Shown: piece after piece, positions 1 through 64,000 of the stretch
How the letters are laid out: the number at the start of each line of letters is the position of its first letter
Numbering within the stretch: position 1 is the first letter of the stretch
NCBI GenBank assembly: GCA_963777495.1
Contig: CAVZQM010000001.1
Location: 387,594 to 451,593 of the forward strand
Source of the DNA: an uncultured Actinomycetes bacterium
GTDB lineage: Bacteria; Actinomycetota; UBA4738; HRBIN12
Length of the DNA: 64,000 bases
Direction: 5' to 3'
The notes under the pieces: generated by a model
What the model was told of the DNA's origin: nothing
The model's database searches: none
What the model saw: the letters and a program-made list of their open reading frames with translations, nothing else
Translations under genes and position numbers: made by a program

Positions 1-475
1 GGATGATGAGACCGACCCGTCCTGGTCGCCCGACGGCACGCAGATCGCGTTCGTGGGGTTCTCCGCCGACGGGGGGAACCGCGACGTCTTCACCGTCACC
101 AGCGACGGCCTCACGCGGGTGCAGCTGACGACCACGCCGGGATCGGACTTCGCGCCCGACTGGCAGCCGCTCCCGATCTGCACGCTCAGCGGGACGTCGG
201 GCCCCGACGTCCTGACCGGCACCGGACGCCGACGACGTCATCTGCGGACGCGGTGGCGACGATGCGATCGACGGTGGTGGGCGGGCCCGACCTCGTGATC
301 GGTGGGCCGGGGAACGACACGGTGAGCGGAGGCGACGGCAACGACATGCTCGACGGTGGACCGGGGAACGACAGCCTGCTCGGGCGGCCCCGGACTCGAT
401 TCGCTCAACGGTGGCCCTGGCACGGACGCATGCTCGACCGACGACGGCGGCGGGTTCGTCTTCCGATGTCCGTGA
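1..475 (+). CDS. Partial PD40/TolB-repeat protein with C-terminal Gly-rich Ca-binding (RTX-like) repeats; frameshifted, 5' end outside window
   Basis: [13 protein letters not shown] and FAPDWQP PD40 motifs, then [24 protein letters not shown] repeats spread over several frames; TGA at 473-475. Confidence 0.7.
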
Positions 476-937
476 GGCCGCGCGGTGGTCGTCCTCGCAT
501 CCTCGCCGTCGCGGCCTCGTGCTCGGGTTCCGAGCCGCCCGCCTGCCCTCCGCGATCGCTCATCGCGCCGTCGCCCACGCCGGTGCCAACGGAGTCGGCA
601 CCACCCGTCCGTCGTGCGGCGACTTCTGCCTGGATCGCTGCTGATCGGCGATGTGTATCGGTTCGTCCGAGCCGGGACGGCGCCCTACCGGGAGGCCGGC
701 GGCAGTTCGTCGACGGCGGCGGGCAAGGTCGCCGAGCCGAACGTCGACACTCGTGCCCGCAGGACCGGCAGCGAAGGAACTGCGGCAGCTCGCGTTCTAC
801 CTCAACACCTTGCGACTGGCGATCCTCGGAGCGGCCGAGAACTATCCCGAGGACTACGCGGTCCGCCAGTTCAACGACGGCCTGCTCGGACGCGTGCAGG
901 ATCATCTCTGACACGTTGGACTGCCCGGCCAGCCTGA
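472..937 (+). CDS. Hypothetical lipoprotein, frameshifted
   Basis: GTG overlaps the upstream TGA; lipobox-like LAVAASC, Pro/Thr linker, and a helical segment ([20 protein letters not shown]) in another frame. Confidence 0.4.
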
Positions 938-1011
938 GCGGCCGCTCGTACACTGGTGGGGCGTCGCCGCCCGGCGGCCCACTCCGATCCTCGAGCGAAA
1001 GCCGTCGGCCC

Positions 1012-2847
1012 ATGCCCTTCCGCAACGACATCCGCAACGTCGCCATCGTGGCGCACGTCGACCACGGCAAGACCACGCTCGTCGACGCCATGCTCTGGCA
1101 ATCCGGTGCGTTCCGCGCGAACCAGGACGTGAACGTCCGCGTGATGGACTCGATGGACCTGGAGCGCGAGAAGGGCATCACGATCCTGGCGAAGAACACG
1201 GCCGTCCGCCACGGGGACCTGAAGATCAACATCGTGGATACCCCCGGACACGCCGACTTCGGCGGCGAGGTCGAACGCGGACTGACCATGGTCGACGGCG
1301 TGTTGCTGCTGGTGGACGCCAGCGAGGGCCCGCTGCCGCAGACGCGGTTCGTCCTGCGCAAGTCGCTCGAGCGGCACCTGCCGGTGATCCTGGTCGTGAA
1401 CAAGGTGGACCGACCCGACGCGCGCGTGAAGGAGGTCGTCGACGAGGTCTACCAGCTGTTCCTGGACCTGGATGCCGGTGACCACCAGATCGAGTTCCCG
1501 ATCCTGTACGCGAACGCCCGGGCGGGGAAGTGCGGTGCGGACCCGGACATGCTCGCCGACGACCTCGAGCCGTTGTTCGACGCGCTGCGGACGCACATCC
1601 CGGCCCCGGAGTACGAAGAGGACCATCCGCTCCAGGCGTTGGTGACCAACCTCGACGCGTCGCCCTACCTGGGCCGGCTCGCGCTGTGCCGTGTGCGCAA
1701 CGGCACGATCAAGCGCGGCCAGGCCGTGGCGTGGTGCCGGGCCGACGGCACGATCGAGGCGGCGAAGATCGGCGAGCTCTACGTGGCCGAAGAGCTGGAC
1801 CGGGTCGAGGTCGAGGAGGCGGGACCGGGCGAGATCATCGCGGTCGCCGGGTTGGCCGAGGTCACGATCGGCGAGACGCTCGCCGACCCCGACGATCCGC
1901 GACCGTTGCCGCTGACGCATGTCGACGAGCCGTCGCTCTCCATGACGATCGGCATCAACACGGCGCCCACGTCCGGCAAGGACGGTGACAAGCTCACGGC
2001 GCGGTTGGTGAAGGGACGGCTGGATCAGGAAGTGGTGGGCAACGTCTCGATCCGAGTGCTGCCGGGCGATCGTCCGGATCGTTGGGAGGTCCAGGGCCGC
2101 GGCGAGCTCCAGCTGGCCGTCCTGGTCGAGATGATGCGCCGCGAGGGGTTCGAGCTCACGGTGGGCAAGCCGCAGGTCGTGACGCGCACGATCGGCGGGA
2201 AGCTTCACGAGCCGGTCGAGCGCGTGGCGATCGACGCTCCCGAGGAGTACCTGGGCGTCATCTCCCAGCTGCTCGCACTCCGCAAGGGACGCATGGAGAA
2301 CATGGTCAACCACGGCACCGGGTGGATCCGCATGGAGCACCTGGTCCCGGCACGCGGCCTGATCGGGTTCCGCACGGAGTTCCTGACCGAGACCCGCGGG
2401 ACCGGTCAGCTGCACCACGTCTTCGAAGGGTACGAGCCCTGGCACGGCGATCTGCGGACCCGTCCGACCGGCTCGCTCGTGGCCGACCGTATCGGCGTGA
2501 CCACGGGGTTCGCGTTGCAGACGCTCCAGGAGCGCGGCTCGATGTTCGTCGGTCCGACAGAGGAGGTCTACGAGGGCATGATCGTGGGGGAGAACTCGCG
2601 TTCCGAGGACATGGACGTGAACCCCACCAAGGAGAAGAAGCTCACGAACATGCGCCAGTCGTCCTCCGAGGAGTTCACCCGGTTGATCCCCAAGCGCGAG
2701 CTCTCGCTGGAGCAGGCGCTGGAGTTCATCCGCGAGGACGAGTGCGTGGAGGTGACGCCGCACCACGTGCGTCTCCGCAAGGTGCTCCTGGCCGCGCAGG
2801 AGCGGCTGCGGGCCGGCCGTCGCGGCCGGCCCGGCAAGGACGCGTAG
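1012..2847 (+). CDS. typA: Translational GTPase TypA/BipA
   Basis: [27 protein letters not shown]-like motif, [18 protein letters not shown], and the C-terminal BipA domain ([11 protein letters not shown]). Confidence 0.97.
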
Positions 2848-2855
2848 GGGGAAAC

Positions 2856-2885
2856 GAAGAGCGGCCCCCGAGGGGGCCGCTCTTC
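2856..2885. terminator. Hairpin, probable bidirectional terminator between convergent genes
   Basis: GAAGAGCGGCCCC-CGAG-GGGGCCGCTCTTC, a perfect 13-bp stem just after the typA stop. Confidence 0.8.
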
Positions 2886-2910
2886 AGCGTTCCGACGTCC
2901 GACTACGACG

Positions 2911-4042
2911 TCAGTGGTTGTGCTTCTTGGTCGGGGACGTGTCCGCCTTGCAGACGTCGTCGCCGCCGTTCAGGACTTCCTTCTTGGCGATGGCACGGTA
3001 CTTGCCGGCCTTGTCGTTCAAGGTCTCCTTGTACTTGCCATTGCCGGTGGTCTGGTCGCTCCCGACGTTCTTCCAGACGCCGTTCTTCAAGCGCTGGACG
3101 ACGACCGTGACGTTCGAGCGACAGGCGTTGAACCCGTCACCCACGCTCACGGTTCCGGTCGCGATCAGGTGCTTCTTGAGGGTCAGGTTCACGGATCGAT
3201 TGTGCTTCGTGACCGTCGTCACCGTGAAGTCGGCGGCGCTGGTCACGGTCCCACTCGGTGCGACGACCTCGATCTTGCCGGTCGTCGCGCCCGCAGGGAC
3301 GGTCGCGGTGATCTGGGTCGCGGAGTTCACGACGAACGTCGCCGTGACACCGTTGAACTTGACCGATGTCGCGCCGGTCAGGTTCGTGCCGGTGATGACG
3401 ACGCTCGTCCCGACCGGACCACTGGTCGGCGAGAACGTGATCGTCGCCGCCGGCGCCCACGGTGAAGTTGGTCGCGCTGTTCGCGGTTCCGCTCGGGGTC
3501 GTCACGTGCAGACGGACCGGTGGTGGCGCCCGACCGGAACCGTCGCGGTGATCGAGGTCGCCGAGTTCACGGTGAATGCCGTGGCGGCCGTCGTGTTGAA
3601 CATCACACCGGTGGTGCCCGCAGAAGTTCGTCCCGGTGATCGTCACGGTCGAGCCGACCGCTCCAGTCGTGGGAGCGAACGACGTGATCGTCGCCGCCGC
3701 CGCGGCGCAACGGTGAAGCTCGCCGCGCTCGCGGTGTCGGCCCCGGCCGTCTGGACCGTGATCGGTCCAGTCGTCGCTCCGGCGGGGACGGTGGTGGTGA
3801 CCGTCGTGTCATTCACGACGACGACCGGTGCACCAGCCGCTCCGGTGAAGTCGACACCTGTCGCGCCGGTGAATCCGGTTCCGGTGATGGTCACCGACGG
3901 TGCCGACCACTCCGCAGAGAGGTGTGAACGACGATGTGGTTGCCGCGGATGCCGGCAGCGCCGTGACGAGCACTCCCACCACGCCGAGGGCGAGCGCCAG
4001 TGCGGTCGCACGGGCTGAAACTTTCTTGTTCTGGAACCGCAA
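2911..4042 (-). CDS. Secreted protein with three IPT/TIG repeats and a Lys-rich C-terminal beta domain; frameshifted
   Basis: TTG start after AAAGGGGG; signal peptide ending LPASA; repeated VTITGTxFxGATxVxF...ITATVPAGATTGxI units in several frames. Confidence 0.8.
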
Positions 4043-4287
4043 ATCGGGTTCCCCCTTTCTGGCCTCGGAAGCACAACATGGGCGCCACGAACTCCCGCTC
4101 CCGACCGCCATTCGTCGGTTGTGTTCCGTGGCAACTACCGTCCAGCTTACCCAAGGGACGGCGAGCGGAAACCGACGGCCAACGGGGCCGGTCGCGGAAA
4201 TCGGCTATCCGGGGGACCCGCCCAGCATCGTTCGGGCATCGTTCCTGCCACAACGGATCACGCCCGGTGCCCCGTATCGTGGTCCGC

Positions 4288-4833
4288 GTGGGGAACGTGC
4301 GCCGGGTGGTGAGCGACGATCTGCGCGCCGAGGAGGTCGCAGCTCTCCGCGACCTGTTCGACGCCGCGTGGGGGAACAAGGGCTCGGCGTTCACGTCGGA
4401 GGATTTCGACCATGCGTTCGGCGGTACGCACTTCATCGTGGAGCACGAGGGTCGGATCGTGTCGCACGGGTCCGTGATCGCCCGCGAACTGCACTCCGGG
4501 GACCTTCGTCTCACGACCGGGTACGTGGAAGCGGTCGCCACGATGCCGAGCCGTCAGGGGCGTGGCCACGGCTCCACCGTGATGGAGGCGATCGGGGCGC
4601 ACATCGATGCGACGTTCCAGCTCGGCGCGCTCGACACCGGCATCCCCGGCTTCTACGAACCGATGGGCTGGTTCGTGTGGAAGGGACCGACGTACGTGCG
4701 GATGGAGCGCGGGCCCGAGCCGACGCCCGACGAGGACGGACTGGTGCTGGTCCGCCGGACGCCGACCACACCTTCCGACCTGGATACGGCGGCCCCGCTC
4801 AGTTGCGAGTGGCGCGCCGGCGACGTGTGGTGA
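4288..4833 (+). CDS. aac(2')-I: Aminoglycoside 2'-N-acetyltransferase AAC(2')-I-like GNAT
   Basis: FDHAFGGTH, TGYVEAVAT, QGRGHG, LGAL, GFYEPMGW, WKGPT, and C-terminal CEWRAGDVW match the AAC(2')-I pattern; TATCGT 7 nt before the GTG. Confidence 0.8.
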   Translation: MGNVRRVVSDDLRAEEVAALRDLFDAAWGNKGSAFTSEDFDHAFGGTHFIVEHEGRIVSHGSVIARELHSGDLRLTTGYVEAVATMPSRQGRGHGSTVMEAIGAHIDATFQLGALDTGIPGFYEPMGWFVWKGPTYVRMERGPEPTPDEDGLVLVRRTPTTPSDLDTAAPLSCEWRAGDVW

Positions 4834-4863
4834 GCCCGAACAACTCCACGACCCGCCGGCGCC

Positions 4864-7446
4864 TCAGCCGGTGTTCTGGAGCCCCGCCGCGACGCCGCTG
4901 ATCGTCGCCTGCACGAGCCGCTCCGTCTTCGGACCCTCCGGCTCATGCAGGAAGCGCACCTGGAGGAACGACAGCGCATCCACGTACGGGTTCCGATACT
5001 CGATCGCCTGCTGCAGGTCCGGCTTGCCGTCGAGCAGACGAGCGTGACCCGACACCGAGAGCACCAGCTCGGTGGTCCTGGCAAGCTCGTCGCGGATCGC
5101 GGCCGCCAGGTCCGGCCGGTCCCCGCGGGCCAGGTACAGGTCCGCGATCGCGGGGTCGGCTTTCGCGAGCGACAGCTCCGCGTTCTCGAGCAGCGTCGCG
5201 AAGAACGGCCAATCGCGCGCCATCGCGCGGAGGCGACCCACGCCACCGCGACGCGACGCCACCTCGGCCAATCCGGCACCGAGTCCGTACCAGCCCGTCA
5301 GGTTCACGCGGCTCTGTCCCCAGGCGAACACCCACGGGATCGCGCGGAGGTCGTCGAGGTCCGTCGACGCGTCCAACCCGCGCGCGACCGGTCGCGAGGC
5401 GATGGGCAGCGTGCCGATCTGCGCGATGGGCGTCACCCGCCGGAAGAACTCGACGAACCCCTCCGATCGCACGAGCCGCTCATAGTGCGCGCGCGAGGCG
5501 TCCGACATGATCCCGGTCTCGTCGACGAACGCGTCCGCCGGGTCGGCAACCGGGCCGCGTGTGCTCGCCCGTATCACCGCGCTCGTCACCTGCTCCAGAT
5601 GCCGTCGCGCCAGCGCGGCGCTCCCGTACCGGGCGAACGCCACCTCGCCCTGCTCCGTCACCTTGAACCGACCGGCGACGGACCCGGGCGGCTGCGCCTC
5701 GATCGCGCGGCTGGCGGGGCCGCCGCCCCGTCCCAGCGCCCCGCCGCGGCCGTGGAAGATCGTCAACCGCACGCCGCGATCGCGCGCCCACCCGGCCATG
5801 GCTCGCTGCGCTGCGTAGAGCTCGAGGTTGGCGGCCAGCATCCCGACCTCCTTCGCGGAGTCGGAGTACCCCACCATGACCTCCAACTCGCCGCCGCGAC
5901 GCTTCAGCACGCGGCGCGCCTCCGGGAGCGACAGCCAGTCCTCCAGGATGGCCGCCGCGGTGGTGAGCTCGGCGCGCGATTCCAGCAGCGCCACCGGCAC
6001 CACGTCTGGCGGGGACTCCGGGACGGCCGCGCGGGCCAGCGCCAGCACGCCCGAGAGGTCGTCGGCCGAACGCGTGAAGCTCACGATCACGCGCTCGCAT
6101 GCCTCCACACCGAGGCGCGACTGGATGTCGGCGATCGCGCGGAACGTGGCGATCACCTCACGGGTCTGCGCCGACGGTCTCGCCGAGCGGGGCGACAGGA
6201 GCTCCGTCCGTGCGGTGGCCAGCACGCTCGAGTGCTGCCGCACCTCCATGGATGCCAGGTGGAAGCCGAACGTCTCGACCTGCCAGCGGAGGTGCTGCAG
6301 CTCGCCCCACGCCAGCCGCGGCGCACCTCCGGCGTCGAGCGACCGTTGCAGCACGTCGAGGTCGCGGAGGAACGACGCCGGGCCGTCGTACCCACCTCTG
6401 GCGCCGGTGCGGGTGGCGGCCAGTCGGTGCGCGGCCAGCCCGAGCTTGCGCCGATGCGGTGCGTCCGACAGCGTCCGTGCGAGCTCGCGGGCGACGGTGG
6501 GAAGCGCCTTCGCGTCCCGGTCCAGCGCCGCACGGAGCGCGCGACTCGGGCGGACGTCCCGGTCCGAGACCGACAGCGTCCGCGCGATGCGCCGTGAAGC
6601 GGCCTCCAGGCCGCGGAGCACGTGGTCGGTTTGGATCGCCATCGCGGCGCTGGTCACCTCCGCGGTCACGCCCGGGTTGCCGTCCCGATCGCCTCCGACC
6701 CAGGTGCCCCATCGAAGGAACGCCGCGAACGGCGGCGGCCGCACGCCGCACCGGTCCGGATCGAGCGTGCGATCCACCTCGCGGTAGAGGGCCGGCAGGG
6801 ACGTGAAGATCGTCTGATCGAACAGCGCCAGCACGGCGCGCACCTCGTCGAGCGGTTCGGGTCGGTGGGGACGGATCGGGTCCGTGCGCCACAGTCCGGC
6901 GATCTCCTCGCGCATGCGCCGCCGGATCTCCTGTTCCTCGGAGGCTCCGAGCGCCTGATCCTCAAGCTGTTCCAGCAGCGACGCGATGCGCCACAGGTGC
7001 TCGACCACCGCGCGGCGCTTGGCCTCGGTCGGGTGCGCGGTCAGCACCGGCGTGATGCGCAGGTCATCGAACGTGGCCGCGTCGACGACGAGCGCTGCGA
7101 TCGAATCGTCGACCGGCTTGCCCGACCGGCTGCGGTTCCGGAGGACCCGGACGCGCTGGCGCTCCTCCGCCAGGTTGACCAGCTGGAAGTAACAGGTGAA
7201 GGCCCGGATCACATCTTCGGCTCGGGGCAGATCCAGCTCGGCGATCAGCTCGGTAACGCGTGTGCGACGGGCCGGGGTGGGTCGCCCGCGGAACGCGATG
7301 GCTGCCTTGCGGAGCGTCTCGACCTGGGCCAGCAGCTCCGGACCGCCACTCTCGGCGATCGCGTCGCCGAGCATCGTCGTGAGGAGCCTGACGTCGCTCC
7401 GCAACGCCTGACTCGGGCCAGCACCACGGCGCGAGGACGCGACCAT
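4864..7446 (-). CDS. ppc: Phosphoenolpyruvate carboxylase
   Basis: VLTAHPTE, WVGGDRDGNP, MVGYSDSAKE, FHGRGGALGRGGGP, LRAIPWVFAW, C-terminal QNTG. Confidence 0.96.
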   Translation of the reverse strand: MVASSRRGAGPSQALRSDVRLLTTMLGDAIAESGGPELLAQVETLRKAAIAFRGRPTPARRTRVTELIAELDLPRAEDVIRAFTCYFQLVNLAEERQRVRVLRNRSRSGKPVDDSIAALVVDAATFDDLRITPVLTAHPTEAKRRAVVEHLWRIASLLEQLEDQALGASEEQEIRRRMREEIAGLWRTDPIRPHRPEPLDEVRAVLALFDQTIFTSLPALYREVDRTLDPDRCGVRPPPFAAFLRWGTWVGGDRDGNPGVTAEVTSAAMAIQTDHVLRGLEAASRRIARTLSVSDRDVRPSRALRAALDRDAKALPTVARELARTLSDAPHRRKLGLAAHRLAATRTGARGGYDGPASFLRDLDVLQRSLDAGGAPRLAWGELQHLRWQVETFGFHLASMEVRQHSSVLATARTELLSPRSARPSAQTREVIATFRAIADIQSRLGVEACERVIVSFTRSADDLSGVLALARAAVPESPPDVVPVALLESRAELTTAAAILEDWLSLPEARRVLKRRGGELEVMVGYSDSAKEVGMLAANLELYAAQRAMAGWARDRGVRLTIFHGRGGALGRGGGPASRAIEAQPPGSVAGRFKVTEQGEVAFARYGSAALARRHLEQVTSAVIRASTRGPVADPADAFVDETGIMSDASRAHYERLVRSEGFVEFFRRVTPIAQIGTLPIASRPVARGLDASTDLDDLRAIPWVFAWGQSRVNLTGWYGLGAGLAEVASRRGGVGRLRAMARDWPFFATLLENAELSLAKADPAIADLYLARGDRPDLAAAIRDELARTTELVLSVSGHARLLDGKPDLQQAIEYRNPYVDALSFLQVRFLHEPEGPKTERLVQATISGVAAGLQNTG

Positions 7447-7559
7447 TCCGTGTTCGCCCACGGTCGTTCGACTTCTCCTCGCTCTCGGCCGGCTCTCGAG
7501 CCAGCCCCCAGTTGGTGAGTATGCAAGAACACGGAGACCGCAGCGGCACACGGTCCGGG

Positions 7560-8111
7560 ATGTGCGAGCATCCCTCGGTGCCCTCGATCCTGCCCGCCGC
7601 ACTCGAAACGTCCCGGCTGCGTCTCCGTCCGTTGGAGATGGCCGACGTCGATGCGCTCAACGCGATCCAGTCCGACCCCGATCACATGCGGTTCTATCCG
7701 CACCCGTTCAGCCTGCAGGAGTCGCGCGAATGGATCGAGAAGATGCATATGCGCGCCGATCGCGACGGGTTCGCCTTGCTCGCCGTCGAGGATCGCGCGA
7801 CGGGGGAGTTCCTGGGGTGCGTCGGTCCGGTCCTACAGGACGTCGACGGCGTCGACGAGGTGGAGCTGGGATGGTCGATCACGCCGACACGCGCCCGGCA
7901 GGGGATCGCGACCGAGGCGGCGTTCGCCTGCCGTGACTGGGTCTTCTCGACGCTGCCGGCCGATCACGTCATCTCGCTGATCCTGCCCGACAATGCGCCC
8001 TCGCGCGGGGTCGCGGAGCATCTGGGGATGACGGTGTGGAAGCAGGTCCCGTGGGGCGCGCTGGAACCGAGGATGCACCTGGTCTACCGGCTGGATCGGC
8101 CAGCCGGCTAG
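7560..8111 (+). CDS. RimJ/RimL-type GNAT acetyltransferase
   Basis: LETSRLRLRPL, VELGWSI, QGIATEAA, PDNAPSRGVAEHLGM. Confidence 0.85.
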   Translation: MCEHPSVPSILPAALETSRLRLRPLEMADVDALNAIQSDPDHMRFYPHPFSLQESREWIEKMHMRADRDGFALLAVEDRATGEFLGCVGPVLQDVDGVDEVELGWSITPTRARQGIATEAAFACRDWVFSTLPADHVISLILPDNAPSRGVAEHLGMTVWKQVPWGALEPRMHLVYRLDRPAG

Positions 8112-8755
8112 CGCGTCAGCAGCTCCCGCAACCGCGCCGCCACCGCCAGGCCGATCGCCCGGTGGTCCTGGGCCTCGAAGTGGATCCCGTCGGCAGGGCT
8201 CGACGTGACGTGGTCCCGCAGATCGAGCAGCGGGATGTCCAGACCGTCCTCGGAGAGCATCGCCGCGGCCGCGTCGACGAACGCCCGGCTGAGTCGCTGC
8301 GACTCCGCCTCCGCACCGGGTGCCTCACCCTGGCCCCAGGCGTCGAGGGGGGCGAACGGGGGAGGGACGACGACCAGGACCCCGGGCGCCGCCCCGCCGG
8401 GTCCCGCGTCGCTCCTCAGCACGACCTCCGCCAGCTTCATCGCGCCGTGGGCCGCGTGGTAGGCGTTCACCCCGGGCAGGAACAGATCGTTCGTGGCGAG
8501 ATCGATGACCACGATGTCGATCGGATGGTGGGTGGCCAGGGCGACCGGCAGGAACGTGAGCCCGTTACGGTTCGGCTCCCAGGGCATGTCGAACACGGTG
8601 GTGCGACCGCTCTGCCCTTCCTCGACCACGTGGACGTCGTCGCCCAGCTCGCGCTGCAGGACGCCCGGCCACCGATCCCAGCGCCCCAGGCGCTCGGCCG
8701 AGCCGGCCTCGTAGCCCCAGGTGTTCGAGTCGCCGTAGCAGAGGACGGCGGTCAC
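8108..8755 (-). CDS. SGNH/GDSL hydrolase
   Basis: YGDSNTWG block I, EEGQSGRTT, LATND, DGIH. Confidence 0.9.
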   Translation of the reverse strand: MTAVLCYGDSNTWGYEAGSAERLGRWDRWPGVLQRELGDDVHVVEEGQSGRTTVFDMPWEPNRNGLTFLPVALATHHPIDIVVIDLATNDLFLPGVNAYHAAHGAMKLAEVVLRSDAGPGGAAPGVLVVVPPPFAPLDAWGQGEAPGAEAESQRLSRAFVDAAAAMLSEDGLDIPLLDLRDHVTSSPADGIHFEAQDHRAIGLAVAARLRELLTR

Positions 8756-8756
8756 G

Positions 8757-9263
8757 CTATCCGGCGATGTCGATCCGCTCGACGACGACGTCCTCGACGG
8801 GCTTGTCCTGCGCGCCGACCGGCGTCTTCGCGATCGTCTCCACGACGTCGTAGCCCTCGGTCACCTGGCCGAAGATCGTGTGCTTGCCGTTCAACCACGG
8901 CGTCTCACCCACCGTGACGAAGAACTGCGAACCGTTGGTGCCGGGGCCGGCGTTCGCCATGGCGAGTCGACCCACCTGATTGAACGTCGGTCCGTCGGCC
9001 GGAACCTCGTCCTCGAACGTGTAGCCCGGACCGCCGCGCCCTGTGCCCTCGGGGTCGCCGCCTTGGATCATGAAGCCGTCGATCACCCGGTGGAAGATCG
9101 TGCCCGGGTACAGCGCCTGGGTCTGCTTCGATCCGTCGCGGTTGGCCCACTCGCGGCCGCCGGTCGCCAGGCCGACGAAGTTGGCGACGGTCTTCGGCGC
9201 GTGCTCGGGCATCAGCGTGACGGTGAACGACCCCTTGTTGGTCACGAACGTCGCAGTGGTCAT
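8757..9263 (-). CDS. ppiA: Cyclophilin-type peptidyl-prolyl isomerase
   Basis: FHRVIDGFMIQGGDP, AMANAGPGTNGSQFF, HTIFGQV. Confidence 0.95.
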   Translation of the reverse strand: MTTATFVTNKGSFTVTLMPEHAPKTVANFVGLATGGREWANRDGSKQTQALYPGTIFHRVIDGFMIQGGDPEGTGRGGPGYTFEDEVPADGPTFNQVGRLAMANAGPGTNGSQFFVTVGETPWLNGKHTIFGQVTEGYDVVETIAKTPVGAQDKPVEDVVVERIDIAG

Positions 9264-9317
9264 CTGACGATCCTTTCGGTCCGAGGGTGAAGCGCGAAGC
9301 CTACCCCCAGGAGCGTG

Positions 9318-10262
9318 CTATCGACGCGGGTGCTCCTTGAACCAGGCCACGGTCGCCTCGATGGCCAGGGGGAGGGGCGTCGCCTTCCACCCGAAGGTCC
9401 GCTCGAACTTGCCGCTGTCGACCACCCATGCACGCTCGGACTGATAGAGCTGCTCCCTCACGGCGCGCACCGTCGGGCTGAACAGCCCTGCCAGGGCAAG
9501 GCCCCACGAGGGGGCCGTCCTGAGGCGGGGCTGCTCGCCCACCTCGGCGAAGGTGAGCTCGACGAATCGCCGCATGGTGACGCTTTCGGCGTTCGGGACG
9601 TGCCACACACCCCCCAGGGCGTCTTCCCGTTCGCCCAGCGTCGCCAGTGCTTTCCCGAAGTCTTCGATGTAGGTGACCGTGTGAGGGACATCCGGGTCGC
9701 CCAGCACTCGGGCCGGTTTTCCAGCGAGGGCTCGTGCGAACACTCCGTCCCCCACGGTGGACTGATGGGCATGAGGCCCGAAGAAGTCCGAGGCCCTCCC
9801 GATCGCCGCGCGGATCCGGCCGGCTTGATGTGCCTCCATCAGGTCGTCGGCGATCTGGGCCCGGGTCCGCCCGTTCGCACCTCGAGCTCGATGGGGCAGG
9901 TCCTCGGTCAGCGGGCCGTCCACGGGGCCGTAGGCGTAGAGGTTGTCTCCGAAGATGAGCGTGCTCCCCGCGGAAGCAGCGCCCTCGATGACGGCCTTCA
10001 TGAGCGGTGGATGAAGCTCGGGCCACCTCGCGTACGGCGGATTGGCGCAGTGATACACGACAGCAGCACCGTCGCAGGCGCGCGTGGCCTCGGCGGCGTC
10101 CGCGACGTTGGCGGCGAGGATCTCGACGCCTGCCGGCAGCTCGCTCCGCCCGCTTCGGTTCACGGCTCGCACTCGTTCACCCCGCGCAGCGAGATGCCGG
10201 GTCACGGCGAGGCCGAGAGGACCCGTGCCCAGGACGACGTGGAGGCGTTCGGGTTCGTTCAC
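9318..10262 (-). CDS. NAD-dependent epimerase/dehydratase (atypical SDR)
   Basis: VVLGTGPLG, DNLYAYG, RASDFFGP; TAGGAT 7 nt before the GTG. Confidence 0.88.
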   Translation of the reverse strand: MNEPERLHVVLGTGPLGLAVTRHLAARGERVRAVNRSGRSELPAGVEILAANVADAAEATRACDGAAVVYHCANPPYARWPELHPPLMKAVIEGAASAGSTLIFGDNLYAYGPVDGPLTEDLPHRARGANGRTRAQIADDLMEAHQAGRIRAAIGRASDFFGPHAHQSTVGDGVFARALAGKPARVLGDPDVPHTVTYIEDFGKALATLGEREDALGGVWHVPNAESVTMRRFVELTFAEVGEQPRLRTAPSWGLALAGLFSPTVRAVREQLYQSERAWVVDSGKFERTFGWKATPLPLAIEATVAWFKEHPRR

Positions 10263-10466
10263 CGCACGAATCCTAGCCCCGGGGGGCCGAGCGGTGGTTG
10301 AGAACCCGGCCAGGACGTCGCATCGCGACGTTCCGTCAGCGCGACGAGCGGACGCGTGGCCGTCTGATCGTCGTCCGCGGTGCGGTGCGGCGCACGCGGC
10401 ATGCCTGGTCGGCAAGGTCGCAGGCGCGCTGGTGCGCCAGTTCGGCGTGCAGATCGCGGAACATGC

Positions 10467-10943
10467 TCATCCCTCCTTCGGGGCCGGCTCAGCGGCGTTC
10501 ACGAAGAGCGCCAGCACACCGTTCCAGTTCTCGCCGTAGCCGGCGCGGGCCTCTTCGGCCATGGCGCCCAGCCGCTCCCAACCGCGGTGTTCGAGGTCGA
10601 CGCGCGTGCCGCCCCCGTCGGCGACGAACGTGACCTCCAGCTCGGTGGGCGGGTTGTCGGTGAGGTTGGGCTTCCAGGCGAGGACCAGCCGGCGCGGGGG
10701 ATCCCATGCGAGGATCGTCGCCCACGTACCTTCCGTCCCGTCGGACATGACCTCGTAGACGCGGCCGCCTTCGTGCTCTTCGACGACCACCGTCTCCGCT
10801 TTGACCCCGCGGCCCTCGTACGTGTCCTCCGCCATCGAGAACGCCTGCAGCGGCCACCAGGCACCCATGTCCTGGGTGAAGACCCGGAAGGCGTCCGTGG
10901 GCGTGCGACCGACGGTCACGCTGGCGCGGATCGGCTCGATCAT
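10467..10943 (-). CDS. SRPBCC/AHSA1 (START-like) domain protein
   Basis: AFRVFTQDMGAWWP, WDPPRRLVLAW, TRVDLEHRGWERLG. Confidence 0.88.
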   Translation of the reverse strand: MIEPIRASVTVGRTPTDAFRVFTQDMGAWWPLQAFSMAEDTYEGRGVKAETVVVEEHEGGRVYEVMSDGTEGTWATILAWDPPRRLVLAWKPNLTDNPPTELEVTFVADGGGTRVDLEHRGWERLGAMAEEARAGYGENWNGVLALFVNAAEPAPKEG

Positions 10944-11263
10944 GGTGTTCCTCCTTCCCGCTCGGCGACCTCCTTGAAGGCGGCGAGCGCATCGGTCCAG
11001 AAGCTCTCCAGGTAGGTCCGCAGCGCGGCGAGCCCCTCGGGGTCGACGCGATACAGGTGCCGGGTGCCGTCCGTCCGCTCGGTCACGAGCCCCGCTCCCT
11101 TCAGGACGCGCAGGTGCTGGGAGACGGCGGGACGGCTGACGGGGAGATCCGCCGCGATGTCGACGACCGCGCGTGGTCCGTCGCGCAACAGCTCGAGGAC
11201 GGCGCGCCGGGTCGGATCGCCCAGCGCGTCCAGCACCTCCGCAGCGTTCGAAGAGTAAGCCAT
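10940..11263 (-). CDS. ArsR/SmtB family transcriptional regulator
   Basis: ALGDPTRRAVLELL, VSRPAVSQHLRVLKGAGLV; coupled to the SRPBCC gene. Confidence 0.92.
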   Translation of the reverse strand: MAYSSNAAEVLDALGDPTRRAVLELLRDGPRAVVDIAADLPVSRPAVSQHLRVLKGAGLVTERTDGTRHLYRVDPEGLAALRTYLESFWTDALAAFKEVAEREGGTP

Positions 11264-11264
11264 A

Positions 11265-11287
11265 ACTTACGGTAAGTATCGACTTAC
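11265..11287. promoter_or_regulatory. Probable ArsR autoregulatory operator
   Basis: Palindrome ACTTAC-G-GTAAGT (11265-11277) directly upstream of the ATG, plus another ACTTAC at 11282-11287. Confidence 0.6.
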
Positions 11288-11300
11288 GCTAGGGCGGATG

Positions 11301-12069
11301 TCAACCCTGCGCGGGCGTGAACGTGAACCCGGCGAGGACGATGTGTGCTGCACGCCCGTCGCTGGGGGCGAGGCCGTCCATCAGCCACAGGTTCACGTGC
11401 ACGTGGGCATCGCCCGGCGTCGGGACGTCGGGTCCGGTGTTCGCCCAGTGATCGATCAGCGCCTCCGAGGCCGTCGGTCCGGCTCGACGTGGCCCCACAC
11501 GCTCCGGAACTCCACCTGACCGAGCGTCCACGTGAACGCATGGGTCGTCCGGGCACGCGGTCCCGCGATGTCGAACCGATGGATGTTGCGCCGGGTCCTG
11601 GTACGGCTGCACGACGAACTGGGCGTTCGGGACCCGTACGGTCGCCCCACCGCGCGAGCTCGATGTCGATCTCGCGATGGTGCTCGCCGCCGTGGGTGTC
11701 CCACGTGAAGAGCCCCAGGACGACGTTCGGATCGAGGTCCGCCGGCCTGCCGGTGACGCGGAACGTGTACGTGCCGTAGCCGAATGCGTGCTGCGTCGTC
11801 AGTTCGGCGCAGTACCACCGCCCGTGGCGGCGTTCGATGCGCAGGTGCAGCCGGCGCCGCTCGTCGAGCCACACGGTGCGGCGGGAATCGGAGAATCGGT
11901 TGGGACCCGGACCCGACGGTCGGGGTTCGTCACGGACGTCCCACCGCATCCCGGAGAACCAGAGCGTTCGGTTCGCGCCCCGGCCGCTCAACGGGGCGGG
12001 AGAGGCGGAGGCGGCGGCAGGGGCGAGCAGCAACGACGCGACGATCAGGACGCGCAGCGTGCGTCGCAC
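11301..12069 (-). CDS. Secreted GH16-family glycoside hydrolase; frameshifted
   Basis: Signal peptide, GPGPNRFS, GYGTYTF, LGLFTWD, catalytic EIDIE motif; C-terminus (VHVNLWL) lies in another frame. Confidence 0.8.
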
Positions 12070-12078
12070 GGACGCCCG

Positions 12079-12537
12079 TTACCCGCTCAGCGCCACTCGC
12101 ACGTTCGGGACGGTGTCTTCCGGTGTGACCTTGTACCAGGCCCGCTCGATGCGGCCGGCCTCGTCGATCAGGAACGACGACCGGATGATGCCCATGTACG
12201 TCTTGCCGTCGTTCATCTTCTCGCCCCACACGTCGTACGCCTCCGCGATCGCGTGATCGGTGTCGGCGAGCAACGGGAACCCCAGGTCGAACTTCTGATC
12301 GAACTTCGACTGCGCGTCGGGCTCGTCCGGACTGATCCCCACGACGTCGACGCTGAGCGACGACAGCTCCTCCCGGGCGTCGCGGACCGCGCACGATTGC
12401 ACGGTGCACCCGGACGTGTCGGCCTTCGGATAGAAGTAGACGAGCAGCTTCCGTCCCGCGAAATCGGAGCGGTTCACCGTCTCGCCGGATTGGTCGAGCA
12501 ACGAGAACGACGGCGCAGGATCCCCGGGCTTCAGCAT
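12079..12537 (-). CDS. bcp: Thioredoxin-dependent peroxiredoxin Bcp
   Basis: VYFYPKADTSGCTVQSC, GIIRSSFLIDE. Confidence 0.93.
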   Translation of the reverse strand: MLKPGDPAPSFSLLDQSGETVNRSDFAGRKLLVYFYPKADTSGCTVQSCAVRDAREELSSLSVDVVGISPDEPDAQSKFDQKFDLGFPLLADTDHAIAEAYDVWGEKMNDGKTYMGIIRSSFLIDEAGRIERAWYKVTPEDTVPNVRVALSG

Positions 12538-12541
12538 CCCC

Positions 12542-14605
12542 TCAGGATAGGCGACCGGCGTCGAGCTGTGACCTGAGCTCGTCGGCCTCGGTGACGGGGA
12601 GCTTGCAGGTGAACCGCTCGCAGACGTAAGCCGTCGCCCGGCCATCTCGCGCCTCGCGGTCGCGAAGCAGCGGGACCGTGAGGGCGGCGCGTTCGTCGCC
12701 GGGTGCGGCGACGGCCATCACGACGTTCGGACGATAGGCCGCATCCGTCACCTCGACCGCCAGCGCGCGGGTGTCGCTCGCGGCCGGCTCGCCGACGATC
12801 GCGATCTCGAGCGATGGTCCGAGGTAGAGGTCCAGCGCGCAGAGCGCTTGCCCGAATCCGGTCGGCGCTCCCGCCATCGCGTCGCGGATCAGGCGCAACG
12901 CGGAGAGGCCGGCGTGCTCGTACGCGGCGTCGCCCGTGAACAGCGACAGGCGCAGGAGCACCTCCGCGGCGACGGAGTTCCCCGACGGCGTGGCGTTGTC
13001 GTAGAGCTCCTTCGGACGAAGGACCAGTGCCTCTGCGTCGGAACCCGTCTGGAAGAAGCCGCCGCGTTCGTCGTCGCGGAACAGTCTCATCAGCTCGTCG
13101 GCCAGCGTCACCGCTTCTTCGAACCATCGCAGCTCGAACGTCGTCTCGTAGAGGGTGAGGCACGCCGACGCCATGACCGCGTAGTCGTCGGCGAATCCCG
13201 GCCGGCCGGCCGTGCCGTTCCGCCACGAACGCAGCAGGCGTCCTCGTTCGTCGCGCAGGTGGCTCAGGATGAACCCCGCGCACCGCACCGCCGCACGCAC
13301 GTAGGTCGGTTCGTCGAACACGCGGCCCGCCTCGGCGAGCGCGCCGATCGCCAAGCCGTTCCACGCGGCGAGCACCTTGTCGTCGGTGCCCGGCCGCACC
13401 CGTGCTTCGCGCGTCTCGAACAACACACGGCGCGCGTCCTCGACTTCCGCCGCCAGCTCGTCGGCGGACACGCCGTGCTCCGCGGCGACGTCGGCGACGC
13501 TCCGGGGACGCCAGAGGACGTTCGTCCCTTCCCAGTTCCCTTGCGGCGTCGCGCCCAGGCACGCGGCCACGGCAGGCCCGACGAGCGCGACGAGCTCGTC
13601 CCATCCCCACACGAAGAACCGGCCCTCGACGCCTTCGCTGTCGGCATCCTGTGACGAGAAGAACCCACCCTCCGGATGCTGCATCTCGCGCAGGAGGTAC
13701 TCGGCCGTCTCCGTCGCGATCCGCCGATACGCGTCGTCGCGCGTGACCTGCCACGCACGGGTGTAGAGGCGGGTCAGCTGCGCGTTGTCGTAGAGCATCT
13801 TCTCGAAGTGGGGGACGTGCCACGCCGCGTCGGTCGAGTAGCGTGCGAAACCGCCGCCCACATGGTCGTAGATGCCGCCGGCCGCCATGCGGTCGAGCGT
13901 GGTCGTCACGATCTGCATCGCGGGCTCCCATCCGCGCACCGCGCAGCGGAGCGCGAACTCGAGCGTCATCGGCTGCGGGAACTTCGGTGCGCCGCCGAAC
14001 CCGCCACGCTCGTCATCGAACGCCTGATGCAGGCGCGAGAAGGCGGTGCGCGTGATCTGGTCGGACAACGGCTCGTGGGAAGCGCTCAAGAGCCCGACGC
14101 GTGCGATGTGTTCGGCGATCTTCGCGCCTTGCGTCACGAGTTCCTCGCGGCGTTCGTTCCAGGCCTCGGCGATGCCGCCCAGCACCTGCCGGAAGGAGGG
14201 CAGCCCGTGTTGCGGCACCGGCGGGAAGTACGTGCCCGCGAAGAACGGCTTGCCGTCGGGCGTGAGGAAGGCCGTGAGCGGCCATCCGCCACTTCCGGTC
14301 ATGGCCTGCGCCGCATCCATGTAGATGGCGTCCAGATCCGGCCGTTCCTCGCGGTCCACCTTGATGCAGACGAAGTTCGCGTTCATGAGCGCGGCGGTCG
14401 CTTGATCCTCGAACGACTCTCGCTCCATCACGTGGCACCAGTGGCACGCGGAGTAGCCGATCGAGACCAGGATCGGCCGGTCCTCGGCGGTCGCACGCTC
14501 GATCGCCTCGGGGCCCCAGGGGTACCAATCGACGGGGTTGTGCGCGTGCTGGAGGAGGTACGGGCTGGTCTCGGTGGCCAGTCGGTTCGCGCGCTCCGTC
14601 GTCAT
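12542..14605 (-). CDS. YyaL/SSP411 thioredoxin-domain protein
   Basis: [39 protein letters not shown]. Confidence 0.93.
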
Positions 14606-14698
14606 GTGACCAGTGTCTCGCGCGAGGCGGCCAAGGACATCGAGCCTGGCTCTTCAGGACGCGCCCGCCGCGTGCCGATGGACTGGGCGGGGAGAGTG

Positions 14699-15362
14699 AT
14701 GGTCGAAGACATCCGCGTGCTCGTCGTCGGTGGAGGCCCTGGAGGTACGAAGGGTCAGATCTGCGGTTTGCCCGGCGACGGCGTCAGTGTGCTCGGCCCG
14801 GTCGCCGATGCAGGATCCGCGCTTCGGGCACTGGAGCTTGAACCAACGGCCCTGGTGTTGGTCGACCTCGATCGCCCCGACGAAGGCGGCATCGAGATCG
14901 TTCGCCGGATCCGCGAGGCGGTCGAGCGGACGCGCGTCATCGGCGTGACCGTGCAGCGCGGCCCGGACCTCGCGGCCGGGGCGTTGGCCGCCGGAGCGTG
15001 CGGGGTCGTCACCCCCGAGCCGCACGGAGAGAGCCTGGTATCGGTCTTCCGTCGGGCGTTGGCCGGCGAGCTCGATCCTGCCCGCGATCCACCTGTCGAA
15101 CCTGGTCGATCGCCTGCGCGACGGCCGGGAGGCATCCGCCGTCAGCGGGCTCGACTTCCTGACGACGCGCGAGCTCGAGATCCTCCGCGCGCTGGCCGAC
15201 GGAGCGTCGACGATGGAGATCGCCGGATCGCTCGGGATCCGACCGATGACGGTCCAGAGCCACGTGAAGAACATCCTCGCCAAGCTCGGCGTGCACTCCA
15301 AGGTCGAGGCGGTCACGCTCGCGTGGCGGTTCGGGCTGGGCTCGGTCACCCGCAGCGCGTGA
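14699..15362 (+). CDS. NarL/LuxR-family response regulator 1 (atypical receiver); frameshift near 15075
   Basis: GGAGAG RBS; receiver-like N-terminus; LTTRELEIL...TVQSHVKNILAKLGVHSKVEAV HTH in a shifted frame. Confidence 0.75.
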
Positions 15363-15386
15363 TCCCCCGGGGGTAGCCTTCCGGAG

Positions 15387-16058
15387 ATGGTCGGCGAGGG
15401 GCAGACGGTCGCGGCGAGGCTGGTCGTCGCCGACGCGCACCCGGTCGTCCGACGCGCGGTCCGGCTGTCCTGTGACGCGCTCCCCGGTCTCGAGGTGGTG
15501 GGGGAGGCCGACACCGGCTTCGACGTCCTGGCCGTCTGCGAGGAGCTCCGGCCCGACGTCGCCGTCCTCGATATCGCGCTGCCCGACGGTGTCGAGGCGA
15601 TCCGTGGGCTGAACGACCGGCAGCTGGTGGACATCGTCGTCGTGCTCACGGACCGCACGGACGGCGCGTCCGTGATGGAGGCGTTGCGTCTGGGCGTGGA
15701 GGGGTACCTGGTCAAGTCGTCGGCGCTGCCGACCGTCGGACGGCAGATCCGGCGCGTGCTCGACGGCGAGCGGGTGATCTCGCCGGAGGTGCAGCGGATC
15801 GCCCTCGGGGAGTTGGGGGCGTTCGCCCGCATGGCCCGCGAGGGAAGTGTGGTCCGGGCGTCGCTCACGCCGCGGGAGCACGAGGTCCTGATGCTGCTGA
15901 GCCAGGGGCTCACGATGCGCCAGATGGCGAAGCGCCTGGGCATCTCGCCACGGACGGTCGAGACGCACATGGCCAAGCTCTACCGCAAGCTCGACGCGCG
16001 CACGCGGGTCCAGGCGGTGTCCCGGGCTGTCTCGCTGGGCATCATCGAGCTTCGCTGA
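15387..16058 (+). CDS. NarL/LuxR-family response regulator 2 (canonical receiver)
   Basis: VLDIALPD phosphoacceptor, GYLVK, LTPREHEVL...TVETHMAKLYRKL. Confidence 0.92.
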   Translation: MVGEGQTVAARLVVADAHPVVRRAVRLSCDALPGLEVVGEADTGFDVLAVCEELRPDVAVLDIALPDGVEAIRGLNDRQLVDIVVVLTDRTDGASVMEALRLGVEGYLVKSSALPTVGRQIRRVLDGERVISPEVQRIALGELGAFARMAREGSVVRASLTPREHEVLMLLSQGLTMRQMAKRLGISPRTVETHMAKLYRKLDARTRVQAVSRAVSLGIIELR

Positions 16059-16160
16059 CGCCGACCGCAGCCCTCGACTCGCCCAAACGACGGCCGCGGT
16101 ACGGGGTGCAGTCCGGCGTGGCGGCTCATCCTTTGGCCCCCTACGGCCGATAGGTGAGGC

Positions 16161-16871
16161 ATGAGCAAGCGCCCCGCCGCCGGGCACGCAGGTGGCTCGA
16201 CCTCCGCGCGAAGGCTAGGCGTGATCCTGGTCGACCCGCTGCCTGTGGTTCGAGCGGGCACCAGGCTGCTGATCGACGACCGGCCGGACATGGAGGTGCT
16301 CGCCGAGGCGGGGACCGCCGACGAGGGCGTGGAGGCCATCACGCGGGTCCGTCGCACGCGGGTGGTGGTCCTGGTAGGTCTCGGGCTCACGGGCGAGCAC
16401 GACGCCTATTGGCTGATCCGCACGCTCCGTCAGCGCTATCCGACGCACGCGATCCTCGGGTTCGGGGCCAACGCGGATCCCACGTCGATCAGTCGGGCGT
16501 TGTTCGTCGGCGCCGACGGCTTCGTCGACAAGAACATCGACCCCGTCGACTTCTTGCAGGCGCTCCGCCGCGCGGCCGACCGCGAGATGGTGCTCGCGAT
16601 CCCCGAGTCGTCTGCCGTGGGGCAGATCGTCGAGGGGATCGAACGCCGGCGCGAGGTCGAGGTCAAGCTCACCGATCGCGAACGCGAGGTCCTGGTGGTC
16701 GCCGCCGAGGGCCTCACCGCCCGCCAGATCGCGACGCGGCTCGGTGTGCGTGAGCGCACCGTCACCACGCACCTCGCGCGCATCTACGGAAAGTTGGGTG
16801 TCGGGAGCCGCTTGGCAGCGATCCGTTTGGCCTCGCAGTCCGGCCTCGTCAGCGTCGGTGCATCCGAGTAG
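16161..16871 (+). CDS. NarL/LuxR-family response regulator 3 (no phosphoacceptor Asp)
   Basis: VLVGLGL where Asp is expected; LTDREREVL...TVTTHLARIYGKLGV. Confidence 0.9.
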   Translation: MSKRPAAGHAGGSTSARRLGVILVDPLPVVRAGTRLLIDDRPDMEVLAEAGTADEGVEAITRVRRTRVVVLVGLGLTGEHDAYWLIRTLRQRYPTHAILGFGANADPTSISRALFVGADGFVDKNIDPVDFLQALRRAADREMVLAIPESSAVGQIVEGIERRREVEVKLTDREREVLVVAAEGLTARQIATRLGVRERTVTTHLARIYGKLGVGSRLAAIRLASQSGLVSVGASE

Positions 16872-16947
16872 CGGCGGGATCATGCGACGCCGATCCACCT
16901 TCGCAGCCATCGAGAACCCCTGCGAGGGACCCCGTCCGAGCGGAAAC

Positions 16948-16980
16948 AGGTACGTAGTCGCTACGTATAAGTGCGTACCT
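16948..16980. promoter_or_regulatory. Nested inverted repeat upstream of the flp promoter
   Basis: AGGTACG...CGTACCT outer arms with inner TACGTAG-TCG-CTACGTA; a possible -10 TACCGT at 17024-17029. Confidence 0.55.
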
Positions 16981-17087
16981 AGCCTCCGGGAAACGCGGAA
17001 TTCCCAGGTCGGGGCACTCCCCATACCGTTGGTCGTGGCGGCTCAAGCCGCCCGGGTTCTCGCCCGAAACCTTCGGAGAGGAGGTGT

Positions 17088-17294
17088 GTGTACATGTTCC
17101 TAGCTCTCTACACCGGCGTTCAGACCTGGTGGGGTGACCTCAAGCTTCGCGCACGCGAAGAGGGTGGCGCCACTGCGGTCGAGTACGCGCTGATGGTCGC
17201 GCTGATCGCGGCGGTCATCATCGCAGCTGTGACGATCCTGGGTGAAAACGCCGAGGAGAAGTTCGTTGAGGTTGGCACCGCAGTCGGTTCGTAG
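17088..17294 (+). CDS. flp: Flp family type IVb pilin
   Basis: EEGG|ATAVEYALMVALIAAVII prepilin motif; GAGGAGG RBS. Confidence 0.93.
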   Translation: MYMFLALYTGVQTWWGDLKLRAREEGGATAVEYALMVALIAAVIIAAVTILGENAEEKFVEVGTAVGS

Positions 17295-17311
17295 TCGCTT
17301 CATCATCTGCA

Positions 17312-17404
17312 TGAGCGGCCTTCGCCGGCCGCTCACTCCCGAGTGTGAGGGGAGCGAGGGGCCGGCGAACCCGCCGAACGGCGCGTCCCAACCGGACGCG
17401 CCGT
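17312..17404 (+). terminator. Two strong hairpins after flp (attenuation or mRNA stabilisation)
   Basis: TGAGCGGCC/GGCCGCTCA (17312-17335) and ACGGCGCGTCC/GGACGCGCCGT (17378-17404). Confidence 0.6.
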
Positions 17405-17510
17405 CCGGATGAACGCACGACGGTTCGCGGAACGTAGGTCCAGAACGACGCACCGACGCACGGTCGCCGCGGTTGCGATCGAGCGAAGCAGCATCGAAAG
17501 GAGAGGTCTG

Positions 17511-18308
17511 ATGAGGTCACGAGGTCTGGTCGTCGCCCTCGCCGTGCTGCTCGCTGTAGCGGCCGCGGGTGCGGTGGTTCTCTACACGAACGGCGTCAAG
17601 AAGGCTGCGGAATCGGGCGGAAGCCTGACCACGGTCATCGTGGCGTCGCAAGATATCCCGGCCAACACGAGCCTGGACGATCTGGTCGCTTCCGGTGGCT
17701 TCAAGGAGCTGAGCGTCCCGGCGGACGCCGTCGTCGATGGCGCGGTCACGACCCTGGCGGAGCTCCGTGGGCAAACCACGACCGCCCCGATCGTGGCCAA
17801 CGAGCAGATGACGGCCTCGAACCTCTCCAGCGGCGAGCAGGTCGAAGGCGGCATGCTCGGCATCTCGAAGGGTCACGTCGCGCTCACGATCAAGCTGAAC
17901 GCGCCCCAGGGCGTGAACGGCAACATCCAACGCGGCGACAACATCACCGTGTTCGCCACGTTCACGGGCGCCTCCATCATCAAGGGCGGCACGATCGAGG
18001 ACCTGGTGAACGGCACCACCGAGACGACGACCGACCGGCAGGACCTGCCCGACTTCACGGCGACCCTGATCCCGACCGTTCGCGTCCTGGAGGTCGTGAA
18101 CCCGGGCATCGACCCCGACGGCGAGCCGACCGGGGACTCCGTCACGTTGACGCTCGACCTGCTCCCTGCCGACGCGCAGAGCCTCACGCTCTCGAACCAG
18201 ACCGGAACGCTCTACATCGGCCTCCTGCCTCCGGGCGAGGAAGGGCACGAGATCCCCGCCTCCACCTTGCCGGTGCAGCTGCTGCTGGGGAAGCGGGCCA
18301 TCGTATGA
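17511..18308 (+). CDS. cpaB: Flp pilus assembly protein CpaB/RcpC
   Basis: N-terminal TM helix, SAF domain (VASQDIPANT), GNIQRGDNITV, VTLTLDL; GAAAGGAG RBS. Confidence 0.85.
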   Translation: MRSRGLVVALAVLLAVAAAGAVVLYTNGVKKAAESGGSLTTVIVASQDIPANTSLDDLVASGGFKELSVPADAVVDGAVTTLAELRGQTTTAPIVANEQMTASNLSSGEQVEGGMLGISKGHVALTIKLNAPQGVNGNIQRGDNITVFATFTGASIIKGGTIEDLVNGTTETTTDRQDLPDFTATLIPTVRVLEVVNPGIDPDGEPTGDSVTLTLDLLPADAQSLTLSNQTGTLYIGLLPPGEEGHEIPASTLPVQLLLGKRAIV

Positions 18309-19543
18309 CCGAAGCCAGCGTCGTCGCCGTCGGGACGCCGCAATCCTTCCGCCAGCAGATCGCTCGTGCGCTGGAGGTCGAGATGGAGGAGATCGGCTGG
18401 GCCCAGTCCGCCACGGTCGCGGAGGAGTTGTTGATCAACGCCTTCACACCGATCGACGTGCTGGTGCTCTCGCCGGAGGTCAAGGAGCCCGACGCGCTGG
18501 GTCTCGCGGAGTTCGTGGGACGCCAGTCGCCGGGAACCGCGATCGTCCTGGTCCGTGACCACACGTGGAACGGGTTGCTGCCCGCAGCGATGCGGGCCGG
18601 CATCCGCGACGTCGTGGACATGACCCAAGGCACCGAGGAGCTCCGCGATGCCGTCGAGCGTGCGGTGGCGTGGGCCACCAACCTGCGTTCGATGGGCGGC
18701 AACGCCACGGAGAGCTCGCAGCAGGAGCGAGGCCACATCATCTCGGTCTTCTCCTCGAAGGGCGGCAGCGGCAAGACGTTCCTCACCACGAACCTCGCCG
18801 CGGCGATCTCCGACATCACCGGCCAAGACACGGCCGTGGTCGACCTGGACACGGACATGGGCGACGTCTTCACGTACTTCGGCCGCGAGCCGAGCGCGCG
18901 GGTGGACGACATGATGGGTCTCGGCGAAGGCGCCGATCACGATCGGATCCGTGAGATCGGCGTCCCGTTCGGCGAGCACCTCTGGGGCTTCGGCTCCCCG
19001 CCGGACCCCGCGGCCGAGCCGCCTGCCGGAGAGGCCGTGGGCAAGTTCCTGCGGACGCTCCGCGCGGACTTCTCGTACGTGGTGGTCGACGCGTCCGTGG
19101 ACTACTCGGACTCGGCGCTCGTCTGCTTCGACCTTTCGGACGCGATCTGCCTGGTCACGCCGCTCGACGTGGTCGGCGTGAAGCACCTGTCCAAGGCGCT
19201 CGACACGCTGCTCACGATCGGGTTGCCGCGCGAGCGGTTCCGCGTGGTCCTGAACCGTGCCGACAGCAAGGTGGGATTGGACTCGACCGACGTGGAGCGC
19301 GTCATGAAGATCACGGTCGACGCGATGATCCCATCGAGCCGGCTGGTGCCGACGGCGCTCAACAAGGGACGCCCGGTGGTGCTCGATGAGCCCAACTCCG
19401 ACGTCTCCACGGCCGTCCGGCAGCTGGCCACCCGTTTCACCCATCAGTTCGCCGCGACCACGCACGACGGCGGTCAAGGCGTCAACGGCAACGGCTCGAA
19501 CCCTAAGACGAAGCGCAAGCGGTTCTCGAGGACCGCAAGCTAA
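18305..19543 (+). CDS. cpaE: CpaE/TadZ receiver plus MinD-like ATPase
   Basis: Degenerate receiver followed by SSKGGSGKT, VVDLD, VLNRAD. Confidence 0.88.
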   Translation: MTEASVVAVGTPQSFRQQIARALEVEMEEIGWAQSATVAEELLINAFTPIDVLVLSPEVKEPDALGLAEFVGRQSPGTAIVLVRDHTWNGLLPAAMRAGIRDVVDMTQGTEELRDAVERAVAWATNLRSMGGNATESSQQERGHIISVFSSKGGSGKTFLTTNLAAAISDITGQDTAVVDLDTDMGDVFTYFGREPSARVDDMMGLGEGADHDRIREIGVPFGEHLWGFGSPPDPAAEPPAGEAVGKFLRTLRADFSYVVVDASVDYSDSALVCFDLSDAICLVTPLDVVGVKHLSKALDTLLTIGLPRERFRVVLNRADSKVGLDSTDVERVMKITVDAMIPSSRLVPTALNKGRPVVLDEPNSDVSTAVRQLATRFTHQFAATTHDGGQGVNGNGSNPKTKRKRFSRTAS

Positions 19544-19558
19544 GGAGGTCTGGCTCCC

Positions 19559-20878
19559 ATGTCACTGGCAGATAGGCTCGCGAAGGCTTCACAGCGGGAC
19601 CGTATCGCCGACGTCCGTCTCCGGGTGCAGGAACGCCTGGTCGAGGTCCTCGGTCCCCGTCTGTACGACTCCACGCTCTCCGACAACGAGCTCGAAGGTC
19701 TGGTCCACCAGCGTCTGCGCGAGCTGCTCGACGAAGAGGAGGGACCGCTCTCCTCGCAGGAGAAGCTCCTGATCGTCCGGCAGATCGGCGACAGCGTCCT
19801 GGGACTGGGACCGCTCGAGCCGTTCGTGCGCGACCCGGACGTCTCCGAGATCATGGTGAACGGCTGGGACACGATCTACGTCGAGCGCGCCGGCAAGCTC
19901 TACTGGACCGGCACGAAGTTCCACGACGAGCAGCAGCTGCGCCGCACGATCGACAAGATCGTCGGCAAGGTCGGCCGCCGCGTGGACGAGGCGTCGCCGT
20001 ACGTGGACGCCCGCCTGCCGGACGGCTCGCGTGTCAACGCGATCATCCCGCCGCTGTCGATCGACGGTCCGGCGCTGACGATCAGGAAGTTCTCCGCCGA
20101 TCCGTTCGGCGCCGACGACCTGATCGAGTTCGGCACCATGACGTCGCAGGTGTCGCAGTTCCTGGAGGCCTGCGTCCGTGGACGCATCAACGTCCTGGTC
20201 TCCGGAGGGACGGGTGCCGGCAAGACGTCGACGCTGAACGTGCTGTCGTCGTTCATCCCCGACGACGAGCGCATCATCACGATCGAGGACGCGGCCGAGC
20301 TGCGTCTGCAGCAGCCGCACGTGATCCGTCTGGAGTCGCGCCCGCCGAACATCGAGGGCACGGGGCAGGTCGCGATCCGCGACCTGGTCCGCAACGCCCT
20401 GCGCATGCGCCCGGACCGCATCGTCGTCGGTGAGGTCCGTGACGCCGCCGCCCTGGACATGCTCCAGGCCATGAACACCGGTCACGACGGTTCGATCTCC
20501 ACGATCCACTCCAACTCGCCGCGCGACTCGCTCTCGCGGCTGGAGACGATCACGATGATGGCCGGGATGGAGCTGTCCCCGCGGTCCATCCGCGAACAGA
20601 TCTCTTCGGCGATCCAGCTGATCGTGCACCAGCAGCGTCTGAAGGACGGCTCGCGACGCTTCACCCACGTCACCGAGATCGAGGGGATGGAGGGTGACGT
20701 GATCACGCTCCAGGACCTCTTCCTCTTCGACTTCGCCGCCGGCATGGACGACGAAGGGAAGTTCAAGGGACGTCTGAAGTCCACGGGCCTGCGGCCGAAG
20801 TTCGTCGACAAGCTCGAGGAGCGGGGCGTCTACCTGGACGCGGAGATCTTCGCGCTGGACTCACGGAGCATGGACTGA
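19559..20878 (+). CDS. cpaF: Tad pilus assembly ATPase CpaF/TadA
   Basis: [38 protein letters not shown]. Confidence 0.96.
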
Positions 20879-21882
20879 TGCAGGCGGCCGTCAACTTCTG
20901 GGGGACGCCCGCGGCGCTCGCGCTCGCGATCGGCCTGGCGACGGCTGCGGCGTTCCTGATGGGCGTCATGTTGTTCGGCACGGCGAGCCGGCGCCGGCAG
21001 CAACGCATCATCGGAGAGCGCATGGCAGCGGTCGGGAATCGCGGCAAGAAGGCCCACATCCCCTTGGACCGCACCGCCGGCGGGTGGATCCCTGCGCGCG
21101 TCACCAACTTCGGTCGGCGGTTCGCCGACTCTCGCGGGTTCAGCTCGCGACTCGACGCCGAGCTGGAGGCCGCGGCCGTCAGCCTGCGATCGGGCGAGTT
21201 CGTCGTCGTCACGGTGGCCGCCGCGTTCGGTGGCCTCCTCATCGGCTATGCCGTCCTCGGGAGTCCGTGGCTCGCGATCGGTGTCGGGGCCGTGTCAGGT
21301 CTCGGGCCGACGGCCGTGCTGAAGGTCGCCCTCGGTCGCCGCGAGGAGAAGCTCCGCGAACAGCTCCCCGACGTCCTGACGATCATGGCGAGCTCCCTCC
21401 GGGCCGGACACAGTTTCCTGCAGGCGCTCGACACGACCGCCAAGGAGATCGCCCAGCCGGCCGCGACCGAGTTCCAGCGGGTCGTGGCAGAGATCCGTCT
21501 GGGACGCAGCGCGGAGGACGCGCTGGGCGCACTCGCCGAACGAGTGGGGAGCGCCGACTTCAAATGGGCGGTGCTCGCCGTCAACATCCAGCGTGAGGTC
21601 GGTGGGAACCTGGCTGAGATCCTGGACAACGTCGCGGACACCCTGCGTGAGCGAGCCACGATGCGCCGGCAGATCCGTGTGCTGACGTCCGAGGGTCGAC
21701 TCTCCGCGTGGGTCCTGGGATTGATGCCCTTCGCGATCGGGCTGTACATGTTCACCGTGAACCGCGACTACATCATGCTGCTGTTCACGGAGAAGCTGGG
21801 GCTCATCATGCTGGGGGGTGCCGGGTTCATGCTCCTCGCCGGGGCCCTGTGGATGCGGAAGATCGTGGACATCGATGTCTGA
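20878..21882 (+). CDS. tadB: Tad inner-membrane protein TadB
   Basis: QLPDVL..MASSLRAGHSF, QREVGGNLAEIL, SEGRLSAWVL. Confidence 0.93.
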   Translation: MQAAVNFWGTPAALALAIGLATAAAFLMGVMLFGTASRRRQQRIIGERMAAVGNRGKKAHIPLDRTAGGWIPARVTNFGRRFADSRGFSSRLDAELEAAAVSLRSGEFVVVTVAAAFGGLLIGYAVLGSPWLAIGVGAVSGLGPTAVLKVALGRREEKLREQLPDVLTIMASSLRAGHSFLQALDTTAKEIAQPAATEFQRVVAEIRLGRSAEDALGALAERVGSADFKWAVLAVNIQREVGGNLAEILDNVADTLRERATMRRQIRVLTSEGRLSAWVLGLMPFAIGLYMFTVNRDYIMLLFTEKLGLIMLGGAGFMLLAGALWMRKIVDIDV

Positions 21883-22813
21883 GATCTGGCTCGTCCTCGC
21901 CATCGGGTGCGTCTTCTTCACGGTGCTGCTCATCGGCTTCGCGTTGGATGCCTCGAACTCGGAACGCAAGCGCGCGGTCCGTCTGCTGGAGAACCAGGTC
22001 AGTGGTTCGCACAGCGTCGCCTCGGCCAACCTGCGCGAGCAAGAGCTCTCTCAGAGCTTCGGACAGCGCGTGCTCGTGCCGTTCGTCGGTGGGGCGGGCA
22101 AGGTGGCTCGCCGCGTCACGCCCCTCGACGCTCGGGATCGCGTGGCCAAGAAGCTCATGCTCGCCGGGAGTCCCGTCGGTTGGGACGCGGAGCGCATCAT
22201 CGCGTTCAAGGTGATCTTCGCGGGCGTGGGGTTCGTGGGAGGCATCCTCGGCGCCCGCCTGCTGAACCTGGGAGGTATCGGATTCATCGTGACCGTGGGT
22301 CTCCTGACGGTCGCCGGGTTCCTCATCCCCGACAGCCTGGTCGCGCGGAAGGTCGAAGAGCGGCAGAAGGAAGTGCTCGGAACGTTGTCGGACACCCTCG
22401 ACCTCCTGACGATCAGCGTCGAAGCGGGGCTCTCGCTGAACGCGGCGATCGCCCAGGTCGTGCAGAACGTGCCCGGTGTGCTGTCCCAGGAGTTCGCACG
22501 GATGCTCCAGGAGATCCAGCTGGGCGTTCCCCGGTCAGAGGCGTTCCGGCACCTGGCGGACCGCACCGACGTCGAGGAGCTGAACAGCTTCGCGCTCGCC
22601 ATGATCCAGGCCGACGTGTTCGGTGTGAGCATCGCGAGTGTCCTGCGCACGCAGGCGAGCCAGCTCCGCATCAAGCGGCGTCAGACGGCCGAAGCGAAGG
22701 CGCAGCAGACACCCGTCAAGATCGTCTTCCCGCTGATCCTGTGCATCCTTCCGGCCCTCTTCGTCATCATCATCGGGCCCGGCGTGCTCCGGATCATGGA
22801 TGGGATCTTGTAA
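21875..22813 (+). CDS. tadC: Tad inner-membrane protein TadC
   Basis: LDLLTISVEAGLSL, QADVFGVSIA, PVKIVFPLILCILPALF. Confidence 0.93.
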   Translation: MSEIWLVLAIGCVFFTVLLIGFALDASNSERKRAVRLLENQVSGSHSVASANLREQELSQSFGQRVLVPFVGGAGKVARRVTPLDARDRVAKKLMLAGSPVGWDAERIIAFKVIFAGVGFVGGILGARLLNLGGIGFIVTVGLLTVAGFLIPDSLVARKVEERQKEVLGTLSDTLDLLTISVEAGLSLNAAIAQVVQNVPGVLSQEFARMLQEIQLGVPRSEAFRHLADRTDVEELNSFALAMIQADVFGVSIASVLRTQASQLRIKRRQTAEAKAQQTPVKIVFPLILCILPALFVIIIGPGVLRIMDGIL

Positions 22814-22832
22814 CAGCGTTCCGCGTTCCCGC

Positions 22833-22869
22833 GATACAGCAGCCCCCGGTCACCGGGGGTTGCTGCATC
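22833..22869 (+). terminator. Terminator-like hairpin after tadC
   Basis: GATACAGCAGCCCCCGG-TCA-CCGGGGGTTGCTGCATC, near-perfect 17-bp stem. Confidence 0.75.
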
Positions 22870-22917
22870 TCCGGGATCGGGCTCAGGTTCGACGGCCTCC
22901 GAACCGATACCTGGAGC

Positions 22918-23082
22918 ATGGAACGGGGCTTGAGGCGCAACGAACGGACGCAGGACAAGATCATCCAGGCGTTCGCCCGCGCGGCGGCCGCCGGCCAGAT
23001 GGAGAAGGCCGAAGGCTGGCTCGCCCTGGCGGTGTGGTCCCAGGGGGTCTCGGAGAAGGCGACCCTCGCCCCCACCCGCTAG
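22918..23082 (+). CDS. Small hypothetical protein (54 aa)
   Basis: GGAG RBS then ATG; MERGLRRNERTQDKIIQAFARAAAAGQMEKAEGWLALAVW..., amphipathic helices. Confidence 0.5.
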   Translation: MERGLRRNERTQDKIIQAFARAAAAGQMEKAEGWLALAVWSQGVSEKATLAPTR

Positions 23083-23210
23083 CGGATCCGGCCGAGAACC
23101 GCCCAAAGACGTAAGTCCTCGGTCCATTGCAGGGTCCCCCATGCATGGCTTAGACTCGCGCTTGTCCGGATGGTCCATTCGGGCCATGTGGATCGAGAGA
23201 AAGGCGTGAG

Positions 23211-23456
23211 ATGAAGCGCACCGGGTTCCTGTTGGCCACCGCGATGGCCTTCGTCGTGTGCCTGGCCGTTCCCGCGCTCGCCGCCGATGGTTCTTCCTTG
23301 CCGAACAACCCGGGTGGCCCCGGAGTGAGCGGCTCGGGCGGCACGGCGTTCACCGGCGCGAACGTGCAGACGACCTTCGTGTTCCTGATCGCGTTCCTGG
23401 TGGTCGGCGCGATGGCGGTCTACTTCGGCCGTCGCCGCAGCCTCGCCACCCGCTAG
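23211..23456 (+). CDS. Very small secreted protein with a sortase-like C-terminal sorting signal
   Basis: Signal peptide ending VPALA, short Gly/Pro/Ser linker, TAFTG, TM helix, RRR tail. Confidence 0.75.
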   Translation: MKRTGFLLATAMAFVVCLAVPALAADGSSLPNNPGGPGVSGSGGTAFTGANVQTTFVFLIAFLVVGAMAVYFGRRRSLATR

Positions 23457-23476
23457 CGCGCGGTCGCGACACGTCA

Positions 23477-23500
23477 GAACAGGCCCTCCGGGGCCTGTTC
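23477..23500. terminator. Hairpin between convergent genes
   Basis: GAACAGGCCC-TCCG-GGGCCTGTTC, 10-bp stem. Confidence 0.7.
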
Positions 23501-23526
23501 TTCCATGTTCGGGGTCGTCGGCCGGC

Positions 23527-25515
23527 TCAGCTCACCAGCCGAAGCAGGTTTTTCCAGATCCGCACCGGCAGCGACGGCGCGAACGATGCCGACAGGTCGA
23601 GGTCGCCCGACGGGGCACCCTCGAAGACGAGCGTTTCGCCGTCGAATGAGAACGCGTCGTCGAACGACGTGAACCGCATGCCGTCCGGAGCGGCGATGCG
23701 CACGTGCAGTTGGGTCGGCCTGATCGTGGTCTGGCCCACGAAGCTCAACCGGTACGTGCCGCCGCTCTCATCGCCTTCCCACGCGTCCGAGAGCACGAGC
23801 TCGGCGCCGATCGTCGTGGTGTCGCCCGACGTCGTGCGGACGTAGTCCTCGAAGAACGAGTATCCGTCCATCCGGTGACGCGACAGCTCGACCGGCTCGT
23901 CCTCGCGCGTGGCGCTCTGGAGGGCGCAACCGATGTCGCAGTACAGGTCGACCACCGCGACGTTCTCGCCGGCTTCGGTGGAGTACTTCTTGTACGGACC
24001 GATCACGTACGGGGGGAAGCCCGAGGTGGGCGAGTCGTTCTCCAGGTCGACCGTCAGCGTCGCGGTCGCCGTGCCTCCCCCGCCCAGCCGGACGTCGTAC
24101 GTCACGGTGCGCCGCTGATAGAAGTCGAGCTTGGTCCCCGACGCGCTGTTCGTCACGACGGACACCACGTCGGTGCCCGCCGGGCGGAACGCACCGCCGA
24201 CGGTCGTGAGGGCCAATCCTCGCTGCATCGCGGGGTCGGTGCTCCACGCCAGCACGTGACCGTCGTCGAACGCCCGCACCAGGGCCCGCAGCTTGGCCTG
24301 CGGGTCGCCGCCCTGGGCCAGGAACGCACCCAGCACGGTTTCAGCGACCCGGCCCAACACGAGCTTGCGTTCCTCGGCCGTGTCGAACACGGCGTACGCC
24401 TGGTTCGAAACGAACGGGACGATGTTCTCATCGGTGAGCTCGATCCCGGTGTCGCCGACCTGGACGGGATCCGTCACCCGCATCAGTGCCTTCAGGGCGA
24501 AGGGATCGGCGAGCATGACGCCGTCCACCTCCTCACCGGTGGTCGCCTCGTACGTGAGCCAGAGCGCGTCCGCCGCCAGCGTGAAGTCGGGCGTCATGTT
24601 CGTGTTGACCCACAACCCCAGGTCCGTCCGGTAGAAGTCGTAGTTGTCCGAGTACTCCTGTGACGGCGACGGAACCTCGCTCACATCGGGACGGGGGAGC
24701 GACTGGATCGGCCGGAAGTCGGAGAAGCTGAGCGTCCCGCCGTCCACGGTGAGGATCGAGTACGCGCCGATCAGCCCGCCCGTGCCCCGAAGCTCTGCGG
24801 GGTTCGACGCGCCGAAGAGGTACCGGTGAGGCTCGTCGGCTCCGAGGAACGAGGGAAGCCCCTCGAGGATCAGCGATCCGGCGTGTAGTTGCCGGTGGAG
24901 GGTCGCGAGCTCGGTCTGGGCATCGGCCCGTGCCGTGGAGACCGGTCCCAGGACGAAACCCGTCGGGGCCGCTTCCAGCGTGTCCAGCGCACGCCCCGTC
25001 AGTTCATCGGCTCGTGCGGTCGCCTGGGTCAACCCTTCCAGCCGGTCGATCGGGATGCCGGCCTCGGTGGGAGCGAGCGAACCGAGCCCGCCGGGCAGGT
25101 CGGCCACCGCTCCGGCCAGACCCGCGGCTGCCTCGGCGGTCTGCACGCCCGCGTCCGCCACCGCTCGGATCGTGTCCGGCGTGTTGCCGACGAACGGCAT
25201 AGCACCGGCCAGGGACATCCAGATCGACCGGGACCCGTCGGCCGCGGTCTGGAACTCGGCGCGCGCCTGCTCGAATCCCTCCTGTGCCGTCGCCGCGTCG
25301 CCGTCCACGAGTTCGTCCTTGCCTCGGGTGAGCGCGTCGCGACCCTCCAGCAGGTGCCGGCGAACACCGAGCGCGGAGATCGCCGCCAGGATGACCACGA
25401 GGAGCGTCACGAGCAGCGCGGCGACGACGGTCCACATGAGCCGGCGTCCGCCTCTTCGGGGCGGTTCGGTCCGCTCGGGGATGGCCTGGTCGCTGGGTTC
25501 GTCGATGGTCTGCAT
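23527..25515 (-). CDS. DUF4012 domain membrane-anchored protein
   Basis: N-terminal TM helix; YLFGASNPAELRGTGGLIGAY, NTNMTPDF, NSASGTKLDFY. Confidence 0.88.
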   Translation of the reverse strand: MQTIDEPSDQAIPERTEPPRRGGRRLMWTVVAALLVTLLVVILAAISALGVRRHLLEGRDALTRGKDELVDGDAATAQEGFEQARAEFQTAADGSRSIWMSLAGAMPFVGNTPDTIRAVADAGVQTAEAAAGLAGAVADLPGGLGSLAPTEAGIPIDRLEGLTQATARADELTGRALDTLEAAPTGFVLGPVSTARADAQTELATLHRQLHAGSLILEGLPSFLGADEPHRYLFGASNPAELRGTGGLIGAYSILTVDGGTLSFSDFRPIQSLPRPDVSEVPSPSQEYSDNYDFYRTDLGLWVNTNMTPDFTLAADALWLTYEATTGEEVDGVMLADPFALKALMRVTDPVQVGDTGIELTDENIVPFVSNQAYAVFDTAEERKLVLGRVAETVLGAFLAQGGDPQAKLRALVRAFDDGHVLAWSTDPAMQRGLALTTVGGAFRPAGTDVVSVVTNSASGTKLDFYQRRTVTYDVRLGGGGTATATLTVDLENDSPTSGFPPYVIGPYKKYSTEAGENVAVVDLYCDIGCALQSATREDEPVELSRHRMDGYSFFEDYVRTTSGDTTTIGAELVLSDAWEGDESGGTYRLSFVGQTTIRPTQLHVRIAAPDGMRFTSFDDAFSFDGETLVFEGAPSGDLDLSASFAPSLPVRIWKNLLRLVS

Positions 25516-25625
25516 GCGAGGATCCGTGAGCGCATCTCGGCCCGGCGGATCGGTTCACGGTAACAGGCATCTCCGGTTCGATCGGTGAGCGGGAGGCCCA
25601 TCGGGCGCTGCTACCCTCTGCCTCG

Positions 25626-26447
25626 ATGAAGGTCGCCTACCAGGGCGAACCCGGCGCGTACAGCGAGCGAGCCGTCGGGTCGCTCTTCGTCGACGCGGAG
25701 CCGTTGCCCTGCGCCACGGTCCGGCTCGTCTTCTCCCGCGTGACGAGCGGCGAGGCGGCGTTCGGCGTGGTGCCGCTGGAGAACTCGCAGGCCGGGTCCG
25801 TCAACGAGACGTACGAGCTCCTGCTGCACACCAACCTCCTGCGCATGGTGGGGGAGACGGTCGTCCGCGTCGATCACGCGTTGCTCGGCCGGCCGGGCGT
25901 GCGACTGGAGGCGATCCGCCGCGCGCACTCCCATTGGCAGGCGCTCGCCCAATGCGAGGAGTTCCTGTCGTCGCTGCGGATCGAGCCCGTTCCGGTGCAC
26001 GACACGGCCGGCGCCGCGAGGATGATCGCGGAGTCGGGGAGTGACGAGGACGCCGCGATCGCCAGCGTGGAGGCGGGTTCGCGGTTCGGCCTGGCCGTCT
26101 TGGCCGAACGGATCCAGTCGGAGAAGGAGAACTTCACCAAGTTCGCGGTGATCGGTACCGGCGACCCCGGACTGGGATCGGAAGACAAGACCTCGTTGGT
26201 GATGGCGGTCCTCGATGAACCCGGGTCATTGCTGGGGGCCTTGCAGCCGCTGGCAGCGCGCGGGATCAACCTCCACAAGCTGGAGTCGCGGCCGATGCGC
26301 GGGAAGCCGTTCGAGTACGTGATCTACGTCGACGTGATGGTGGCCGGGAACGATCCGGGGCTGGCGGAGGCCTTGGAGGAGATGGCCGGCCACACCTCCA
26401 TGCTGCGCGTGCTCGGCACGTACCGGGCCGCTCCCGAACCCGCGTGA
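25626..26447 (+). CDS. pheA: Prephenate dehydratase
   Basis: VAYQGEPGAYSE, PLENSQAGSV, SHWQALAQC, NFTKF, ACT domain with LESRP. Confidence 0.93.
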   Translation: MKVAYQGEPGAYSERAVGSLFVDAEPLPCATVRLVFSRVTSGEAAFGVVPLENSQAGSVNETYELLLHTNLLRMVGETVVRVDHALLGRPGVRLEAIRRAHSHWQALAQCEEFLSSLRIEPVPVHDTAGAARMIAESGSDEDAAIASVEAGSRFGLAVLAERIQSEKENFTKFAVIGTGDPGLGSEDKTSLVMAVLDEPGSLLGALQPLAARGINLHKLESRPMRGKPFEYVIYVDVMVAGNDPGLAEALEEMAGHTSMLRVLGTYRAAPEPA

Positions 26448-26488
26448 ACGCCGTCGGGCGCTCACTCCGCCGCCCCTAGGAGCGGCCG

Positions 26489-28054
26489 ATGGCCCCGCGA
26501 TCCCCACGGCACGCCGCCCGATCGAAGGTTCCGTTCCCGGTCCTGCTGCTCGTGCTGCTCGTGCTGGCGGGCGCCGTCACGGCTTGGCAGGTCTGGGGGT
26601 CGGAGACGAGCGACCGAGCGGACGAGCCGACGCCATCCGTCCAGCCGTCGCCCGGGGCGTCCCCCTCGATCGTCCCGTCGGGGCCGACCGGATCACCATC
26701 GCCCAGCGTGCCGACACCCGGTCCCGTCAACACCGCGTTCCCCGGGATCACGACGTTCCGGGGGAACGCCACACGGAACTACTACGGCGAGGGACCGGTC
26801 CCGATGAACCCGGTCATCCGCTGGAACTACCCGGAGAGCGGCGGATCGTGCTCGACGTCGGCGGACGCGGCGGGGCCACGCGTGTGGTGCGGCACGGGGT
26901 GGACCGGCCAGCCGAACGTGATCGTGCACCAGGACGGATCGATCGAGATCCGCGAGGGCGCGTATGACGGGAACTACCACTTCCTGAACGGCCGGACGGG
27001 CCGGCCGATCCGGCCCGAGCTGGAGACCGGCGACCTGGCGAAGGGTTCCGCCACGTCCGACCCGGAGGGATACCCGTTGTACTACGCGGGCTCCCGCGAC
27101 AACCTGTTCCGCGTCATCGCGATGGACCGGCAGCGTCCCACGGTGCTCTGGTCCATCAACGCCGACACCAGCGTGCCGCGGCCGATGTGGAACAACGACT
27201 GGGACGGGGCGGCGCTGGTCCTGGGCGACTACCTCCTGGAGGGCGGCGAGAACGGCTGGCTCTATGTCGTGGAGCTCAACCGCGGCTATGACGACGGCGG
27301 GAAGGTCACGGTCGATCCTCGCATCGTGGCGACGATCCCGGGGTTCGATGATCAGCTCCTCTCGGATATCGGCGACGACGAGGTCTCGATCGAGAACTCC
27401 GTGGCGTTCCACGACGGCGTCGCGTACTTCGCGAACTCCGGGGGTCTGGTGCAGGGATGGGACATCTCCGACCTGCTCGACGGCGGCGGCGACTACCGCC
27501 GCGTGTTCCGGTTCTGGACGGGCGACGACACGGACGGGTCGATCGTCATCGACGACGACGGGTTCCTCTACGTCGCGAGCGAGTACCAGCGCTTCAACGA
27601 GCAGAGCCGGCGGATCGGGCAACTGATGAAGCTGAACCCGTCGAAGCCCAACGATCCGGTCGTGTGGTCGATCCCGGCGACCGAGATCGGGTTCGAAGGC
27701 GCGGGGGGCAGTTGGTCCACGCCCGCGCTCTACGGCGACCACGTGTACTTCACCACCGCGGCGGGCAGGGTGCTCGAGGTCGATCGGGAGAGCGGGAAGG
27801 TCGTCTGGGAGCTGGACATCGGATCACCGGCGATCTCGTCGCCCGTGGTCGTGGACGGCGTCCTGATCCAGGGCGACTGCACGGGTGCCCTGTATGCATG
27901 GGATGTGTCGTCGCCGCGGAAAGAAGCCGCCGTTGTTGTGGAAGATGCAGTTCGGGGGCTGCGTCGAATCGACACCCGCCGTGTGGCACGGATGGCTCTA
28001 CGTCGGGACACGGCTGGGGCAGATCTACGGCATCGCCGATCCCGTCAAGAAGTA
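26489..28054 (+). CDS. Membrane-anchored PQQ-type beta-propeller protein; frameshift near 27920
   Basis: TM helix, Pro/Ser linker, TTFRGNATRN, GWTGQP, and repeated WSTPAL / ISSPVV / ESTPAVW blades; stop at 28052-28054. Confidence 0.8.
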
Positions 28055-28075
28055 GCGCCCGCCTCCGCACACACC

Positions 28076-29282
28076 TCAGGGTGCTCCCGGACGGGTCTCC
28101 TCGCCCAGCTCCGCCAGTCGCCGTTCCATCAGTCGCCGCTCCGCGTCGTCGTGGATCAGCAGCAGGGCGCGCCGGTACGCCTCGCGGGCTTCGGCGGTTC
28201 GGCCCAGTCGCCGGAGCAGCTCACCCCGCGTCGAATGCAGGTACCGATAGTCGTCGAGTCCCAGCCCATCGACGATGTCGAGGCCTGCCTGGGGACCGTG
28301 CGTCTCGGCGACCGCCACCGCGCGGCTCAGCTCCACGATGGGCGAATCGGTGAGGAGAGCGAGCTCCCCGTAGAGGGCCGCGATCTGCGGCCAGTCTCGT
28401 GGCTCGTCCGCGTGCAGCGACGCGATCGCCGCCTGCACGACGTACGGACCACGGCCGTGCAACGTCAGGGCGCGGTCGAGCACGGCGCGCCCGTCGGCGA
28501 TCTCTGCGGTGTCCCAGCGTGCGCGGTCTTGATCGGCGAGCAGCACCAGGTCGTCGCCGTCGAACCGCGCCTCCCGGCGAGCGTCGAGCAGCAGCATCAT
28601 CGCGAGCAGACCGTGCACCTCGGGCTCGGTCGGCATCAGCTCGGCGAGGGAGCGCCCGAGCAGCATCGCCTCGGCCGCCAGCTCGCCTCGGCCCCCGTAG
28701 CCCTCGTTGAAGATCAGGTAGACGACCGCGAGCACCGCGGCCAGCCGTTCGGGCAACAGGTGGGGCGGCGGCACCCGGAACGGGATGCCGGCCGCCGCGA
28801 TCTTCCGCTTCGCACGGACCAGCCGTTGCGCCATGGTGGCCTCGGGCACCAGGAACGCCCGCGCGATCTCGATCGTGGTCAGGCCGCCGAGCGTCCGCAG
28901 GGTCAGCGCGACCTGTGCATCGATGGCCAGCGCCGGATGACAACAGGTGAAGACGAGCTCGAGCCGCTCGTCGGGGAACGTCGTCGCGCTCATCGGGCCC
29001 TCCACGGCAGGCGGCGATGCCTCGGGCACCGCCAGCAAGCGCGTCTTGACGGCGAGCGTCCGATCGCGGCGGATGCGGTCGATCGCCCGGTTGCGCGCGG
29101 TCGTGATCAGCCAGGACCGGGGGTTGGCGGGTGTGCCGTCTCTCGGCCAGCGCTCGGCGGCGATCGCGAACGCCTCCTGCGCGGCTTCCTCGGCGAGGTC
29201 GAAGTCGCCGAGGAAGCCGATCAGCGCAGCGAGGACGTACCCCCACTGATCACGGAAGGTCTGATCGAGGATCGGCTACCAC
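28076..29282 (-). CDS. ECF42-type RNA polymerase sigma factor with C-terminal TPR extension; indel at the 5' end
   Basis: [58 protein letters not shown]; follows a DGPF protein. Confidence 0.9.
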
Positions 29283-29635
29283 TCCACGATCGGGCGCACC
29301 TCGACGGCGCCGCCAAGGCGGGCCGCCGGGATCCGCGAGGCCAGCTCGATCGCCGCGTCGAGGTCGTCGGCCTCGAACAGCAGGTAGCCGCCGATCGCCT
29401 CCTTGATCTCGACGAACGGACCGTCCGTGGTCAGGGTCTTCCCGTCCTGCACGCGCACGGTCGTCGCCGTCTCCGGGACGTCCAGCCCGAGACCGGGCGT
29501 CACGCCGGGGGTCTGGTTGATCGCCTGGTAGTCCGCGTACACGGCCTTCTGCTCGTCTTCCGACAGGGTGGCCCAGGCCTCGGGCGAATGGGGCGTCGGG
29601 GTGTCGCCCTGGTGGATCAACAGCATGTACTTCAT
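29276..29635 (-). CDS. YciI/DGPF family protein
   Basis: TTDGPFVEIKEAIGGY, AVEVRP. Confidence 0.92.
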   Translation of the reverse strand: MKYMLLIHQGDTPTPHSPEAWATLSEDEQKAVYADYQAINQTPGVTPGLGLDVPETATTVRVQDGKTLTTDGPFVEIKEAIGGYLLFEADDLDAAIELASRIPAARLGGAVEVRPIVEW

Positions 29636-29732
29636 GTCCCACCTCCTTGCTCGGTTGCCGAAGAGACGAACGGGAACGCCGGAATCGACAGCTCCCGCCG
29701 AAGGATCTCGTGCTCTTCGAGCGACCGCTTCC

Positions 29733-30689
29733 TCAGAACGGTCCGAACTGGTCCTGCAGTGCCGACGTGTGCCATGCGACCAGCCCCCATGCGACCGCCA
29801 GGAGGGCGACGAACCCCACCACCAGGATCGTTCGCCGGGTGGATCTGGAGCCGATCCCCTCGGCGACGAACCCCGCGAACAGGCCGGCGATGAACCCGCC
29901 GACGTGCGCTCTCCAGTCGATCCCCTGGATCGTCAGCCCGAGCACCATGTTGATCACGACGATCGTCACGGCGCCGCGCAGTCGGGCCGCGGCGATCGCC
30001 AGGTGCCGGCGGCGGTAGTTGTAGACGACGAACGCGCCGAAGATCCCGAAGATGGCTCCCGACGCCCCCACGCCCACCGAGTTCGGTCCGAACGCGTAGG
30101 ACGCCGCACTGGCGACGATCCCGGTCGTGAAGTAGATCAGGAGGAACCGGACACGGCCGAGCTCCTGTTCGACGACCGTACCGAAGGCCCAGAGCGCGTA
30201 CGCATTGAACGCGATATGCAGCAAACCCGCGTGCAGGAACATCGCCGAGACGAGCCGCCAGTTCTGCCCCACGGCGATCCCCACCACATCGCCGTCGGGG
30301 AGCACCGCCAGCCCGACGGACGCACCGAGCTTGATCAGGTCCAGACCGGACGGGCCCGACATGAGCGAGCCGGGGCCACCGGTGACGACCTCCACCAGGT
30401 ACATCGCGACGATCGCCACCAACAGCGCCGTGGTCGCGGACGCCCGCCGCTTGATGTTCGCGACGGCGATCCGGCGTCCGGGACCCTGCCGGAACTCGCG
30501 CCGCGCTTCGGCGACGCAGTCGGGACACTGGTGTCCGACCGGCGCCGCGATCATGCAGTCCGGACAGATCGGCTTGCCGCACCGCGTGCAATGCACGCCC
30601 GTCTCGACGCTGGGGTGCCGGTAGCAGAACTCGGGCACGCCCGTGGGAGGCGGGGGCGGAAGGGTGGTTTCGTCCATCTGGACGGCCAT
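29733..30689 (-). CDS. Rhomboid intramembrane serine protease with N-terminal Zn-finger
   Basis: CYRHP..CTRCGKPICPDC..QCPDC; FLHAGLLHIAFN, GASGA, HVGG. Confidence 0.93.
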   Translation of the reverse strand: MAVQMDETTLPPPPPTGVPEFCYRHPSVETGVHCTRCGKPICPDCMIAAPVGHQCPDCVAEARREFRQGPGRRIAVANIKRRASATTALLVAIVAMYLVEVVTGGPGSLMSGPSGLDLIKLGASVGLAVLPDGDVVGIAVGQNWRLVSAMFLHAGLLHIAFNAYALWAFGTVVEQELGRVRFLLIYFTTGIVASAASYAFGPNSVGVGASGAIFGIFGAFVVYNYRRRHLAIAAARLRGAVTIVVINMVLGLTIQGIDWRAHVGGFIAGLFAGFVAEGIGSRSTRRTILVVGFVALLAVAWGLVAWHTSALQDQFGPF

Positions 30690-30722
30690 GGTACGGGCCG
30701 GAGCCCGTTCCGACGGAAGGCG

Positions 30723-31709
30723 TCAGCCAGAGACGTGGGAATCGTGCTCGTGGGGATCGACGTGCACGAGCGCGTCACCCAGCCGCGGAACGTCGCGAAG
30801 CAGGGCCTCGCGCACGTGCTCGGCGATGTCGTGTCCGGCCTCGACGGAGATGTCGGGCGAGACGTCGATCGCCAGTTCGGCGCGGAGCTGGTGGCCGGTC
30901 CACCGCGCCCGCGCCTCCGAGACGTGCTCGACGCCGGGAACACTCGCCGCCGCCGTCTCGATCAGGCGCATCGTCGGCTCGTCGATCCCGTCGAGCACGC
31001 GCCGGAGCACCGTCCGCGCGGCGGTCACCAACGTGTAGCCGATCGCCAGCGTGATCAGCAGGCCGACGATCGCGTCGGCCCGCGGGAACCCGGCCAGCAC
31101 GCCGATCGCTCCCGCCACGACGCCGAGGGAGGTCAACCCGTCGGTGCGCGAATGGGCGCCGTCGGCCACGAGCGCCGCCGAGCCGATGTGGTGCCCCACG
31201 CGCATCCGATAGAGCGCGACCGCCTCGTTGCCGACGAAGCCGATGATGCCCGCGGCCAGGACCACCCAGACGTGGTCGGGGGCCACCGGGTGGCGCAACC
31301 GGTCGATCGCCTCGAACGCGGCGAAGGCCGCGGAGGCCGCGATCATCGCGACGATGGCCAGCCCGGCGAGGTCCTCGGCACGGTGGTAGCCGTAGGTGTA
31401 GCGGCGGTTCGCGGGCCGGCGCCCAAGCCGGAACGCGATCAGGAGCGGGATCGCGGTGAGCGCGTCGGTGAAGTTGTGGATGGTGTCGGCGAGCAGGGCG
31501 ACCGATCCCGTCAGGACGACGACCACGGCTTGCACGATCGCGGTGGCGGCGAGCAGCCCCAGGGAGATCCACGTCGCGCGAACGCCTTGGGCGGTCGCCA
31601 GCAGCGCCGCGTCGACCGTGCCGAAATGCTCGTGACGATGCTCGTGCGGTCCACCGTGCGGTCCGTCGTGGTGGTCGTCCGCCGTCGGCGCGTCCGGGCT
31701 CATGGGCAC
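30723..31709 (-). CDS. Cation diffusion facilitator metal transporter with His-rich N-terminus
   Basis: ALLADTIHNFTD, ADGAHSRTD, VHVDP; HHDGPHGGPHEHRHEH. Confidence 0.93.
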   Translation of the reverse strand: MPMSPDAPTADDHHDGPHGGPHEHRHEHFGTVDAALLATAQGVRATWISLGLLAATAIVQAVVVVLTGSVALLADTIHNFTDALTAIPLLIAFRLGRRPANRRYTYGYHRAEDLAGLAIVAMIAASAAFAAFEAIDRLRHPVAPDHVWVVLAAGIIGFVGNEAVALYRMRVGHHIGSAALVADGAHSRTDGLTSLGVVAGAIGVLAGFPRADAIVGLLITLAIGYTLVTAARTVLRRVLDGIDEPTMRLIETAAASVPGVEHVSEARARWTGHQLRAELAIDVSPDISVEAGHDIAEHVREALLRDVPRLGDALVHVDPHEHDSHVSG

Positions 31710-31740
31710 CGCTCGATGGTAGTCAGGCCGGAGAGCCGAT

Positions 31741-32727
31741 TCAGGGTTCCATGGGAGGAAGCTGTTCGAGCTCGGCAGCGACCGTTCCCGGATCGAACAG
31801 AGGACCCCACCGGTCCACGATCACGCCGTCGGCGCCGATCAGGAAGAGCCACGGTTCCGTCAGGACGCCCGACGCGTCGCAGCAGGTCCACGCGTTCGCC
31901 GCCTCGTTGACCACGCTGTTCTGGTGATCCCGCCAGATCTCCACGTGGATGAAGACGGCGCGATCCGCGTACCGACCGGCGAGGTCTGCCAGCGCGTCGG
32001 TCTCGGGCCCGCACATGATGCTCACGCAGAAGGCCGGCGTCGAGAAGATCGCCAGGATGGGCCGCCCTTGGCTGAGCGCGGCGGCGATCGTCGTTCGATG
32101 AAGCTCGGGGTCGGGGACCGGAGCGCCGTCCAACGCTCGCGAATCGATGGCCGCACGAGGCACGCCCTTCGAACGGATCGTCAGGTTCTCGGTGGGCTGC
32201 GCCTCGTCGCCGGGCGCCGGGAGGGAGTGCTCTTCGGCCACGATGAAGCTCGCCGACAGCGTGCGGGTCCCCGTGTCGGGGAGCTCGACGGTCGCGTCCA
32301 CCTGCCACGTCCCCGCTCGGTCGAACTCGACGTCCGCCAGATAGACGCCCCGCGCCTCGTTGGGGTCGGTGAACGTCGGGGTCGTCGCGTCCGTGGGTGC
32401 CCCGAGCGCACTCACGTACGTCCCGATCGCCTGCGGGCCGGGCTGCGGGGCGCCGGAGCCGTCGCCCACGTATGAGAACCCGAGCGACACCTGGCCGAAC
32501 GAGAGCAGTCGGACACCCTGGCCGTCGCTCGAGAAGATCCCCACCTCGACGTGCTGGGCGCGCCGACGGCGAGATCGCTGCTCGCGACCTCCATGGCCAG
32601 GCTGGTGGCGTCGGGGCCGGTCGGCACCGGGGTCGGGGAGGGCTCGTCGGAGCCGGTGCACGCGCCCGCGATCAGGGCGAGCGACGACCACGGCCACGAG
32701 GGAGCGACGGGTGCGCATCCCGACCAT
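31741..32727 (-). CDS. Lipoprotein with an Ig-like (YtkA-like) domain and a thioredoxin-fold domain; frameshifted near the N-terminus
   Basis: Lipobox IAGAC after frame repair; GVYLADVEFDRAGTW; FSTPAFCVSIMCGP; EPWLFLIGADG. Confidence 0.7.
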   Translation of the reverse strand: MVGMRTRRSLVAVVVARPDRGRVHRLRRALPDPGADRPRRHQPGHGGREQRSRRRRAQHVEVGIFSSDGQGVRLLSFGQVSLGFSYVGDGSGAPQPGPQAIGTYVSALGAPTDATTPTFTDPNEARGVYLADVEFDRAGTWQVDATVELPDTGTRTLSASFIVAEEHSLPAPGDEAQPTENLTIRSKGVPRAAIDSRALDGAPVPDPELHRTTIAAALSQGRPILAIFSTPAFCVSIMCGPETDALADLAGRYADRAVFIHVEIWRDHQNSVVNEAANAWTCCDASGVLTEPWLFLIGADGVIVDRWGPLFDPGTVAAELEQLPPMEP

Positions 32728-32756
32728 CTTCTCGCGACATCGTGGGAACGACCGGT

Positions 32757-33266
32757 TCAGACCGACCCCTCATGCCGGAGGAGCCAGCGCTTCCGATCCT
32801 CGTGGCGCCCGTACCCGCCGATCGTTCCCCCGGCGTGCACGACTCGATGACACGGGACGAACAGCTCGATCGGACAGCGGCTCAGCGCGCTCCCCGCCGC
32901 CCGGCCCGCCCGGAGGCTGCCGGCCGCGGCCGCGACGTCGCCGTAGGTCACCAGCTCGCCGAACGGGATCGTCATCGTCGTTTCGAGGACGCGGCGCCCG
33001 AACCCCTCCGGCACCAGGACCAGGTCCACCGGCGTCGTGAACGTCCGGCCCGTGCCGCGGAAGTACGCGTCCACCTCCCGGCGCACCGGCGACATGACCC
33101 GCGCCGCACCCGGCCGAACCGGCGCCCCCAACCGAGACTCGAGCCGTCCGAGCTCCGGGCCGACGTCCTCGTCGGAGAACATCGTCCACATCACGCCGCG
33201 CTCGGAGACGACGATCGTCAGCTCGCCGATCGGGGTCGACAGCGACGTCGAGCGCGGATCCGTCAC
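32757..33266 (-). CDS. ogt: Methylated-DNA--protein-cysteine methyltransferase
   Basis: TPIGEL, IPFGELVTYG, RAAGSA, PCHRV active site. Confidence 0.92.
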   Translation of the reverse strand: MTDPRSTSLSTPIGELTIVVSERGVMWTMFSDEDVGPELGRLESRLGAPVRPGAARVMSPVRREVDAYFRGTGRTFTTPVDLVLVPEGFGRRVLETTMTIPFGELVTYGDVAAAAGSLRAGRAAGSALSRCPIELFVPCHRVVHAGGTIGGYGRHEDRKRWLLRHEGSV

Positions 33267-33970
33267 ACCGGCGGCCACGGGTACGGCCGCCCGGGTCCCG
33301 GCTCCGGGAACACCCCGGCGGCCAGCACCGCGTCGATCCGCTCGTCCATCGCGACGAGCTCACCCGACGAGAGGAGCGGGTCCAGCTCCGTCCGCAGGTC
33401 GCCGCGGAGCCGGTCGCGGAGCCCCCGGACGTCGTCGAGCAGCTCCGGTTCGATCGGCTCGCCGATGTGCTCCCAGATCACCGTGCGGAGCTTGGGCTCC
33501 TCGTTGAAGCACACGCCGTGGTCCACGACCCATATCGTGCCGTCAGGTGCCAGCAGGCAGTGCCCGCCCTTGCGATCGGCGTTGTTCACGACCATGTCGA
33601 ACACGGCGACGCGGCGGAACTCGGCGCCGTGCGTTCCCTCGAGGGTGAAGTAATGCTGCGAGGGATCGAACTCCACGAACAGCTGCGTCGAGCCCAGGCC
33701 CTCGGGCCCCTCCCGCAGGACGGTCGGGGGAACGTTGGGCCAGCCCAGCTCGCGAGCAACCACGTACGCCGCGACCTCGCGCCGGCAGAGCGTTCCCTCG
33801 GGGAAGTCCCACAGGGGGATCTCGCCACGACGGGGCTTGTACACCGCCAGGAGCTGGTCGTCGCCCGCCGTCGCCCGTGCGAGGAACGTGTAGTTCGAGG
33901 AGTTGGGCAGCAGGCCGAGCAGCTCGAGCTCGCCGGAAACGAGCGCGACCGGGATCCGTGGATCCGTCAG
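33263..33970 (-). CDS. SCO1664 family protein (PI3/PI4-kinase-like fold)
   Basis: SSNYTF, VYKPRRGEIPLWDFP, REVAAY, NNADRKGGH, DHGVCF; start uncertain (CTG overlapping the upstream stop). Confidence 0.88.
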   Translation of the reverse strand: MTDPRIPVALVSGELELLGLLPNSSNYTFLARATAGDDQLLAVYKPRRGEIPLWDFPEGTLCRREVAAYVVARELGWPNVPPTVLREGPEGLGSTQLFVEFDPSQHYFTLEGTHGAEFRRVAVFDMVVNNADRKGGHCLLAPDGTIWVVDHGVCFNEEPKLRTVIWEHIGEPIEPELLDDVRGLRDRLRGDLRTELDPLLSSGELVAMDERIDAVLAAGVFPEPGPGRPYPWPPV

Positions 33971-34488
33971 GTCCGCTTGGAGTGACCGTTCATCGCGGGG
34001 CACGCGTGGCCTTCCGGGTCGAGGGGATTGCCGCAGTACTGGCAGGTGGGCCGGCCGCGGTCCACGATCACGGCCGCATGCCGGGAGAGGGCGAACATCT
34101 GCTCGCGAGTCGCGAACAGTCGGAACAGCTCCGCCTCCTCCTGCAGGAGCAACGCCGGGTCGTCTTCGTCGAGGTCGGGCTGGAACTCCTCGATCTCCAC
34201 GAGGAACTGGTCCCGGTCCTCTTCGTAGCCGATCGAGAGACGTCCGGCGCGCCACCGCGGCTCGAACGGCTCCTCCAGGTCCATCGCTTCCTCGTCCGGT
34301 CCGGTACCGGTCTCGAGACCGATCGTGGCCAGGAGGTCGAGCACGGACGCGGCGAGCAGACGCACCTGCTCCTTCTCGACGATCAGCGTCACCAGGTCAT
34401 CGCCACGGCGCGCCTGGAGGTAGAACGTCCGGAGCCCGGGTTCCCCCACGGCGTCGGCGGTGATCCGGTCGACGGCGCCCAGCTCCAT
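33967..34488 (-). CDS. DUF3090 family protein
   Basis: AVGEPGLRTFYLQA, EKEQV, GRPTCQYCGNPLDPEGHACP. Confidence 0.9.
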   Translation of the reverse strand: MELGAVDRITADAVGEPGLRTFYLQARRGDDLVTLIVEKEQVRLLAASVLDLLATIGLETGTGPDEEAMDLEEPFEPRWRAGRLSIGYEEDRDQFLVEIEEFQPDLDEDDPALLLQEEAELFRLFATREQMFALSRHAAVIVDRGRPTCQYCGNPLDPEGHACPAMNGHSKRT

Positions 34489-34493
34489 GCGGC

Positions 34494-35135
34494 TTATCCT
34501 CGCAGGTTCCGTTGCGTGCGCGGGGGCGGCGCGAACCGCTCCAAACTTCCGGTGTCGTTCACGAGCAGGACGTGCGGGCCCGCGTCTCCGACCGAGATCA
34601 CCGACACCGACGCCGGGTCGGACATCGTCCGCTGGAACAGGTCCAGGTGTGCGCCGGAGAGATGCGACACGAGCATCCTGATGATGTCGCCGTGCGAGGC
34701 GACGGCCACACGACCACGCGGGTGCCGCGCCGCGATCGCATGGATCTCGTCCAGCGCGCGCGCCTGCGCGTCGGCGAACGACTCCCCGTCGGGGAACCGG
34801 AACTGCGACGGGCGATGGATCAGCTGCTTCCACGCCCGTGTGCGGCGTACCTGCGCGAGCGAACGGCCGGTCCACGTGCCGACGTCCATCTCGATCAGCC
34901 GCTCGGTCTTCACGATGTCCAGTCGCTGACGAACCGCGAGGGGGGCGAGCGTCTCCACGCAGCGATCGAGCGGGCTCGAGTACGCGGCCGTCAGGCGGAT
35001 CCGCGCGAATCGATCCGCGAGCGCCTCGGCCTGCGCACGCCCACGCTCGTCGAGCGGGATCCCCGCCGTTCGGCCGTACAACGTCTTGCCCGTCACGGCG
35101 GTGAGCCCGTGCCGGATCAGGAAGAGGGTGGTCAC
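34494..35135 (-). CDS. Histidine phosphatase, MSMEG_4193 family
   Basis: LIRHG, SSPLDRC, SHGDIIR, DLFQR. Confidence 0.9.
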   Translation of the reverse strand: MTTLFLIRHGLTAVTGKTLYGRTAGIPLDERGRAQAEALADRFARIRLTAAYSSPLDRCVETLAPLAVRQRLDIVKTERLIEMDVGTWTGRSLAQVRRTRAWKQLIHRPSQFRFPDGESFADAQARALDEIHAIAARHPRGRVAVASHGDIIRMLVSHLSGAHLDLFQRTMSDPASVSVISVGDAGPHVLLVNDTGSLERFAPPPRTQRNLRG

Positions 35136-36295
35136 GGACCGGCAGGATACGCGGCGGGCAGGATGCACCTCGACGACTGGAGCCTCGTCCGAGCTCGCTC
35201 CGGACCTCCACGTGGGCCGCCGTGGTTCTCCGCCACATGCTTCACGATCGCCAGGCCGAGACCCGTGCCTCCCGTCTCGCGTGAGCGAGCTCGGTCCACC
35301 CGATAGAAGCGCTCGAACACCCGCGGCAGCTCGCGCGACGGGATACCGGCCCCCGTGTCCTCGACCGTGAGCACCACTTCCGCCGCCGTCGGTGCGACGC
35401 GCACCTCGACCCTGCCCGTCGGAGCGGTGTAGCGGATGGCGTTGTCGATGAGGTTGCGGATCAGCAGGGAAAGATCCTCTCGAGGAGCCGACCACGATCG
35501 CCGGTCTGGGCGCGTCGACCTCGAGCTCGAGTCCGGCCTCTCGCGCGGCGTTCTCGCACCGTTGGCCCTCTTCTCGAACGAGCGCGTCCAGCGGGACACG
35601 TTCGTCGAGCGCGCTCTCCGATTCCAGGCGGGAGAGGTCGAGGAGGTCGGCCACGATCCGTGAGAGACGCATGGCATCGCGCTCCACCTGGGCCGCGAAG
35701 CGCGGGATGGCCTCGGGGTCGTCATGCGCCGCGTGACGAAGGGTCTCCGCGCCGGCCTGGATCGAGGCCGCCGGCGTCTTGAGCTCGTGGGAGGCGTTCG
35801 CGACGAAGTCCTTGCGGATCGCCTCCACGCGGCGTGTCTCGCTGACGTCGGTGACCACCAGCAAGACGGAGCCGTCCGTGCCCACCGGCGTGGCGGTGAA
35901 GCGGAGCCAGCGGGCGGGCGCGCCCATCTCCGTCTCGATCGACTGCGGCCGGCGGTTCGCCGTCACGTCCTCCGCCATCTCGCGGACCGACGGCGGGTAG
36001 AGCTGCGACACGCCCTCCGGCCGACGGCCGAGGTGAAGGGTCAACGCGTCGTTGCCGAAGGCGGTCATGCCCCGACCGTCCAGGAGCAGGACCCCTTCCT
36101 GCATCGACCCGAGCGTGAGGTCCTGCACGCGAAGCGCCTCCGCGGCCACCGCCCGGCTCTCCTCGGCCGCGAGGTGCGCGGACAGGCGCGCGTCGTCCGC
36201 GCGAGCCGAGGGCCGACGAGCGGGCTCGCCCATGCGAGCGTTGCCCCTACCGCGATGCCGGCCAAGGCCGTCACGATCAGCCAGGTCGCCTCCAC
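35132..36295 (-). CDS. senX3: SenX3/PhoR-like sensor histidine kinase; frameshifted
   Basis: N-terminal TM helix, PAS-like region, DFVANASHELKTP, RNLIDNAIRY, DTGAGI, FERFYRVD, GTGLGLAIVKH. Confidence 0.85.
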
Positions 36296-36336
36296 GCCGG
36301 GAGTCTAGAGCGGGCACCGGTGTCCCCGACCAGGAC

Positions 36337-36471
36337 GTTCGCTGTTCGTTCACCTCGGTGACGCTGAGTGGCCATCCGGGCGACCGTGCGGCGCCGACCA
36401 GCAGGAACGGACCCGACCGCCGGTTCTCGACGTTCACCCTGCGTTCACGTCGGTGCCCCCACCCGTCCACC
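36337..36471 (+). promoter_or_regulatory. PHO-box-like 11-nt direct repeats between senX3 and pstS
   Basis: GTTCGCT/GTTCACC at 36337/36348; GTTCACC/GTTCACG at 36432/36443; GTCCACC at 36465 in the same 11-nt register. Confidence 0.75.
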
Positions 36472-36519
36472 CGGACTCCATAGCATCCGGCCCGGTCATA
36501 TCCGAAGAGGAGGATGTAG

Positions 36520-37579
36520 ATGCGCAACAAGCGGAAGTACTCCGGCATCGTCGTGGGGTTGCTCGTCCTCGCGCTCGTGGGCGCGGCATGTGGCGGCGAC
36601 GACGACGAGCCCGGTGGCTCGACCGGCGGGACACCGGATCGCCGGAGCGACCGGTGGCGAGGCTCACCGGCACGATCAACGATCTCCGGATCCTCGACGG
36701 TGCGAACCGATCTCCAGCCTGGTCGCGGAGCTGTTCGACGACGACCAACCCGGACGTGGCGATCGCCGTCGACGGGCCCGGCACGGGTGACGGGTTCGAG
36801 CTCTTCTGCAAGGGCGAGATCGACATCAGCGACGCCTCCCGGCCGATCGACGAGGAAGAGGTTGCCGCGTGTGAGGACGGCCGGCATCGACTTCGTCGAG
36901 CTCGAGGTCGCCTTCGACGGCATCACCGTGATGACGAACCCGGCCAACGCCGACGTCGCGTGCCTGAACCTCGGCGACCTCTACGCGCTGTTCGGCCCGG
37001 AGTCGGAAGGATTCTCGTCCTGGTCGGACGCCAACGACCTCGCCGACCGAGGTGGGCGGCAACGGTGGGTTCCCCGACGCGCCGCTCGAGATCACGGCGC
37101 CCGGTGAGGAGTCCGGCACCTACGACGCGTTCATCGAGCTCTCGGGCTTCGAGGACACCGCGATCGCCCAGGGCGTGCCGGAAGACGGCGCGGCCGCACT
37201 TCGGCCCGACTACCAGTCGTCGGCGAACGACAACGTGATCATCCAGGCGATGGACGGGTCGCCGAGCGCCATCGGGTTCGTCGGCTTCGCGTTCGCTGAG
37301 GCGGCCGGAGACACGATCAAGGAGATCGAGGTGGACGGCGGGAGCGGCTGCGTCGCGCCGTCGGCCGAGACGATCGCCGACGGCAGCTACCCGCTGTCAC
37401 GGTCCCTCTACATCTACGTCAACACCGACAAGCTCGCGGAGAACCCGGCGCTACGGCCGCCTACGTCGACTACTACCTGAGCGACGAAGGTCTCTCGACC
37501 GCGGTGGCAGAGACCGGCTACGTGGACCTCCCTCCGACCGGATCGAAGCGACCCGGACGGCGTGGGCGGCTGCCGCTAG
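36520..37579 (+). CDS. pstS: Phosphate-binding lipoprotein PstS; several frameshifts
   Basis: Lipobox GAAC, GTGDGFELFCKGEIDISDASR, PGEESGTYD, YPLSRSLYIY. Confidence 0.88.
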
Positions 37580-37599
37580 ACGTTCGACGCATCCGAGGA

Positions 37600-37629
37600 A
37601 GGGCCGGACGCACGACCGCGTCCGGCCCT
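37600..37629 (+). terminator. Stem-loop between pstS and pstC
   Basis: AGGGCCGGACGC-ACGACC-GCGTCCGGCCCT, 12-bp stem. Confidence 0.7.
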
Positions 37630-37670
37630 CCCCCCGCATCCGACGAACCACTAGGCTCTCGAGGACGCAG

Positions 37671-38624
37671 ATGGCGACTTCCTTCTCCGACGACGCGGTC
37701 ACGATCCGGCAACTGCGCGGAAACCCGCGCCGGCGACGGAAAGAGGCTGTGGTGCGCTTCATCCTCGCGGCGGCCGCGGTGTTCTCGATCGTGATCAGCG
37801 TCGCCATCGTGGTCGCGATCATCGGCCGAGCCATCGGGTTCCTCTCCGATGTGGATCTCTCGGCGCTCCTCGACGGGAGCTGGCGGCCCCGCCAAGGGCA
37901 ATTCGATGTGCCGACGCTGCTGATCGGATCGTTCGTTGTCACCGCGATCGCGATGCTCGTCGCGGTTCCGCTGGGGCTCGGCGCCGCGATGTTCCTGTCC
38001 GAGTACGCGAGTCCCCGGGTCCGGCGGCGGCTCAAGCCGATCCTGGAGACGCTCGCCGGTATCCCGAGCGTGGTGATCGGGTTCTTCGCGCTGACGGTCC
38101 TGAATCCCTCCATCGTGCAAGGGGTCTTCGGCGCGACGAGCACCTTCACGATGGCCGCCGCCGGGATCGGGGTCGGGATCCTCACGATCCCCTTGATCGC
38201 GTCGGTCGCCGAGGATGCGATGTTCGCCGTCCCGGGGCGCTCCGTGAGGCGGCCTACGGGATCGGCGCCAAGCAACGCACCGTGACGACGAAGGTCGTGT
38301 TCCCGGCCGCGATCTCCGGGATCGTCGCCGCGGTGATCCTCGGGATCTCGCGCGCGCTCGGGGAGACGATGGTCGTCGCCATCGCGGCGGGTGGGACCGG
38401 CAACGCCGTGCGAACCTGGGATCCCTTCGTGTCCCGGGCAGACCATGACCGCGGCCATCTCGAGTCTCGCGATCGGATCGGACTCCGTGAAAGCGGGTGG
38501 GGGAGCCGGCCAGGTGAACCCGTTCGACTCGCTCTACTTCGTCGCGTTGGTGTTGTTCGCCCTGACGCTCGCCCTCAACGTGATCAGCGAACGGTTCGTC
38601 CGCCGCTATCGGAAGGCGTACTGA
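37671..38624 (+). CDS. pstC: Phosphate ABC permease PstC; frameshifted
   Basis: [19 protein letters not shown]. Confidence 0.9.
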
Positions 38625-39573
38625 TGTCCACCATCGCGGTGCCGTCGGCCACTCGGGCATCCGTCGAGGAGGCGTTGAAAGGCAAGGGCGTCGACGTGCG
38701 AGGGAAGGTCTTCGAGGGAGTCTTGTTGCTCTCGCTCGATCATCTCCCTCGGTGTCCTCATCGCTCTCTTGGTCTCGATCGTGTCCGACGCCATCCCGGT
38801 CTTCCAAGAGCGCGGCATGGACTTCGTGACGAGCGACACATCGGCGTTCGACTTCCGGACCGGAGTCAAGCAAGGCATCCTCGGGTCGATGATCCTGATC
38901 GGGTTCGTCGCGGTCTTCGCCTTGCCCCTCGGGGTCGCCGCCGCGGTCTACTTGCAGGAGTACGCGAGGGACACCCGGATGAACCGTCTCCTGATCACGA
39001 ACATCCGGAACCTGGCCGGCGTCCCATCGATCGTCTACGGCATCCTGGGACTCGTCGTCTTCGTGGAGCTGATGGGCAGCATCACCGGACCCGGGAACGT
39101 CAATGGGCGCACCGCGGTCTCGGGCGGCCTGACGCTCGCGGTCCTCGTGATGCCGTTCATCATCATCATCACGATGGAGGCGCTCAGGGCCGTGCCGCGC
39201 GGTATCCGCGAAGCGGCGTACGGCGTCGGTGCCACGCGCTGGGAGGTCGTTCGCAGTCACGTGCTGCCGTACGCCGCGCCCGGCGTCCTGACGGGCTGCA
39301 TCCTGGCGCTCGCTCGGGCGTTCGGCGAGACGGCGCCGCTGCTGCTCGTCGGCGCGTTGACGGGATACTTCAGCACCGGTGCCGCGGACTTCTTCGAGCA
39401 GATCCGCGGTCCGTATCACGGCGCTTCCCACCCTGGTCTTCTCCTGGTCGCGCAACCCGGGTGATGAGTGGCAGGCCAACGCCGCCGCGGCGATCGTGGT
39501 GTTGTTGGTCGCGATCCTCGCGGTGAACGCGGTGGCCATCATGTTGAGGAACCGGTATGAACGAAAGTGGTGA
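38624..39573 (+). CDS. pstA: Phosphate ABC permease PstA; frameshifted
   Basis: [21 protein letters not shown]; TGATG coupling to pstC. Confidence 0.9.
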
Positions 39574-39577
39574 TCCG

Positions 39578-40468
39578 ATGGACACAGAACTGACGAAGGT
39601 CGAGACCACCGCCGACGACGCGCTCCAAACCGAGGAGGGCGCACGCTTGGTCGTGAAGGTACCCCGGGAGCCCGTCTCGCAAGAGGCACAACGCGAGGTG
39701 GTCTTCGATGTGCAGGCACTCTCGGTCTACTACGGGGCGTTCCGCGCCGTCCGCGACGTGACGATCCCGATCCTCAAGAACGAGATCACCGCGCTGATCG
39801 GACCGTCGGGGTGCGGGAAGACGACCTTCCTCCGCTGCCTGAATCGGATGAACGACCTGATCGAGGGTGCGAGGGTCGAAGGGACGTTGCTGTACCACGG
39901 CGTCGATCTCTACGACGAGCAGGTGGACGCGGTCGAGGTTCGCCGCCGGATCGGCATGGTCTTCCAGAAGCCGAACCCGTTCCCGAAATCGATCTACGAC
40001 AACATCGCGTTCGGACCGAAGATCGCGGGGTTCAAGGGCAACATGGACGATCTGGTGGAGGAGAGCCTCCGCCGCGCCGCGCTGTGGGACGAGGTGAGGG
40101 ACAAGCTGAAGGAATCGGGCATGGCACTTTCCGGTGGGCAGCAGCAGCGGTTGTGCATCGCCCGGGCCATCGCGACGCGTCCGGACGTGATCCTGATGGA
40201 CGAGCCGTGCTCCGCCCTGGACCCGATCGCGACCGCACGGATCGAGGATCTGATGCAGGAACTCGTGTCCGACTACACCATCGTGATCGTGACGCACAAC
40301 ATGCAGCAAGCCGCCCGCGTCTCGGACCGGACGGCGTTCTTCACGGTCGAGGTTTCCGACACCGGGCAGCGAACGGGCACGGTGGTGGAGTTCGACCGCA
40401 CGGAGACGATCTTCACGAACCCGGGTGATCAACGGACAGAGGACTACGTGACGGGACGGTTCGGATGA
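39578..40468 (+). CDS. pstB: Phosphate ABC ATPase PstB
   Basis: [37 protein letters not shown]. Confidence 0.96.
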
Positions 40469-41142
40469 CCAGAGAGAGCTTCCACGAGACATTGGAGAAG
40501 CTGGAGCTCGAGCTCCTCAGCATGGGCGAGCTTTCAGCGAACGCGGTGCAGCGTTCGGTCGATGCTATCGGGGCGCACGACGATGATGGCGCGCGCGCCG
40601 TCATCGAGGGCGACGATCAGATCGACGACCTGTACCTGCATATCGATCGAGGCGTCATCGAACTCTTGGCTCTGCAGTCGCCGGTGGCGGCCGATCTGCG
40701 GTTGATCTCCGCCATGCTGCACTCCTGTCTCCATCTGGAGCGCGTCGGCGACCAGGCTGTGAACGTGGCGAAGATCTACTTGGCCACGAAGGACGAGCCG
40801 GGCAGTGAGTCGATGCGTCAGCAGATCCGGGAGATGGGGGACCTGGTCGTCACCATGTTGCGCACCGCGATGGAGGCGTTCGCCAAACGAGACGTGGAGC
40901 TGTGCAAGAAGGTAGAGGTGATGGACGATCCGGTCGATCGTCTCAACCGTGCCACCCACCTCGAAGCGCTGAAGCTGGCCGACGATCCGCGGAGCCTAGA
41001 CTGGGGCATGCACATGAACATGGCTGCCAGAGCGCTGGAGCGCGTCGGAGACAACGCCGTCGACATCGCCGAGCAGGTCGGCTTCCTGGTGACGGGGGAG
41101 TTCCACGAGTACACCGACGCGTCACATCCGGTGGATGTCTGA
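40465..41142 (+). CDS. phoU: Phosphate signalling regulator PhoU
   Basis: [32 protein letters not shown]. Confidence 0.94.
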
Positions 41143-41866
41143 GCGGACGGCGTTGACGCGCGAGCGGACGGTTCCCGAGGCCCGGCCCCGCATCCTGATC
41201 GTCGAAGACGAGGAGTCGCTTGCCGATTCCCTGCGGTACAACCTGGAGCGCGAAGGCTTCAGTGTGACCGTGGCTCCCGACGGCCGGGCGGCGCTCGATC
41301 GGTTCCGGGCGGAACCGATGTCTTTGGTCATCCTCGATCTGATGCTGCCGGAGGTGGCCGGTCTCGACGTCTGTCGAGCGATCCGCCTCGAGTCCGATGT
41401 CCCGATCATCATGGTCACGGCCAAGGACTCGGAAGCCGACAAGGTCACGGGGCTGGAGCTCGGGGCGGACGACTATGTCACCAAACCGTTCTCGGTACGA
41501 GAGCTGGTCTCGCGCGTGCGTGCGCTCCTTCGCCGAGCCGGGATGGCGGGTGCGGACACGAAGGAGGACGTTCTGTCCGGGGGCCCTGTGCAGATGGACG
41601 TGATCCGTCACGAGGTGCTGGTGGCCGGCGGGATCACGGCGTTCCCGCCCAAGGAGTTCGAGCTGCTCGAGGCGTTCCTCCGCCGGAAAGGCCGATTGTT
41701 GACCCGGGACTTCCTGATCGAAGAAGTGTGGGGTGCGGATTATTTCGGCGACACGAAGACGCTCGACGTCCACGTCAAGCGGCTGCGAAAGAAGGTCGAG
41801 CCCGACCCGCATAACCCCCAGCACCTGGTTACGGTGCGCGGTCTCGGCTACAAGTTCGTCGACTGA
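41135..41866 (+). CDS. regX3: RegX3/PhoB-like OmpR-family response regulator
   Basis: VEDE, LDLMLP, GADDYVTKPFS, KTLDVHVKRLRKK. Confidence 0.9.
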   Translation: MSERTALTRERTVPEARPRILIVEDEESLADSLRYNLEREGFSVTVAPDGRAALDRFRAEPMSLVILDLMLPEVAGLDVCRAIRLESDVPIIMVTAKDSEADKVTGLELGADDYVTKPFSVRELVSRVRALLRRAGMAGADTKEDVLSGGPVQMDVIRHEVLVAGGITAFPPKEFELLEAFLRRKGRLLTRDFLIEEVWGADYFGDTKTLDVHVKRLRKKVEPDPHNPQHLVTVRGLGYKFVD

Positions 41867-41890
41867 CGGCGATCCGGGTTCCGGTCGGGG

Positions 41891-43423
41891 TCAGCCTTCG
41901 TAGACGTGGACGACACCGTTCGCGCCGGATCCACGGCCGAGGTATCCCCACTCGGGGAAGTTGAAGTCCGCGGTGATCGAGGTCGGTAGCAGCAGGCTCG
42001 CCTCCAGGAAGACCTCGAGGTCCGGGATGCCGTAGAGGTTGACCTCCCACCCCTTCGTTTCGAGCAGGTCCACGCATCGCCGTGCGAGCGGGCTCCACGC
42101 CAGCGAGAGTCGCGACACCCCCCACCCACGGAGGAGCTGCAGCGTGTCGTCGACGGCGGTCTCGGCTGCGAGGAGCAAAGGGACGAGGAAGTCCACCGGG
42201 GTGGACATGGTGGAACGGGGGAACCGCTTCCGGATGGCCGAGAATCCGTGCGCCCCCAGGCTGGGGAGCTCGGCGTTGAACCAGACGCGATCATCACGTA
42301 CGCCCGCACGTACGACCATGTCGACCGTTTCCGCGAGGGTTGCGCCGCCCTCCTTCAGGTCGAGCTTCACCGATCGGCCGGCATCGAAGAGTCGATCGAT
42401 GGTGTGCGCGGTCAGGAGCGGGGACTCGTCGCGCCGCCACGGCATCTCGACGAAGTCGTCGTGTCGCAGCACGAGGCGCCCGACGGGATCGCGACGAACG
42501 TCGATCTCCGCCCATCTCACGTCGGAGTCCAGGAACCGCTCGAGGTTCACGCCATCGTTGACGCCGTGCCACACGAACTCCACGCGACTCGGGATCGATC
42601 CTTGCGGCACGAACTCGCGGAGTCGATAGCCCCGGCCGGTGACCGATCGGTCGTGGCGGAAGCGCTGCGAGCGGGAGATCGTGTCTGCGTGCAGGAACGC
42701 GATGTCGCCGCCAGGGTCTATCGCGGCCATCGCTCGGAGGTTCTCCGGCTCATTGTCCACGGCCGCCACCACCCGGAAGCCCCGGCGTCCGATCTCTTCG
42801 ATCACGGCTGCCTTCCCCGCCGGGATCGAGACCCCTTCGGTCGCCGTGAACAGGAGGTCCGGGTCGAATCGAACACGGTACTCACGACCGATCGTGTTGA
42901 GCGACTCGAGCGTCTCGTCCCGCATCCGATGCGGCCGCCCGGTGTTCAACGCGACGTGGGTGCGGGGTTGGAGCTGGAACCAGCGGATGACCCCGAACAC
43001 ACCCTCGTACGGCTTGCTCGCCGCCAGGATCGCCTCCCTGTCCCACAGATGTGATCGATAGAACGAGGCGACTTCCTCACGTTCGGCTTCCGGGACCGAC
43101 AACGAAGCCAGCAGCCGGTCGACGTCGTCCTCGTGATGCGTGATGTCGCTGGGAATCAACCCGACGAAGAGCCCGGTGCCCCGATCGCGGTCGGATGCGA
43201 GGAGCACATGGACGACCAGGTGTCGGAGGTCGAGGATCGTGCCGTCGATGTCGAAGACGATGCAGAGCTCGTCGTCAGGATGCCGGTGCCGGACTCCGTC
43301 GAAGTGCTCGGACAGGAACCGCATCCACGCCGATTGATCGGTCGACGCGGTGGCGGCCGACGTGGAGGCTCCCGACATACGCTCCGGGACCGCCACGGGG
43401 CTCGTGCGCTCGGGGAAGCTCAC
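41891..43423 (-). CDS. HAD-family phosphatase fused to a PLC-like/FAM151-type phosphodiesterase domain
   Basis: HAD motifs FDIDGT, NTGR, GK, VDNE; C-terminal WHGVN, AEIDV..LVLRHD, VKLDLK, VWFNAEL. Confidence 0.75.
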   Translation of the reverse strand: MSFPERTSPVAVPERMSGASTSAATASTDQSAWMRFLSEHFDGVRHRHPDDELCIVFDIDGTILDLRHLVVHVLLASDRDRGTGLFVGLIPSDITHHEDDVDRLLASLSVPEAEREEVASFYRSHLWDREAILAASKPYEGVFGVIRWFQLQPRTHVALNTGRPHRMRDETLESLNTIGREYRVRFDPDLLFTATEGVSIPAGKAAVIEEIGRRGFRVVAAVDNEPENLRAMAAIDPGGDIAFLHADTISRSQRFRHDRSVTGRGYRLREFVPQGSIPSRVEFVWHGVNDGVNLERFLDSDVRWAEIDVRRDPVGRLVLRHDDFVEMPWRRDESPLLTAHTIDRLFDAGRSVKLDLKEGGATLAETVDMVVRAGVRDDRVWFNAELPSLGAHGFSAIRKRFPRSTMSTPVDFLVPLLLAAETAVDDTLQLLRGWGVSRLSLAWSPLARRCVDLLETKGWEVNLYGIPDLEVFLEASLLLPTSITADFNFPEWGYLGRGSGANGVVHVYEG

Positions 43424-43866
43424 GCGTCCAGCCTACGGGGGCGATGAGTCGGTGCGTCGAAGTCGACGAAGTGTTCACGAGCTCGCCCGGGTCGCGTCGG
43501 ATGGTCGATGCCGTCCGTTCCTCGCCCGGACGCGTTGTGCCTTGCCAAGGGTCGTTCATCCAGCCGTCGCCGACCGGCCATGTGCCGGATGCCGACAGGG
43601 CGTGCTCCGCGCCATATGGTGCCGGGAGATGCTCGAGCGACTCAGACGGCACTACCGACGCTGGCGGACACCAGGGGTCGAGCCCATGCGGATCGGCCGT
43701 GAAGCCGTGGCCGGTTGGCGTCCGATGGCTCGGGGAGACGGTTCCCGCCGCGCGAGCCCACGTTCGAGTTCCTCGTGGTGCCCCGGGACGGCACGGGGCC
43801 GGATCCCTCGCGACCGCCAGGCGCACGCGCGGATGTGTCCGAGGACGGCTCGGCAGTAAGGACCGA

Positions 43867-44658
43867 CTACTCGGCGGGGACGAGCGAGGCGACGGGTCCC
43901 CGGGTGGCTGCGAGACGGCCGACCTCGCGGAAGCCGAGGCGCTCGTACATCCGCACCACTGCCTCGTGATCGGGGTCCGCGAACAAGCTCACGCGGTCGG
44001 CGCCCGACTCCCGGGCGAGCTCGATGGCGGCGGCCACGATGGCCGACGCCAACCCGCGACCCCGCGCCTCGGGGAACGTCGCGACGTTGTCAAGGTAGCC
44101 GACGCCCTCCAACACGATGACGGCGGCGATCGCGACGATGACGTCGGCATCGTCGCGGACGCCCAACCACCGCTTGTGACCACCGGCGGCCGTCGATTCC
44201 TCGATCGCCCGGAGCTGCGCCGCGACGACCGGCTCGTTGCCGAACAGTGCGAGGGACGCCTCCAGACGCTCCCAGAGCTCGTCGCCGTGCTGCAGGGTCT
44301 CGACGCGAGCATGGTTGGGCTCGATGGTGGGATCGGCCTGCAGATCCATCACCAGATCCCACGACAAGGTGTGGCCCAGCGTCGAGAGCTCCACGAGCAG
44401 GTCGGTGGATTCCTCCGGACGGAAACAGACCACGTGGAACGTCTCCGTGCCGCCCCGCGACAGCGCCGGGAGCAGGGACGCGGAGACCTCGGCGAGCGTG
44501 AGGTCCGGCGCTGCGACGTCGACACGCGCGTAGTTGAGATCCCAGATCTGCGGAAACCGGGGCTCCGTGACCACCGCGCCCCACCACGTCGGCTCGACGT
44601 GGAAGAGCCGTTCGTCTAGGGCCTTCCAGAACCGATGGATGTGTTCGGGAATAGCCAT
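43867..44658 (-). CDS. GNAT family acetyltransferase
   Basis: YLDNVATFPEARGRGLAS, MYERLGF; TAGACT 7 nt before the ATG. Confidence 0.85.
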   Translation of the reverse strand: MAIPEHIHRFWKALDERLFHVEPTWWGAVVTEPRFPQIWDLNYARVDVAAPDLTLAEVSASLLPALSRGGTETFHVVCFRPEESTDLLVELSTLGHTLSWDLVMDLQADPTIEPNHARVETLQHGDELWERLEASLALFGNEPVVAAQLRAIEESTAAGGHKRWLGVRDDADVIVAIAAVIVLEGVGYLDNVATFPEARGRGLASAIVAAAIELARESGADRVSLFADPDHEAVVRMYERLGFREVGRLAATRGPVASLVPAE

Positions 44659-44695
44659 GGGCGGAGAGTCTAGAGCGTGCGCTACCCTCGCTCGG

Positions 44696-45667
44696 ATGAT
44701 CAACGGGGTGGTCTACCGTGATGGTTCGCCCGAGGGCGATCGGTTCGAGCCGAGCTCGGTCGGCACGTTGACCGAAGGCGAATGGTGCTGGTTCGATGTG
44801 GTGGATCCGACGGTCGTCGACCTCTCCTCCTTGCAGACCGAACTCGGGTTGCACCCCCTCGCCGTGGAGGATGCGCGGCATCGACAGCAGCGCCCGAAGG
44901 TGGAGCTCTATGCCGACCACGCGTTCGTCGTGGCGCGCCCCTTGACCGTCGCGGCATCCGGCGAGGTCGCCGAGACCGAGATCCACGCCTTCGTCTCACA
45001 TCGATGGCTCGTCACGATCCGGTTCACTCCGGTCTATGACCTCACGGCGATCAAGCGGCGATGGGAGGCCAATCGATCGCTCGCCGGCGGGGGGATCGGT
45101 GTGGCGCTCTACGTGCTGATCGACGAGGTGGCGGACGGGTACCTCAACGTCGTCGAACGCCTGGAGGATCTGGCAGACGATCTCGAGGACCGGGTCTTCG
45201 GTCGAGGGAGGATGGGCGAGGACCAGAGCGAACTGCAGGCGAGCATCCTGCGGCTGCGCCGGGAGGTCGTACGGCTGCGCCGGTTCGCCATGCCGTTGCG
45301 GCAAGCCATCGACATGCTGCACGAGGAGATGTGGTTCCTGAACCGGGAGCTGGTGCCCTACTACCGCGATGTCGCCGAGCACCTGCTCCGATCGGTGGAG
45401 CTTGCCGACAACGTCCGAGATTCCCTGACGACCATCTTGGAGGTGCGGAACGCGCAGGCCGCGAACCAGCTCAACGAGGTGATGAAGAAGCTCACGGCGT
45501 GGGCCGGGATCATCCTGGTCCCGACGCTCATCGCCGGCATCTACGGCATGAACTTCCGGGGCATGCCGGAGCTGGATTGGTCGATCGGTTACCCGCTGGC
45601 GCTGGGGATGATGGTGGCCGCGTCGTCTGCGTTGTACTTCGTGTTCAAACGGAACGATTGGTTGTAG
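44696..45667 (+). CDS. corA: CorA-family Mg2+/divalent cation transporter
   Basis: LHPLAVEDA..QRPKVE, PTLIAGIYGMNF. Confidence 0.95.
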   Translation: MINGVVYRDGSPEGDRFEPSSVGTLTEGEWCWFDVVDPTVVDLSSLQTELGLHPLAVEDARHRQQRPKVELYADHAFVVARPLTVAASGEVAETEIHAFVSHRWLVTIRFTPVYDLTAIKRRWEANRSLAGGGIGVALYVLIDEVADGYLNVVERLEDLADDLEDRVFGRGRMGEDQSELQASILRLRREVVRLRRFAMPLRQAIDMLHEEMWFLNRELVPYYRDVAEHLLRSVELADNVRDSLTTILEVRNAQAANQLNEVMKKLTAWAGIILVPTLIAGIYGMNFRGMPELDWSIGYPLALGMMVAASSALYFVFKRNDWL

Positions 45668-45670
45668 CCG

Positions 45671-46000
45671 ATGTGCCGCGCGTTGAAGGTGCTATGCGTC
45701 GCCGGCGATGCCGAGTCGCTGCAGGCCTTGAAGAACGCCGCGGTCTCGGCCGAGTGGGAGCTGGCACCCGGGGCGACGAACGAAGCCGACGCCATCGGAC
45801 AGATCGACGCCGAGCGGCCGCACATCCTGATCGTGTTCGGTCCGTTCGAGCGGTTGGTGCAGCTCGCGGCCGAGCGGTTCCCGGGGATGCGGATCATCGC
45901 CGACCGGGACGCACCCGGGGCCACGAGCGTGGCCACCTCGCTGGACGAGGTCCGGGGGCTCATCGAAGGAGGCCCCCGCCCGGGCGGTCCGGTTAGGTGA
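45671..46000 (+). CDS. Stand-alone degenerate receiver-like protein
   Basis: LKVLCVAGD..A..NEADAIGQI..ERPHILIV beta/alpha pattern with no acidic phosphoacceptor. Confidence 0.55.
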   Translation: MCRALKVLCVAGDAESLQALKNAAVSAEWELAPGATNEADAIGQIDAERPHILIVFGPFERLVQLAAERFPGMRIIADRDAPGATSVATSLDEVRGLIEGGPRPGGPVR

Positions 46001-46033
46001 CGTGAGGGGTTCGCCGACGTCAGCTCGTAGCCG

Positions 46034-46468
46034 TCAACTCCACGGACCCCAACCGTGCTGTTTCACCATGCGCATGGTGACGATGATGTTGGCGCGCGCG
46101 TTGTACGCCGACCAACCCTGGAACCCATAGGCGGATGCCCGGCCCGGCCAGTACCGCAGCATGTGTTGATAGATGCCGGCGCAACCGGATGGGTTGTAGG
46201 CGTTGGGATGGAACTGCGACTCGCGATCCGCGATCGCGAGCGCGGTGCCTTCGCCGCCGGGGATGTTCCAATGGTCGGCGGCGCATCGGATCAGCTGCTT
46301 GATGTGCCAGGTGCCCTTGTGCCAGTCGTAGTTGCAGATCTTCGCCGGTACCTGAAGCCGGTCCTCGGGGATACCCGCGTGCGAGATCGTTGCGGGCACC
46401 ACCGTCAGGATCGCGGCGATGGAGAGCGCGGCCACGGCGTGGCGGCGCAGCGTCGAAAGATATGTCAT
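46034..46468 (-). CDS. Secreted lysozyme-like lytic transglycosylase (SLT-like)
   Basis: Signal peptide; ALAIADRESQFHPNAYNPSGCAGIYQH, ANI, WGPW. Confidence 0.8.
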   Translation of the reverse strand: MTYLSTLRRHAVAALSIAAILTVVPATISHAGIPEDRLQVPAKICNYDWHKGTWHIKQLIRCAADHWNIPGGEGTALAIADRESQFHPNAYNPSGCAGIYQHMLRYWPGRASAYGFQGWSAYNARANIIVTMRMVKQHGWGPWS

Positions 46469-46735
46469 AACGGGTTCACCCCCGCGGTGACCCGGAGCTG
46501 GCTGCTCCGCCTCTTGCGACCGGACGGCTACGGACTCCGCCGGAGCCGGTCGACCCGCGGTAGGTCGTGGGTGCCTGCATCACCTCCTGTTGTCGGTGGT
46601 CTCTGTGTGACCTATCGCTCGCATCCGAACGGCCCTCCCTGCTCCTCCTGCACGCAGGCAAGCGCCAACCGCCCTGGGAAGGTGGAGGCGCACTTGCGTG
46701 CAGGGGAAGGAACGGACAGTCGTTCGTCGCGGACC
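46469..46735 (-). ncRNA. Candidate structured 5' leader or sRNA of unknown family
   Basis: Follows a consensus promoter; about 100-nt rod-like hairpin (46626-46726) plus further hairpins, one covering the putative SD. Confidence 0.45.
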
Positions 46736-46740
46736 GGCCA

Positions 46741-46770
46741 ACCCTAGACAACGACTTGAGGAACTGACAA
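46741..46770 (-). promoter_or_regulatory. Housekeeping-sigma promoter
   Basis: TTGTCA-N18-TAGGGT on the minus strand. Confidence 0.7.
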
Positions 46771-46842
46771 CTCGAGGATGACCCAAGGTCACAACCCGCG
46801 GACGAGGGTCGGTCATCGCCGACTCCGGGCTACCATGGGTGC

Positions 46843-47793
46843 GTGAGCGGAAAAGTCCTCCTCGCGTCACCCCGCGGCTACTGCGCCGGCGTGGATCGTG
46901 CCGTCGACGCGGTCGAGCGCGCGCTGGCCAAGCACGGCGCGCCCGTGTACGTCCGCAAGCAGATCGTGCACAACCTGCACGTGGTGCGCGACCTCGAATC
47001 GAAGGGCGCCGTGTTCGTCGAGGAGGAGACCGAGGTGCCCGAAGGAGCGGTCGTCGTTCTCTCCGCCCACGGCGTCGCTCCCGATGTCTACTCGAACTCG
47101 AAGGTTCGGGGTCTCGAGGTGATCGACGCGACCTGTCCGCTCGTGACGAAGGTCCACATGGAGGCACGGCGATTCGCGGAGGACGGCCGGACGATCGTGC
47201 TGATCGGCCACCAAGGCCACGAGGAGGTCGTGGGCACGACGGGCCAGGCCCCCGAGCGGACGATCTTGGTCCAGAGTCCCGACGAAGCCCGGTCGGTCGA
47301 GATCCAGGACCCCGACAACCTGTCGTACCTGACCCAGACGACCCTGTCCGTCGACGAGACGAACGAGATCCTCGAGATCCTGCGGGAGCGGTTCCCCGGG
47401 ATCGAGGGACCGCCTCGTGAGGACATCTGCTATGCCACGACCAACCGTCAGGACGCGGTGAAAGCGCTGGCACCGCGCGTGGATGTGCTCCTGGTGATCG
47501 GCTCGAAGAACTCGTCGAACTCGAACCGCCTGGCGGAGGTGAGCCGGGAGCGCGGCACGCCGGCCTACCTCGTCGACGACGACACCGACGTCGATCCCGC
47601 CTGGTTGGAGGGGGCGGAGACGGTGGGCCTCACGTCCGGGGCATCGGCGCCGGAATGGCTGGTGGATCGCATGCTGGCGTTCCTGGCATCCGACGGGTTC
47701 GACGACGTCGAGGTCATCACCCTGGCCGAAGAGCGCGTCCGCTTCTCGCTCCCCGTGGGTGTGCGCGACCTGCCGCTGACCGGTGCCGGCTAG
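46843..47793 (+). CDS. ispH: 4-hydroxy-3-methylbut-2-enyl diphosphate reductase
   Basis: PRGYCAGVDRA, IVHN, DATCPLV, DICYATTNRQ, SSNSNRL. Confidence 0.97.
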   Translation: MSGKVLLASPRGYCAGVDRAVDAVERALAKHGAPVYVRKQIVHNLHVVRDLESKGAVFVEEETEVPEGAVVVLSAHGVAPDVYSNSKVRGLEVIDATCPLVTKVHMEARRFAEDGRTIVLIGHQGHEEVVGTTGQAPERTILVQSPDEARSVEIQDPDNLSYLTQTTLSVDETNEILEILRERFPGIEGPPREDICYATTNRQDAVKALAPRVDVLLVIGSKNSSNSNRLAEVSRERGTPAYLVDDDTDVDPAWLEGAETVGLTSGASAPEWLVDRMLAFLASDGFDDVEVITLAEERVRFSLPVGVRDLPLTGAG

Positions 47794-48341
47794 ATCCAGG
47801 CCGAGAACTGGTCCCGGTCTTCCTCGGGCTCCTCGTAGGCGATAGAGACGAGCGTGCTCGTCTCGGTCACGCCGGGGAGTTGGTGGATCTCGTCCAGGAC
47901 CACGCCGCTCGCGACCTCCCACGGCTGCGCGACGCAGACCAGCAGGTCCCACTCGCCTCCCAGCACCGCTACGCCGGCCACGTCCTGCATCTCCGACACG
48001 CGTTCGACGAGCCCGGCGGCCGCCCCCGCTTGCGCCTTCACATGGACGTAGCAGGCGCCGGCCACGATCGGCGGCGGCTGCACGTTGCCGAACCCAGCGA
48101 TCCCGACGCGATCGGGCGGCACGACCGGCGCGGTCAGCGTTCGGACCACGCCGTCCACCCCGTGGAGCTGTGCGAGCACCGTCGCGGCGATCTGCTCCAG
48201 GTCGGTGCCCTCCACCTGGAGCAGCACGTCCCACGCCCCGACGACCGCCAGCGCCCGCCGGAGGCCGGTGCGGCCGGCCAGTTGCGTCAGGACCGCGGGG
48301 ACCTTGCCGGGCGTCACCCGCAGATACACGTATGCGTCCAT
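47790..48341 (-). CDS. Tandem Lrp/AsnC ligand-binding (RAM) domain protein without HTH
   Basis: Two repeats: AYVYLRV...VVGAWDVLLQVE...GVVRTLT and CYVHVK...LGGEWDLLVCV...GVTETST. Confidence 0.8.
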   Translation of the reverse strand: MDAYVYLRVTPGKVPAVLTQLAGRTGLRRALAVVGAWDVLLQVEGTDLEQIAATVLAQLHGVDGVVRTLTAPVVPPDRVGIAGFGNVQPPPIVAGACYVHVKAQAGAAAGLVERVSEMQDVAGVAVLGGEWDLLVCVAQPWEVASGVVLDEIHQLPGVTETSTLVSIAYEEPEEDRDQFSAWI

Positions 48342-48343
48342 CG

Positions 48344-49541
48344 TCAGCCCTCCACCCCGACCGGACGGCCCGCGCTGCAGAGGTCGACCAGCTCGTCCTC
48401 GCCCTCCTCGGGACCCACCGAGATCAGCCGATCGCCGGCCTTGAGCGCGAAGCCGGCGCGGGGACGGTAGGTCCAGCGGGACCCGCGTTGCACGGCCAGA
48501 ACGAACATGCCCGTCTCCGTCTCGACGCGGAGATCGCGCAGCGACGTACCGTCGGCACGCGATCCGTCCTCGACGACGGTCTCCGCGAACGTCTCCTCGG
48601 TCTCTTCCAGCGCCATCTGCACGACCGGGTGCAGCGGCTCGCCGTGCTCGACGTACCACGTCATGTCGCGCGCGGAGTCACACACGTATTCGCTCGCGCT
48701 CGCCAGACGGAGCAACCCTCGCAGCTCGTCGGGGTTGCGGGCCTCGGGGGCCGCGCGAAGCACCCACGACTCGAGTTCGTCGTGCAGGATGTCGCTCCGG
48801 GCCTCGAGCGCTCCCACCTCGGCGGCGAGCGACTTGTTGTTGAAGAGCAGCGACGAGTACGCGAGACCCACGGCCGCCTCGGACAGGTCTTTCATCTCCA
48901 CCAGGATGTCGACCGCGCGGTCGAGCTCGGAGAGTGCGGGGAAGTCGTCGTTCTCGACCGCCGCGAGCGGTGCGGCCCCGGCGAGCTGGCGCACGAGGTT
49001 GACGCCCTCCTCGGGGCCGCGGATCAGCAGGACGTCGTGCTCGCTCACGACATCGTCGGGGCCCGGGTCGAACCGCCAATCCATGCCGCTGCGGATGGCC
49101 ATGACCCACATGCCGGTCTCCGTCGGCAACGAAAGATCGCGCAGGCGTCCGGCCGGCCGCCGGCGCTTCCGTGCGGATCTTGACGCGCGCGGTCATCTCG
49201 TCGGCGTGACGGAGGTCGTGGCGGAGCGCGTCGGGGATACCGAGCCGAGCCGCCACGACGCGGGCGATGTCGGACGCGGCATCGCCGATCCGCTCGATCG
49301 CGTCGGCGATCCACAGGACCCCTGCCATGCCCTCCGCGTCATCGGGGCTGCGCGCCGCGAGCATGGCCATGATGCGGAGCCGACGCAGGTGGCCGTTCAT
49401 CCGCTCTTCGAGACGGTCGACCTCCCGGGCCAGCTTCTCCTCGTTGAAGAACACGGCCGCGTACGCGAGGTCGACCATGAGCTCGGAGGCGTCCTTCAGC
49501 TCGACGAGGAGCTCTTTGACGGTCCTGGGTTCGTCATCCAT
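48344..49541 (-). CDS. PhoU-RCK_C (TrkA-C) tandem-duplicated protein; frameshift near 49140
   Basis: ELKDASELMVDLAYAA and EMKDLSEAAVGLAYSS PhoU-like helices, each followed by a xLRDLxxxTETGMxVxAxxxG RCK_C domain. Confidence 0.85.
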
Positions 49542-50770
49542 GCGGCAGCACTCCAGATACTGACATAACGAAGAGAACGCAGGCGACCCCCGCCAGGTCC
49601 ATGACGCTCGTGATGATCGGGACGGTCTGGTTGTCCGGGTCCAGCCCGAATCGATACGTGACGATCGCGAGGTAGTAGCTCAGGCCGATCGTGATCGGCG
49701 TGACGATCAGCCCGGCCAGCAGCGTCGCGGCCGCCACGCGCGCCGGCGCAGCGGGCGCCTGCCCGGTGAGCGCCGCCAGACCCACGGCGATCGCACCGAT
49801 CAAGGAGAACACGACCACGCCCAACGCGAACACCACCGTGCCGTCCACGAGCGCCGGTGTCTCGGGCAACCCCCGGGGCGTGATGACACCGATCTGCAGC
49901 TTGGATGAGATGCGGGAAGAGAAGATCCCGCCCAATGCGCCGGCTTGCGAGACGAACGGCGGGATCAGGATCAGCAGCACCGGCACCGCCGTGAGCTCGG
50001 GGCAGCCGGTGCTCCTGCAGGACGCCGGCCAGGATGTCGAGGACCGGCGTCAGCAGGATCACCGCCATCATCTCCAGGATCACGCGCCGCACGACCGGTG
50101 CGCCCACGGTGTACGCGCGCAGCGACGCGTACAGCGCCGCCGCCACGCAGATCGCCGACACCACCGCGTTGACCGTCGCGTTGCGCACCAGGAACGTCGC
50201 GAGGTAGAGCGTCGGGAGCGTCGCCATGTCACCGAGCGCGGTGACCATCGGCGTCGACACCGAGTCCAGGTCCCACCCGCGCCGATACGACAGGATCGAC
50301 AGGCCGACCGTGACCACCAGGATGAAGACGGACCCGAGCGCACCACCGACCACCGAGATGGTCACGAGGCTCCAGAGCGAGATCGACGGCTCGCCGAACG
50401 CGGACGCGGCGACCTTCGCCAGCACGGCGAGCCACAGCGCCGAGCCGAACGTCGTGACGACCGCCACGTAGACGTTCTGATAGAGCACGCCGTCCTTACG
50501 GAAGCTCACCTCGAACGTCCCGGCGGCGTTCGTCGTGCCCAGGCGTGCGCCGATCGCCCCGAAGATCGTGCCGCGCATGCCGACGGCCGCGGGGATCAGG
50601 ATGAACAGTCCGGGGAGCGCCTTGAGGGTGTCGCCGAGGCCGGAGAGCGTCAGGCCGGCGACGAAACCCGCGACCGTGCTGAGGACGAGCGCGACCAAGC
50701 CCTGCCGGAGCGTTCGACGCTCGGCTCGCAGGGAGCGGAACACGCGCGTGGCGCGACGCGGGATGGCCAT
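49534..50770 (-). CDS. Integral membrane MgtE/SLC41-like cation transporter with two membrane repeats; frameshift near 49990
   Basis: PAAVGMRGTIFG, DLDSVSTPMVTALGD, PPFVSQAGALGG, LDPDNQTVPIITSVMD. Confidence 0.85.
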
Positions 50771-50885
50771 AACGGCACGCTCATGGGTCTCGTCCTCATC
50801 GGTCCTCGAGGGGAGCCGTTCGTGGGGTGGGACCCGATGGGTCCCGGGGCAGTATGGCCTGCGTGGAGGGCCTGGACAACCCTGG

Positions 50886-51803
50886 TCAGGCGACCCAGTC
50901 GCGCGTCACGAACAGCCAGAACGCCAAGCCCGCGTGGTCGCCGTACCGCGCGAAACGACGCCGGATCTGCGCGTCGCTGACGGTCTTCTTGCCCAACAGC
51001 CGGGCGTACGTGGGGCGTGTCCACGAATCCAGGATCAGCCGCGAGTTCCGGCCGATCGTCATCATGATGTGTGCCGCCGCGTACGGCCCGACGCCCGGAA
51101 GCGCCAAGAGCTGGAGTTCGAGCTCCTCATCGGGCAGTTCGTCCGGCGTGGCGGCACCGAGCGCCTCCAGGTCGAGCCGGCCATCGGCCACGGCACGCGC
51201 GAGCGACCGCAGGTACGCGCCCCGGTAGCCCGCCCGGACCACGTCCCGGTAGAAGGACTCGGGGGTGTCGGCCATCCTCGCGGAAGTCGGGAAGGCGTTC
51301 GAGAGCGATCCGTTCCCACCGATCGCGGGGTCGCCCAGGTGCTCCACGAGCGCGTTCACCATCCGTACCGTGGCACTCCAGGCGCAGTTCGTCGTGCAGA
51401 CCGTCTTCACGACGTCTTCGAACACGGTCGGTCCCTGGAGCATGCGGCCGGCGCCGGTCACGGACCAGGCGAGGTCAGGATCCCCGCGGGCCTGTTCGTA
51501 GAACGCCGACAGGTCGTGGTCGAGGCGCAGGACGTGGCGCACGCCCGCGACGACGTCCTGCTGCACGCCCGTCGCGGCGGGAGGTCCCAGGATGTCCACG
51601 AGCGCGGTTCGCGTGCGTCCTTCTCGGATCCGGACGCGGCGCGGCTTGCCGCGCCGCGTCCGCAGCGTGAGCTCAAGCGTCCGCGCCGATTCGTCCAGAC
51701 GAAGCGGCGCGAGATCGGCGAAGCCGTGCGAGTTCATCGTCCGCCACAGATCGACCGGCTCGCCGCCGGGGCCGGTGAGGGGGAGCCGGAGCGTCGTCGT
51801 CAC
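50886..51803 (-). CDS. HhH-GPD DNA glycosylase (AlkA/Ogg-like)
   Basis: FEDVVKTVCTTN, LALPGVGPYAA, LDSW. Confidence 0.88.
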   Translation of the reverse strand: MTTTLRLPLTGPGGEPVDLWRTMNSHGFADLAPLRLDESARTLELTLRTRRGKPRRVRIREGRTRTALVDILGPPAATGVQQDVVAGVRHVLRLDHDLSAFYEQARGDPDLAWSVTGAGRMLQGPTVFEDVVKTVCTTNCAWSATVRMVNALVEHLGDPAIGGNGSLSNAFPTSARMADTPESFYRDVVRAGYRGAYLRSLARAVADGRLDLEALGAATPDELPDEELELQLLALPGVGPYAAAHIMMTIGRNSRLILDSWTRPTYARLLGKKTVSDAQIRRRFARYGDHAGLAFWLFVTRDWVA

Positions 51804-51916
51804 GTCGCCGGGGCGGGCTGCGGCAACCGTTCGTCCATCATCCGCATCGTATCCTCCCCGAAACGTGCGAGTTCACCTTGACCGGGTGATCCCCTGACCG
51901 TCCGTAGACTCGACGG

Positions 51917-52180
51917 ATGATCGACGTCACGCCGCGGGCGGCGGACCTGCTCGTGAAGGCGGACGGTGCGGCCCGACGGCTCAACCCCGACGCCCGTATC
52001 CGCATCGTCGCGGGCCCGGCGGGCGTCCGCTTCGATCTGGTGGACGCGCCCGATGACGACGACGTGGTCGTGGAACGCGACGGCGTCACGTTCTTCGTGC
52101 AGGCGTCGCTCGACGGGACCGTCGACGTCGAGGAGCCGCACGACCGGCTCGTGCTCCGGCCGAGACGCTCATCGGGCTGA
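51917..52180 (+). CDS. HesB/IscA-like small protein lacking Cys
   Basis: MIDVTPRAA...RIRI...DDDVVVERDGVTFFV; TAGACT 6 nt before the ATG. Confidence 0.65.
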   Translation: MIDVTPRAADLLVKADGAARRLNPDARIRIVAGPAGVRFDLVDAPDDDDVVVERDGVTFFVQASLDGTVDVEEPHDRLVLRPRRSSG

Positions 52181-52240
52181 GCCGCGCCGGATCACGGCGC
52201 GGCTCACGGGAGCGACGGGGGCGGCCATTAGACTGAACCG

Positions 52241-53116
52241 GTGGGACGGGGTACGAAGGGCGCGCTGTCGTCCGTCGCCGGGCTCGGCACCGCCGGGCCG
52301 GTGATGGTGATCGGCGGCGCCGAAGACAAGTTCCGCGATAAGGCCATCCTCACCCGCTTCGTGAAGTTCGCCGGGGGCGCCGAGGGGCACCTCGTGGTCA
52401 TCTCCACCGCCTCGTCGCTCGGAGATCAAGCCACGGAGATGTACCGGGAGCTGTTCCTGGGGCTCGGCGTCGGCTCCGTCTCCGGGCTTCGACCCGAGGA
52501 GCGCGATGAGGCCGACGACCCATCGTCGGTCGCGGCGCTCAAGGGAGCGACCGGCGTCTACCTCACCGGAGGGAACCAATCGCGCCTGGCGTCGGTGGTG
52601 GCGGGGACGCGCCTCGGTGACGCGCTGTTCCTGGCACATGATCGCGGCGCTGTGCTGGCGGGGACCTCGGCCGGGGCGAGCGCCATGGCCTCGCACATGG
52701 TGGCGTTCGGACGTTCGGGGTCGACGCCCAAGAACCGGATGGCGCAGCTCTCCGCCGGCCTCGGCATCCTCCAAGGGCTGGTCATCGACCAGCACTTCGA
52801 GCAACGGGGACGCATCGGCCGGTTGCTGGCGATCGTCGCCGGCTCGCCGTCGCTCCTCGGCATCGGGCTGGACGAGGACACATGTGCCATCGTGCACGCC
52901 GATCAGACGGTGCAGGTGATGGGCCGTGGTGCGGTGACGATCGTGGACGGCTCCGGGGTGAAGACGGACGCGTATCGCGGGAAGGGCTACCGTCCACTCA
53001 TGATCTCGGGCGCCGTGCTGCACTCGCTCCCGGCCGGCTACTGGTTCGACCTCCGGACGCGCAAGCTCATGGCGGCCGATGACGCCCTGGCGGCGGAGCG
53101 GGAGGCGTCGGAGTGA
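52241..53116 (+). CDS. cphB: Cyanophycinase (peptidase S51)
   Basis: IIGGAEDK-like motif, LTGGNQ, GTSAGA nucleophile, IDQHF, GLDEDT. Confidence 0.94.
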   Translation: MGRGTKGALSSVAGLGTAGPVMVIGGAEDKFRDKAILTRFVKFAGGAEGHLVVISTASSLGDQATEMYRELFLGLGVGSVSGLRPEERDEADDPSSVAALKGATGVYLTGGNQSRLASVVAGTRLGDALFLAHDRGAVLAGTSAGASAMASHMVAFGRSGSTPKNRMAQLSAGLGILQGLVIDQHFEQRGRIGRLLAIVAGSPSLLGIGLDEDTCAIVHADQTVQVMGRGAVTIVDGSGVKTDAYRGKGYRPLMISGAVLHSLPAGYWFDLRTRKLMAADDALAAEREASE

Positions 53117-55963
53117 CGGCGAGCGGCGCCAAAACCAGGACCGATCGACAGCGGGCCAAGCGCGAGCCCGCATCCAAGAAGAAGGTCCGGCCCAAGCCCG
53201 ATCTCACGATCCTGCAGACGCAGGTCTTCCGCGGCCCGAACTACTGGTCATACGAGCCGTGCATCCGCATGCTCGTGGACCTCGGGTCGCTCGAGGAGTG
53301 GCCGTCCAACACGATCCCCGGCTTCAACGAGCGGCTCCTGGAGCTGTTGCCCGGCGTCGGTGAACACTCCTGCTCGCTGGGCAAGCGCGGGGGGTTCCGT
53401 GCACGCCTGATCGACGGCACGTGGCTGGGCCACGTCGCCGAGCATGTGGCGCTGGAGCTCCAACGGGAGTCGGGCGCGCACATCTCGCGGGGAAAGACCC
53501 GGAGCGCGGGCGCGGCCGGGCAGTACAACGTGATCTACGGCTACGCCGAGGAGGTCGTCGGCGCGGAAGCCGGTCGGCTGGCGGTTCGACTGGTGAACCA
53601 CCTGGTCAAGGCCGAGCCGGAGTTCGAGTTCCTCGCCGCGCTCGAGCGGCTCATCCTGCTGGCGGAACGGCGACAGTTCGGTCCCTCGACGCAGGCCATC
53701 CTGGACGAGGCGGCCAGCCGCGACATCCCGTTCATCCGACTCAACGAGCAGTCGCTGGTGCAGCTGGGGCAGGGGAAGTACCAACAGCGGATCCGCGCGA
53801 CCATGACGTCGCGGACCAGCGCCCTCGCCGTGGACATCGCGGGCGACAAGAAGATGACGAACCAGCTCCTGGGTTCCGCCGGGCTTCCTGTGCCCCGAAG
53901 CGAGGTCGTCCGGAACGAGGACGACGCCGTCGCGGCCGCGAAACGGATCGCGTTCCCCGTCGTCACGAAGCCGCTCGACGGCAACCACGGTCGCGGGGTG
54001 GGGCTGGACATCCGGACGGACCGCGCGGTCCGTACGGGGTTCAAGCGCGCGGTCAAGGAATCGCGCAATGGGCGTGTCGTGGTGGAGAGCTTCGTCACGG
54101 GGAGCGACTACCGCGTGCTGGTGATCGGCGGGCGCATGGTCGCCATCGCGGAGCGCGTGCCGGCGCACGTCATCGGCGACGGGAAGCACGCGGTGCGCGA
54201 GCTGGTCGAGATCACGAACCAGGACCCGCGCCGAGGCATCGGTCACGAGAAGGTGCTGACCCGCATCAAGATCGACGACGCCGCGATCGAGCTCGTGAAG
54301 AAGCAGGGGTACGGGATCGAGGATGTTCCCCCGAAGGACGAGATGGTGAAGCTCGCGGATACCGGGAACATGTCGACGGGCGGCATCTCGATCGACCGAA
54401 CCTGGGACGCCCACGAGGACAACGTCGAGATCGCGGAGGAGGCAGCGCGGGTGGTCGGGCTGGACGTTGCCGGCATCGACTTCCTGGCGCCCGACATCTC
54501 GCAACCCGTCCGAGAGACGGGAGGGGCGATCGTCGAAGTGAATGCCGCGCCGGGGTTCCGGATGCATACCCACCCGACGGAGGGCGAGCCGCAATACGTC
54601 GCGAAGCATGTGGTGGACCTGCTCTTCCCACCAGGGACGCCGGCGCGGATACCGATCGTCGCGGTGACCGGCTCCAACGGCAAGACCACGACGACCCGGA
54701 TGATCGCCCACATCTTCCGCGGGATGGGTCGTCAGGTCGGCGTCACCTCGACGGACGGCATCTACATCGACGAGCGGCTGGTCAAACGCGTGGACGCATC
54801 GGGTCCGAAGTCCGCGCTGATGGTGCTGCAGAACCCGCGCGTCGACATGGCGATCTTCGAGGTCGCACGCGGCGGGATCCTGCGCGAGGGTCTCGGCTAC
54901 GAGCGCAATGACGTCGGCGTGGTCCTGAACGTCACGGGCGACCATCTCGGGCTCAAGGAGATCGACACGCTGGAGCAGTTGGCGGCGGTCAAACAGGTCG
55001 TGGTAGAAGCGGTGCCCCGCAGCGGATCCGCGGTGCTGAACGCCGACGATCCGCTGGTGGTGGAGATGCGCCGTCACTGCGCAGGGAGCGTGATCCTGTT
55101 CACGATGGCCGAGAAGCACGACCTGGTCGAGCGGTGGGTGCGCCGCGGCCGCAAGGCGGTGGTGCTCGAGCGGAGCCCACGTGGCGAGATGATGGTGATC
55201 AAGGAAGGCCGCCGCACGATGCCCATCGCGTGGGTCCACACGCTGCCCGCGACGTTCGAGGGCAAGGCTCGGATGATGGTCCAGAACGCGATGGCGGCCG
55301 CGGCGGCGGCACACGCGGCCGGGGCGCACCTGCACGACATCCGTCAGGGTCTCCGATCGTTCACCACGTCCGTGTATCAGGCGCCCGGCCGCCTGAACCT
55401 GTTCGATCTGGATGGGGTGAAGGTCCTCCTGGACTACGCACACAACGCCGCGGGGCTGGAGGCGCTCGGCGACTTCGTGGAGCGCATGACATCGGACGTG
55501 CAGGGTGGAGAGCAGCCCGGCGCGGCGTCGTGGACGGCGAACATCAGGGTGGCGGTCGTCGCGACGGCGGGGGATCGTCGGGATGAGGACATGCACGATC
55601 TCGGCAGGGTGGCGGCCCGGTACTTCGACGAGGTGATCATCCGCGAGGACCGCAACCCGCGCGGACGGCCTCGAGGACGAACCGCCGAGCTCATCCAGGA
55701 GGGCGTGCGCCAGGCACAATCGGCGGGAGGAGCCCGGGCCGGCAACGTGGAGATCGTCCTCGACGAGATGGAGGCATCGCGCCGCGCGCTCGATCGTTCG
55801 CGGCCGGGTGACCTCGTGGTGCTCTGCGTGGATTATGCGACCGAGGTCTTCAGGGAGATCGAGTCCCGGCGCGGGTCCGCGTCTCCCCAGGTGCTGTTGG
55901 CATCCGATGGGGACGGGGGCGGCGCGGCGGCCGGCGGCGATCCCGACCTGCTCGGCATCCTGA
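53113..55963 (+). CDS. cphA: Cyanophycin synthetase CphA1
   Basis: RGPNYW, EHSCS..GHVAEH N domain, FGPSTQAI, KPLDGNHGRG ATP-grasp, EVNAAPGFRMH, VTGSNGKTTT, DYAHN; probable true stop is TGA 55961-55963 after removing one C. Confidence 0.95.
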
Positions 55964-56304
55964 TGGCCGTCGATCTCGCGGCGATCCTCCAGGCCCTCCA
56001 GGAACGACGGCGCGAGCTCGAGGAGGAGCTGGCGGTCCTCACGGCGGTACCGCGCGATCCGATGGCGGCGGTGTCGTTCGGCAAGCGGATCGGCGACGGC
56101 ACCACGGAGGCGGTCGAGCGTCTCAACTCGGTGGGCGCCGCGAACTCGATCGCCGCCACGTTGGCCGACGTGGAGCGAGCACTGGACAAGCTCGCCGAAG
56201 ACACCTACGGCCTGTGCGATGGATGCGGGAGACCGATCGGCGAGGAGCGTCTCGAGGCGATCCCCTGGGCCACGCGCTGCATCGACTGCGCGCGGCTCCG
56301 CTGA
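55963..56304 (+). CDS. TraR/DksA C4-type zinc-finger protein (in frame with cphA in this sequence)
   Basis: Coiled coil then YGLCDGCGRPIGEERLEAIPWATRCIDC; ATG in a TGATG context. Confidence 0.85.
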   Translation: MAVDLAAILQALQERRRELEEELAVLTAVPRDPMAAVSFGKRIGDGTTEAVERLNSVGAANSIAATLADVERALDKLAEDTYGLCDGCGRPIGEERLEAIPWATRCIDCARLR

Positions 56305-56305
56305 A

Positions 56306-58237
56306 TCAGCTCGTGGCGGCCGCCTCGGCTTCGGCGGCTCGCGCCCGCTCGGCGCGGATCACGTGCATCGTCGCGTTGATCAGGGCGAGGTGGGTGAACG
56401 CCTGCGGGAAGTTCCCCAAGTGGCGCCCGGTCCGCGGGTCGATCTCCTCGGCGTAGAGGCCCAGCGGGCTGGCGAGCGCCAGGAGCTTCTCGAGCAGGCC
56501 GCGCGCCTCGTCGAGCTCGCCGATCTCGACGAGGGCCGAGACCAGCCAGAACGAGCAGATGGCGAACGTGCCCTCCTCGCCGGACAGCCCGTCATCGGTC
56601 TCGTCGACGCGATAGCGGAGCACCAGGCCGTTCACCGTCAACTCCTCAGCGATCGCCAGGACCGTCGCACGCATGCGTTCGTCGTCCGGCGGCAGGAACC
56701 CCAACAGGACGCCGAGCAGGACCGAGGCGTCGAGCGCCGACGACCCGTACGACTCCGTGAAGACCCCCCGCTCGTCGAGCCCGTGCTCGAGCACGTCGGC
56801 CTTGATCTCGTCGGCCACGGCGCGCCAGCGCTCGACGATCTCGTCGTTGCCCATCGTCTCTGCAAGGAGCGCGCCCCGGTCCAGGGCGACCCAGCACATG
56901 ATCTTCGAGGACGTGAAATGCCGGGGTTCGCCGCGGTTCTCCCAGATGCCCCGGTCGGGCTCCCGCCATCGTTCGAGCGCACACTCGACCTGCCGTTCCA
57001 GGTTGTCCCACGTCACGCCGGACAGGAACTCCCCTGAGCGGGTGTGGAGGTGGACCGCGTGCAGCAGCCCGCCCCAGATGTCGTGCTGCTCCTGGTCGTT
57101 CGCGTCGTTGCCGATCCGCACCGGGCGGGAATCCTCGTAGCCGACCAGATGGTCGAGGGCCAACTCCTTCAGGTCGACGCCATCGTCGACCGCGTACAAC
57201 ACCTTCAGCGGCGAGCCGTCCCCGATCTGGTCGGCGATGAAGTAGAAGAAGCTGTTGGCTTCGTAGTCGAACCCGAGCGTGTAGAGGCCCCAGAGCGCGA
57301 ACGTGGCGTCTCGCACCCAGCTGTAGCGGTAGTCCCAGTTGCGCTCGCCTCCGGGCGTCTCGGGGAGCGACGTCGTGGCGGCGGCGAGCAACGCACCCGT
57401 GGGCGCGTACGTGAGGCCTTTCAACGTCAGCGCGCTCCGTTGCAGGATGCCGCGCCACGGATGGTCGGGGAAGACGCCCTGGTTCAGCCAGCCGCGCCAG
57501 AAGTCCGCCGTCCGGCGCATCCTCGCCGCCGCGTCCTCATAGGTCAGCGGGGGATCGTCGTCGCTCCACGACAAGGCGACGAAGTCGCGATCGCCTTCCT
57601 CCATCTGGTGGGCGGCGACCGCCGAGCGCCCCTCGAGTCCCAGCCGCATGCTCGTCGTGAGCCGCAGGGCCGGGTCGAGCTCGCCGCCGCGCGCCATCGC
57701 TTCGCCGTAACCGGAGCTCGTGTACTCCCAGACGGCGTCGCGCCGTCCGTAGTCGAACACCGGCTCGCAACTCATCTGGACGTCGACGCGACCGTTGACG
57801 CATCGAAGCTCTCGCACCAGCACGTGTTCGGAGACGTAGTCGGGCGGGGGGCGACGGTAGCGCCGGATCCGACGGTCGTCGCTCCACGGGCCCACGATCA
57901 ACGCATCGCGGACCACCAGCCAGCCCGTGCTGGTGTGCCACGTGGTCTCGATGATGTTCGTCCCGGGGATGAAGCGGCGTCCCGCCGGCGCGAAGAGCTC
58001 GGCAGGCCCCAGACGGAACGTGCCGGCGCTCCGATCCAGGATCGAGCCGAAGACGCTCGGGGCGTCCGGCCGGGGCAAGCAGAGCCACTCGACGTTGCCG
58101 CTGGGTGCGATGAGCGCGGTCACCTCGAGGTCGGCGATGAACGCGTAGTCCGCGATGGGCGGGAACGGGCTGGCGCCGCTCGGGGTCGCCGCCGCCGTCG
58201 GGGCCGGGGCGAGTGGGATCGTGGGGAAGGAATCCAC
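56306..58237 (-). CDS. Glycoside hydrolase family 15, probable trehalase
   Basis: PIADYAFIAD, WLCLPRPD, NWDYRYSWVRDA, GIWE, LYAEE, GNFPQAFTH; adjacent to otsAB. Confidence 0.92.
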   Translation of the reverse strand: MDSFPTIPLAPAPTAAATPSGASPFPPIADYAFIADLEVTALIAPSGNVEWLCLPRPDAPSVFGSILDRSAGTFRLGPAELFAPAGRRFIPGTNIIETTWHTSTGWLVVRDALIVGPWSDDRRIRRYRRPPPDYVSEHVLVRELRCVNGRVDVQMSCEPVFDYGRRDAVWEYTSSGYGEAMARGGELDPALRLTTSMRLGLEGRSAVAAHQMEEGDRDFVALSWSDDDPPLTYEDAAARMRRTADFWRGWLNQGVFPDHPWRGILQRSALTLKGLTYAPTGALLAAATTSLPETPGGERNWDYRYSWVRDATFALWGLYTLGFDYEANSFFYFIADQIGDGSPLKVLYAVDDGVDLKELALDHLVGYEDSRPVRIGNDANDQEQHDIWGGLLHAVHLHTRSGEFLSGVTWDNLERQVECALERWREPDRGIWENRGEPRHFTSSKIMCWVALDRGALLAETMGNDEIVERWRAVADEIKADVLEHGLDERGVFTESYGSSALDASVLLGVLLGFLPPDDERMRATVLAIAEELTVNGLVLRYRVDETDDGLSGEEGTFAICSFWLVSALVEIGELDEARGLLEKLLALASPLGLYAEEIDPRTGRHLGNFPQAFTHLALINATMHVIRAERARAAEAEAAATS

Positions 58238-58321
58238 ATCGCGAGTCTACCGACCGCGCCGACGCTAGCATCCGAACATGACGGCATCGCACCCGTTCTC
58301 GGTTCGACCCCCGGCTGTCCG

Positions 58322-59050
58322 GTGACGGCGCTCGAGGTCTTCGCACGCACGCCGGCCTCGGCCGGTGTCCTGCTGGACGTGGACGGCACGCTCAGCCATA
58401 TCGTCGAACGACCTGAGTTGTCCGAGCTGGCGGCGGGCGCCGCTCCCGTGCTGTCACATCTCGTCGACCGCTACCGCGTGGTTGCGGCCATCTCGGGCCG
58501 GACGCAGGCGGATCTCGAGCGACTGGTAGACGTCGTCGGCGTGCGCTTGATCGGCTCGTACGGCCTCACGACCGGTTCCGTGCCCGACGACGTCGTCGCC
58601 GGCGTTCGTGCGGCCGCCGATGCCGTCGAGGGCGCGTGGGTGGAGATCAAGGGCGCCACGATCGCCGTGCACTACCGGGCGACGATCGACGCGGACGAGG
58701 CCGGATCGGTGTTGGGCGAGGCTCTGGCGGCGCTGGCCGCGCCCGCGGGGATGACGCTCGCGCCCGGCAAGCGCGTGATCGAGCTGGTGCCGGCGGGACA
58801 TCCGCTCAAGGCGGGAGCGGTCGACCGGATCATCGAGGAAGCGGGGCTCCGCGCCGCCCTGTACGCGGGCGACGACGTCGCGGACCTCCACGCGTTCGAG
58901 GCGCTCGACCGGGCGCGCGACGACGGACGGCTCGCGCACGCGGTCACCGTCGCGGTGCGCGGTGCCGAGACGCCGAACGCACTCGTGCGGGCAGCCGAGA
59001 TGGTCGTGGACGGACCTGCGCAGCTGATCGAGCTGTTGCGGACGCTGTAG
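58322..59050 (+). CDS. otsB: Trehalose-6-phosphate phosphatase (may start at ATG 58278 if an indel is present)
   Basis: LLDVDGTL, ISGR, EIKG..HYR, GKRVIE, AGDDVADL. Confidence 0.9.
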   Translation: MTALEVFARTPASAGVLLDVDGTLSHIVERPELSELAAGAAPVLSHLVDRYRVVAAISGRTQADLERLVDVVGVRLIGSYGLTTGSVPDDVVAGVRAAADAVEGAWVEIKGATIAVHYRATIDADEAGSVLGEALAALAAPAGMTLAPGKRVIELVPAGHPLKAGAVDRIIEEAGLRAALYAGDDVADLHAFEALDRARDDGRLAHAVTVAVRGAETPNALVRAAEMVVDGPAQLIELLRTL

Positions 59051-59053
59051 CGA

Positions 59054-60529
59054 TCAGGCGTCGCCGGGCGGCCGGATCGCGTCCAACGCCTCCAGTTGCG
59101 ACGCCAGCCACTGCGGGGGCGTGTGCGCCTGCACGGTCCTGGACAGTCCCCGTCCGCGCCGCATGCGCTCCTCCTCCGGCATCTCCAGCGCGTCGCGGAT
59201 GGCGTCGGCGGTCTCTCGGAGGTCGAACGGGTTCACGGTGAGCGCGTGCTTGCCGAGCCTGCCGTACGCGCCCGCGTTCCGCGACAGGATCAGCACGCCG
59301 TGTTGGCGGTTCACGAGCGGCCCCTCCATCGCGACCAGGTTCATGCCGTCGTAGACGGGGTTCACCAGCAGTGCGTCGTAGAGGCCGTACGCACCCACCG
59401 CGTATCCGTAGTCCTCCTGGACCCGGACCTCGATCGGTTGCCAGTCTTCGGTCGCCAACTCCTTGTTGATCCGTTCGACCTCCGCCATGCAGTCGTCGCC
59501 GTAGGCCTGGTACTCCGGGAGCGCCTCGCGCGACGGGCTGAACAGCGCCAGGAACTTCACGCGGCCCTGCCACCGCGGGTGGCTCTTGAGGAACAGCTCG
59601 TAGGCCAGGAAGCCCCGCAGGATGTTCTTCGACGGTTCGAATCGATCGACCCGAAGCAGCAGCTTGGTCTCGCCCTTCCACGCCTTCAGCTCGCGCCGAC
59701 CCTCCTTGATCTCGGGTTTGGCGGCCGTCTCGCGGATGGGGTGGGCGCTCACCGCCACCGGGAACGCTCGCGCCGACGCCACGCGATCTCCGGTGACGAA
59801 CCGGCCTCCCCGGAGGACGCGGAACCCGGACAGCCCACGCACGGACAGGAGGAAGCTCTCGACCCACGCGCGCGACTGGAACGCGACCACGTCGGCGCCC
59901 GCCATGCCGCGGAGGATCGCGTCGCGCATGTGCACCGGGAGGATGCGCAGGTACGTCGCGCCCGCGAACGGGGTGTGCGTGAAGTGGACGATGCGCGCGT
60001 CGGGGCGGAGCTCACGGAGCATCGCCGGGACCAGTGCCAGGTGGTAGTCCTGGATCAGGTAGACGGGGTCGCGGTCTCCCTCGTCCGCGAGCACCTGGGC
60101 GAACGAGCGGTTCGCCTCCACGAACTCTTGCCAGTTGGCCTCGGTCAACTCGTCGAACGTCGGTGTCCGGGCGGTGTCCCAGAGGTAGTGGTGGAGGAAC
60201 CAGAGGATCCGGTTGGACATCTGGTTGTAGTAGGCGTCGTACCGCTCCGGGGGGATGACCACGAACCGGACGCGTTGGTGCGCGTCGGGATCGATCTCGA
60301 AGCCCTCGGCCGCAACCTCCCGGTCACCGTCGGTCATGGCCGCGGCCACCCACGTGGTGTCGTCCCGGAAGAACACCCCGGACAGCGCCGTGACCAGCCC
60401 ACCGGCCCCGCGCTGGGAGATCAGCTCGCCGGACGCGTCGCGCTCGAAGCTCACCGGTCCGCGGTTGGAGGCCACGACGATGGCCGACTCCATAGCGCTC
60501 GGGAAGGCGCCCATCGCGTCGGACCGCAT
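59054..60529 (-). CDS. otsA: Trehalose-6-phosphate synthase (GT20)
   Basis: VVASNRGP, GAGGLVTAL, QDYHL, HFTHTPF, RVDRFEPSKN, DGMNLVAME. Confidence 0.92.
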   Translation of the reverse strand: MRSDAMGAFPSAMESAIVVASNRGPVSFERDASGELISQRGAGGLVTALSGVFFRDDTTWVAAAMTDGDREVAAEGFEIDPDAHQRVRFVVIPPERYDAYYNQMSNRILWFLHHYLWDTARTPTFDELTEANWQEFVEANRSFAQVLADEGDRDPVYLIQDYHLALVPAMLRELRPDARIVHFTHTPFAGATYLRILPVHMRDAILRGMAGADVVAFQSRAWVESFLLSVRGLSGFRVLRGGRFVTGDRVASARAFPVAVSAHPIRETAAKPEIKEGRRELKAWKGETKLLLRVDRFEPSKNILRGFLAYELFLKSHPRWQGRVKFLALFSPSREALPEYQAYGDDCMAEVERINKELATEDWQPIEVRVQEDYGYAVGAYGLYDALLVNPVYDGMNLVAMEGPLVNRQHGVLILSRNAGAYGRLGKHALTVNPFDLRETADAIRDALEMPEEERMRRGRGLSRTVQAHTPPQWLASQLEALDAIRPPGDA

Positions 60530-60587
60530 CCGTTCGAGTCTAGAGAACGGCACGGAAACCGGACCCGGCCACGCGGGGTGCGATCGC

Positions 60588-62321
60588 CTACGGTGCGGCG
60601 CCGGCCTTCGCCTTCGACGTGCGTGCCTGCTTCACGATGCGCCGGACGTCGGCCGGCCCCAGGCGTTCGCCGCCGTGGTCATCGAGCCAGGAGAAGATCT
60701 CGGGGCGCATCCCGAGCGCGGTGACCCCGATCACGTCGCCGCTGCGCGCCCCCGCGATCATCGTCCGCAACGCGATCAACTCGTCGTTGTACACGGGGAC
60801 GACCTCGACGCCCGCGTCACGTGCTCCCTCGCGGAGCCGTTCGACGATGTCCTCGCCGGAGCGACCCCGGAGGTAGTGGATGAGTTCGGCGATGCCCAGG
60901 TGGTCCGAGCCTACGGCGGCACGGAACGCGAACGCATGGAGGATGCGGTCGGTGCGGTCGCCGGCGGTGCAGATGGCCAGCCACACGTCGCGGCCGTGCC
61001 TGCGGAGTCCGTCCAACACCTCGGTCAGCCCGATCATGCCCGCCTCGTTATGGGCGTAGTCGACCACGACGATGCGGCCGTCGATCCGGAAGAGGTTCGC
61101 GCGTCCCGGATTCCGCTCCGGATCCAGGACGAACGATCTTCAGTCCCGCGACGACCGCTCGCTCGGGCAGGCCGATCGCCAACCCCGCGGCCGCGGCCGC
61201 CATGGCGTTCTGCAGGTTCGGGCGGGAGATGCCGGCGAGCGTGACCGGGATATCCGTGAGTGGACCCAGGGGATGGGTCTCGTGGCGTTCGACCCACGCC
61301 AGGTGGCCGTCCAGGACGGTCATGCCCCTGCCGCCGTCGCCGAGCGCCTCGCGGATCGCCGGGTGGTTGGGGTCGAGCGAGAAGAGCCATGGACGCCCCG
61401 TCGCGTGACGCCGCATCGCGAGCACCCGCGGGTCGTCCGCGTTCAGCACATCCCACCCGTTCGGTCGAGTGATCCGCGTGACCACGCCTTTCACCTCGGC
61501 GAGCTGATCAACGGTGTCGACACCGTGGAGGCCGAGGTGGTCCTCGCTCACGTTCGTCACGACGGCGACGTCGTTGTGCCGCACGCCGACGCCCCGGAGC
61601 AGCATGCCGCCTCGCGCCGTCTCGAGCACGGCGACGTCGGGATCCTGGTGCGAGCGCGCGAGCGGCGCCGCCGAACCCGGAGTAGTCGCCGGCCTCGACC
61701 AGCTGGCCGTCGTCGCGGAACACCCCGTCGGTCGACGAGTACGCGACGGTCTTCCCCGCCGTGCGCACCAGGTGCGCGAGCAACCGGACCGTGGTCGTCT
61801 TCCCGTTGGTGCCGGTCACCTGGACGACCGGAACGTGGGGATCGGGCACGGTCGGCTCGTCTCCGGGATCCACCGCTCGCAGGCGTCGCGCCGGCCTCGG
61901 CGACCAGCCGGTCAGGCGAACGACGCAGCAGCGCGGCCATCCCTGCGGCCACTTCGTTGCCGAGTGCCTCGGCGGCCGCTCGGCGGCGCCAGGGGAACGC
62001 CACCACGATCTGGTCGCGCTCCGGTCCCGGCCGGGCGCGCACCGCCAGCCGGCGAGCGCCGCCGGCAACCGCGATCCGCCGCGTGAGGAACGCGGCGAGA
62101 CGCGCGACCACCCGCCGTCGCTGCTCGCTCTCCGGCGGGCCCGGTCTTGACGTTGCCGGGAACGCCCACCCGGCCGACGATCGTGACGGATCCGGTCGTC
62201 GGATGCCACGCAGCCATCCCGGGACCGCGAGCGTGAGCTTGATCGCCGGTCGTGTGAAGTACAGGTTGGGGCCTTCCAGCACGCGGAGCTCGATCGAGCC
62301 GGACGGCGTCGGCCACGTCAT
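60588..62321 (-). CDS. CphA-like protein: N domain plus Mur-ligase (M) domain, no ATP-grasp domain; several frameshifts
   Basis: ELRVLEGPNLYFTRPAIKLTL; VTGTNGKTTT; ETARGGMLLRG; VTNVSEDHLG; DYAHNEAG; about 577 codons. Confidence 0.82.
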
Positions 62322-62614
62322 GCCTCGGGCGGTTCGGCCACGGACTCGATCGCCCGTGCGAGCGCGATGTCGTGATCGGTCACGCCACCCTCGTCGTGCG
62401 TGGAGAGCGTCACCAACACGCGGTTGTAGTGGTTCTCGAGGTCCGGATGATGCCGGGCCTCGTGCGCCTTCGGCGCCAGCCGGTCGATGAACGCGATCGC
62501 CGACAAGAATCCCTTGAAGACGAATTCCTTCCGGATCGCGCGGCCGTCGAACTCCCACCCGGGAAGGCCGTCATCCAACGCGGTCCGGACGTCGTCGTCG
62601 GAGAGCGTCGTCAT
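62318..62614 (-). CDS. phhB: Pterin-4-alpha-carbinolamine dehydratase
   Basis: HHPDL..YNRV...LSTHDEGGVT..D. Confidence 0.92.
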   Translation of the reverse strand: MTTLSDDDVRTALDDGLPGWEFDGRAIRKEFVFKGFLSAIAFIDRLAPKAHEARHHPDLENHYNRVLVTLSTHDEGGVTDHDIALARAIESVAEPPEA

Positions 62615-63913
62615 GCGCGGAACTGTATGTCAGGTGGCGGGTCGACGCGATAGTGCCGCAGTTCCGGGTAGATGACCGCGACGACGCCCGCGCCCACGAT
62701 GCATGCGAGCCCGCCCGACACGACCGAGATCGTCGGGGTGAACCACGTCGCCACCAGCCCCGCCTCGAAGTCGCCCAGACGTGGACCGCCGGACACCACC
62801 AGGATGAGGATCTGGGACATCCTGCCCCGCAGGCTGTCCGGGGTCTCGAGCTGCATGATCGTGTTCCGGAAGATGGCGGAGATCACGTCGGCAGCGCCCG
62901 CGAGCGCCAGGAAGCACAGCGCCAGGATGAGGTTCGCGCCCACCAGACCGAACGCGGTGATCGCCGAGCCCCACGCGACCACGGCCCAGATGACTGCGGA
63001 CCCTTGCCGCCTGACGTTCTTGACCCAGCCGGCCGTGAGGGCGCCCACGAACGCGCCGAGGGCCGGTGCGGCGAAGAGGAGTCCGACCACCTCCGGTCCC
63101 CGATGGAACTGGGAGATGGCAAGGAACGTGAACAGCGCCTGCGGCATCCCGAAGATCATCGCGATCAGGTCGATGACGAACGTCGACTGGATCAAGCGGT
63201 TCCGTCGAACGAACGCGAATCCCTCCTTGACGGCCGCCCATCCCGTGGCGCTCCCCGGCTCTCGATCGGGCGGCATCGGATGCATCATGAACGCCGCGAG
63301 GAAGAGGGCTCCGTACGTGACGAGGTCGATCGCGTACGCCGCGCCGAAACCGACCTTCGCCGATCAGGAGACCGCCGACGCCCGAGCCGACGATCCCGAC
63401 CGTCTGCCAGAGCACCTGGTTGAGCGCGACCGCGGACGGCATCAGCGTCTTCCCGACGAGCCGCGGCGTCATCGCCGCTCGGGTCGGGGAATCGACGGAG
63501 CTCACGAACGCATGGAGCGCGCTCGCCAGGTAGATCAGCCAGACGGGCGGGTGCCCGTGGATGGCCCCACCGAGCAGGATCGCCGAGCTGATCGTATGCG
63601 CCACCTGCGCCCACATGAGCGTCCGGCGACGATCGTGCGCGTCGATGAACGAGCCGCCCACCAGCGTGCCGACGAAGATCCCGAACAGCCCGAAGAGTCC
63701 CACCATCCCGACGGCCGCGGCCGAGCCGGTGAGTTCGGTGACCTGGACGTAGATCGCGATCCGCGCGAACTGCGACCCGAGCTCGGAGAGGAAGCCTCCG
63801 CCCCACAACAGGCGGAAATCACGCGAGACCCTGAGCGGCGTGACGTCGAGCGCGATCCGGCGAAGCCGCGAACGAGGCGGGTTCGGGTCGTCGGGCGTTC
63901 CGGCGGGCGTCAC
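62611..63913 (-). CDS. MFS transporter (EntS/MFS_3-like); frameshift near 63350
   Basis: LRVSRDFRLLW, DAHDRR, MIFGMPQALF, TPDSLRGR, GGPRLGD. Confidence 0.9.
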
Positions 63914-64000
63914 CCCGGGACGGTAGCAATCGCAAGGAGTCGGATCGCGGGGCGAGAGACGACGCTAGCCCGTCGCGGCCCCGATCGCCTCGTCCAGCAC

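What the first reader, a model, noticed from the sequence alone, without database searches (positions are those of the whole stretch)
46469..46770. Promoter-driven structured leader of about 265 nt before a lytic transglycosylase gene
Seen (minus strand): promoter TTGTCA-N18-TAGGGT, then a rod-like hairpin over 46626-46726. It has a perfect 10-bp core (CCTGCACGCA/TGCGTGCAGG), GTTCCT/AGGAGC and CGAACG/CGTTCG closing helices. Further hairpins follow (GGTC/GACC, CGACC/GGTCG, GACCGG/CCGGTC). A final GGGTCACC/GGTGAACCC hairpin covers the only SD-like GGGGGTG before the ATG. Known: actinobacterial cell-wall hydrolase genes often carry cis-regulatory RNAs such as the c-di-AMP riboswitch. Only fragments resemble that riboswitch (GAGTCC, GGGGTGAA); its CCGTCAGCTAAC-like 3' half is absent. 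Inference: a new riboswitch or leader, or an independent 6S/Ms1-like rod-shaped sRNA.
Basis: partly seen in the sequence, partly recalled or inferred. Interest (0 to 1): 0.62.

Follow-up and report, generated by a model that had tools for sequence, protein, structure and literature searches.

The report
New leader RNA before wall-cutting enzyme
The 374-base gap is the promoter plus a roughly 265-base folded, untranslated leader of a cell-wall-cutting enzyme mRNA; it is a previously uncatalogued regulatory RNA, conserved across an uncultured order of soil actinobacteria, and most likely controls whether ribosomes can start on the gene.

Summary
The conserved promoter (TTGTCA-N18-TAGGGT) and the rod hairpin exist, and the rod covaries. 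They are replaced by long-range helices that do covary: alpha:beta (UAGGUC/GACCUA) and P1 (CCGCGG/CCGCGG).

It is an invariant "orphan" Shine-Dalgarno AGGAGGUGAU (46579-46588), a perfect 10-nt complement of this genome's 16S 3' tail (15 nt in some relatives). No usable start codon follows it.

- The leader matches no Rfam family.
- It occurs as a rule once per genome (a few have two or three), in 194 of 294 genomes of its class. In every locus inspected it is divergent from ispH.
- In different families it precedes three different lytic-transglycosylase types: SLT-like, RlpA-like DPBB and Rpf.
- 41 of 41 sampled genomes lack both the c-di-AMP riboswitch and any DAC cyclase, so it is not a ydaO variant.

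Best reading: a new cis-acting translational switch. The true ribosome-binding site (GGGGGUGA) is predicted to be paired. A CACCC anti-SD can toggle between the orphan SD and the true one. The trigger is unknown.

The parts
46779..46793 (.). Inverted repeat TGTGACC-N-GGTCA between the ispH and leader promoters; probable operator of an unknown DNA-binding regulator
   Evidence: Sequence. GTGAC(C)-N3-5-(G)GTCAC is kept at the same place in homologous loci of several genera and families. Similar palindromes were noted independently in other genomes.
46765..46770 (-). -35 hexamer TTGTCA
   Evidence: Kept as TTGTCA/TTGCCA/TTGTCG in homologues.
46741..46746 (-). -10 hexamer TAGGGT (TANNNT type). The TSS is inferred at about 46735-46733, giving a leader of about 265 nt.
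   Evidence: Kept as TAGGGT/TAGCGT/TACGGT across genera. The TSS itself was not tested.
46728..46734 (-). P_L 5' strand (GUCCGCG), which closes the 5' domain by pairing with 46623-46617
   Evidence: Column pairs 14-20/159-166 covary, for example GC 45/CG 17, CG 29/UA 20/UG 10 and GC 31/CG 26.
46712..46727 (-). P_a hairpin (ACGAAC..GUCCGU). In most relatives its 3' half can instead pair with the segment after the rod.
46633..46712 (-). Rod hairpin: pyrimidine-rich 5' strand, conserved apical loop CCACCUUCCCAGGG (46685-46672, resembling the 16S anti-SD), and purine-rich 3' strand
   Evidence: Fold. Conservation and covariation of the apical helices.
46617..46632 (-). Rod-closing segment CCGUUCGG (46632-46625) and P_L 3' strand UGCGAGC (46623-46617)
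46609..46614 (-). alpha (UAGGUC), the 5' strand of a long-range helix with beta
   Evidence: The second pair is A-U in 50, C-G in 11, G-C in 1 and G-U in 1 of 64 sequences, and unpaired in 1.
46589..46608 (-). J: A/C-rich linker (ACAC...CGACAAC) with no helix supported by conservation or covariation
46579..46588 (-). SD1: invariant orphan Shine-Dalgarno AGGAGGUGAU. Its GGUG can pair with CACC (hairpin H0).
   Evidence: Invariant columns in A2 and A4. A 10-nt perfect complement of this genome's own 16S 3' end. No conserved start codon or ORF follows.
46569..46573 (-). CACCC: anti-SD-like pentamer that can pair either with SD1 (H0) or with SD2
   Evidence: Invariant. The two alternatives are close to equal in energy over 93 homologues.
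46561..46566 (-). beta (GACCUA): pairs with alpha. Its ACC can alternatively pair with the GGU of SD2.
46555..46560 (-). P1 5' strand CCGCGG
   Evidence: Extensive covariation in distant families.
46516..46554 (-). P2 hairpin (base GACCGG/CCGGUC). The tip is CGGYGAA/UUCRCCG in most other genera.
   Evidence: 5 of 7 tip pairs show double changes.
46489..46511 (-). P3 hairpin (CGGAGC [AGCCA] GCUCCG) with conserved loop NGCCA
   Evidence: 7 of 8 pairs show double changes.
46482..46487 (-). P1 3' strand CCGCGG
46476..46483 (-). SD2: GGGGGUGA, the working ribosome-binding site 7 nt before the AUG. Predicted to be mostly base-paired.
   Evidence: Unpaired probability 0.09-0.33 in 35 full-length homologues.
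46034..46468 (-). Regulated gene: 144-aa secreted SLT-like lytic transglycosylase
46843..47793 (+). Divergent ispH (LytB). Probably leaderless, with a TACCAT -10 at 46831-46836.

Best explanation
The stretch is the promoter and the roughly 265-nt 5' leader of the mRNA for a secreted lytic transglycosylase. The leader is a new family of cis-regulatory RNA that controls translation initiation.

Shown:
- It folds into a 5' domain. This comprises a closing helix P_L, a hairpin P_a, and a long rod with an apical loop that resembles the 16S anti-SD.
- It also folds into a 3' domain: alpha:beta helix, hairpin H0, and helix P1 enclosing P2 and P3.
- P_L, the rod's apical helices, alpha:beta, P1, the P2 tip and P3 covary. 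H0 is invariant, so covariation cannot test it.

Inferred:
- The true ribosome-binding site SD2 (GGGGGUGA) directly follows P1 and is kept paired. Its partner is either the invariant CACCC or the ACC of beta.
- CACCC can instead pair with the invariant upstream orphan SD1 (AGGAGGUGAU), and beta can instead pair with alpha.
- The RNA can therefore toggle between an SD2-masked form and an SD2-open form.
- SD1 is a perfect partner of the 16S 3' tail, has no start codon, and follows an unstructured A/C-rich tract. It most likely binds 30S subunits directly as a standby or decoy site. The folded P1 and alpha:beta stack would hold it next to SD2.
- The 5' domain, with its anti-SD-like tracts, modulates access to SD1 and alpha.

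The signal that sets the balance is unknown. It could be a small ligand, the 30S subunit itself, temperature or RNA processing. It is not c-di-AMP.
For: - No Rfam family matches.
- The element is single-copy in this genome.
- It is conserved in 28 of 41 relatives by BLAST and in 76 of 80 loci encoding the SLT homologue.
- By covariance model it occurs in 194 of 294 genomes of the class, as a rule once per genome. Among 401 genomes sampled across the phylum, only this order has it.
- Covariation in the 3' domain: 89% of cells paired against about 42% for slid controls, with 14 pairs showing double changes.
- Covariation in alpha:beta: A-U 50 and C-G 11, with 1 non-pair.
- P1 is remodelled with compensation in distant families.
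- Covariation in the 5' domain: 84.8% paired against 40-56%, and 235 against 65-85 double-change cells.
- G-U pairs outnumber A-C pairs, 277 to 68 in the 5' domain. This places the RNA on the gene's strand.
- The same leader, always divergent from ispH, precedes SLT-like, DPBB_1 (RlpA-like) and Rpf genes in different families. It is duplicated together with the gene in one genome.
- SD1, CACCC, GACC and GGGUG are invariant.
- SD1 is a 10-nt complement of this genome's own 16S tail, and 15 nt in some genera.
- No conserved ORF or start codon follows SD1.
- The H0 state and the CACCC:SD2 state differ by -0.55 +/- 2.0 kcal/mol over 93 homologues.
- In full-length leaders SD2 is mostly paired (unpaired probability 0.09-0.33). 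The AGGA of SD1 is largely open (0.46-0.81).
Against: - There are no expression data.
- The pairings that would mask SD2 (CACCC:GGGUG, ACC:GGU) and H0 involve invariant bases. Covariation therefore cannot test them.
- alpha is not detectable in families f5, f8 and part of f7, although beta is conserved there. alpha:beta therefore cannot be the universal anti-sequestor.
- P2 and P3 are replaced by a single GAUAA-loop hairpin in other families. The inner domain is therefore not a conserved aptamer.
- Binding of 30S to SD1 is pure inference.
- Thermodynamic predictions for a 70% G+C RNA are unreliable.
Confidence: 0.55

Rival explanations
1. A classical small-molecule riboswitch. A metabolite or second messenger linked to wall status would bind the conserved core and stabilise either the SD2-masked or the SD2-open fold. 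Candidates are a muropeptide, a UDP-MurNAc-peptide, an isoprenoid precursor, (p)ppGpp or c-di-GMP. SD1 would then be only the anti-anti-SD strand.
For: - The RNA is large and has many helices, with invariant unpaired nucleotides.
- It is associated with three unrelated enzyme families of one function. This is the pattern seen for c-di-AMP riboswitches and for the orphan lysM/M23 motifs (PMC5737381).
- Two alternative folds of equal energy are typical of an expression platform.
Against: - There is as a rule only one copy per genome and one regulated gene.
- Order-wide, only the SD and anti-SD modules and P1 are universal. The enclosed domain is swapped between families.
- The AGGA of SD1 is invariant yet lies in no supported helix. 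An anti-anti-SD role does not explain this.
- No ligand can be named from gene context.
Confidence: 0.25
2. An mRNA stabiliser or processing element. SD1 would work like the Bacillus STAB-SD: a 30S subunit parked on an orphan SD protects the processed mRNA from 5'-exonuclease. The 5' domain would be cut off by an RNase. There would be no switching.
For: - SD1 is a perfect complement of the 16S tail, lacks a start codon, and lies about 120 nt upstream of the AUG.
- A long rod-like duplex upstream could be an RNase III substrate.
Against: - This does not explain the invariant CACCC and beta, the covarying alpha:beta helix, or the sequestered SD2.
- SD1 is not near the predicted 5' end.
Confidence: 0.08
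3. A divergent c-di-AMP (ydaO) riboswitch.
For: - Gene context (Rpf and other wall hydrolases) matches that of ydaO in other Actinobacteria (PMC9960051 and PMC10117811 listed).
- Short look-alike words occur (GGGGUGAA, CACCC.GAC..CUA.C). This resemblance rests on my recollection of the ydaO consensus.
Against: - RF00379 gives no hit, even at E<=10 in the window.
- RF00379 gives no hit in 41 genomes of the order, while controls ring.
- No DAC-domain cyclase occurs in any of the 41 genomes, while 11 of 14 controls ring.
- The helix topology differs.
Confidence: 0.02
4. An independent trans-acting small RNA (6S/Ms1-like rod), or a small protein or uORF encoded in the gap.
For: - The rod-shaped 5' domain has a strong conserved promoter.
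- A 34-codon frame, MQAPTTYRG..., starts at the AUG inside SD1 in this genus.
Against: - There is no terminator.
- The structure runs into the RBS.
- There are no 6S or Ms1 hits.
- The AUG is only 2 nt from GGAGG and is absent in other genera.
- The reading frame relative to the conserved core shifts between genera.
- The distance from SD1 to the AUG varies by amounts that are not multiples of three.
Confidence: 0.04

Closest known systems
ydaO-yuaA / c-di-AMP riboswitch (Rfam RF00379), e.g. upstream of rpfA and nlpC-type genes in Actinobacteria
   Same: Both are long structured 5' leaders in front of peptidoglycan-cleaving enzyme genes, including Rpf, in Actinomycetota. Both are cis-acting.
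   Different: - There is no match to the covariance model.
- The helix topology is different.
- The host order has neither ydaO nor any DAC cyclase.
- Control is probably translational through SD masking. No terminator is present.
RpfB switch of Mycobacterium tuberculosis (Schwenk et al. 2018, PMC6009663; reported as B12-sensing in bioRxiv 10.1101/2024.07.19.603033)
   Same: - Both are lineage-restricted RNA switches in the leader of a muralytic (Rpf) gene that sits beside an isoprenoid (MEP pathway) gene.
- The mycobacterial switch also links the gene to ribosome biology, through ksgA.
   Different: - The mycobacterial element is a 130-nt terminator/antiterminator restricted to the M. tuberculosis complex, M. 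marinum and M. ulcerans.
- This one has no terminator, is about 265 nt long, occurs in a different class, and carries an orphan SD.
- Sequence similarity between the two was not tested.
Orphan 'c-di-AMP-related' motifs lysM-Actino, lysM-TM7, lysM-Prevotella, M23 and NLPC-P60 (Weinberg et al. 2017, PMC5737381; Rfam)
   Same: All are candidate cis-regulatory RNAs of unknown ligand upstream of wall-degrading enzyme genes. The four the paper groups as c-di-AMP-related (lysM-Actino, lysM-TM7, lysM-Prevotella, M23) did not bind c-di-AMP.
   Different: - None of these Rfam models matches.
- The only trace is an antisense, non-significant NLPC-P60 hit (E = 6.9), possibly because SD1 and an anti-SD-like stretch of that model are complementary.
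STAB-SD 5' mRNA stabiliser (Bacillus thuringiensis cryIIIA) and ribosome standby sites (E. coli tisB)
   Same: - An SD-like sequence perfectly complementary to the 16S 3' end, with no start codon, lies about 100 nt upstream of the real start.
- The real RBS is buried in structure. This part rests on my own knowledge of these systems.
   Different: - Here the orphan SD is embedded in a large covarying RNA.
- It can pair with an anti-SD that also fits the real SD.
- No functional data exist.

Membership tests
c-di-AMP riboswitch (ydaO-yuaA, RF00379) | Match to the Rfam covariance model at the gathering score (38 bits) | tested here: not met
   No hit at gathering score or at E<=10 in the window. 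None in 6 distant homologous loci. None in 41 genomes of the order, while B. subtilis and C. glutamicum controls ring.
c-di-AMP riboswitch (ydaO-yuaA, RF00379) | The host makes c-di-AMP (DAC-domain cyclase DisA/CdaA, PF02457) | tested here: not met
   0 of 41 genomes have a DAC domain. 11 of 14 control genomes do.
c-di-AMP riboswitch (ydaO-yuaA, RF00379) | Located upstream of cell-wall hydrolase, osmolyte or K+ transport genes | tested here: met
   The downstream genes are SLT-like, DPBB_1 and Rpf-domain proteins.
c-di-AMP riboswitch (ydaO-yuaA, RF00379) | Direct binding of c-di-AMP | not testable with these tools
   Needs in-line probing or ITC.
RpfB switch (M. tuberculosis) | Intrinsic terminator and antiterminator alternatives in the leader | tested here: not met
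   No terminator-like site in 46000-47000. The RpfB switch is defined by a stem-loop plus poly-U.
RpfB switch (M. tuberculosis) | Sequence or structure homology to the mycobacterial element | not tested
   The mycobacterial sequence was not at hand. The element is reported to be restricted to a subset of pathogenic mycobacteria.
lysM-Actino / NLPC-P60 / M23 motifs (Rfam) | Match to the respective covariance model | tested here: not met
   No hits were found. The only trace is NLPC-P60 on the opposite strand, 14.7 bits against a gathering score of 53.7, E = 6.9.
6S / Ms1 RNA | Match to the covariance model, and an independent transcript with its own 3' end | tested here: not met
   No Rfam hit. 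No terminator. The 3' helix abuts the RBS.
STAB-SD / standby-site type orphan SD | An SD perfectly complementary to the 16S 3' end, without a start codon at functional spacing | tested here: met
   The 16S end is ...GCUGGAUCACCUCCUUUCU and SD1 is AGGAGGUGAU. No ORF start follows at usable spacing and none is conserved.
STAB-SD / standby-site type orphan SD | The real RBS is sequestered in stable structure | tested here: inconclusive
   This is predicted only. SD2 has an unpaired probability of 0.09-0.33 in 35 homologues. The bases involved are invariant, so covariation cannot test it.
STAB-SD / standby-site type orphan SD | 30S binding at the orphan SD changes mRNA stability or translation | not testable with these tools
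   Needs toeprinting, half-life measurements and reporter assays.

The most novel reading that the evidence does not exclude
The leader is a switch whose ligand is the ribosome. Free 30S subunits bind the orphan SD1 through 10-15 nt of the 16S 3' tail. This releases the CACCC anti-SD from SD1 onto the true ribosome-binding site, or the reverse. Synthesis of the single wall-cutting (resuscitation-type) enzyme would then be coupled to the pool of free, non-hibernating ribosomes. The anti-SD-like loop of the 5' rod would act as an internal competitor of the 16S tail.
Probability: 0.15. Interest if true: 0.9.

Novelty: new variant of a known kind. Interest (0 to 1): 0.7.

Why it matters
Wall-cutting enzymes such as Rpf, RlpA and SLT proteins are dangerous to the cell and are tightly controlled. 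In well-studied Actinobacteria this control is exerted by the c-di-AMP riboswitch or the RpfB switch.

This uncultured soil order lacks c-di-AMP signalling in every genome sampled. It nevertheless keeps an elaborate RNA of about 265 nt in front of whichever lytic transglycosylase sits beside ispH. This points to an independent, RNA-based solution to the same control problem.

The invariant orphan Shine-Dalgarno, with up to 15 nt of perfect complementarity to the 16S tail, is unusual. It sits in one RNA with an anti-SD that fits both it and the real ribosome-binding site. That arrangement gives a directly testable model for standby or decoy control of translation, or for sensing of ribosome availability. 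It also adds a well-supported new family to the catalogue of structured bacterial RNAs.

Tried and rejected
- **Rfam.** I scanned the whole window at gathering score, the region at E<=10, and six distant homologous loci at E<=1. Only hairpin noise appeared (miRNA models), plus an antisense NLPC-P60 fragment.
- **Small ORF or leader peptide after SD1.** I rejected this. The AUG is genus-specific, the frame relative to the conserved core shifts, and lengths vary by amounts that are not multiples of three.
- **Repeat or mobile element.** I rejected this because the element is single-copy in this genome.
The partner sequences are not conserved outside the genus, and both conflict with covarying long-range helices.
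- **ydaO variant.** I rejected this.
- **Consensus promoter and terminator scan.** It found nothing. The promoter call therefore rests on conservation only.
- **Covariation test of H0, CACCC:SD2 and ACC:SD2.** This is impossible because all partner bases are invariant.
- **Search for alpha in families f5, f7 and f8.** It is not found within 42 nt upstream of SD1 in most of them.
- **Pairing of the rod loop with SD1.** It is plausible on complementarity (7 bp, counted by hand), but it could not be tested.

Full report
**What is there**

Window 46469-46842 is a 374-bp divergent intergenic region. On the minus strand it precedes a 144-aa ORF (46034-46468). That ORF has a signal peptide and a weak but above-threshold Pfam SLT match. 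On the plus strand it precedes ispH/LytB (46843-47793). A G+C-rich stretch of about 265 nt follows, whose predicted fold is more stable than shuffles (z = -3.5). The generic sigma-70 and terminator scan calls nothing here.

**It is not a known RNA family and not a repeat**

- Rfam 15 gives no match in the whole window at gathering scores.
- At E<=10 on the region it gives only microRNA-hairpin noise and a non-significant NLPC-P60 fragment on the wrong strand.
- Six distant homologous loci give nothing either.
- The sequence occurs once in its own genome.

**It is conserved far beyond neutral expectation**

- BLAST against 41 relatives finds the whole leader at 82-90% identity in all 12 congeners. 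A core is up to 94% identical in other families of the order.
- A protein-anchored search returned 80 loci encoding the SLT homologue. All were MAGs, nearly all labelled Actinomycetota or Actinomycetes. The RNA core was upstream in 76 of them.
- A covariance model of the 3' domain hits 194 of 294 genomes of the class-level sample. It almost always hits once per genome.
- In a 401-genome sample of the phylum, the model hits only members of this order.
- Five first-stage notes from other genomes flagged the same gap between ispH and a transglycosylase gene. I take that only as agreement.

**Secondary structure: 3' domain**

I used 66 distinct sequences (alignment A2). A long-range helix P1 (CCGCGG, 46560-46555, with CCGCGG, 46487-46482) encloses two hairpins.

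- P2 has a tip of CGGYGAA/UUCRCCG in most genera.
- P3 is GGACG-C-AGC [NGCCA] GCU-C-CGUCC.
- Across the structure, 89% of cells pair against about 42% when partners are slid. Fourteen pairs show double changes: 7 of 8 in P3, 5 of 7 in the P2 tip, and 2 in P1.
- In other families P1 is rewritten with compensation. Examples are CCGAGC/GCUC(C)GG, CUCGGC/G(C)CCGAG, CCUGGC/GCC(G)AGG and CCCCGGG/CCCG(A)GGGG.

A second long-range helix joins alpha (UAGGUC, 46614-46609) to beta (GACCUA, 46566-46561). When beta is GACCGA, alpha is almost always CGGUC. The key pair is A-U in 50 sequences and C-G in 11, with 1 non-pair among 64 sequences. The partners of those hairpins are not conserved outside the genus.

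**Secondary structure: 5' domain**

I used 84 sequences.

- A closing helix P_L joins the first transcribed bases (46734-46728) to 46623-46617, just before alpha. It covaries strongly, for example GC 45/CG 17 and CG 29/UA 20/UG 10.
Its apical helices covary.
- The rod's loop CCACCUUCCCAGGG (46685-46672) is nearly invariant within the family.
- Overall 84.8% of cells pair against 40-56% for slid controls.
- G-U pairs greatly outnumber A-C pairs (277 against 68 in this domain). The selected strand is therefore the minus strand, the mRNA sense of the hydrolase gene.

AGGAGGUGAU at 46588-46579 (SD1) is invariant over more than 100 sequences.

- The genome's own 16S rRNA ends ...GCGGCUGGAUCACCUCCUUUCU. 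SD1 is therefore a perfect 10-nt Shine-Dalgarno.
- In several other genera the sequence reads AGGAGGUGAUCCAGC, a 15-nt perfect complement.
- No start codon lies at usable spacing. The AUG 2 nt downstream exists only in some genera. The short frame it opens is not conserved and shifts relative to the conserved bases.
- SD1 is followed by a variable loop of 4-7 nt and then by an invariant CACCC (46573-46569).
- The real ribosome-binding site, GGGGGUGA (SD2, 46483-46476), lies 7 nt before the AUG. It directly follows the 3' strand of P1.

**How it probably works (inference)**

- CACCC can pair with the GGUG of SD1 (hairpin H0) or with the GGGUG of SD2.
- The ACC of beta can pair with the GGU of SD2 or, as part of beta, with alpha.
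- Forcing H0 or CACCC:SD2 in 93 homologues gives energies that differ by only -0.55 +/- 2.0 kcal/mol.
- In partition-function folds of 35 full-length leaders, SD2 is mostly paired (unpaired probability 0.09-0.33). The GGUG of SD1 is also mostly paired (0.04-0.30). The AGGA of SD1 is largely open (0.46-0.81) and follows an A/C-rich linker with no supported helix.

I therefore read the leader as a translational switch built from two SDs and competing anti-SD strands.

- The invariance of AGGA lies in no supported helix. It is best explained by direct binding of the 16S tail, that is, a standby or decoy site for 30S subunits.
- P1 and alpha:beta would place that site next to SD2.
- The 5' domain carries anti-SD-like tracts (the UCCUUCCCC strand and the CCACCUUCC loop). 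It ends immediately before alpha, so it is well placed to gate SD1 and alpha.
- None of the SD-masking pairings can be tested by covariation, because all partners are invariant.
- alpha is not found in some families that keep beta. alpha:beta is therefore an added layer, not the universal mechanism.

**Gene context argues for regulation of a function, not of one protein**

In every family examined the leader is divergent from ispH, but the gene behind it differs.

- Families f1 and f3 have the small SLT-like protein.
- Families f6 and f8 have RlpA-like DPBB_1 proteins.
- Families f5 and f7 have Rpf-domain proteins.
- In those other families the 3' domain is shorter (84-87 nt). A single hairpin with a GCNGAUAAC loop sits inside P1.
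- One genome has two tandem DPBB genes, each with its own copy of the leader.
- One degenerate copy (L157) lacks an intact hydrolase gene.

**It is not c-di-AMP**

The obvious analogue is the ydaO riboswitch, which controls rpfA and other hydrolase genes in Actinobacteria.

- RF00379 is absent from all 41 sampled genomes of the order, while it rings in B. subtilis and C. glutamicum.
- The DAC cyclase domain is absent from all 41, while it is found in 11 of 14 controls.
- This lineage therefore seems to lack c-di-AMP signalling altogether.

**Other known switches**

- The M. tuberculosis RpfB switch is a terminator-based, 130-nt element restricted to a few pathogenic mycobacteria, later reported as B12-sensing. 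The present leader has no terminator.
- The orphan lysM-Actino, lysM-TM7, lysM-Prevotella and M23 motifs of Weinberg et al. 2017 occupy the same niche and did not bind c-di-AMP. Their Rfam models, and that of NLPC-P60, do not match here.

**Limits**

The TSS, the leader length and any processing are inferred.
- The host lineage is known only from MAGs.
- The trigger of the switch is unknown.

**Verdict**

This is a real, well-supported new family of structured cis-regulatory leader RNA for a muralytic gene. It has an unusual orphan-SD module. It is of a known general kind (an SD-sequestering leader or riboswitch candidate) but has a new architecture.

Noticed in passing
window 46779-46793: Inverted repeat TGTGACC-N-GGTCA lies between the ispH -10 and the leader's -35. 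GTGAC(C)-N3-5-(G)GTCAC is kept at this place in many homologous loci of families f1 and f6. It is a likely operator for a shared, unidentified regulator of ispH and the hydrolase gene.
   Followed up: partly
window 46831-46845 (+ strand): ispH appears leaderless. A conserved TANNNT box (TACCAT here; TACGAT or TAGCAT elsewhere) lies 6-7 nt before its GTG/ATG start in all families inspected.
   Followed up: partly
41 genomes of the order (G000-G040): No DAC-domain (c-di-AMP cyclase) gene and no ydaO riboswitch occur in any sampled genome. The order seems to lack c-di-AMP signalling, which is unusual for Actinomycetota.
   Followed up: yes
L154 811-897 and 1501-1587 (same as L164): Two tandem RlpA-like DPBB genes each carry their own copy of the short leader variant. 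The leader was duplicated together with the gene.
   Followed up: partly
L157 1501-1611 (-): This copy of the leader is degenerate (GGAGGAGAUCC, CACCA, GACG) and no recognisable hydrolase ORF lies downstream. That is consistent with decay once the gene is lost.
   Followed up: no
L140, L143-L161 (families f5-f8): The short variant has a conserved hairpin loop GCNGAUAAC inside P1, in place of P2 and P3. The role of this loop is unexplained.
   Followed up: no
window 46569-46600 (+ strand): There is a weak antisense resemblance to the 5' end of the Rfam NLPC-P60 model (GGUGCNUGCAUCACCU). It may arise because SD1 is the complement of an anti-SD-like stretch in that motif. It is not significant (E = 6.9).
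   Followed up: partly
window 45671-46000 (+): A 109-aa ORF convergent with the hydrolase gene has no Pfam family.
   Followed up: no

What the first reader, a model, noticed from the sequence alone, without database searches (positions are those of the whole stretch)
60588..62321. CphA paralogue with N and Mur-ligase domains but no ATP-grasp domain, near a complete cphB-cphA pair
Seen: after joining frames this is a protein of about 577 aa. It begins like CphA (LEGPNLY vs RGPNYW) and carries the M-domain motifs (VTGTNGKTTT, ETARGG, TNVSEDHLG, DYAHN). The ATP-grasp motifs present in the neighbouring CphA (KPLDGNHG, EVNAAPG) and its C..HxxEH site are missing. Known: in CphA1 the ATP-grasp domain extends the Asp backbone and the M domain adds Arg; cyanobacterial CphA2 keeps the ATP-grasp activity and lacks a working M site. 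This protein is the mirror image. Inference: a stand-alone side-chain ligase or CphA partner subunit that could change polymer composition or restore Arg on the polymer, i.e. an undescribed cyanophycin arm.
Basis: partly seen in the sequence, partly recalled or inferred. Interest (0 to 1): 0.78.

Follow-up and report, generated by a model that had tools for sequence, protein, structure and literature searches.

The report
Cyanophycin synthetase paralogue without ATP-grasp domain
This gene encodes a conserved, unstudied "half" cyanophycin synthetase that keeps the polymer-holding and side-chain-ligase domains but lacks the backbone-building domain; it accompanied the full synthetase gene in 39-40 of 41 sampled cphA-bearing Actinomycetota genomes, and the breaks in this copy look like assembly errors.

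Summary
The gene lies on the minus strand at 62316..60588 and starts at a GTG, not the ATG at 62321. It is interrupted by seven single-base insertions, not a few joined frames.

With those bases removed it is a 573-aa ORF, 94.9% identical to an intact metagenomic orthologue. Its dN/dS is 0.08-0.12, like its neighbours. The whole assembly carries about 4 candidate frameshifts per 10 kb, mostly insertions, against 0-1.1 in clean related loci. The breaks are therefore most likely long-read assembly errors.

Domain results:
- The N-terminal 146 aa is a true CphA N domain (hhalign 96.9%; the top 15 Foldseek hits are all CphA1/CphA2). It lacks the Cx19HxxEH peptidase site.
- The rest is a CphA-type Mur-ligase M domain (TIGR02068 E 1e-99 versus MurE 1e-25) with every ATP/Mg catalytic residue invariant.
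- There is no ATP-grasp domain.

In 401 sampled Actinomycetota genomes, 41 carry cphA. Of those, 39-40 also carry this gene, usually within 0.3-7 kb. No genome carries it without cphA.

Three Mlid residues near-invariant in CphA1 are replaced, so the amine substrate may not be arginine. The best reading is a trans-acting cyanophycin side-chain ligase, which I found undescribed in the literature.

The parts
60588..62316 (-). G-less CphA paralogue ('N-M ligase'). It is 573 aa once seven inserted bases are ignored, with a GTG start at 62316 and a TAG stop at 60590-60588.
   Evidence: DNA alignment to L003. The repaired ORF is 94.9% identical to P0001. Many intact orthologues of about 570 aa exist.
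61874..62316 (-). CphA-type N domain (aa 1-146). It has the GPN motif at 62273-62259, lacks the Cx19HxxEH peptidase site, and carries a net charge of about +14 in this clade.
   Evidence: hhalign against CphA1 N domains gives Prob 96.9%, E 1.6e-10; the reversed control gives 0.2%. The AF2 model has pLDDT 95, and the top 15 Foldseek hits are all CphA1/CphA2 N domains. Charge.
61134..61837 (-). Mcore, the Mur-ligase middle domain (aa 159-392). It contains the P-loop TGTNGKTT, ETARGG (the Mg-binding Glu), NVSEDHLG, and the Lys of AEVK.
   Evidence: Pfam PF08245. TIGR02068 profile positions 478-846 match at E 1e-99. Invariant columns.
60705..61133 (-). Mlid, the Mur-ligase C-terminal domain (aa 393-535). 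It contains NPGR, DYAHN, GDRTD and YLRGR. The CphA1-specific R/D/F residues of GDRRDxD..FD are replaced.
   Evidence: Pfam PF02875. Column comparison with 53 CphA1 sequences and 2 MurE sequences.
61137..62298 (-). Span that holds the seven single-base insertions (62298, 62211, 62187, 62142, 61890, 61649, 61137). Each shifts the frame by +1.
   Evidence: (gap list). There is no shared sequence motif at the sites, and orthologues are uninterrupted.
62318..62614 (-). Pterin-4a-carbinolamine-dehydratase-like gene (98 aa). Its stop lies 1 nt before the N-M start.
   Evidence: ORF list. Pfam PF01329 is recorded on the orthologous gene in L003.
62630..63913 (-). MFS_3 transporter, the first gene of the apparent MFS-PCD-NM-otsA operon. 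It is broken by one +1 frameshift near 63357.
   Evidence: tblastn with the intact L004 orthologue splits into two frames. Pfam MFS_3/MFS_1 on the orthologues.
59054..60553 (-). otsA (trehalose-6-phosphate synthase), 34 nt downstream of the N-M stop.
   Evidence: ORF. 86% identical to the L004 Glyco_transf_20 gene.
53113..55959 (+). Complete cphA1 with N, ATP-grasp G and M domains and the Cx19HxxEH motif. In the window it is artificially fused to the next gene by an extra C at about 55959/55960.
   Evidence: TIGR02068 scores 1173 bits against a cutoff of 850. Pfam. Junction comparison with L004.
55963..56304 (+). DksA/TraR-type zinc-finger gene. In relatives it is a separate 116-aa gene overlapping the cphA stop (TGATG).
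   Evidence: Pfam PF01258. L004 gene calls and junction.
52241..53116 (+). cphB (cyanophycinase, Peptidase_S51), overlapping the cphA start.
   Evidence: Pfam PF03575, E 1e-21.

Best explanation
The locus encodes a functional (in the organism) two-domain paralogue of cyanophycin synthetase. It has a CphA-type N domain fused directly to a CphA-type Mur-ligase M domain (Mcore plus Mlid), with no ATP-grasp G domain.

[quoted passage not shown] This protein keeps exactly those two parts and all ATP/Mg residues. The most likely mechanism is therefore a trans-acting, ATP-dependent ligase that holds cyanophycin or an Asp-ended or under-decorated intermediate and attaches an amine (an amino acid) to an Asp side chain, working alongside the neighbouring CphA1 and CphB.

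Three Mlid residues near-invariant in CphA1 are replaced by other family-specific residues, so the amine may differ from arginine.

Shown here: the domain homologies, conservation of catalytic residues, purifying selection, and near-obligate linkage and co-occurrence with cphA. Inferred: the substrate and the reaction.

The seven frameshifts in this copy are most likely assembly errors, not biology.
For: Domains.
- N domain: hhalign Prob 96.9%, E 1.6e-10 over 138 columns, against 0.2% for a reversed control.
- The AF2 model of aa 1-146 has pLDDT 95. Its top 15 PDB Foldseek hits are all CphA1/CphA2 N domains (E 3e-5 to 4e-2); the next hits are unrelated at E above 0.1.
- M domain: NCBIfam cphA model E 1e-99 to 1e-101 versus MurE 1e-25.
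- A family profile hits CphA1 chains 7LG5/7TXV at E 1e-127.
- The full-length AF2 model has pLDDT 90 and pTM 0.86, and its best PDB hits are CphA1 at E 2e-34.

Catalytic residues. The equivalents of TeCphA1 K499, T500, T522, E558, F692, R731 and H748 (PMC9427784) are invariant or nearly invariant (T188) in the family: K165, T166, T188, E224, F387, R397 and H414.

Association with cphA.
- Among 41 relatives, every genome with the gene has cphA on the same contig, and genomes without it lack cphA.
- In the 401-genome phylum sample, 41 genomes carry cphA, 39-40 of those also carry the gene, and none carries the gene alone.
- Three cases that looked unlinked have cphA elsewhere in the genome.
- The convergent arrangement NM-> <-cphA<-cphB holds in Kribbella, Terrabacter and a Chloroflexia MAG.

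Selection. dN/dS is 0.08-0.12, the same as neighbouring genes.

Assembly errors.
- About 1,300 candidate frameshifts genome-wide, 73% of them insertions.
- The detector gives 0-1.1 per 10 kb on clean loci.
- Independent +1 insertions break the MFS gene and fuse cphA to dksA.
Against: There is no biochemical or genetic data for any member, and I found no paper describing the family.

CphA1 next door has an apparently complete M domain, so the need for a second Arg-adding module is unexplained.

The CphA1-specific Mlid residues (R 90%, D 94%, F 98% in GDRRDxD..FD) are absent. The substrate could therefore be something other than Arg, or not a cyanophycin end at all.

The strongly basic N domain is specific to this clade and not a family property.

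Reads were unavailable, so a true recent pseudogene in this one genome cannot be excluded.

Genomes in the co-occurrence counts are phylogenetically related (23 genera), so the counts overstate independence.
Confidence: 0.65

Rival explanations
1. This particular copy is a true pseudogene. The seven insertions are real mutations, and the organism has lost the function while keeping cphA and cphB.
For: Seven frameshifts in 1.16 kb is denser than the genome average of about 0.4 per kb. The neighbouring otsA, GH15 and most of cphA read through uninterrupted.
Against: After removing the seven bases the ORF has no stop and no other indel. It is 94.9% identical to an intact orthologue, with dN/dS 0.077. 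All events are +1 insertions, the dominant error type of this assembly (73% of about 1,300 candidates). Similar dense clusters occur elsewhere in the window, at about 35-39.5 kb. The adjacent MFS and cphA genes carry the same kind of error. In the phylum sample cphA almost never occurs without this gene.
Confidence: 0.1
2. The enzyme is active but works on a substrate other than cyanophycin, such as a small peptide, a free amino acid (for example making a beta-aspartyl dipeptide or osmolyte) or a cell-wall precursor. In that case the linkage to cphA reflects shared nitrogen or stress regulation.
For: The Mlid pocket residues differ from CphA1. In this clade the gene sits in an apparent operon with an MFS transporter and otsA rather than with cphA. 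The gene and cphA are convergent rather than co-transcribed.
Against: The protein retains a CphA-specific N domain, whose only known roles are binding or cleaving cyanophycin (PMC9262961). The co-occurrence with cphA is near-perfect and stays perfect even when the genes are unlinked. The MFS/otsA neighbours are not conserved outside the close family, whereas cphA/cphB are. There is no Mur-ligase N-terminal UDP-sugar domain and no DNPR motif.
Confidence: 0.17
3. It is a non-catalytic partner, a scaffold or regulator that binds CphA1 or the polymer through its N and Mcore surfaces, much as the inactive M domain of CphA2 is kept for structure.
For: In CphA1, Mcore makes the tetramer contacts with Gcore (PMC9427784). 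CphA2 shows that a cyanophycin enzyme can keep a dead domain (PMC10273328).
Against: Every ATP- and Mg-binding residue and the full Mlid are invariant across members as low as 31-35% identical. That pattern is not expected for a non-enzyme. CphA2's dead M domain is truncated, whereas this one is full length.
Confidence: 0.05

Closest known systems
Cyanophycin synthetase 1 (CphA1; TIGR02068; PDB 7LG5, 7LGJ, 7LGQ, 7TXV, 7WAC/7WAE)
   Same: Both have a homologous N domain and a homologous Mur-type M domain (Mcore plus Mlid), with the same P-loop, Mg-binding Glu, DHL, Lys, NPGR and DYAHN motifs. The gene sits beside cphA1/cphB.
   Different: The roughly 330-aa ATP-grasp G domain is entirely absent. 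The N domain lacks the Cx19HxxEH zinc-peptidase site. The near-invariant Mlid residues of CphA1 (R, D and F of GDRRDxD..FD) are replaced, and family-specific G209, R233 and Y473 appear instead. The cphA model scores 332-341 bits against a cutoff of 850. In an ML tree of M domains, a branch with 98/98 support separates the G-less proteins from all 53 CphA1 sequences, apart from two outlying rows (P0216 and P0211).
Cyanophycin synthetase 2 (CphA2; PDB 7TA5, 8FXH)
   Same: It is a reduced CphA paralogue that retains the N domain, and it occurs alongside a full CphA1.
   Different: The reduction is the opposite one. CphA2 keeps an active G domain and has a truncated, inactive M domain. This protein has no G domain and a full, apparently active M domain.
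MurE and other Mur ligases, and FolC
   Same: Same ATP-dependent amide-ligase fold and catalytic motifs in the middle and C-terminal domains.
   Different: There is no N-terminal UDP-MurNAc-binding domain and no DNPR motif. Scores are far below the family cutoffs (MurE 86 bits versus 257), and the match to the CphA M domain is much stronger.
Pfam DUF4938 (PF16292) plus Mur-ligase proteins of about 570 aa
   Same: They are also G-less, with an N-terminal 'RRLTGPN' start followed by a CphA-like M domain. In the examples seen here they lie directly downstream of cphA in Gammaproteobacteria, Myxococcota and Planctomycetota. They share G209, R233 and Y473 and also lack the CphA1 Phe.
   Different: Their N-terminal region is more divergent and is not aligned by HMMER to this subfamily. 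The gene is co-directional with cphA rather than convergent. They are likewise uncharacterised.

Membership tests
CphA1 (cyanophycin synthetase 1) | N-terminal CphA N domain | tested here: met
   hhalign Prob 96.9%, E 1.6e-10. The Foldseek top 15 hits are CphA1/CphA2 N domains. Pfam PF18921 itself does not reach threshold.
CphA1 (cyanophycin synthetase 1) | ATP-grasp G domain that extends the Asp backbone | tested here: not met
   There are no ATP-grasp or RimK hits even at E up to 10. The cphA profile matches only positions 478-846. The N domain ends at aa 146 and the P-loop starts at aa 166.
CphA1 (cyanophycin synthetase 1) | Mur-type M domain with intact ATP/Mg site | tested here: met
   K165, T166, E224, D251-H252, K268, F387, R397 and H414-N415 are invariant and T188 is nearly invariant (93%). 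They were mapped to the TeCphA1 residues in PMC9427784.
CphA1 (cyanophycin synthetase 1) | Whole-protein score at or above the TIGR02068 cutoff (850 bits) | tested here: not met
   332-341 bits. The neighbouring cphA scores 1173 bits.
CphA1 (cyanophycin synthetase 1) | Synthesises cyanophycin from Asp, Arg and ATP | not testable with these tools
   Needs an enzyme assay.
CphA2 | Active G domain with a truncated, inactive M domain | tested here: not met
   There is no G domain, and the M domain is full length with all catalytic motifs.
MurE / Mur ligases | N-terminal UDP-MurNAc-peptide-binding domain and family-level HMM score | tested here: not met
   No Mur_ligase N-domain hit. TIGR01085 scores 86 bits against a cutoff of 257. 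The DNPR motif is replaced by YLRGR.
G-less CphA paralogues (N-M ligases; unnamed family) | About 570 aa, GPN-motif N domain directly followed by a CphA-like M domain, encoded in cphA-bearing genomes | tested here: met
   The repaired ORF is 573 aa and 94.9% identical to P0001. Architecture. Co-occurrence.
Pfam DUF4938 | Match to PF16292 | tested here: not met
   No hit for P0001, P0019 or P0097 at E up to 10. The more distant G-less protein P0185 does hit, at E 5e-29.

The most novel reading that the evidence does not exclude
In Actinomycetota and Chloroflexota, and with a sister subtype in several Gram-negative phyla, cyanophycin metabolism may be an obligate two-ligase system. CphA1 would build the chain, and a separate, anciently diverged N-M ligase would install a side chain other than arginine, or cap or re-charge chain ends. 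The polymer in these soil bacteria would then be chemically different from textbook cyanophycin. The MurE outgroup joins the M-domain tree on the G-less side. N-M proteins could therefore represent the ancestral architecture from which CphA1 arose by insertion of an ATP-grasp domain.
Probability: 0.2. Interest if true: 0.85.

Novelty: new variant of a known kind. Interest (0 to 1): 0.62.

Why it matters
Cyanophycin is a nitrogen-storage polymer of industrial interest. Its synthesis is thought to need only CphA1, or CphA2 for recycling.

A third, conserved CphA-derived enzyme accompanies almost every actinobacterial cphA sampled here. It keeps only the side-chain-ligating half. This points to an unrecognised step, such as polymer decoration, repair, capping or a different side chain.

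It is directly testable. Orthologues exist in cultured Kribbella, Terrabacter, Luteimonas and Plesiocystis. The assays (Pi release, LC-MS on defined primers, co-expression with CphA1 in E. coli) are established. If the enzyme uses a different amine, it would be a ready tool for making modified cyanophycins.

For this window specifically, the result also flags the assembly as rich in indel errors. Other 'frameshifted' or 'fused' genes in it, such as the cphA-dksA fusion, should not be over-interpreted.

Tried and rejected
1. Programmed frameshifting or quadruplet decoding. The seven sites share no motif and all orthologues are uninterrupted. Rejected.

3. Pfam recognition of the N domain. PF18921 gives no hit even at E up to 10, and HMMER against CphA1 chains gives only about 2 bits, colinear. 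Profile-profile and structure comparison were needed.

4. A basic N domain that grips bare poly-Asp. The +14 charge is confined to the window's clade, and distant members are acidic. It is not a family-level argument.

5. The MFS/PCD/otsA or PucR-aminotransferase neighbours as functional clues. They are not conserved beyond the close family.

6. P0245, which has a PF18921 N domain plus Mur ligase. On inspection it is a CphA1 with an internal deletion of most of the G domain. It keeps HxxEH and the CphA1 RRDxD/F residues, so it is not a member of this family.

7. Literature. Six full-text searches and targeted reading of four cyanophycin papers found no description of a G-less CphA paralogue. 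Sharon et al. 2021 (Nat Chem Biol) is not held in the library, so the Arg-pocket residues of CphA1 could not be taken from it.

8. MurE from the window's own genome as an alignment yardstick. No intact DNPR-containing ORF was found, so MurE was taken from two relatives instead.
Full report
**What is in the sequence**

The six-frame translation of 60500-62700 shows a CphA-like protein on the minus strand that keeps hopping frame. I aligned the DNA to an intact orthologue from a JGI metagenome contig (L003, encoding P0001, 573 aa). The window carries seven extra single bases inside the gene, at 62298, 62211, 62187, 62142, 61890, 61649 and 61137. All are +1 insertions and there are no other indels.

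The real start is the GTG at 62316 (VADAVR.IELRVLEGPNLYF), as in P0001 and P0004. Ignoring the seven bases gives a clean 573-aa ORF ending at the TAG at 60590-60588. It is 94.9% identical to P0001.

**Are the frameshifts real?**

Four indirect lines point to assembly error.

1. A GC3-periodicity HMM was run over the whole 3.18-Mb, 15-contig, 78%-complete assembly. It finds about 1,300 same-strand frame jumps that are not at stop codons, roughly 4 per 10 kb, and 73% are of the insertion type.
2. The same detector gives 0-1.1 per 10 kb on clean related loci, including isolate genomes of Kribbella and Terrabacter. It gives 4-11 per 10 kb on other visibly noisy long-read contigs.
3. Neighbouring genes show the same defect. 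The MFS transporter upstream is split by one +1 shift near 63357. cphA is fused to the following dksA/TraR-type gene by an extra C that destroys the TGATG stop/start overlap seen in the relative L004.
4. The repaired gene has dN/dS of 0.077 against L003 and 0.12 against L004. That matches L003 versus L004 (0.13) and otsA, GH15, cphA and cphB (0.05-0.13).

The seven sites share no motif and all orthologues are uninterrupted, so programmed frameshifting is not supported. I put a true pseudogene at about 10%.

**What the protein is**

*Pfam and NCBIfam.* Pfam finds only Mur_ligase_M and Mur_ligase_C. The NCBIfam cyanophycin-synthetase model TIGR02068 matches residues 159-529 to its positions 478-846 at E 1e-99 to 1e-101. 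The best MurE model reaches 1e-25. The whole-protein score (332-341 bits) is far below the 850-bit cutoff because two thirds of the model is unmatched.

*PDB sequence and fold searches.* A family profile hits the CphA1 chains 7LG5, 7TXV, 7WAC, 7LGN and 7LGM at E 1e-127 to 1e-114, and MurE only at 1e-32. An AlphaFold model of the orthologue P0019 is confident (pLDDT 90, pTM 0.86). Its best PDB matches are CphA1 structures at E about 2e-34.

*The N-terminal region.* The first 146 residues have no Pfam hit. However:
- A profile of 159 family N-termini aligns to a profile of 53 CphA1 N domains with hhalign probability 96.9%, E 1.6e-10, over 138 columns. A reversed-template control gives 0.2%.
- An AlphaFold model of the N-terminal region alone has pLDDT 95. 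It retrieves CphA1 and CphA2 N domains as its top 15 PDB hits (E 3e-5 to 4e-2, TM 0.5-0.62). Everything after that is unrelated, at E above 0.1.

So this is a genuine CphA N domain. The Cx19HxxEH zinc-peptidase motif gives CphA1 its primer-making activity (PMC9262961). Here it is absent: in the hhalign alignment H, E and H fall on R, A and F, and the Cys loop is gapped.

*No G domain.* The N domain ends at residue 146 and the P-loop starts at residue 166.

**Catalytic competence and what differs from CphA1**

The TeCphA1 M-domain residues shown to bind ATP and Mg are K499, T500, T522, E558, F692, R731 and H748 (PMC9427784). They correspond to K165, T166, T188, E224, F387, R397 and H414. These are invariant or nearly invariant (T188 93%) in the family, in members as low as 31% identical. 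So are the DHL motif, the Lys of AEVK and the GDR and RGR motifs.

By contrast, three Mlid positions that are near-invariant in 53 diverse CphA1 sequences are not kept in any of 43 diverse G-less proteins. These are R (90%) and D (94%) in GDRRDxD, and F (98%) in xFD. The G-less proteins instead share G209 (CphA1 has S at 96%), R233 and Y473.

This region aligns with the loops around the DNPR motif of MurE. From my own knowledge of MurE structures, that motif forms the incoming amino-acid site. It is therefore reasonable, but unproven, that the amine substrate is not identical to that of CphA1.

**Genomic association**

*Local context.* In the window the gene sits in a tight minus-strand series: MFS transporter, a pterin-4a-dehydratase-like gene (stop 1 nt before the start), the N-M gene, then otsA 34 nt downstream. 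After that come otsB, a GH15 glycosidase, the dksA-like gene, cphA and cphB.

*Same-order relatives.* Across 41 relatives, about 30 have the gene. Each of these also has a CphA M-domain hit on the same contig, 0.3-7 kb away. The 10 genomes without the gene also lack cphA.

*Phylum sample.* In an even sample of 401 genomes of the phylum, 41 have cphA. Of those, 39 have this gene, one more has a different G-less paralogue, and none has the gene without cphA.

*Wider loci.* A scan of species-representative genomes found full-length members in cultured Kribbella (2) and Terrabacter (2), and in Nocardioides, Chloroflexia and Sphaerobacteraceae MAGs. Wherever enough flank is available, the arrangement is convergent: NM-> <-cphA<-cphB. 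Three loci showed no adjacent cphA; two of them lie on short contigs. In all three, a full cphA lies elsewhere in the genome.

*What is not conserved.* The MFS, otsA and aminotransferase neighbours are conserved only in the close family. The conserved partner is cphA/cphB.

**A wider superfamily**

Ten of 68 cphA loci from other phyla carry a second M-domain gene without a G domain; in nine of these the loci show it lying next to cphA. Examples are Luteimonas lutimaris, Plesiocystis pacifica, Rubrivivax, Steroidobacteraceae and Planctomycetaceae. Their N-termini begin 'RRLTGPN', and one representative matches Pfam DUF4938.

In a maximum-likelihood tree of M domains, the window's subtype forms a clade (100/95). 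A branch with 98/98 support then separates it, together with 17 of the 19 other G-less proteins, from all 53 CphA1 sequences. The two exceptions are P0216, which sits just outside that branch, and P0211, which falls among the CphA1 rows. The MurE outgroup attaches on the G-less side. The outgroup branch is long, so the rooting is tentative. Even so, these are clearly not recent domain-loss copies of the neighbouring cphA.

**How it most likely works**

[quoted passage not shown] The protein here is exactly that N + Mcore + Mlid module, released from the G domain.

The best-supported mechanism is a trans-acting, ATP-dependent ligase. It would bind cyanophycin or its Asp-ended or under-decorated intermediates and add an amine to an Asp beta-carboxyl.

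The enzyme might duplicate CphA1's Arg addition, supply a different side chain, or cap chains. Sequence cannot settle this, although the altered Mlid residues lean towards a different amine.

Rival readings:
- a pseudogene in this genome (about 0.10)
- an active enzyme on a non-cyanophycin substrate (about 0.17)
- a non-catalytic partner (about 0.05)

**Novelty**

Six full-text literature searches and reading of the main CphA1, CphA2 and bioinformatics papers found no mention of a G-less CphA paralogue. Databases label these proteins 'Mur ligase family protein' or, wrongly, 'cyanophycin synthetase'.

Earlier notes from this scan on other genomes reached the same reading. I treated them as leads and re-derived the architecture, co-occurrence and phyletic spread here.

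I class this as a new variant of a known kind. This particular window copy is a poor exemplar because of the assembly errors.

Noticed in passing
window 55940-55975: cphA (949 aa) appears fused to the downstream DksA/TraR zinc-finger gene, giving a 1063-aa ORF. The relative L004 has GTC TGA TG, a stop/start overlap, where the window has ATC C TGA TG. A single extra C therefore removes the stop, so the fusion is an assembly artefact and not a new domain architecture.
   Followed up: yes
window 62630-63913 (minus strand), near 63357: The MFS_3 transporter upstream of the N-M gene is split into two frames by one +1 insertion. The orthologues are intact, at 426-427 aa.
   Followed up: yes
whole assembly G000; in the window especially 35000-39600: A GC3-periodicity HMM finds about 1,300 candidate frameshifts, roughly 4 per 10 kb, 73% of the insertion type, occurring in clusters. 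Clean related loci give 0-1.1 per 10 kb. Any 'frameshifted', 'fused' or 'split' gene in this genome should be treated as suspect.
   Followed up: partly
L017:8001-10172, L018:2459-4630, L015:8001-10235: In Terrabacter and one Actinomycetales MAG the N-M protein carries an extra helical C-terminal extension of about 160 aa, which looks TPR-like. This clade lacks it.
   Followed up: no
L026, L028, L033, L049, L059, L069, L080, L090 (second M-domain hit downstream of cphA): A second subtype of G-less CphA paralogue lies directly downstream of cphA, co-directional, in Gammaproteobacteria, Myxococcota, Planctomycetota and Limnocylindrales. Its N-terminus begins 'RRLTGPN', and one representative matches Pfam DUF4938.
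   Followed up: partly
protein P0245 (599 aa): This is a CphA1 with an internal deletion of most of the ATP-grasp domain. It keeps the PF18921 N domain with HxxEH and the CphA1-type GDRRDED/F residues. It is an independent, probably recent loss of the G domain and not part of the N-M family.
   Followed up: partly
13 of the 68 non-actinobacterial loci L023-L090: These loci carry tandem pairs of full-length cphA-like genes, each with two G and two M domains, as known for Betaproteobacteria.
   Followed up: no
window 62318-62614 (minus strand): A 98-aa pterin-4a-carbinolamine-dehydratase-like gene is wedged between the MFS and N-M genes, with 1-nt spacing to the N-M start. It is present in L003 but absent in L004. 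Its role here is unexplained.
   Followed up: no
L004:2466-8575 (the region beyond the window's right end in relatives): A PucR-type regulator, a class-III aminotransferase and two aldehyde dehydrogenases lie next to the MFS gene. The set looks like GABA or polyamine catabolism, and so possibly arginine breakdown. It is conserved only in the close family.
   Followed up: partly
ML tree of M domains: The MurE outgroup attaches within the G-less side of the tree rather than between the G-less proteins and CphA1. This hints that the N-M architecture could be ancestral to CphA1. The outgroup branch is long (3.3), so the placement is uncertain.
   Followed up: partly
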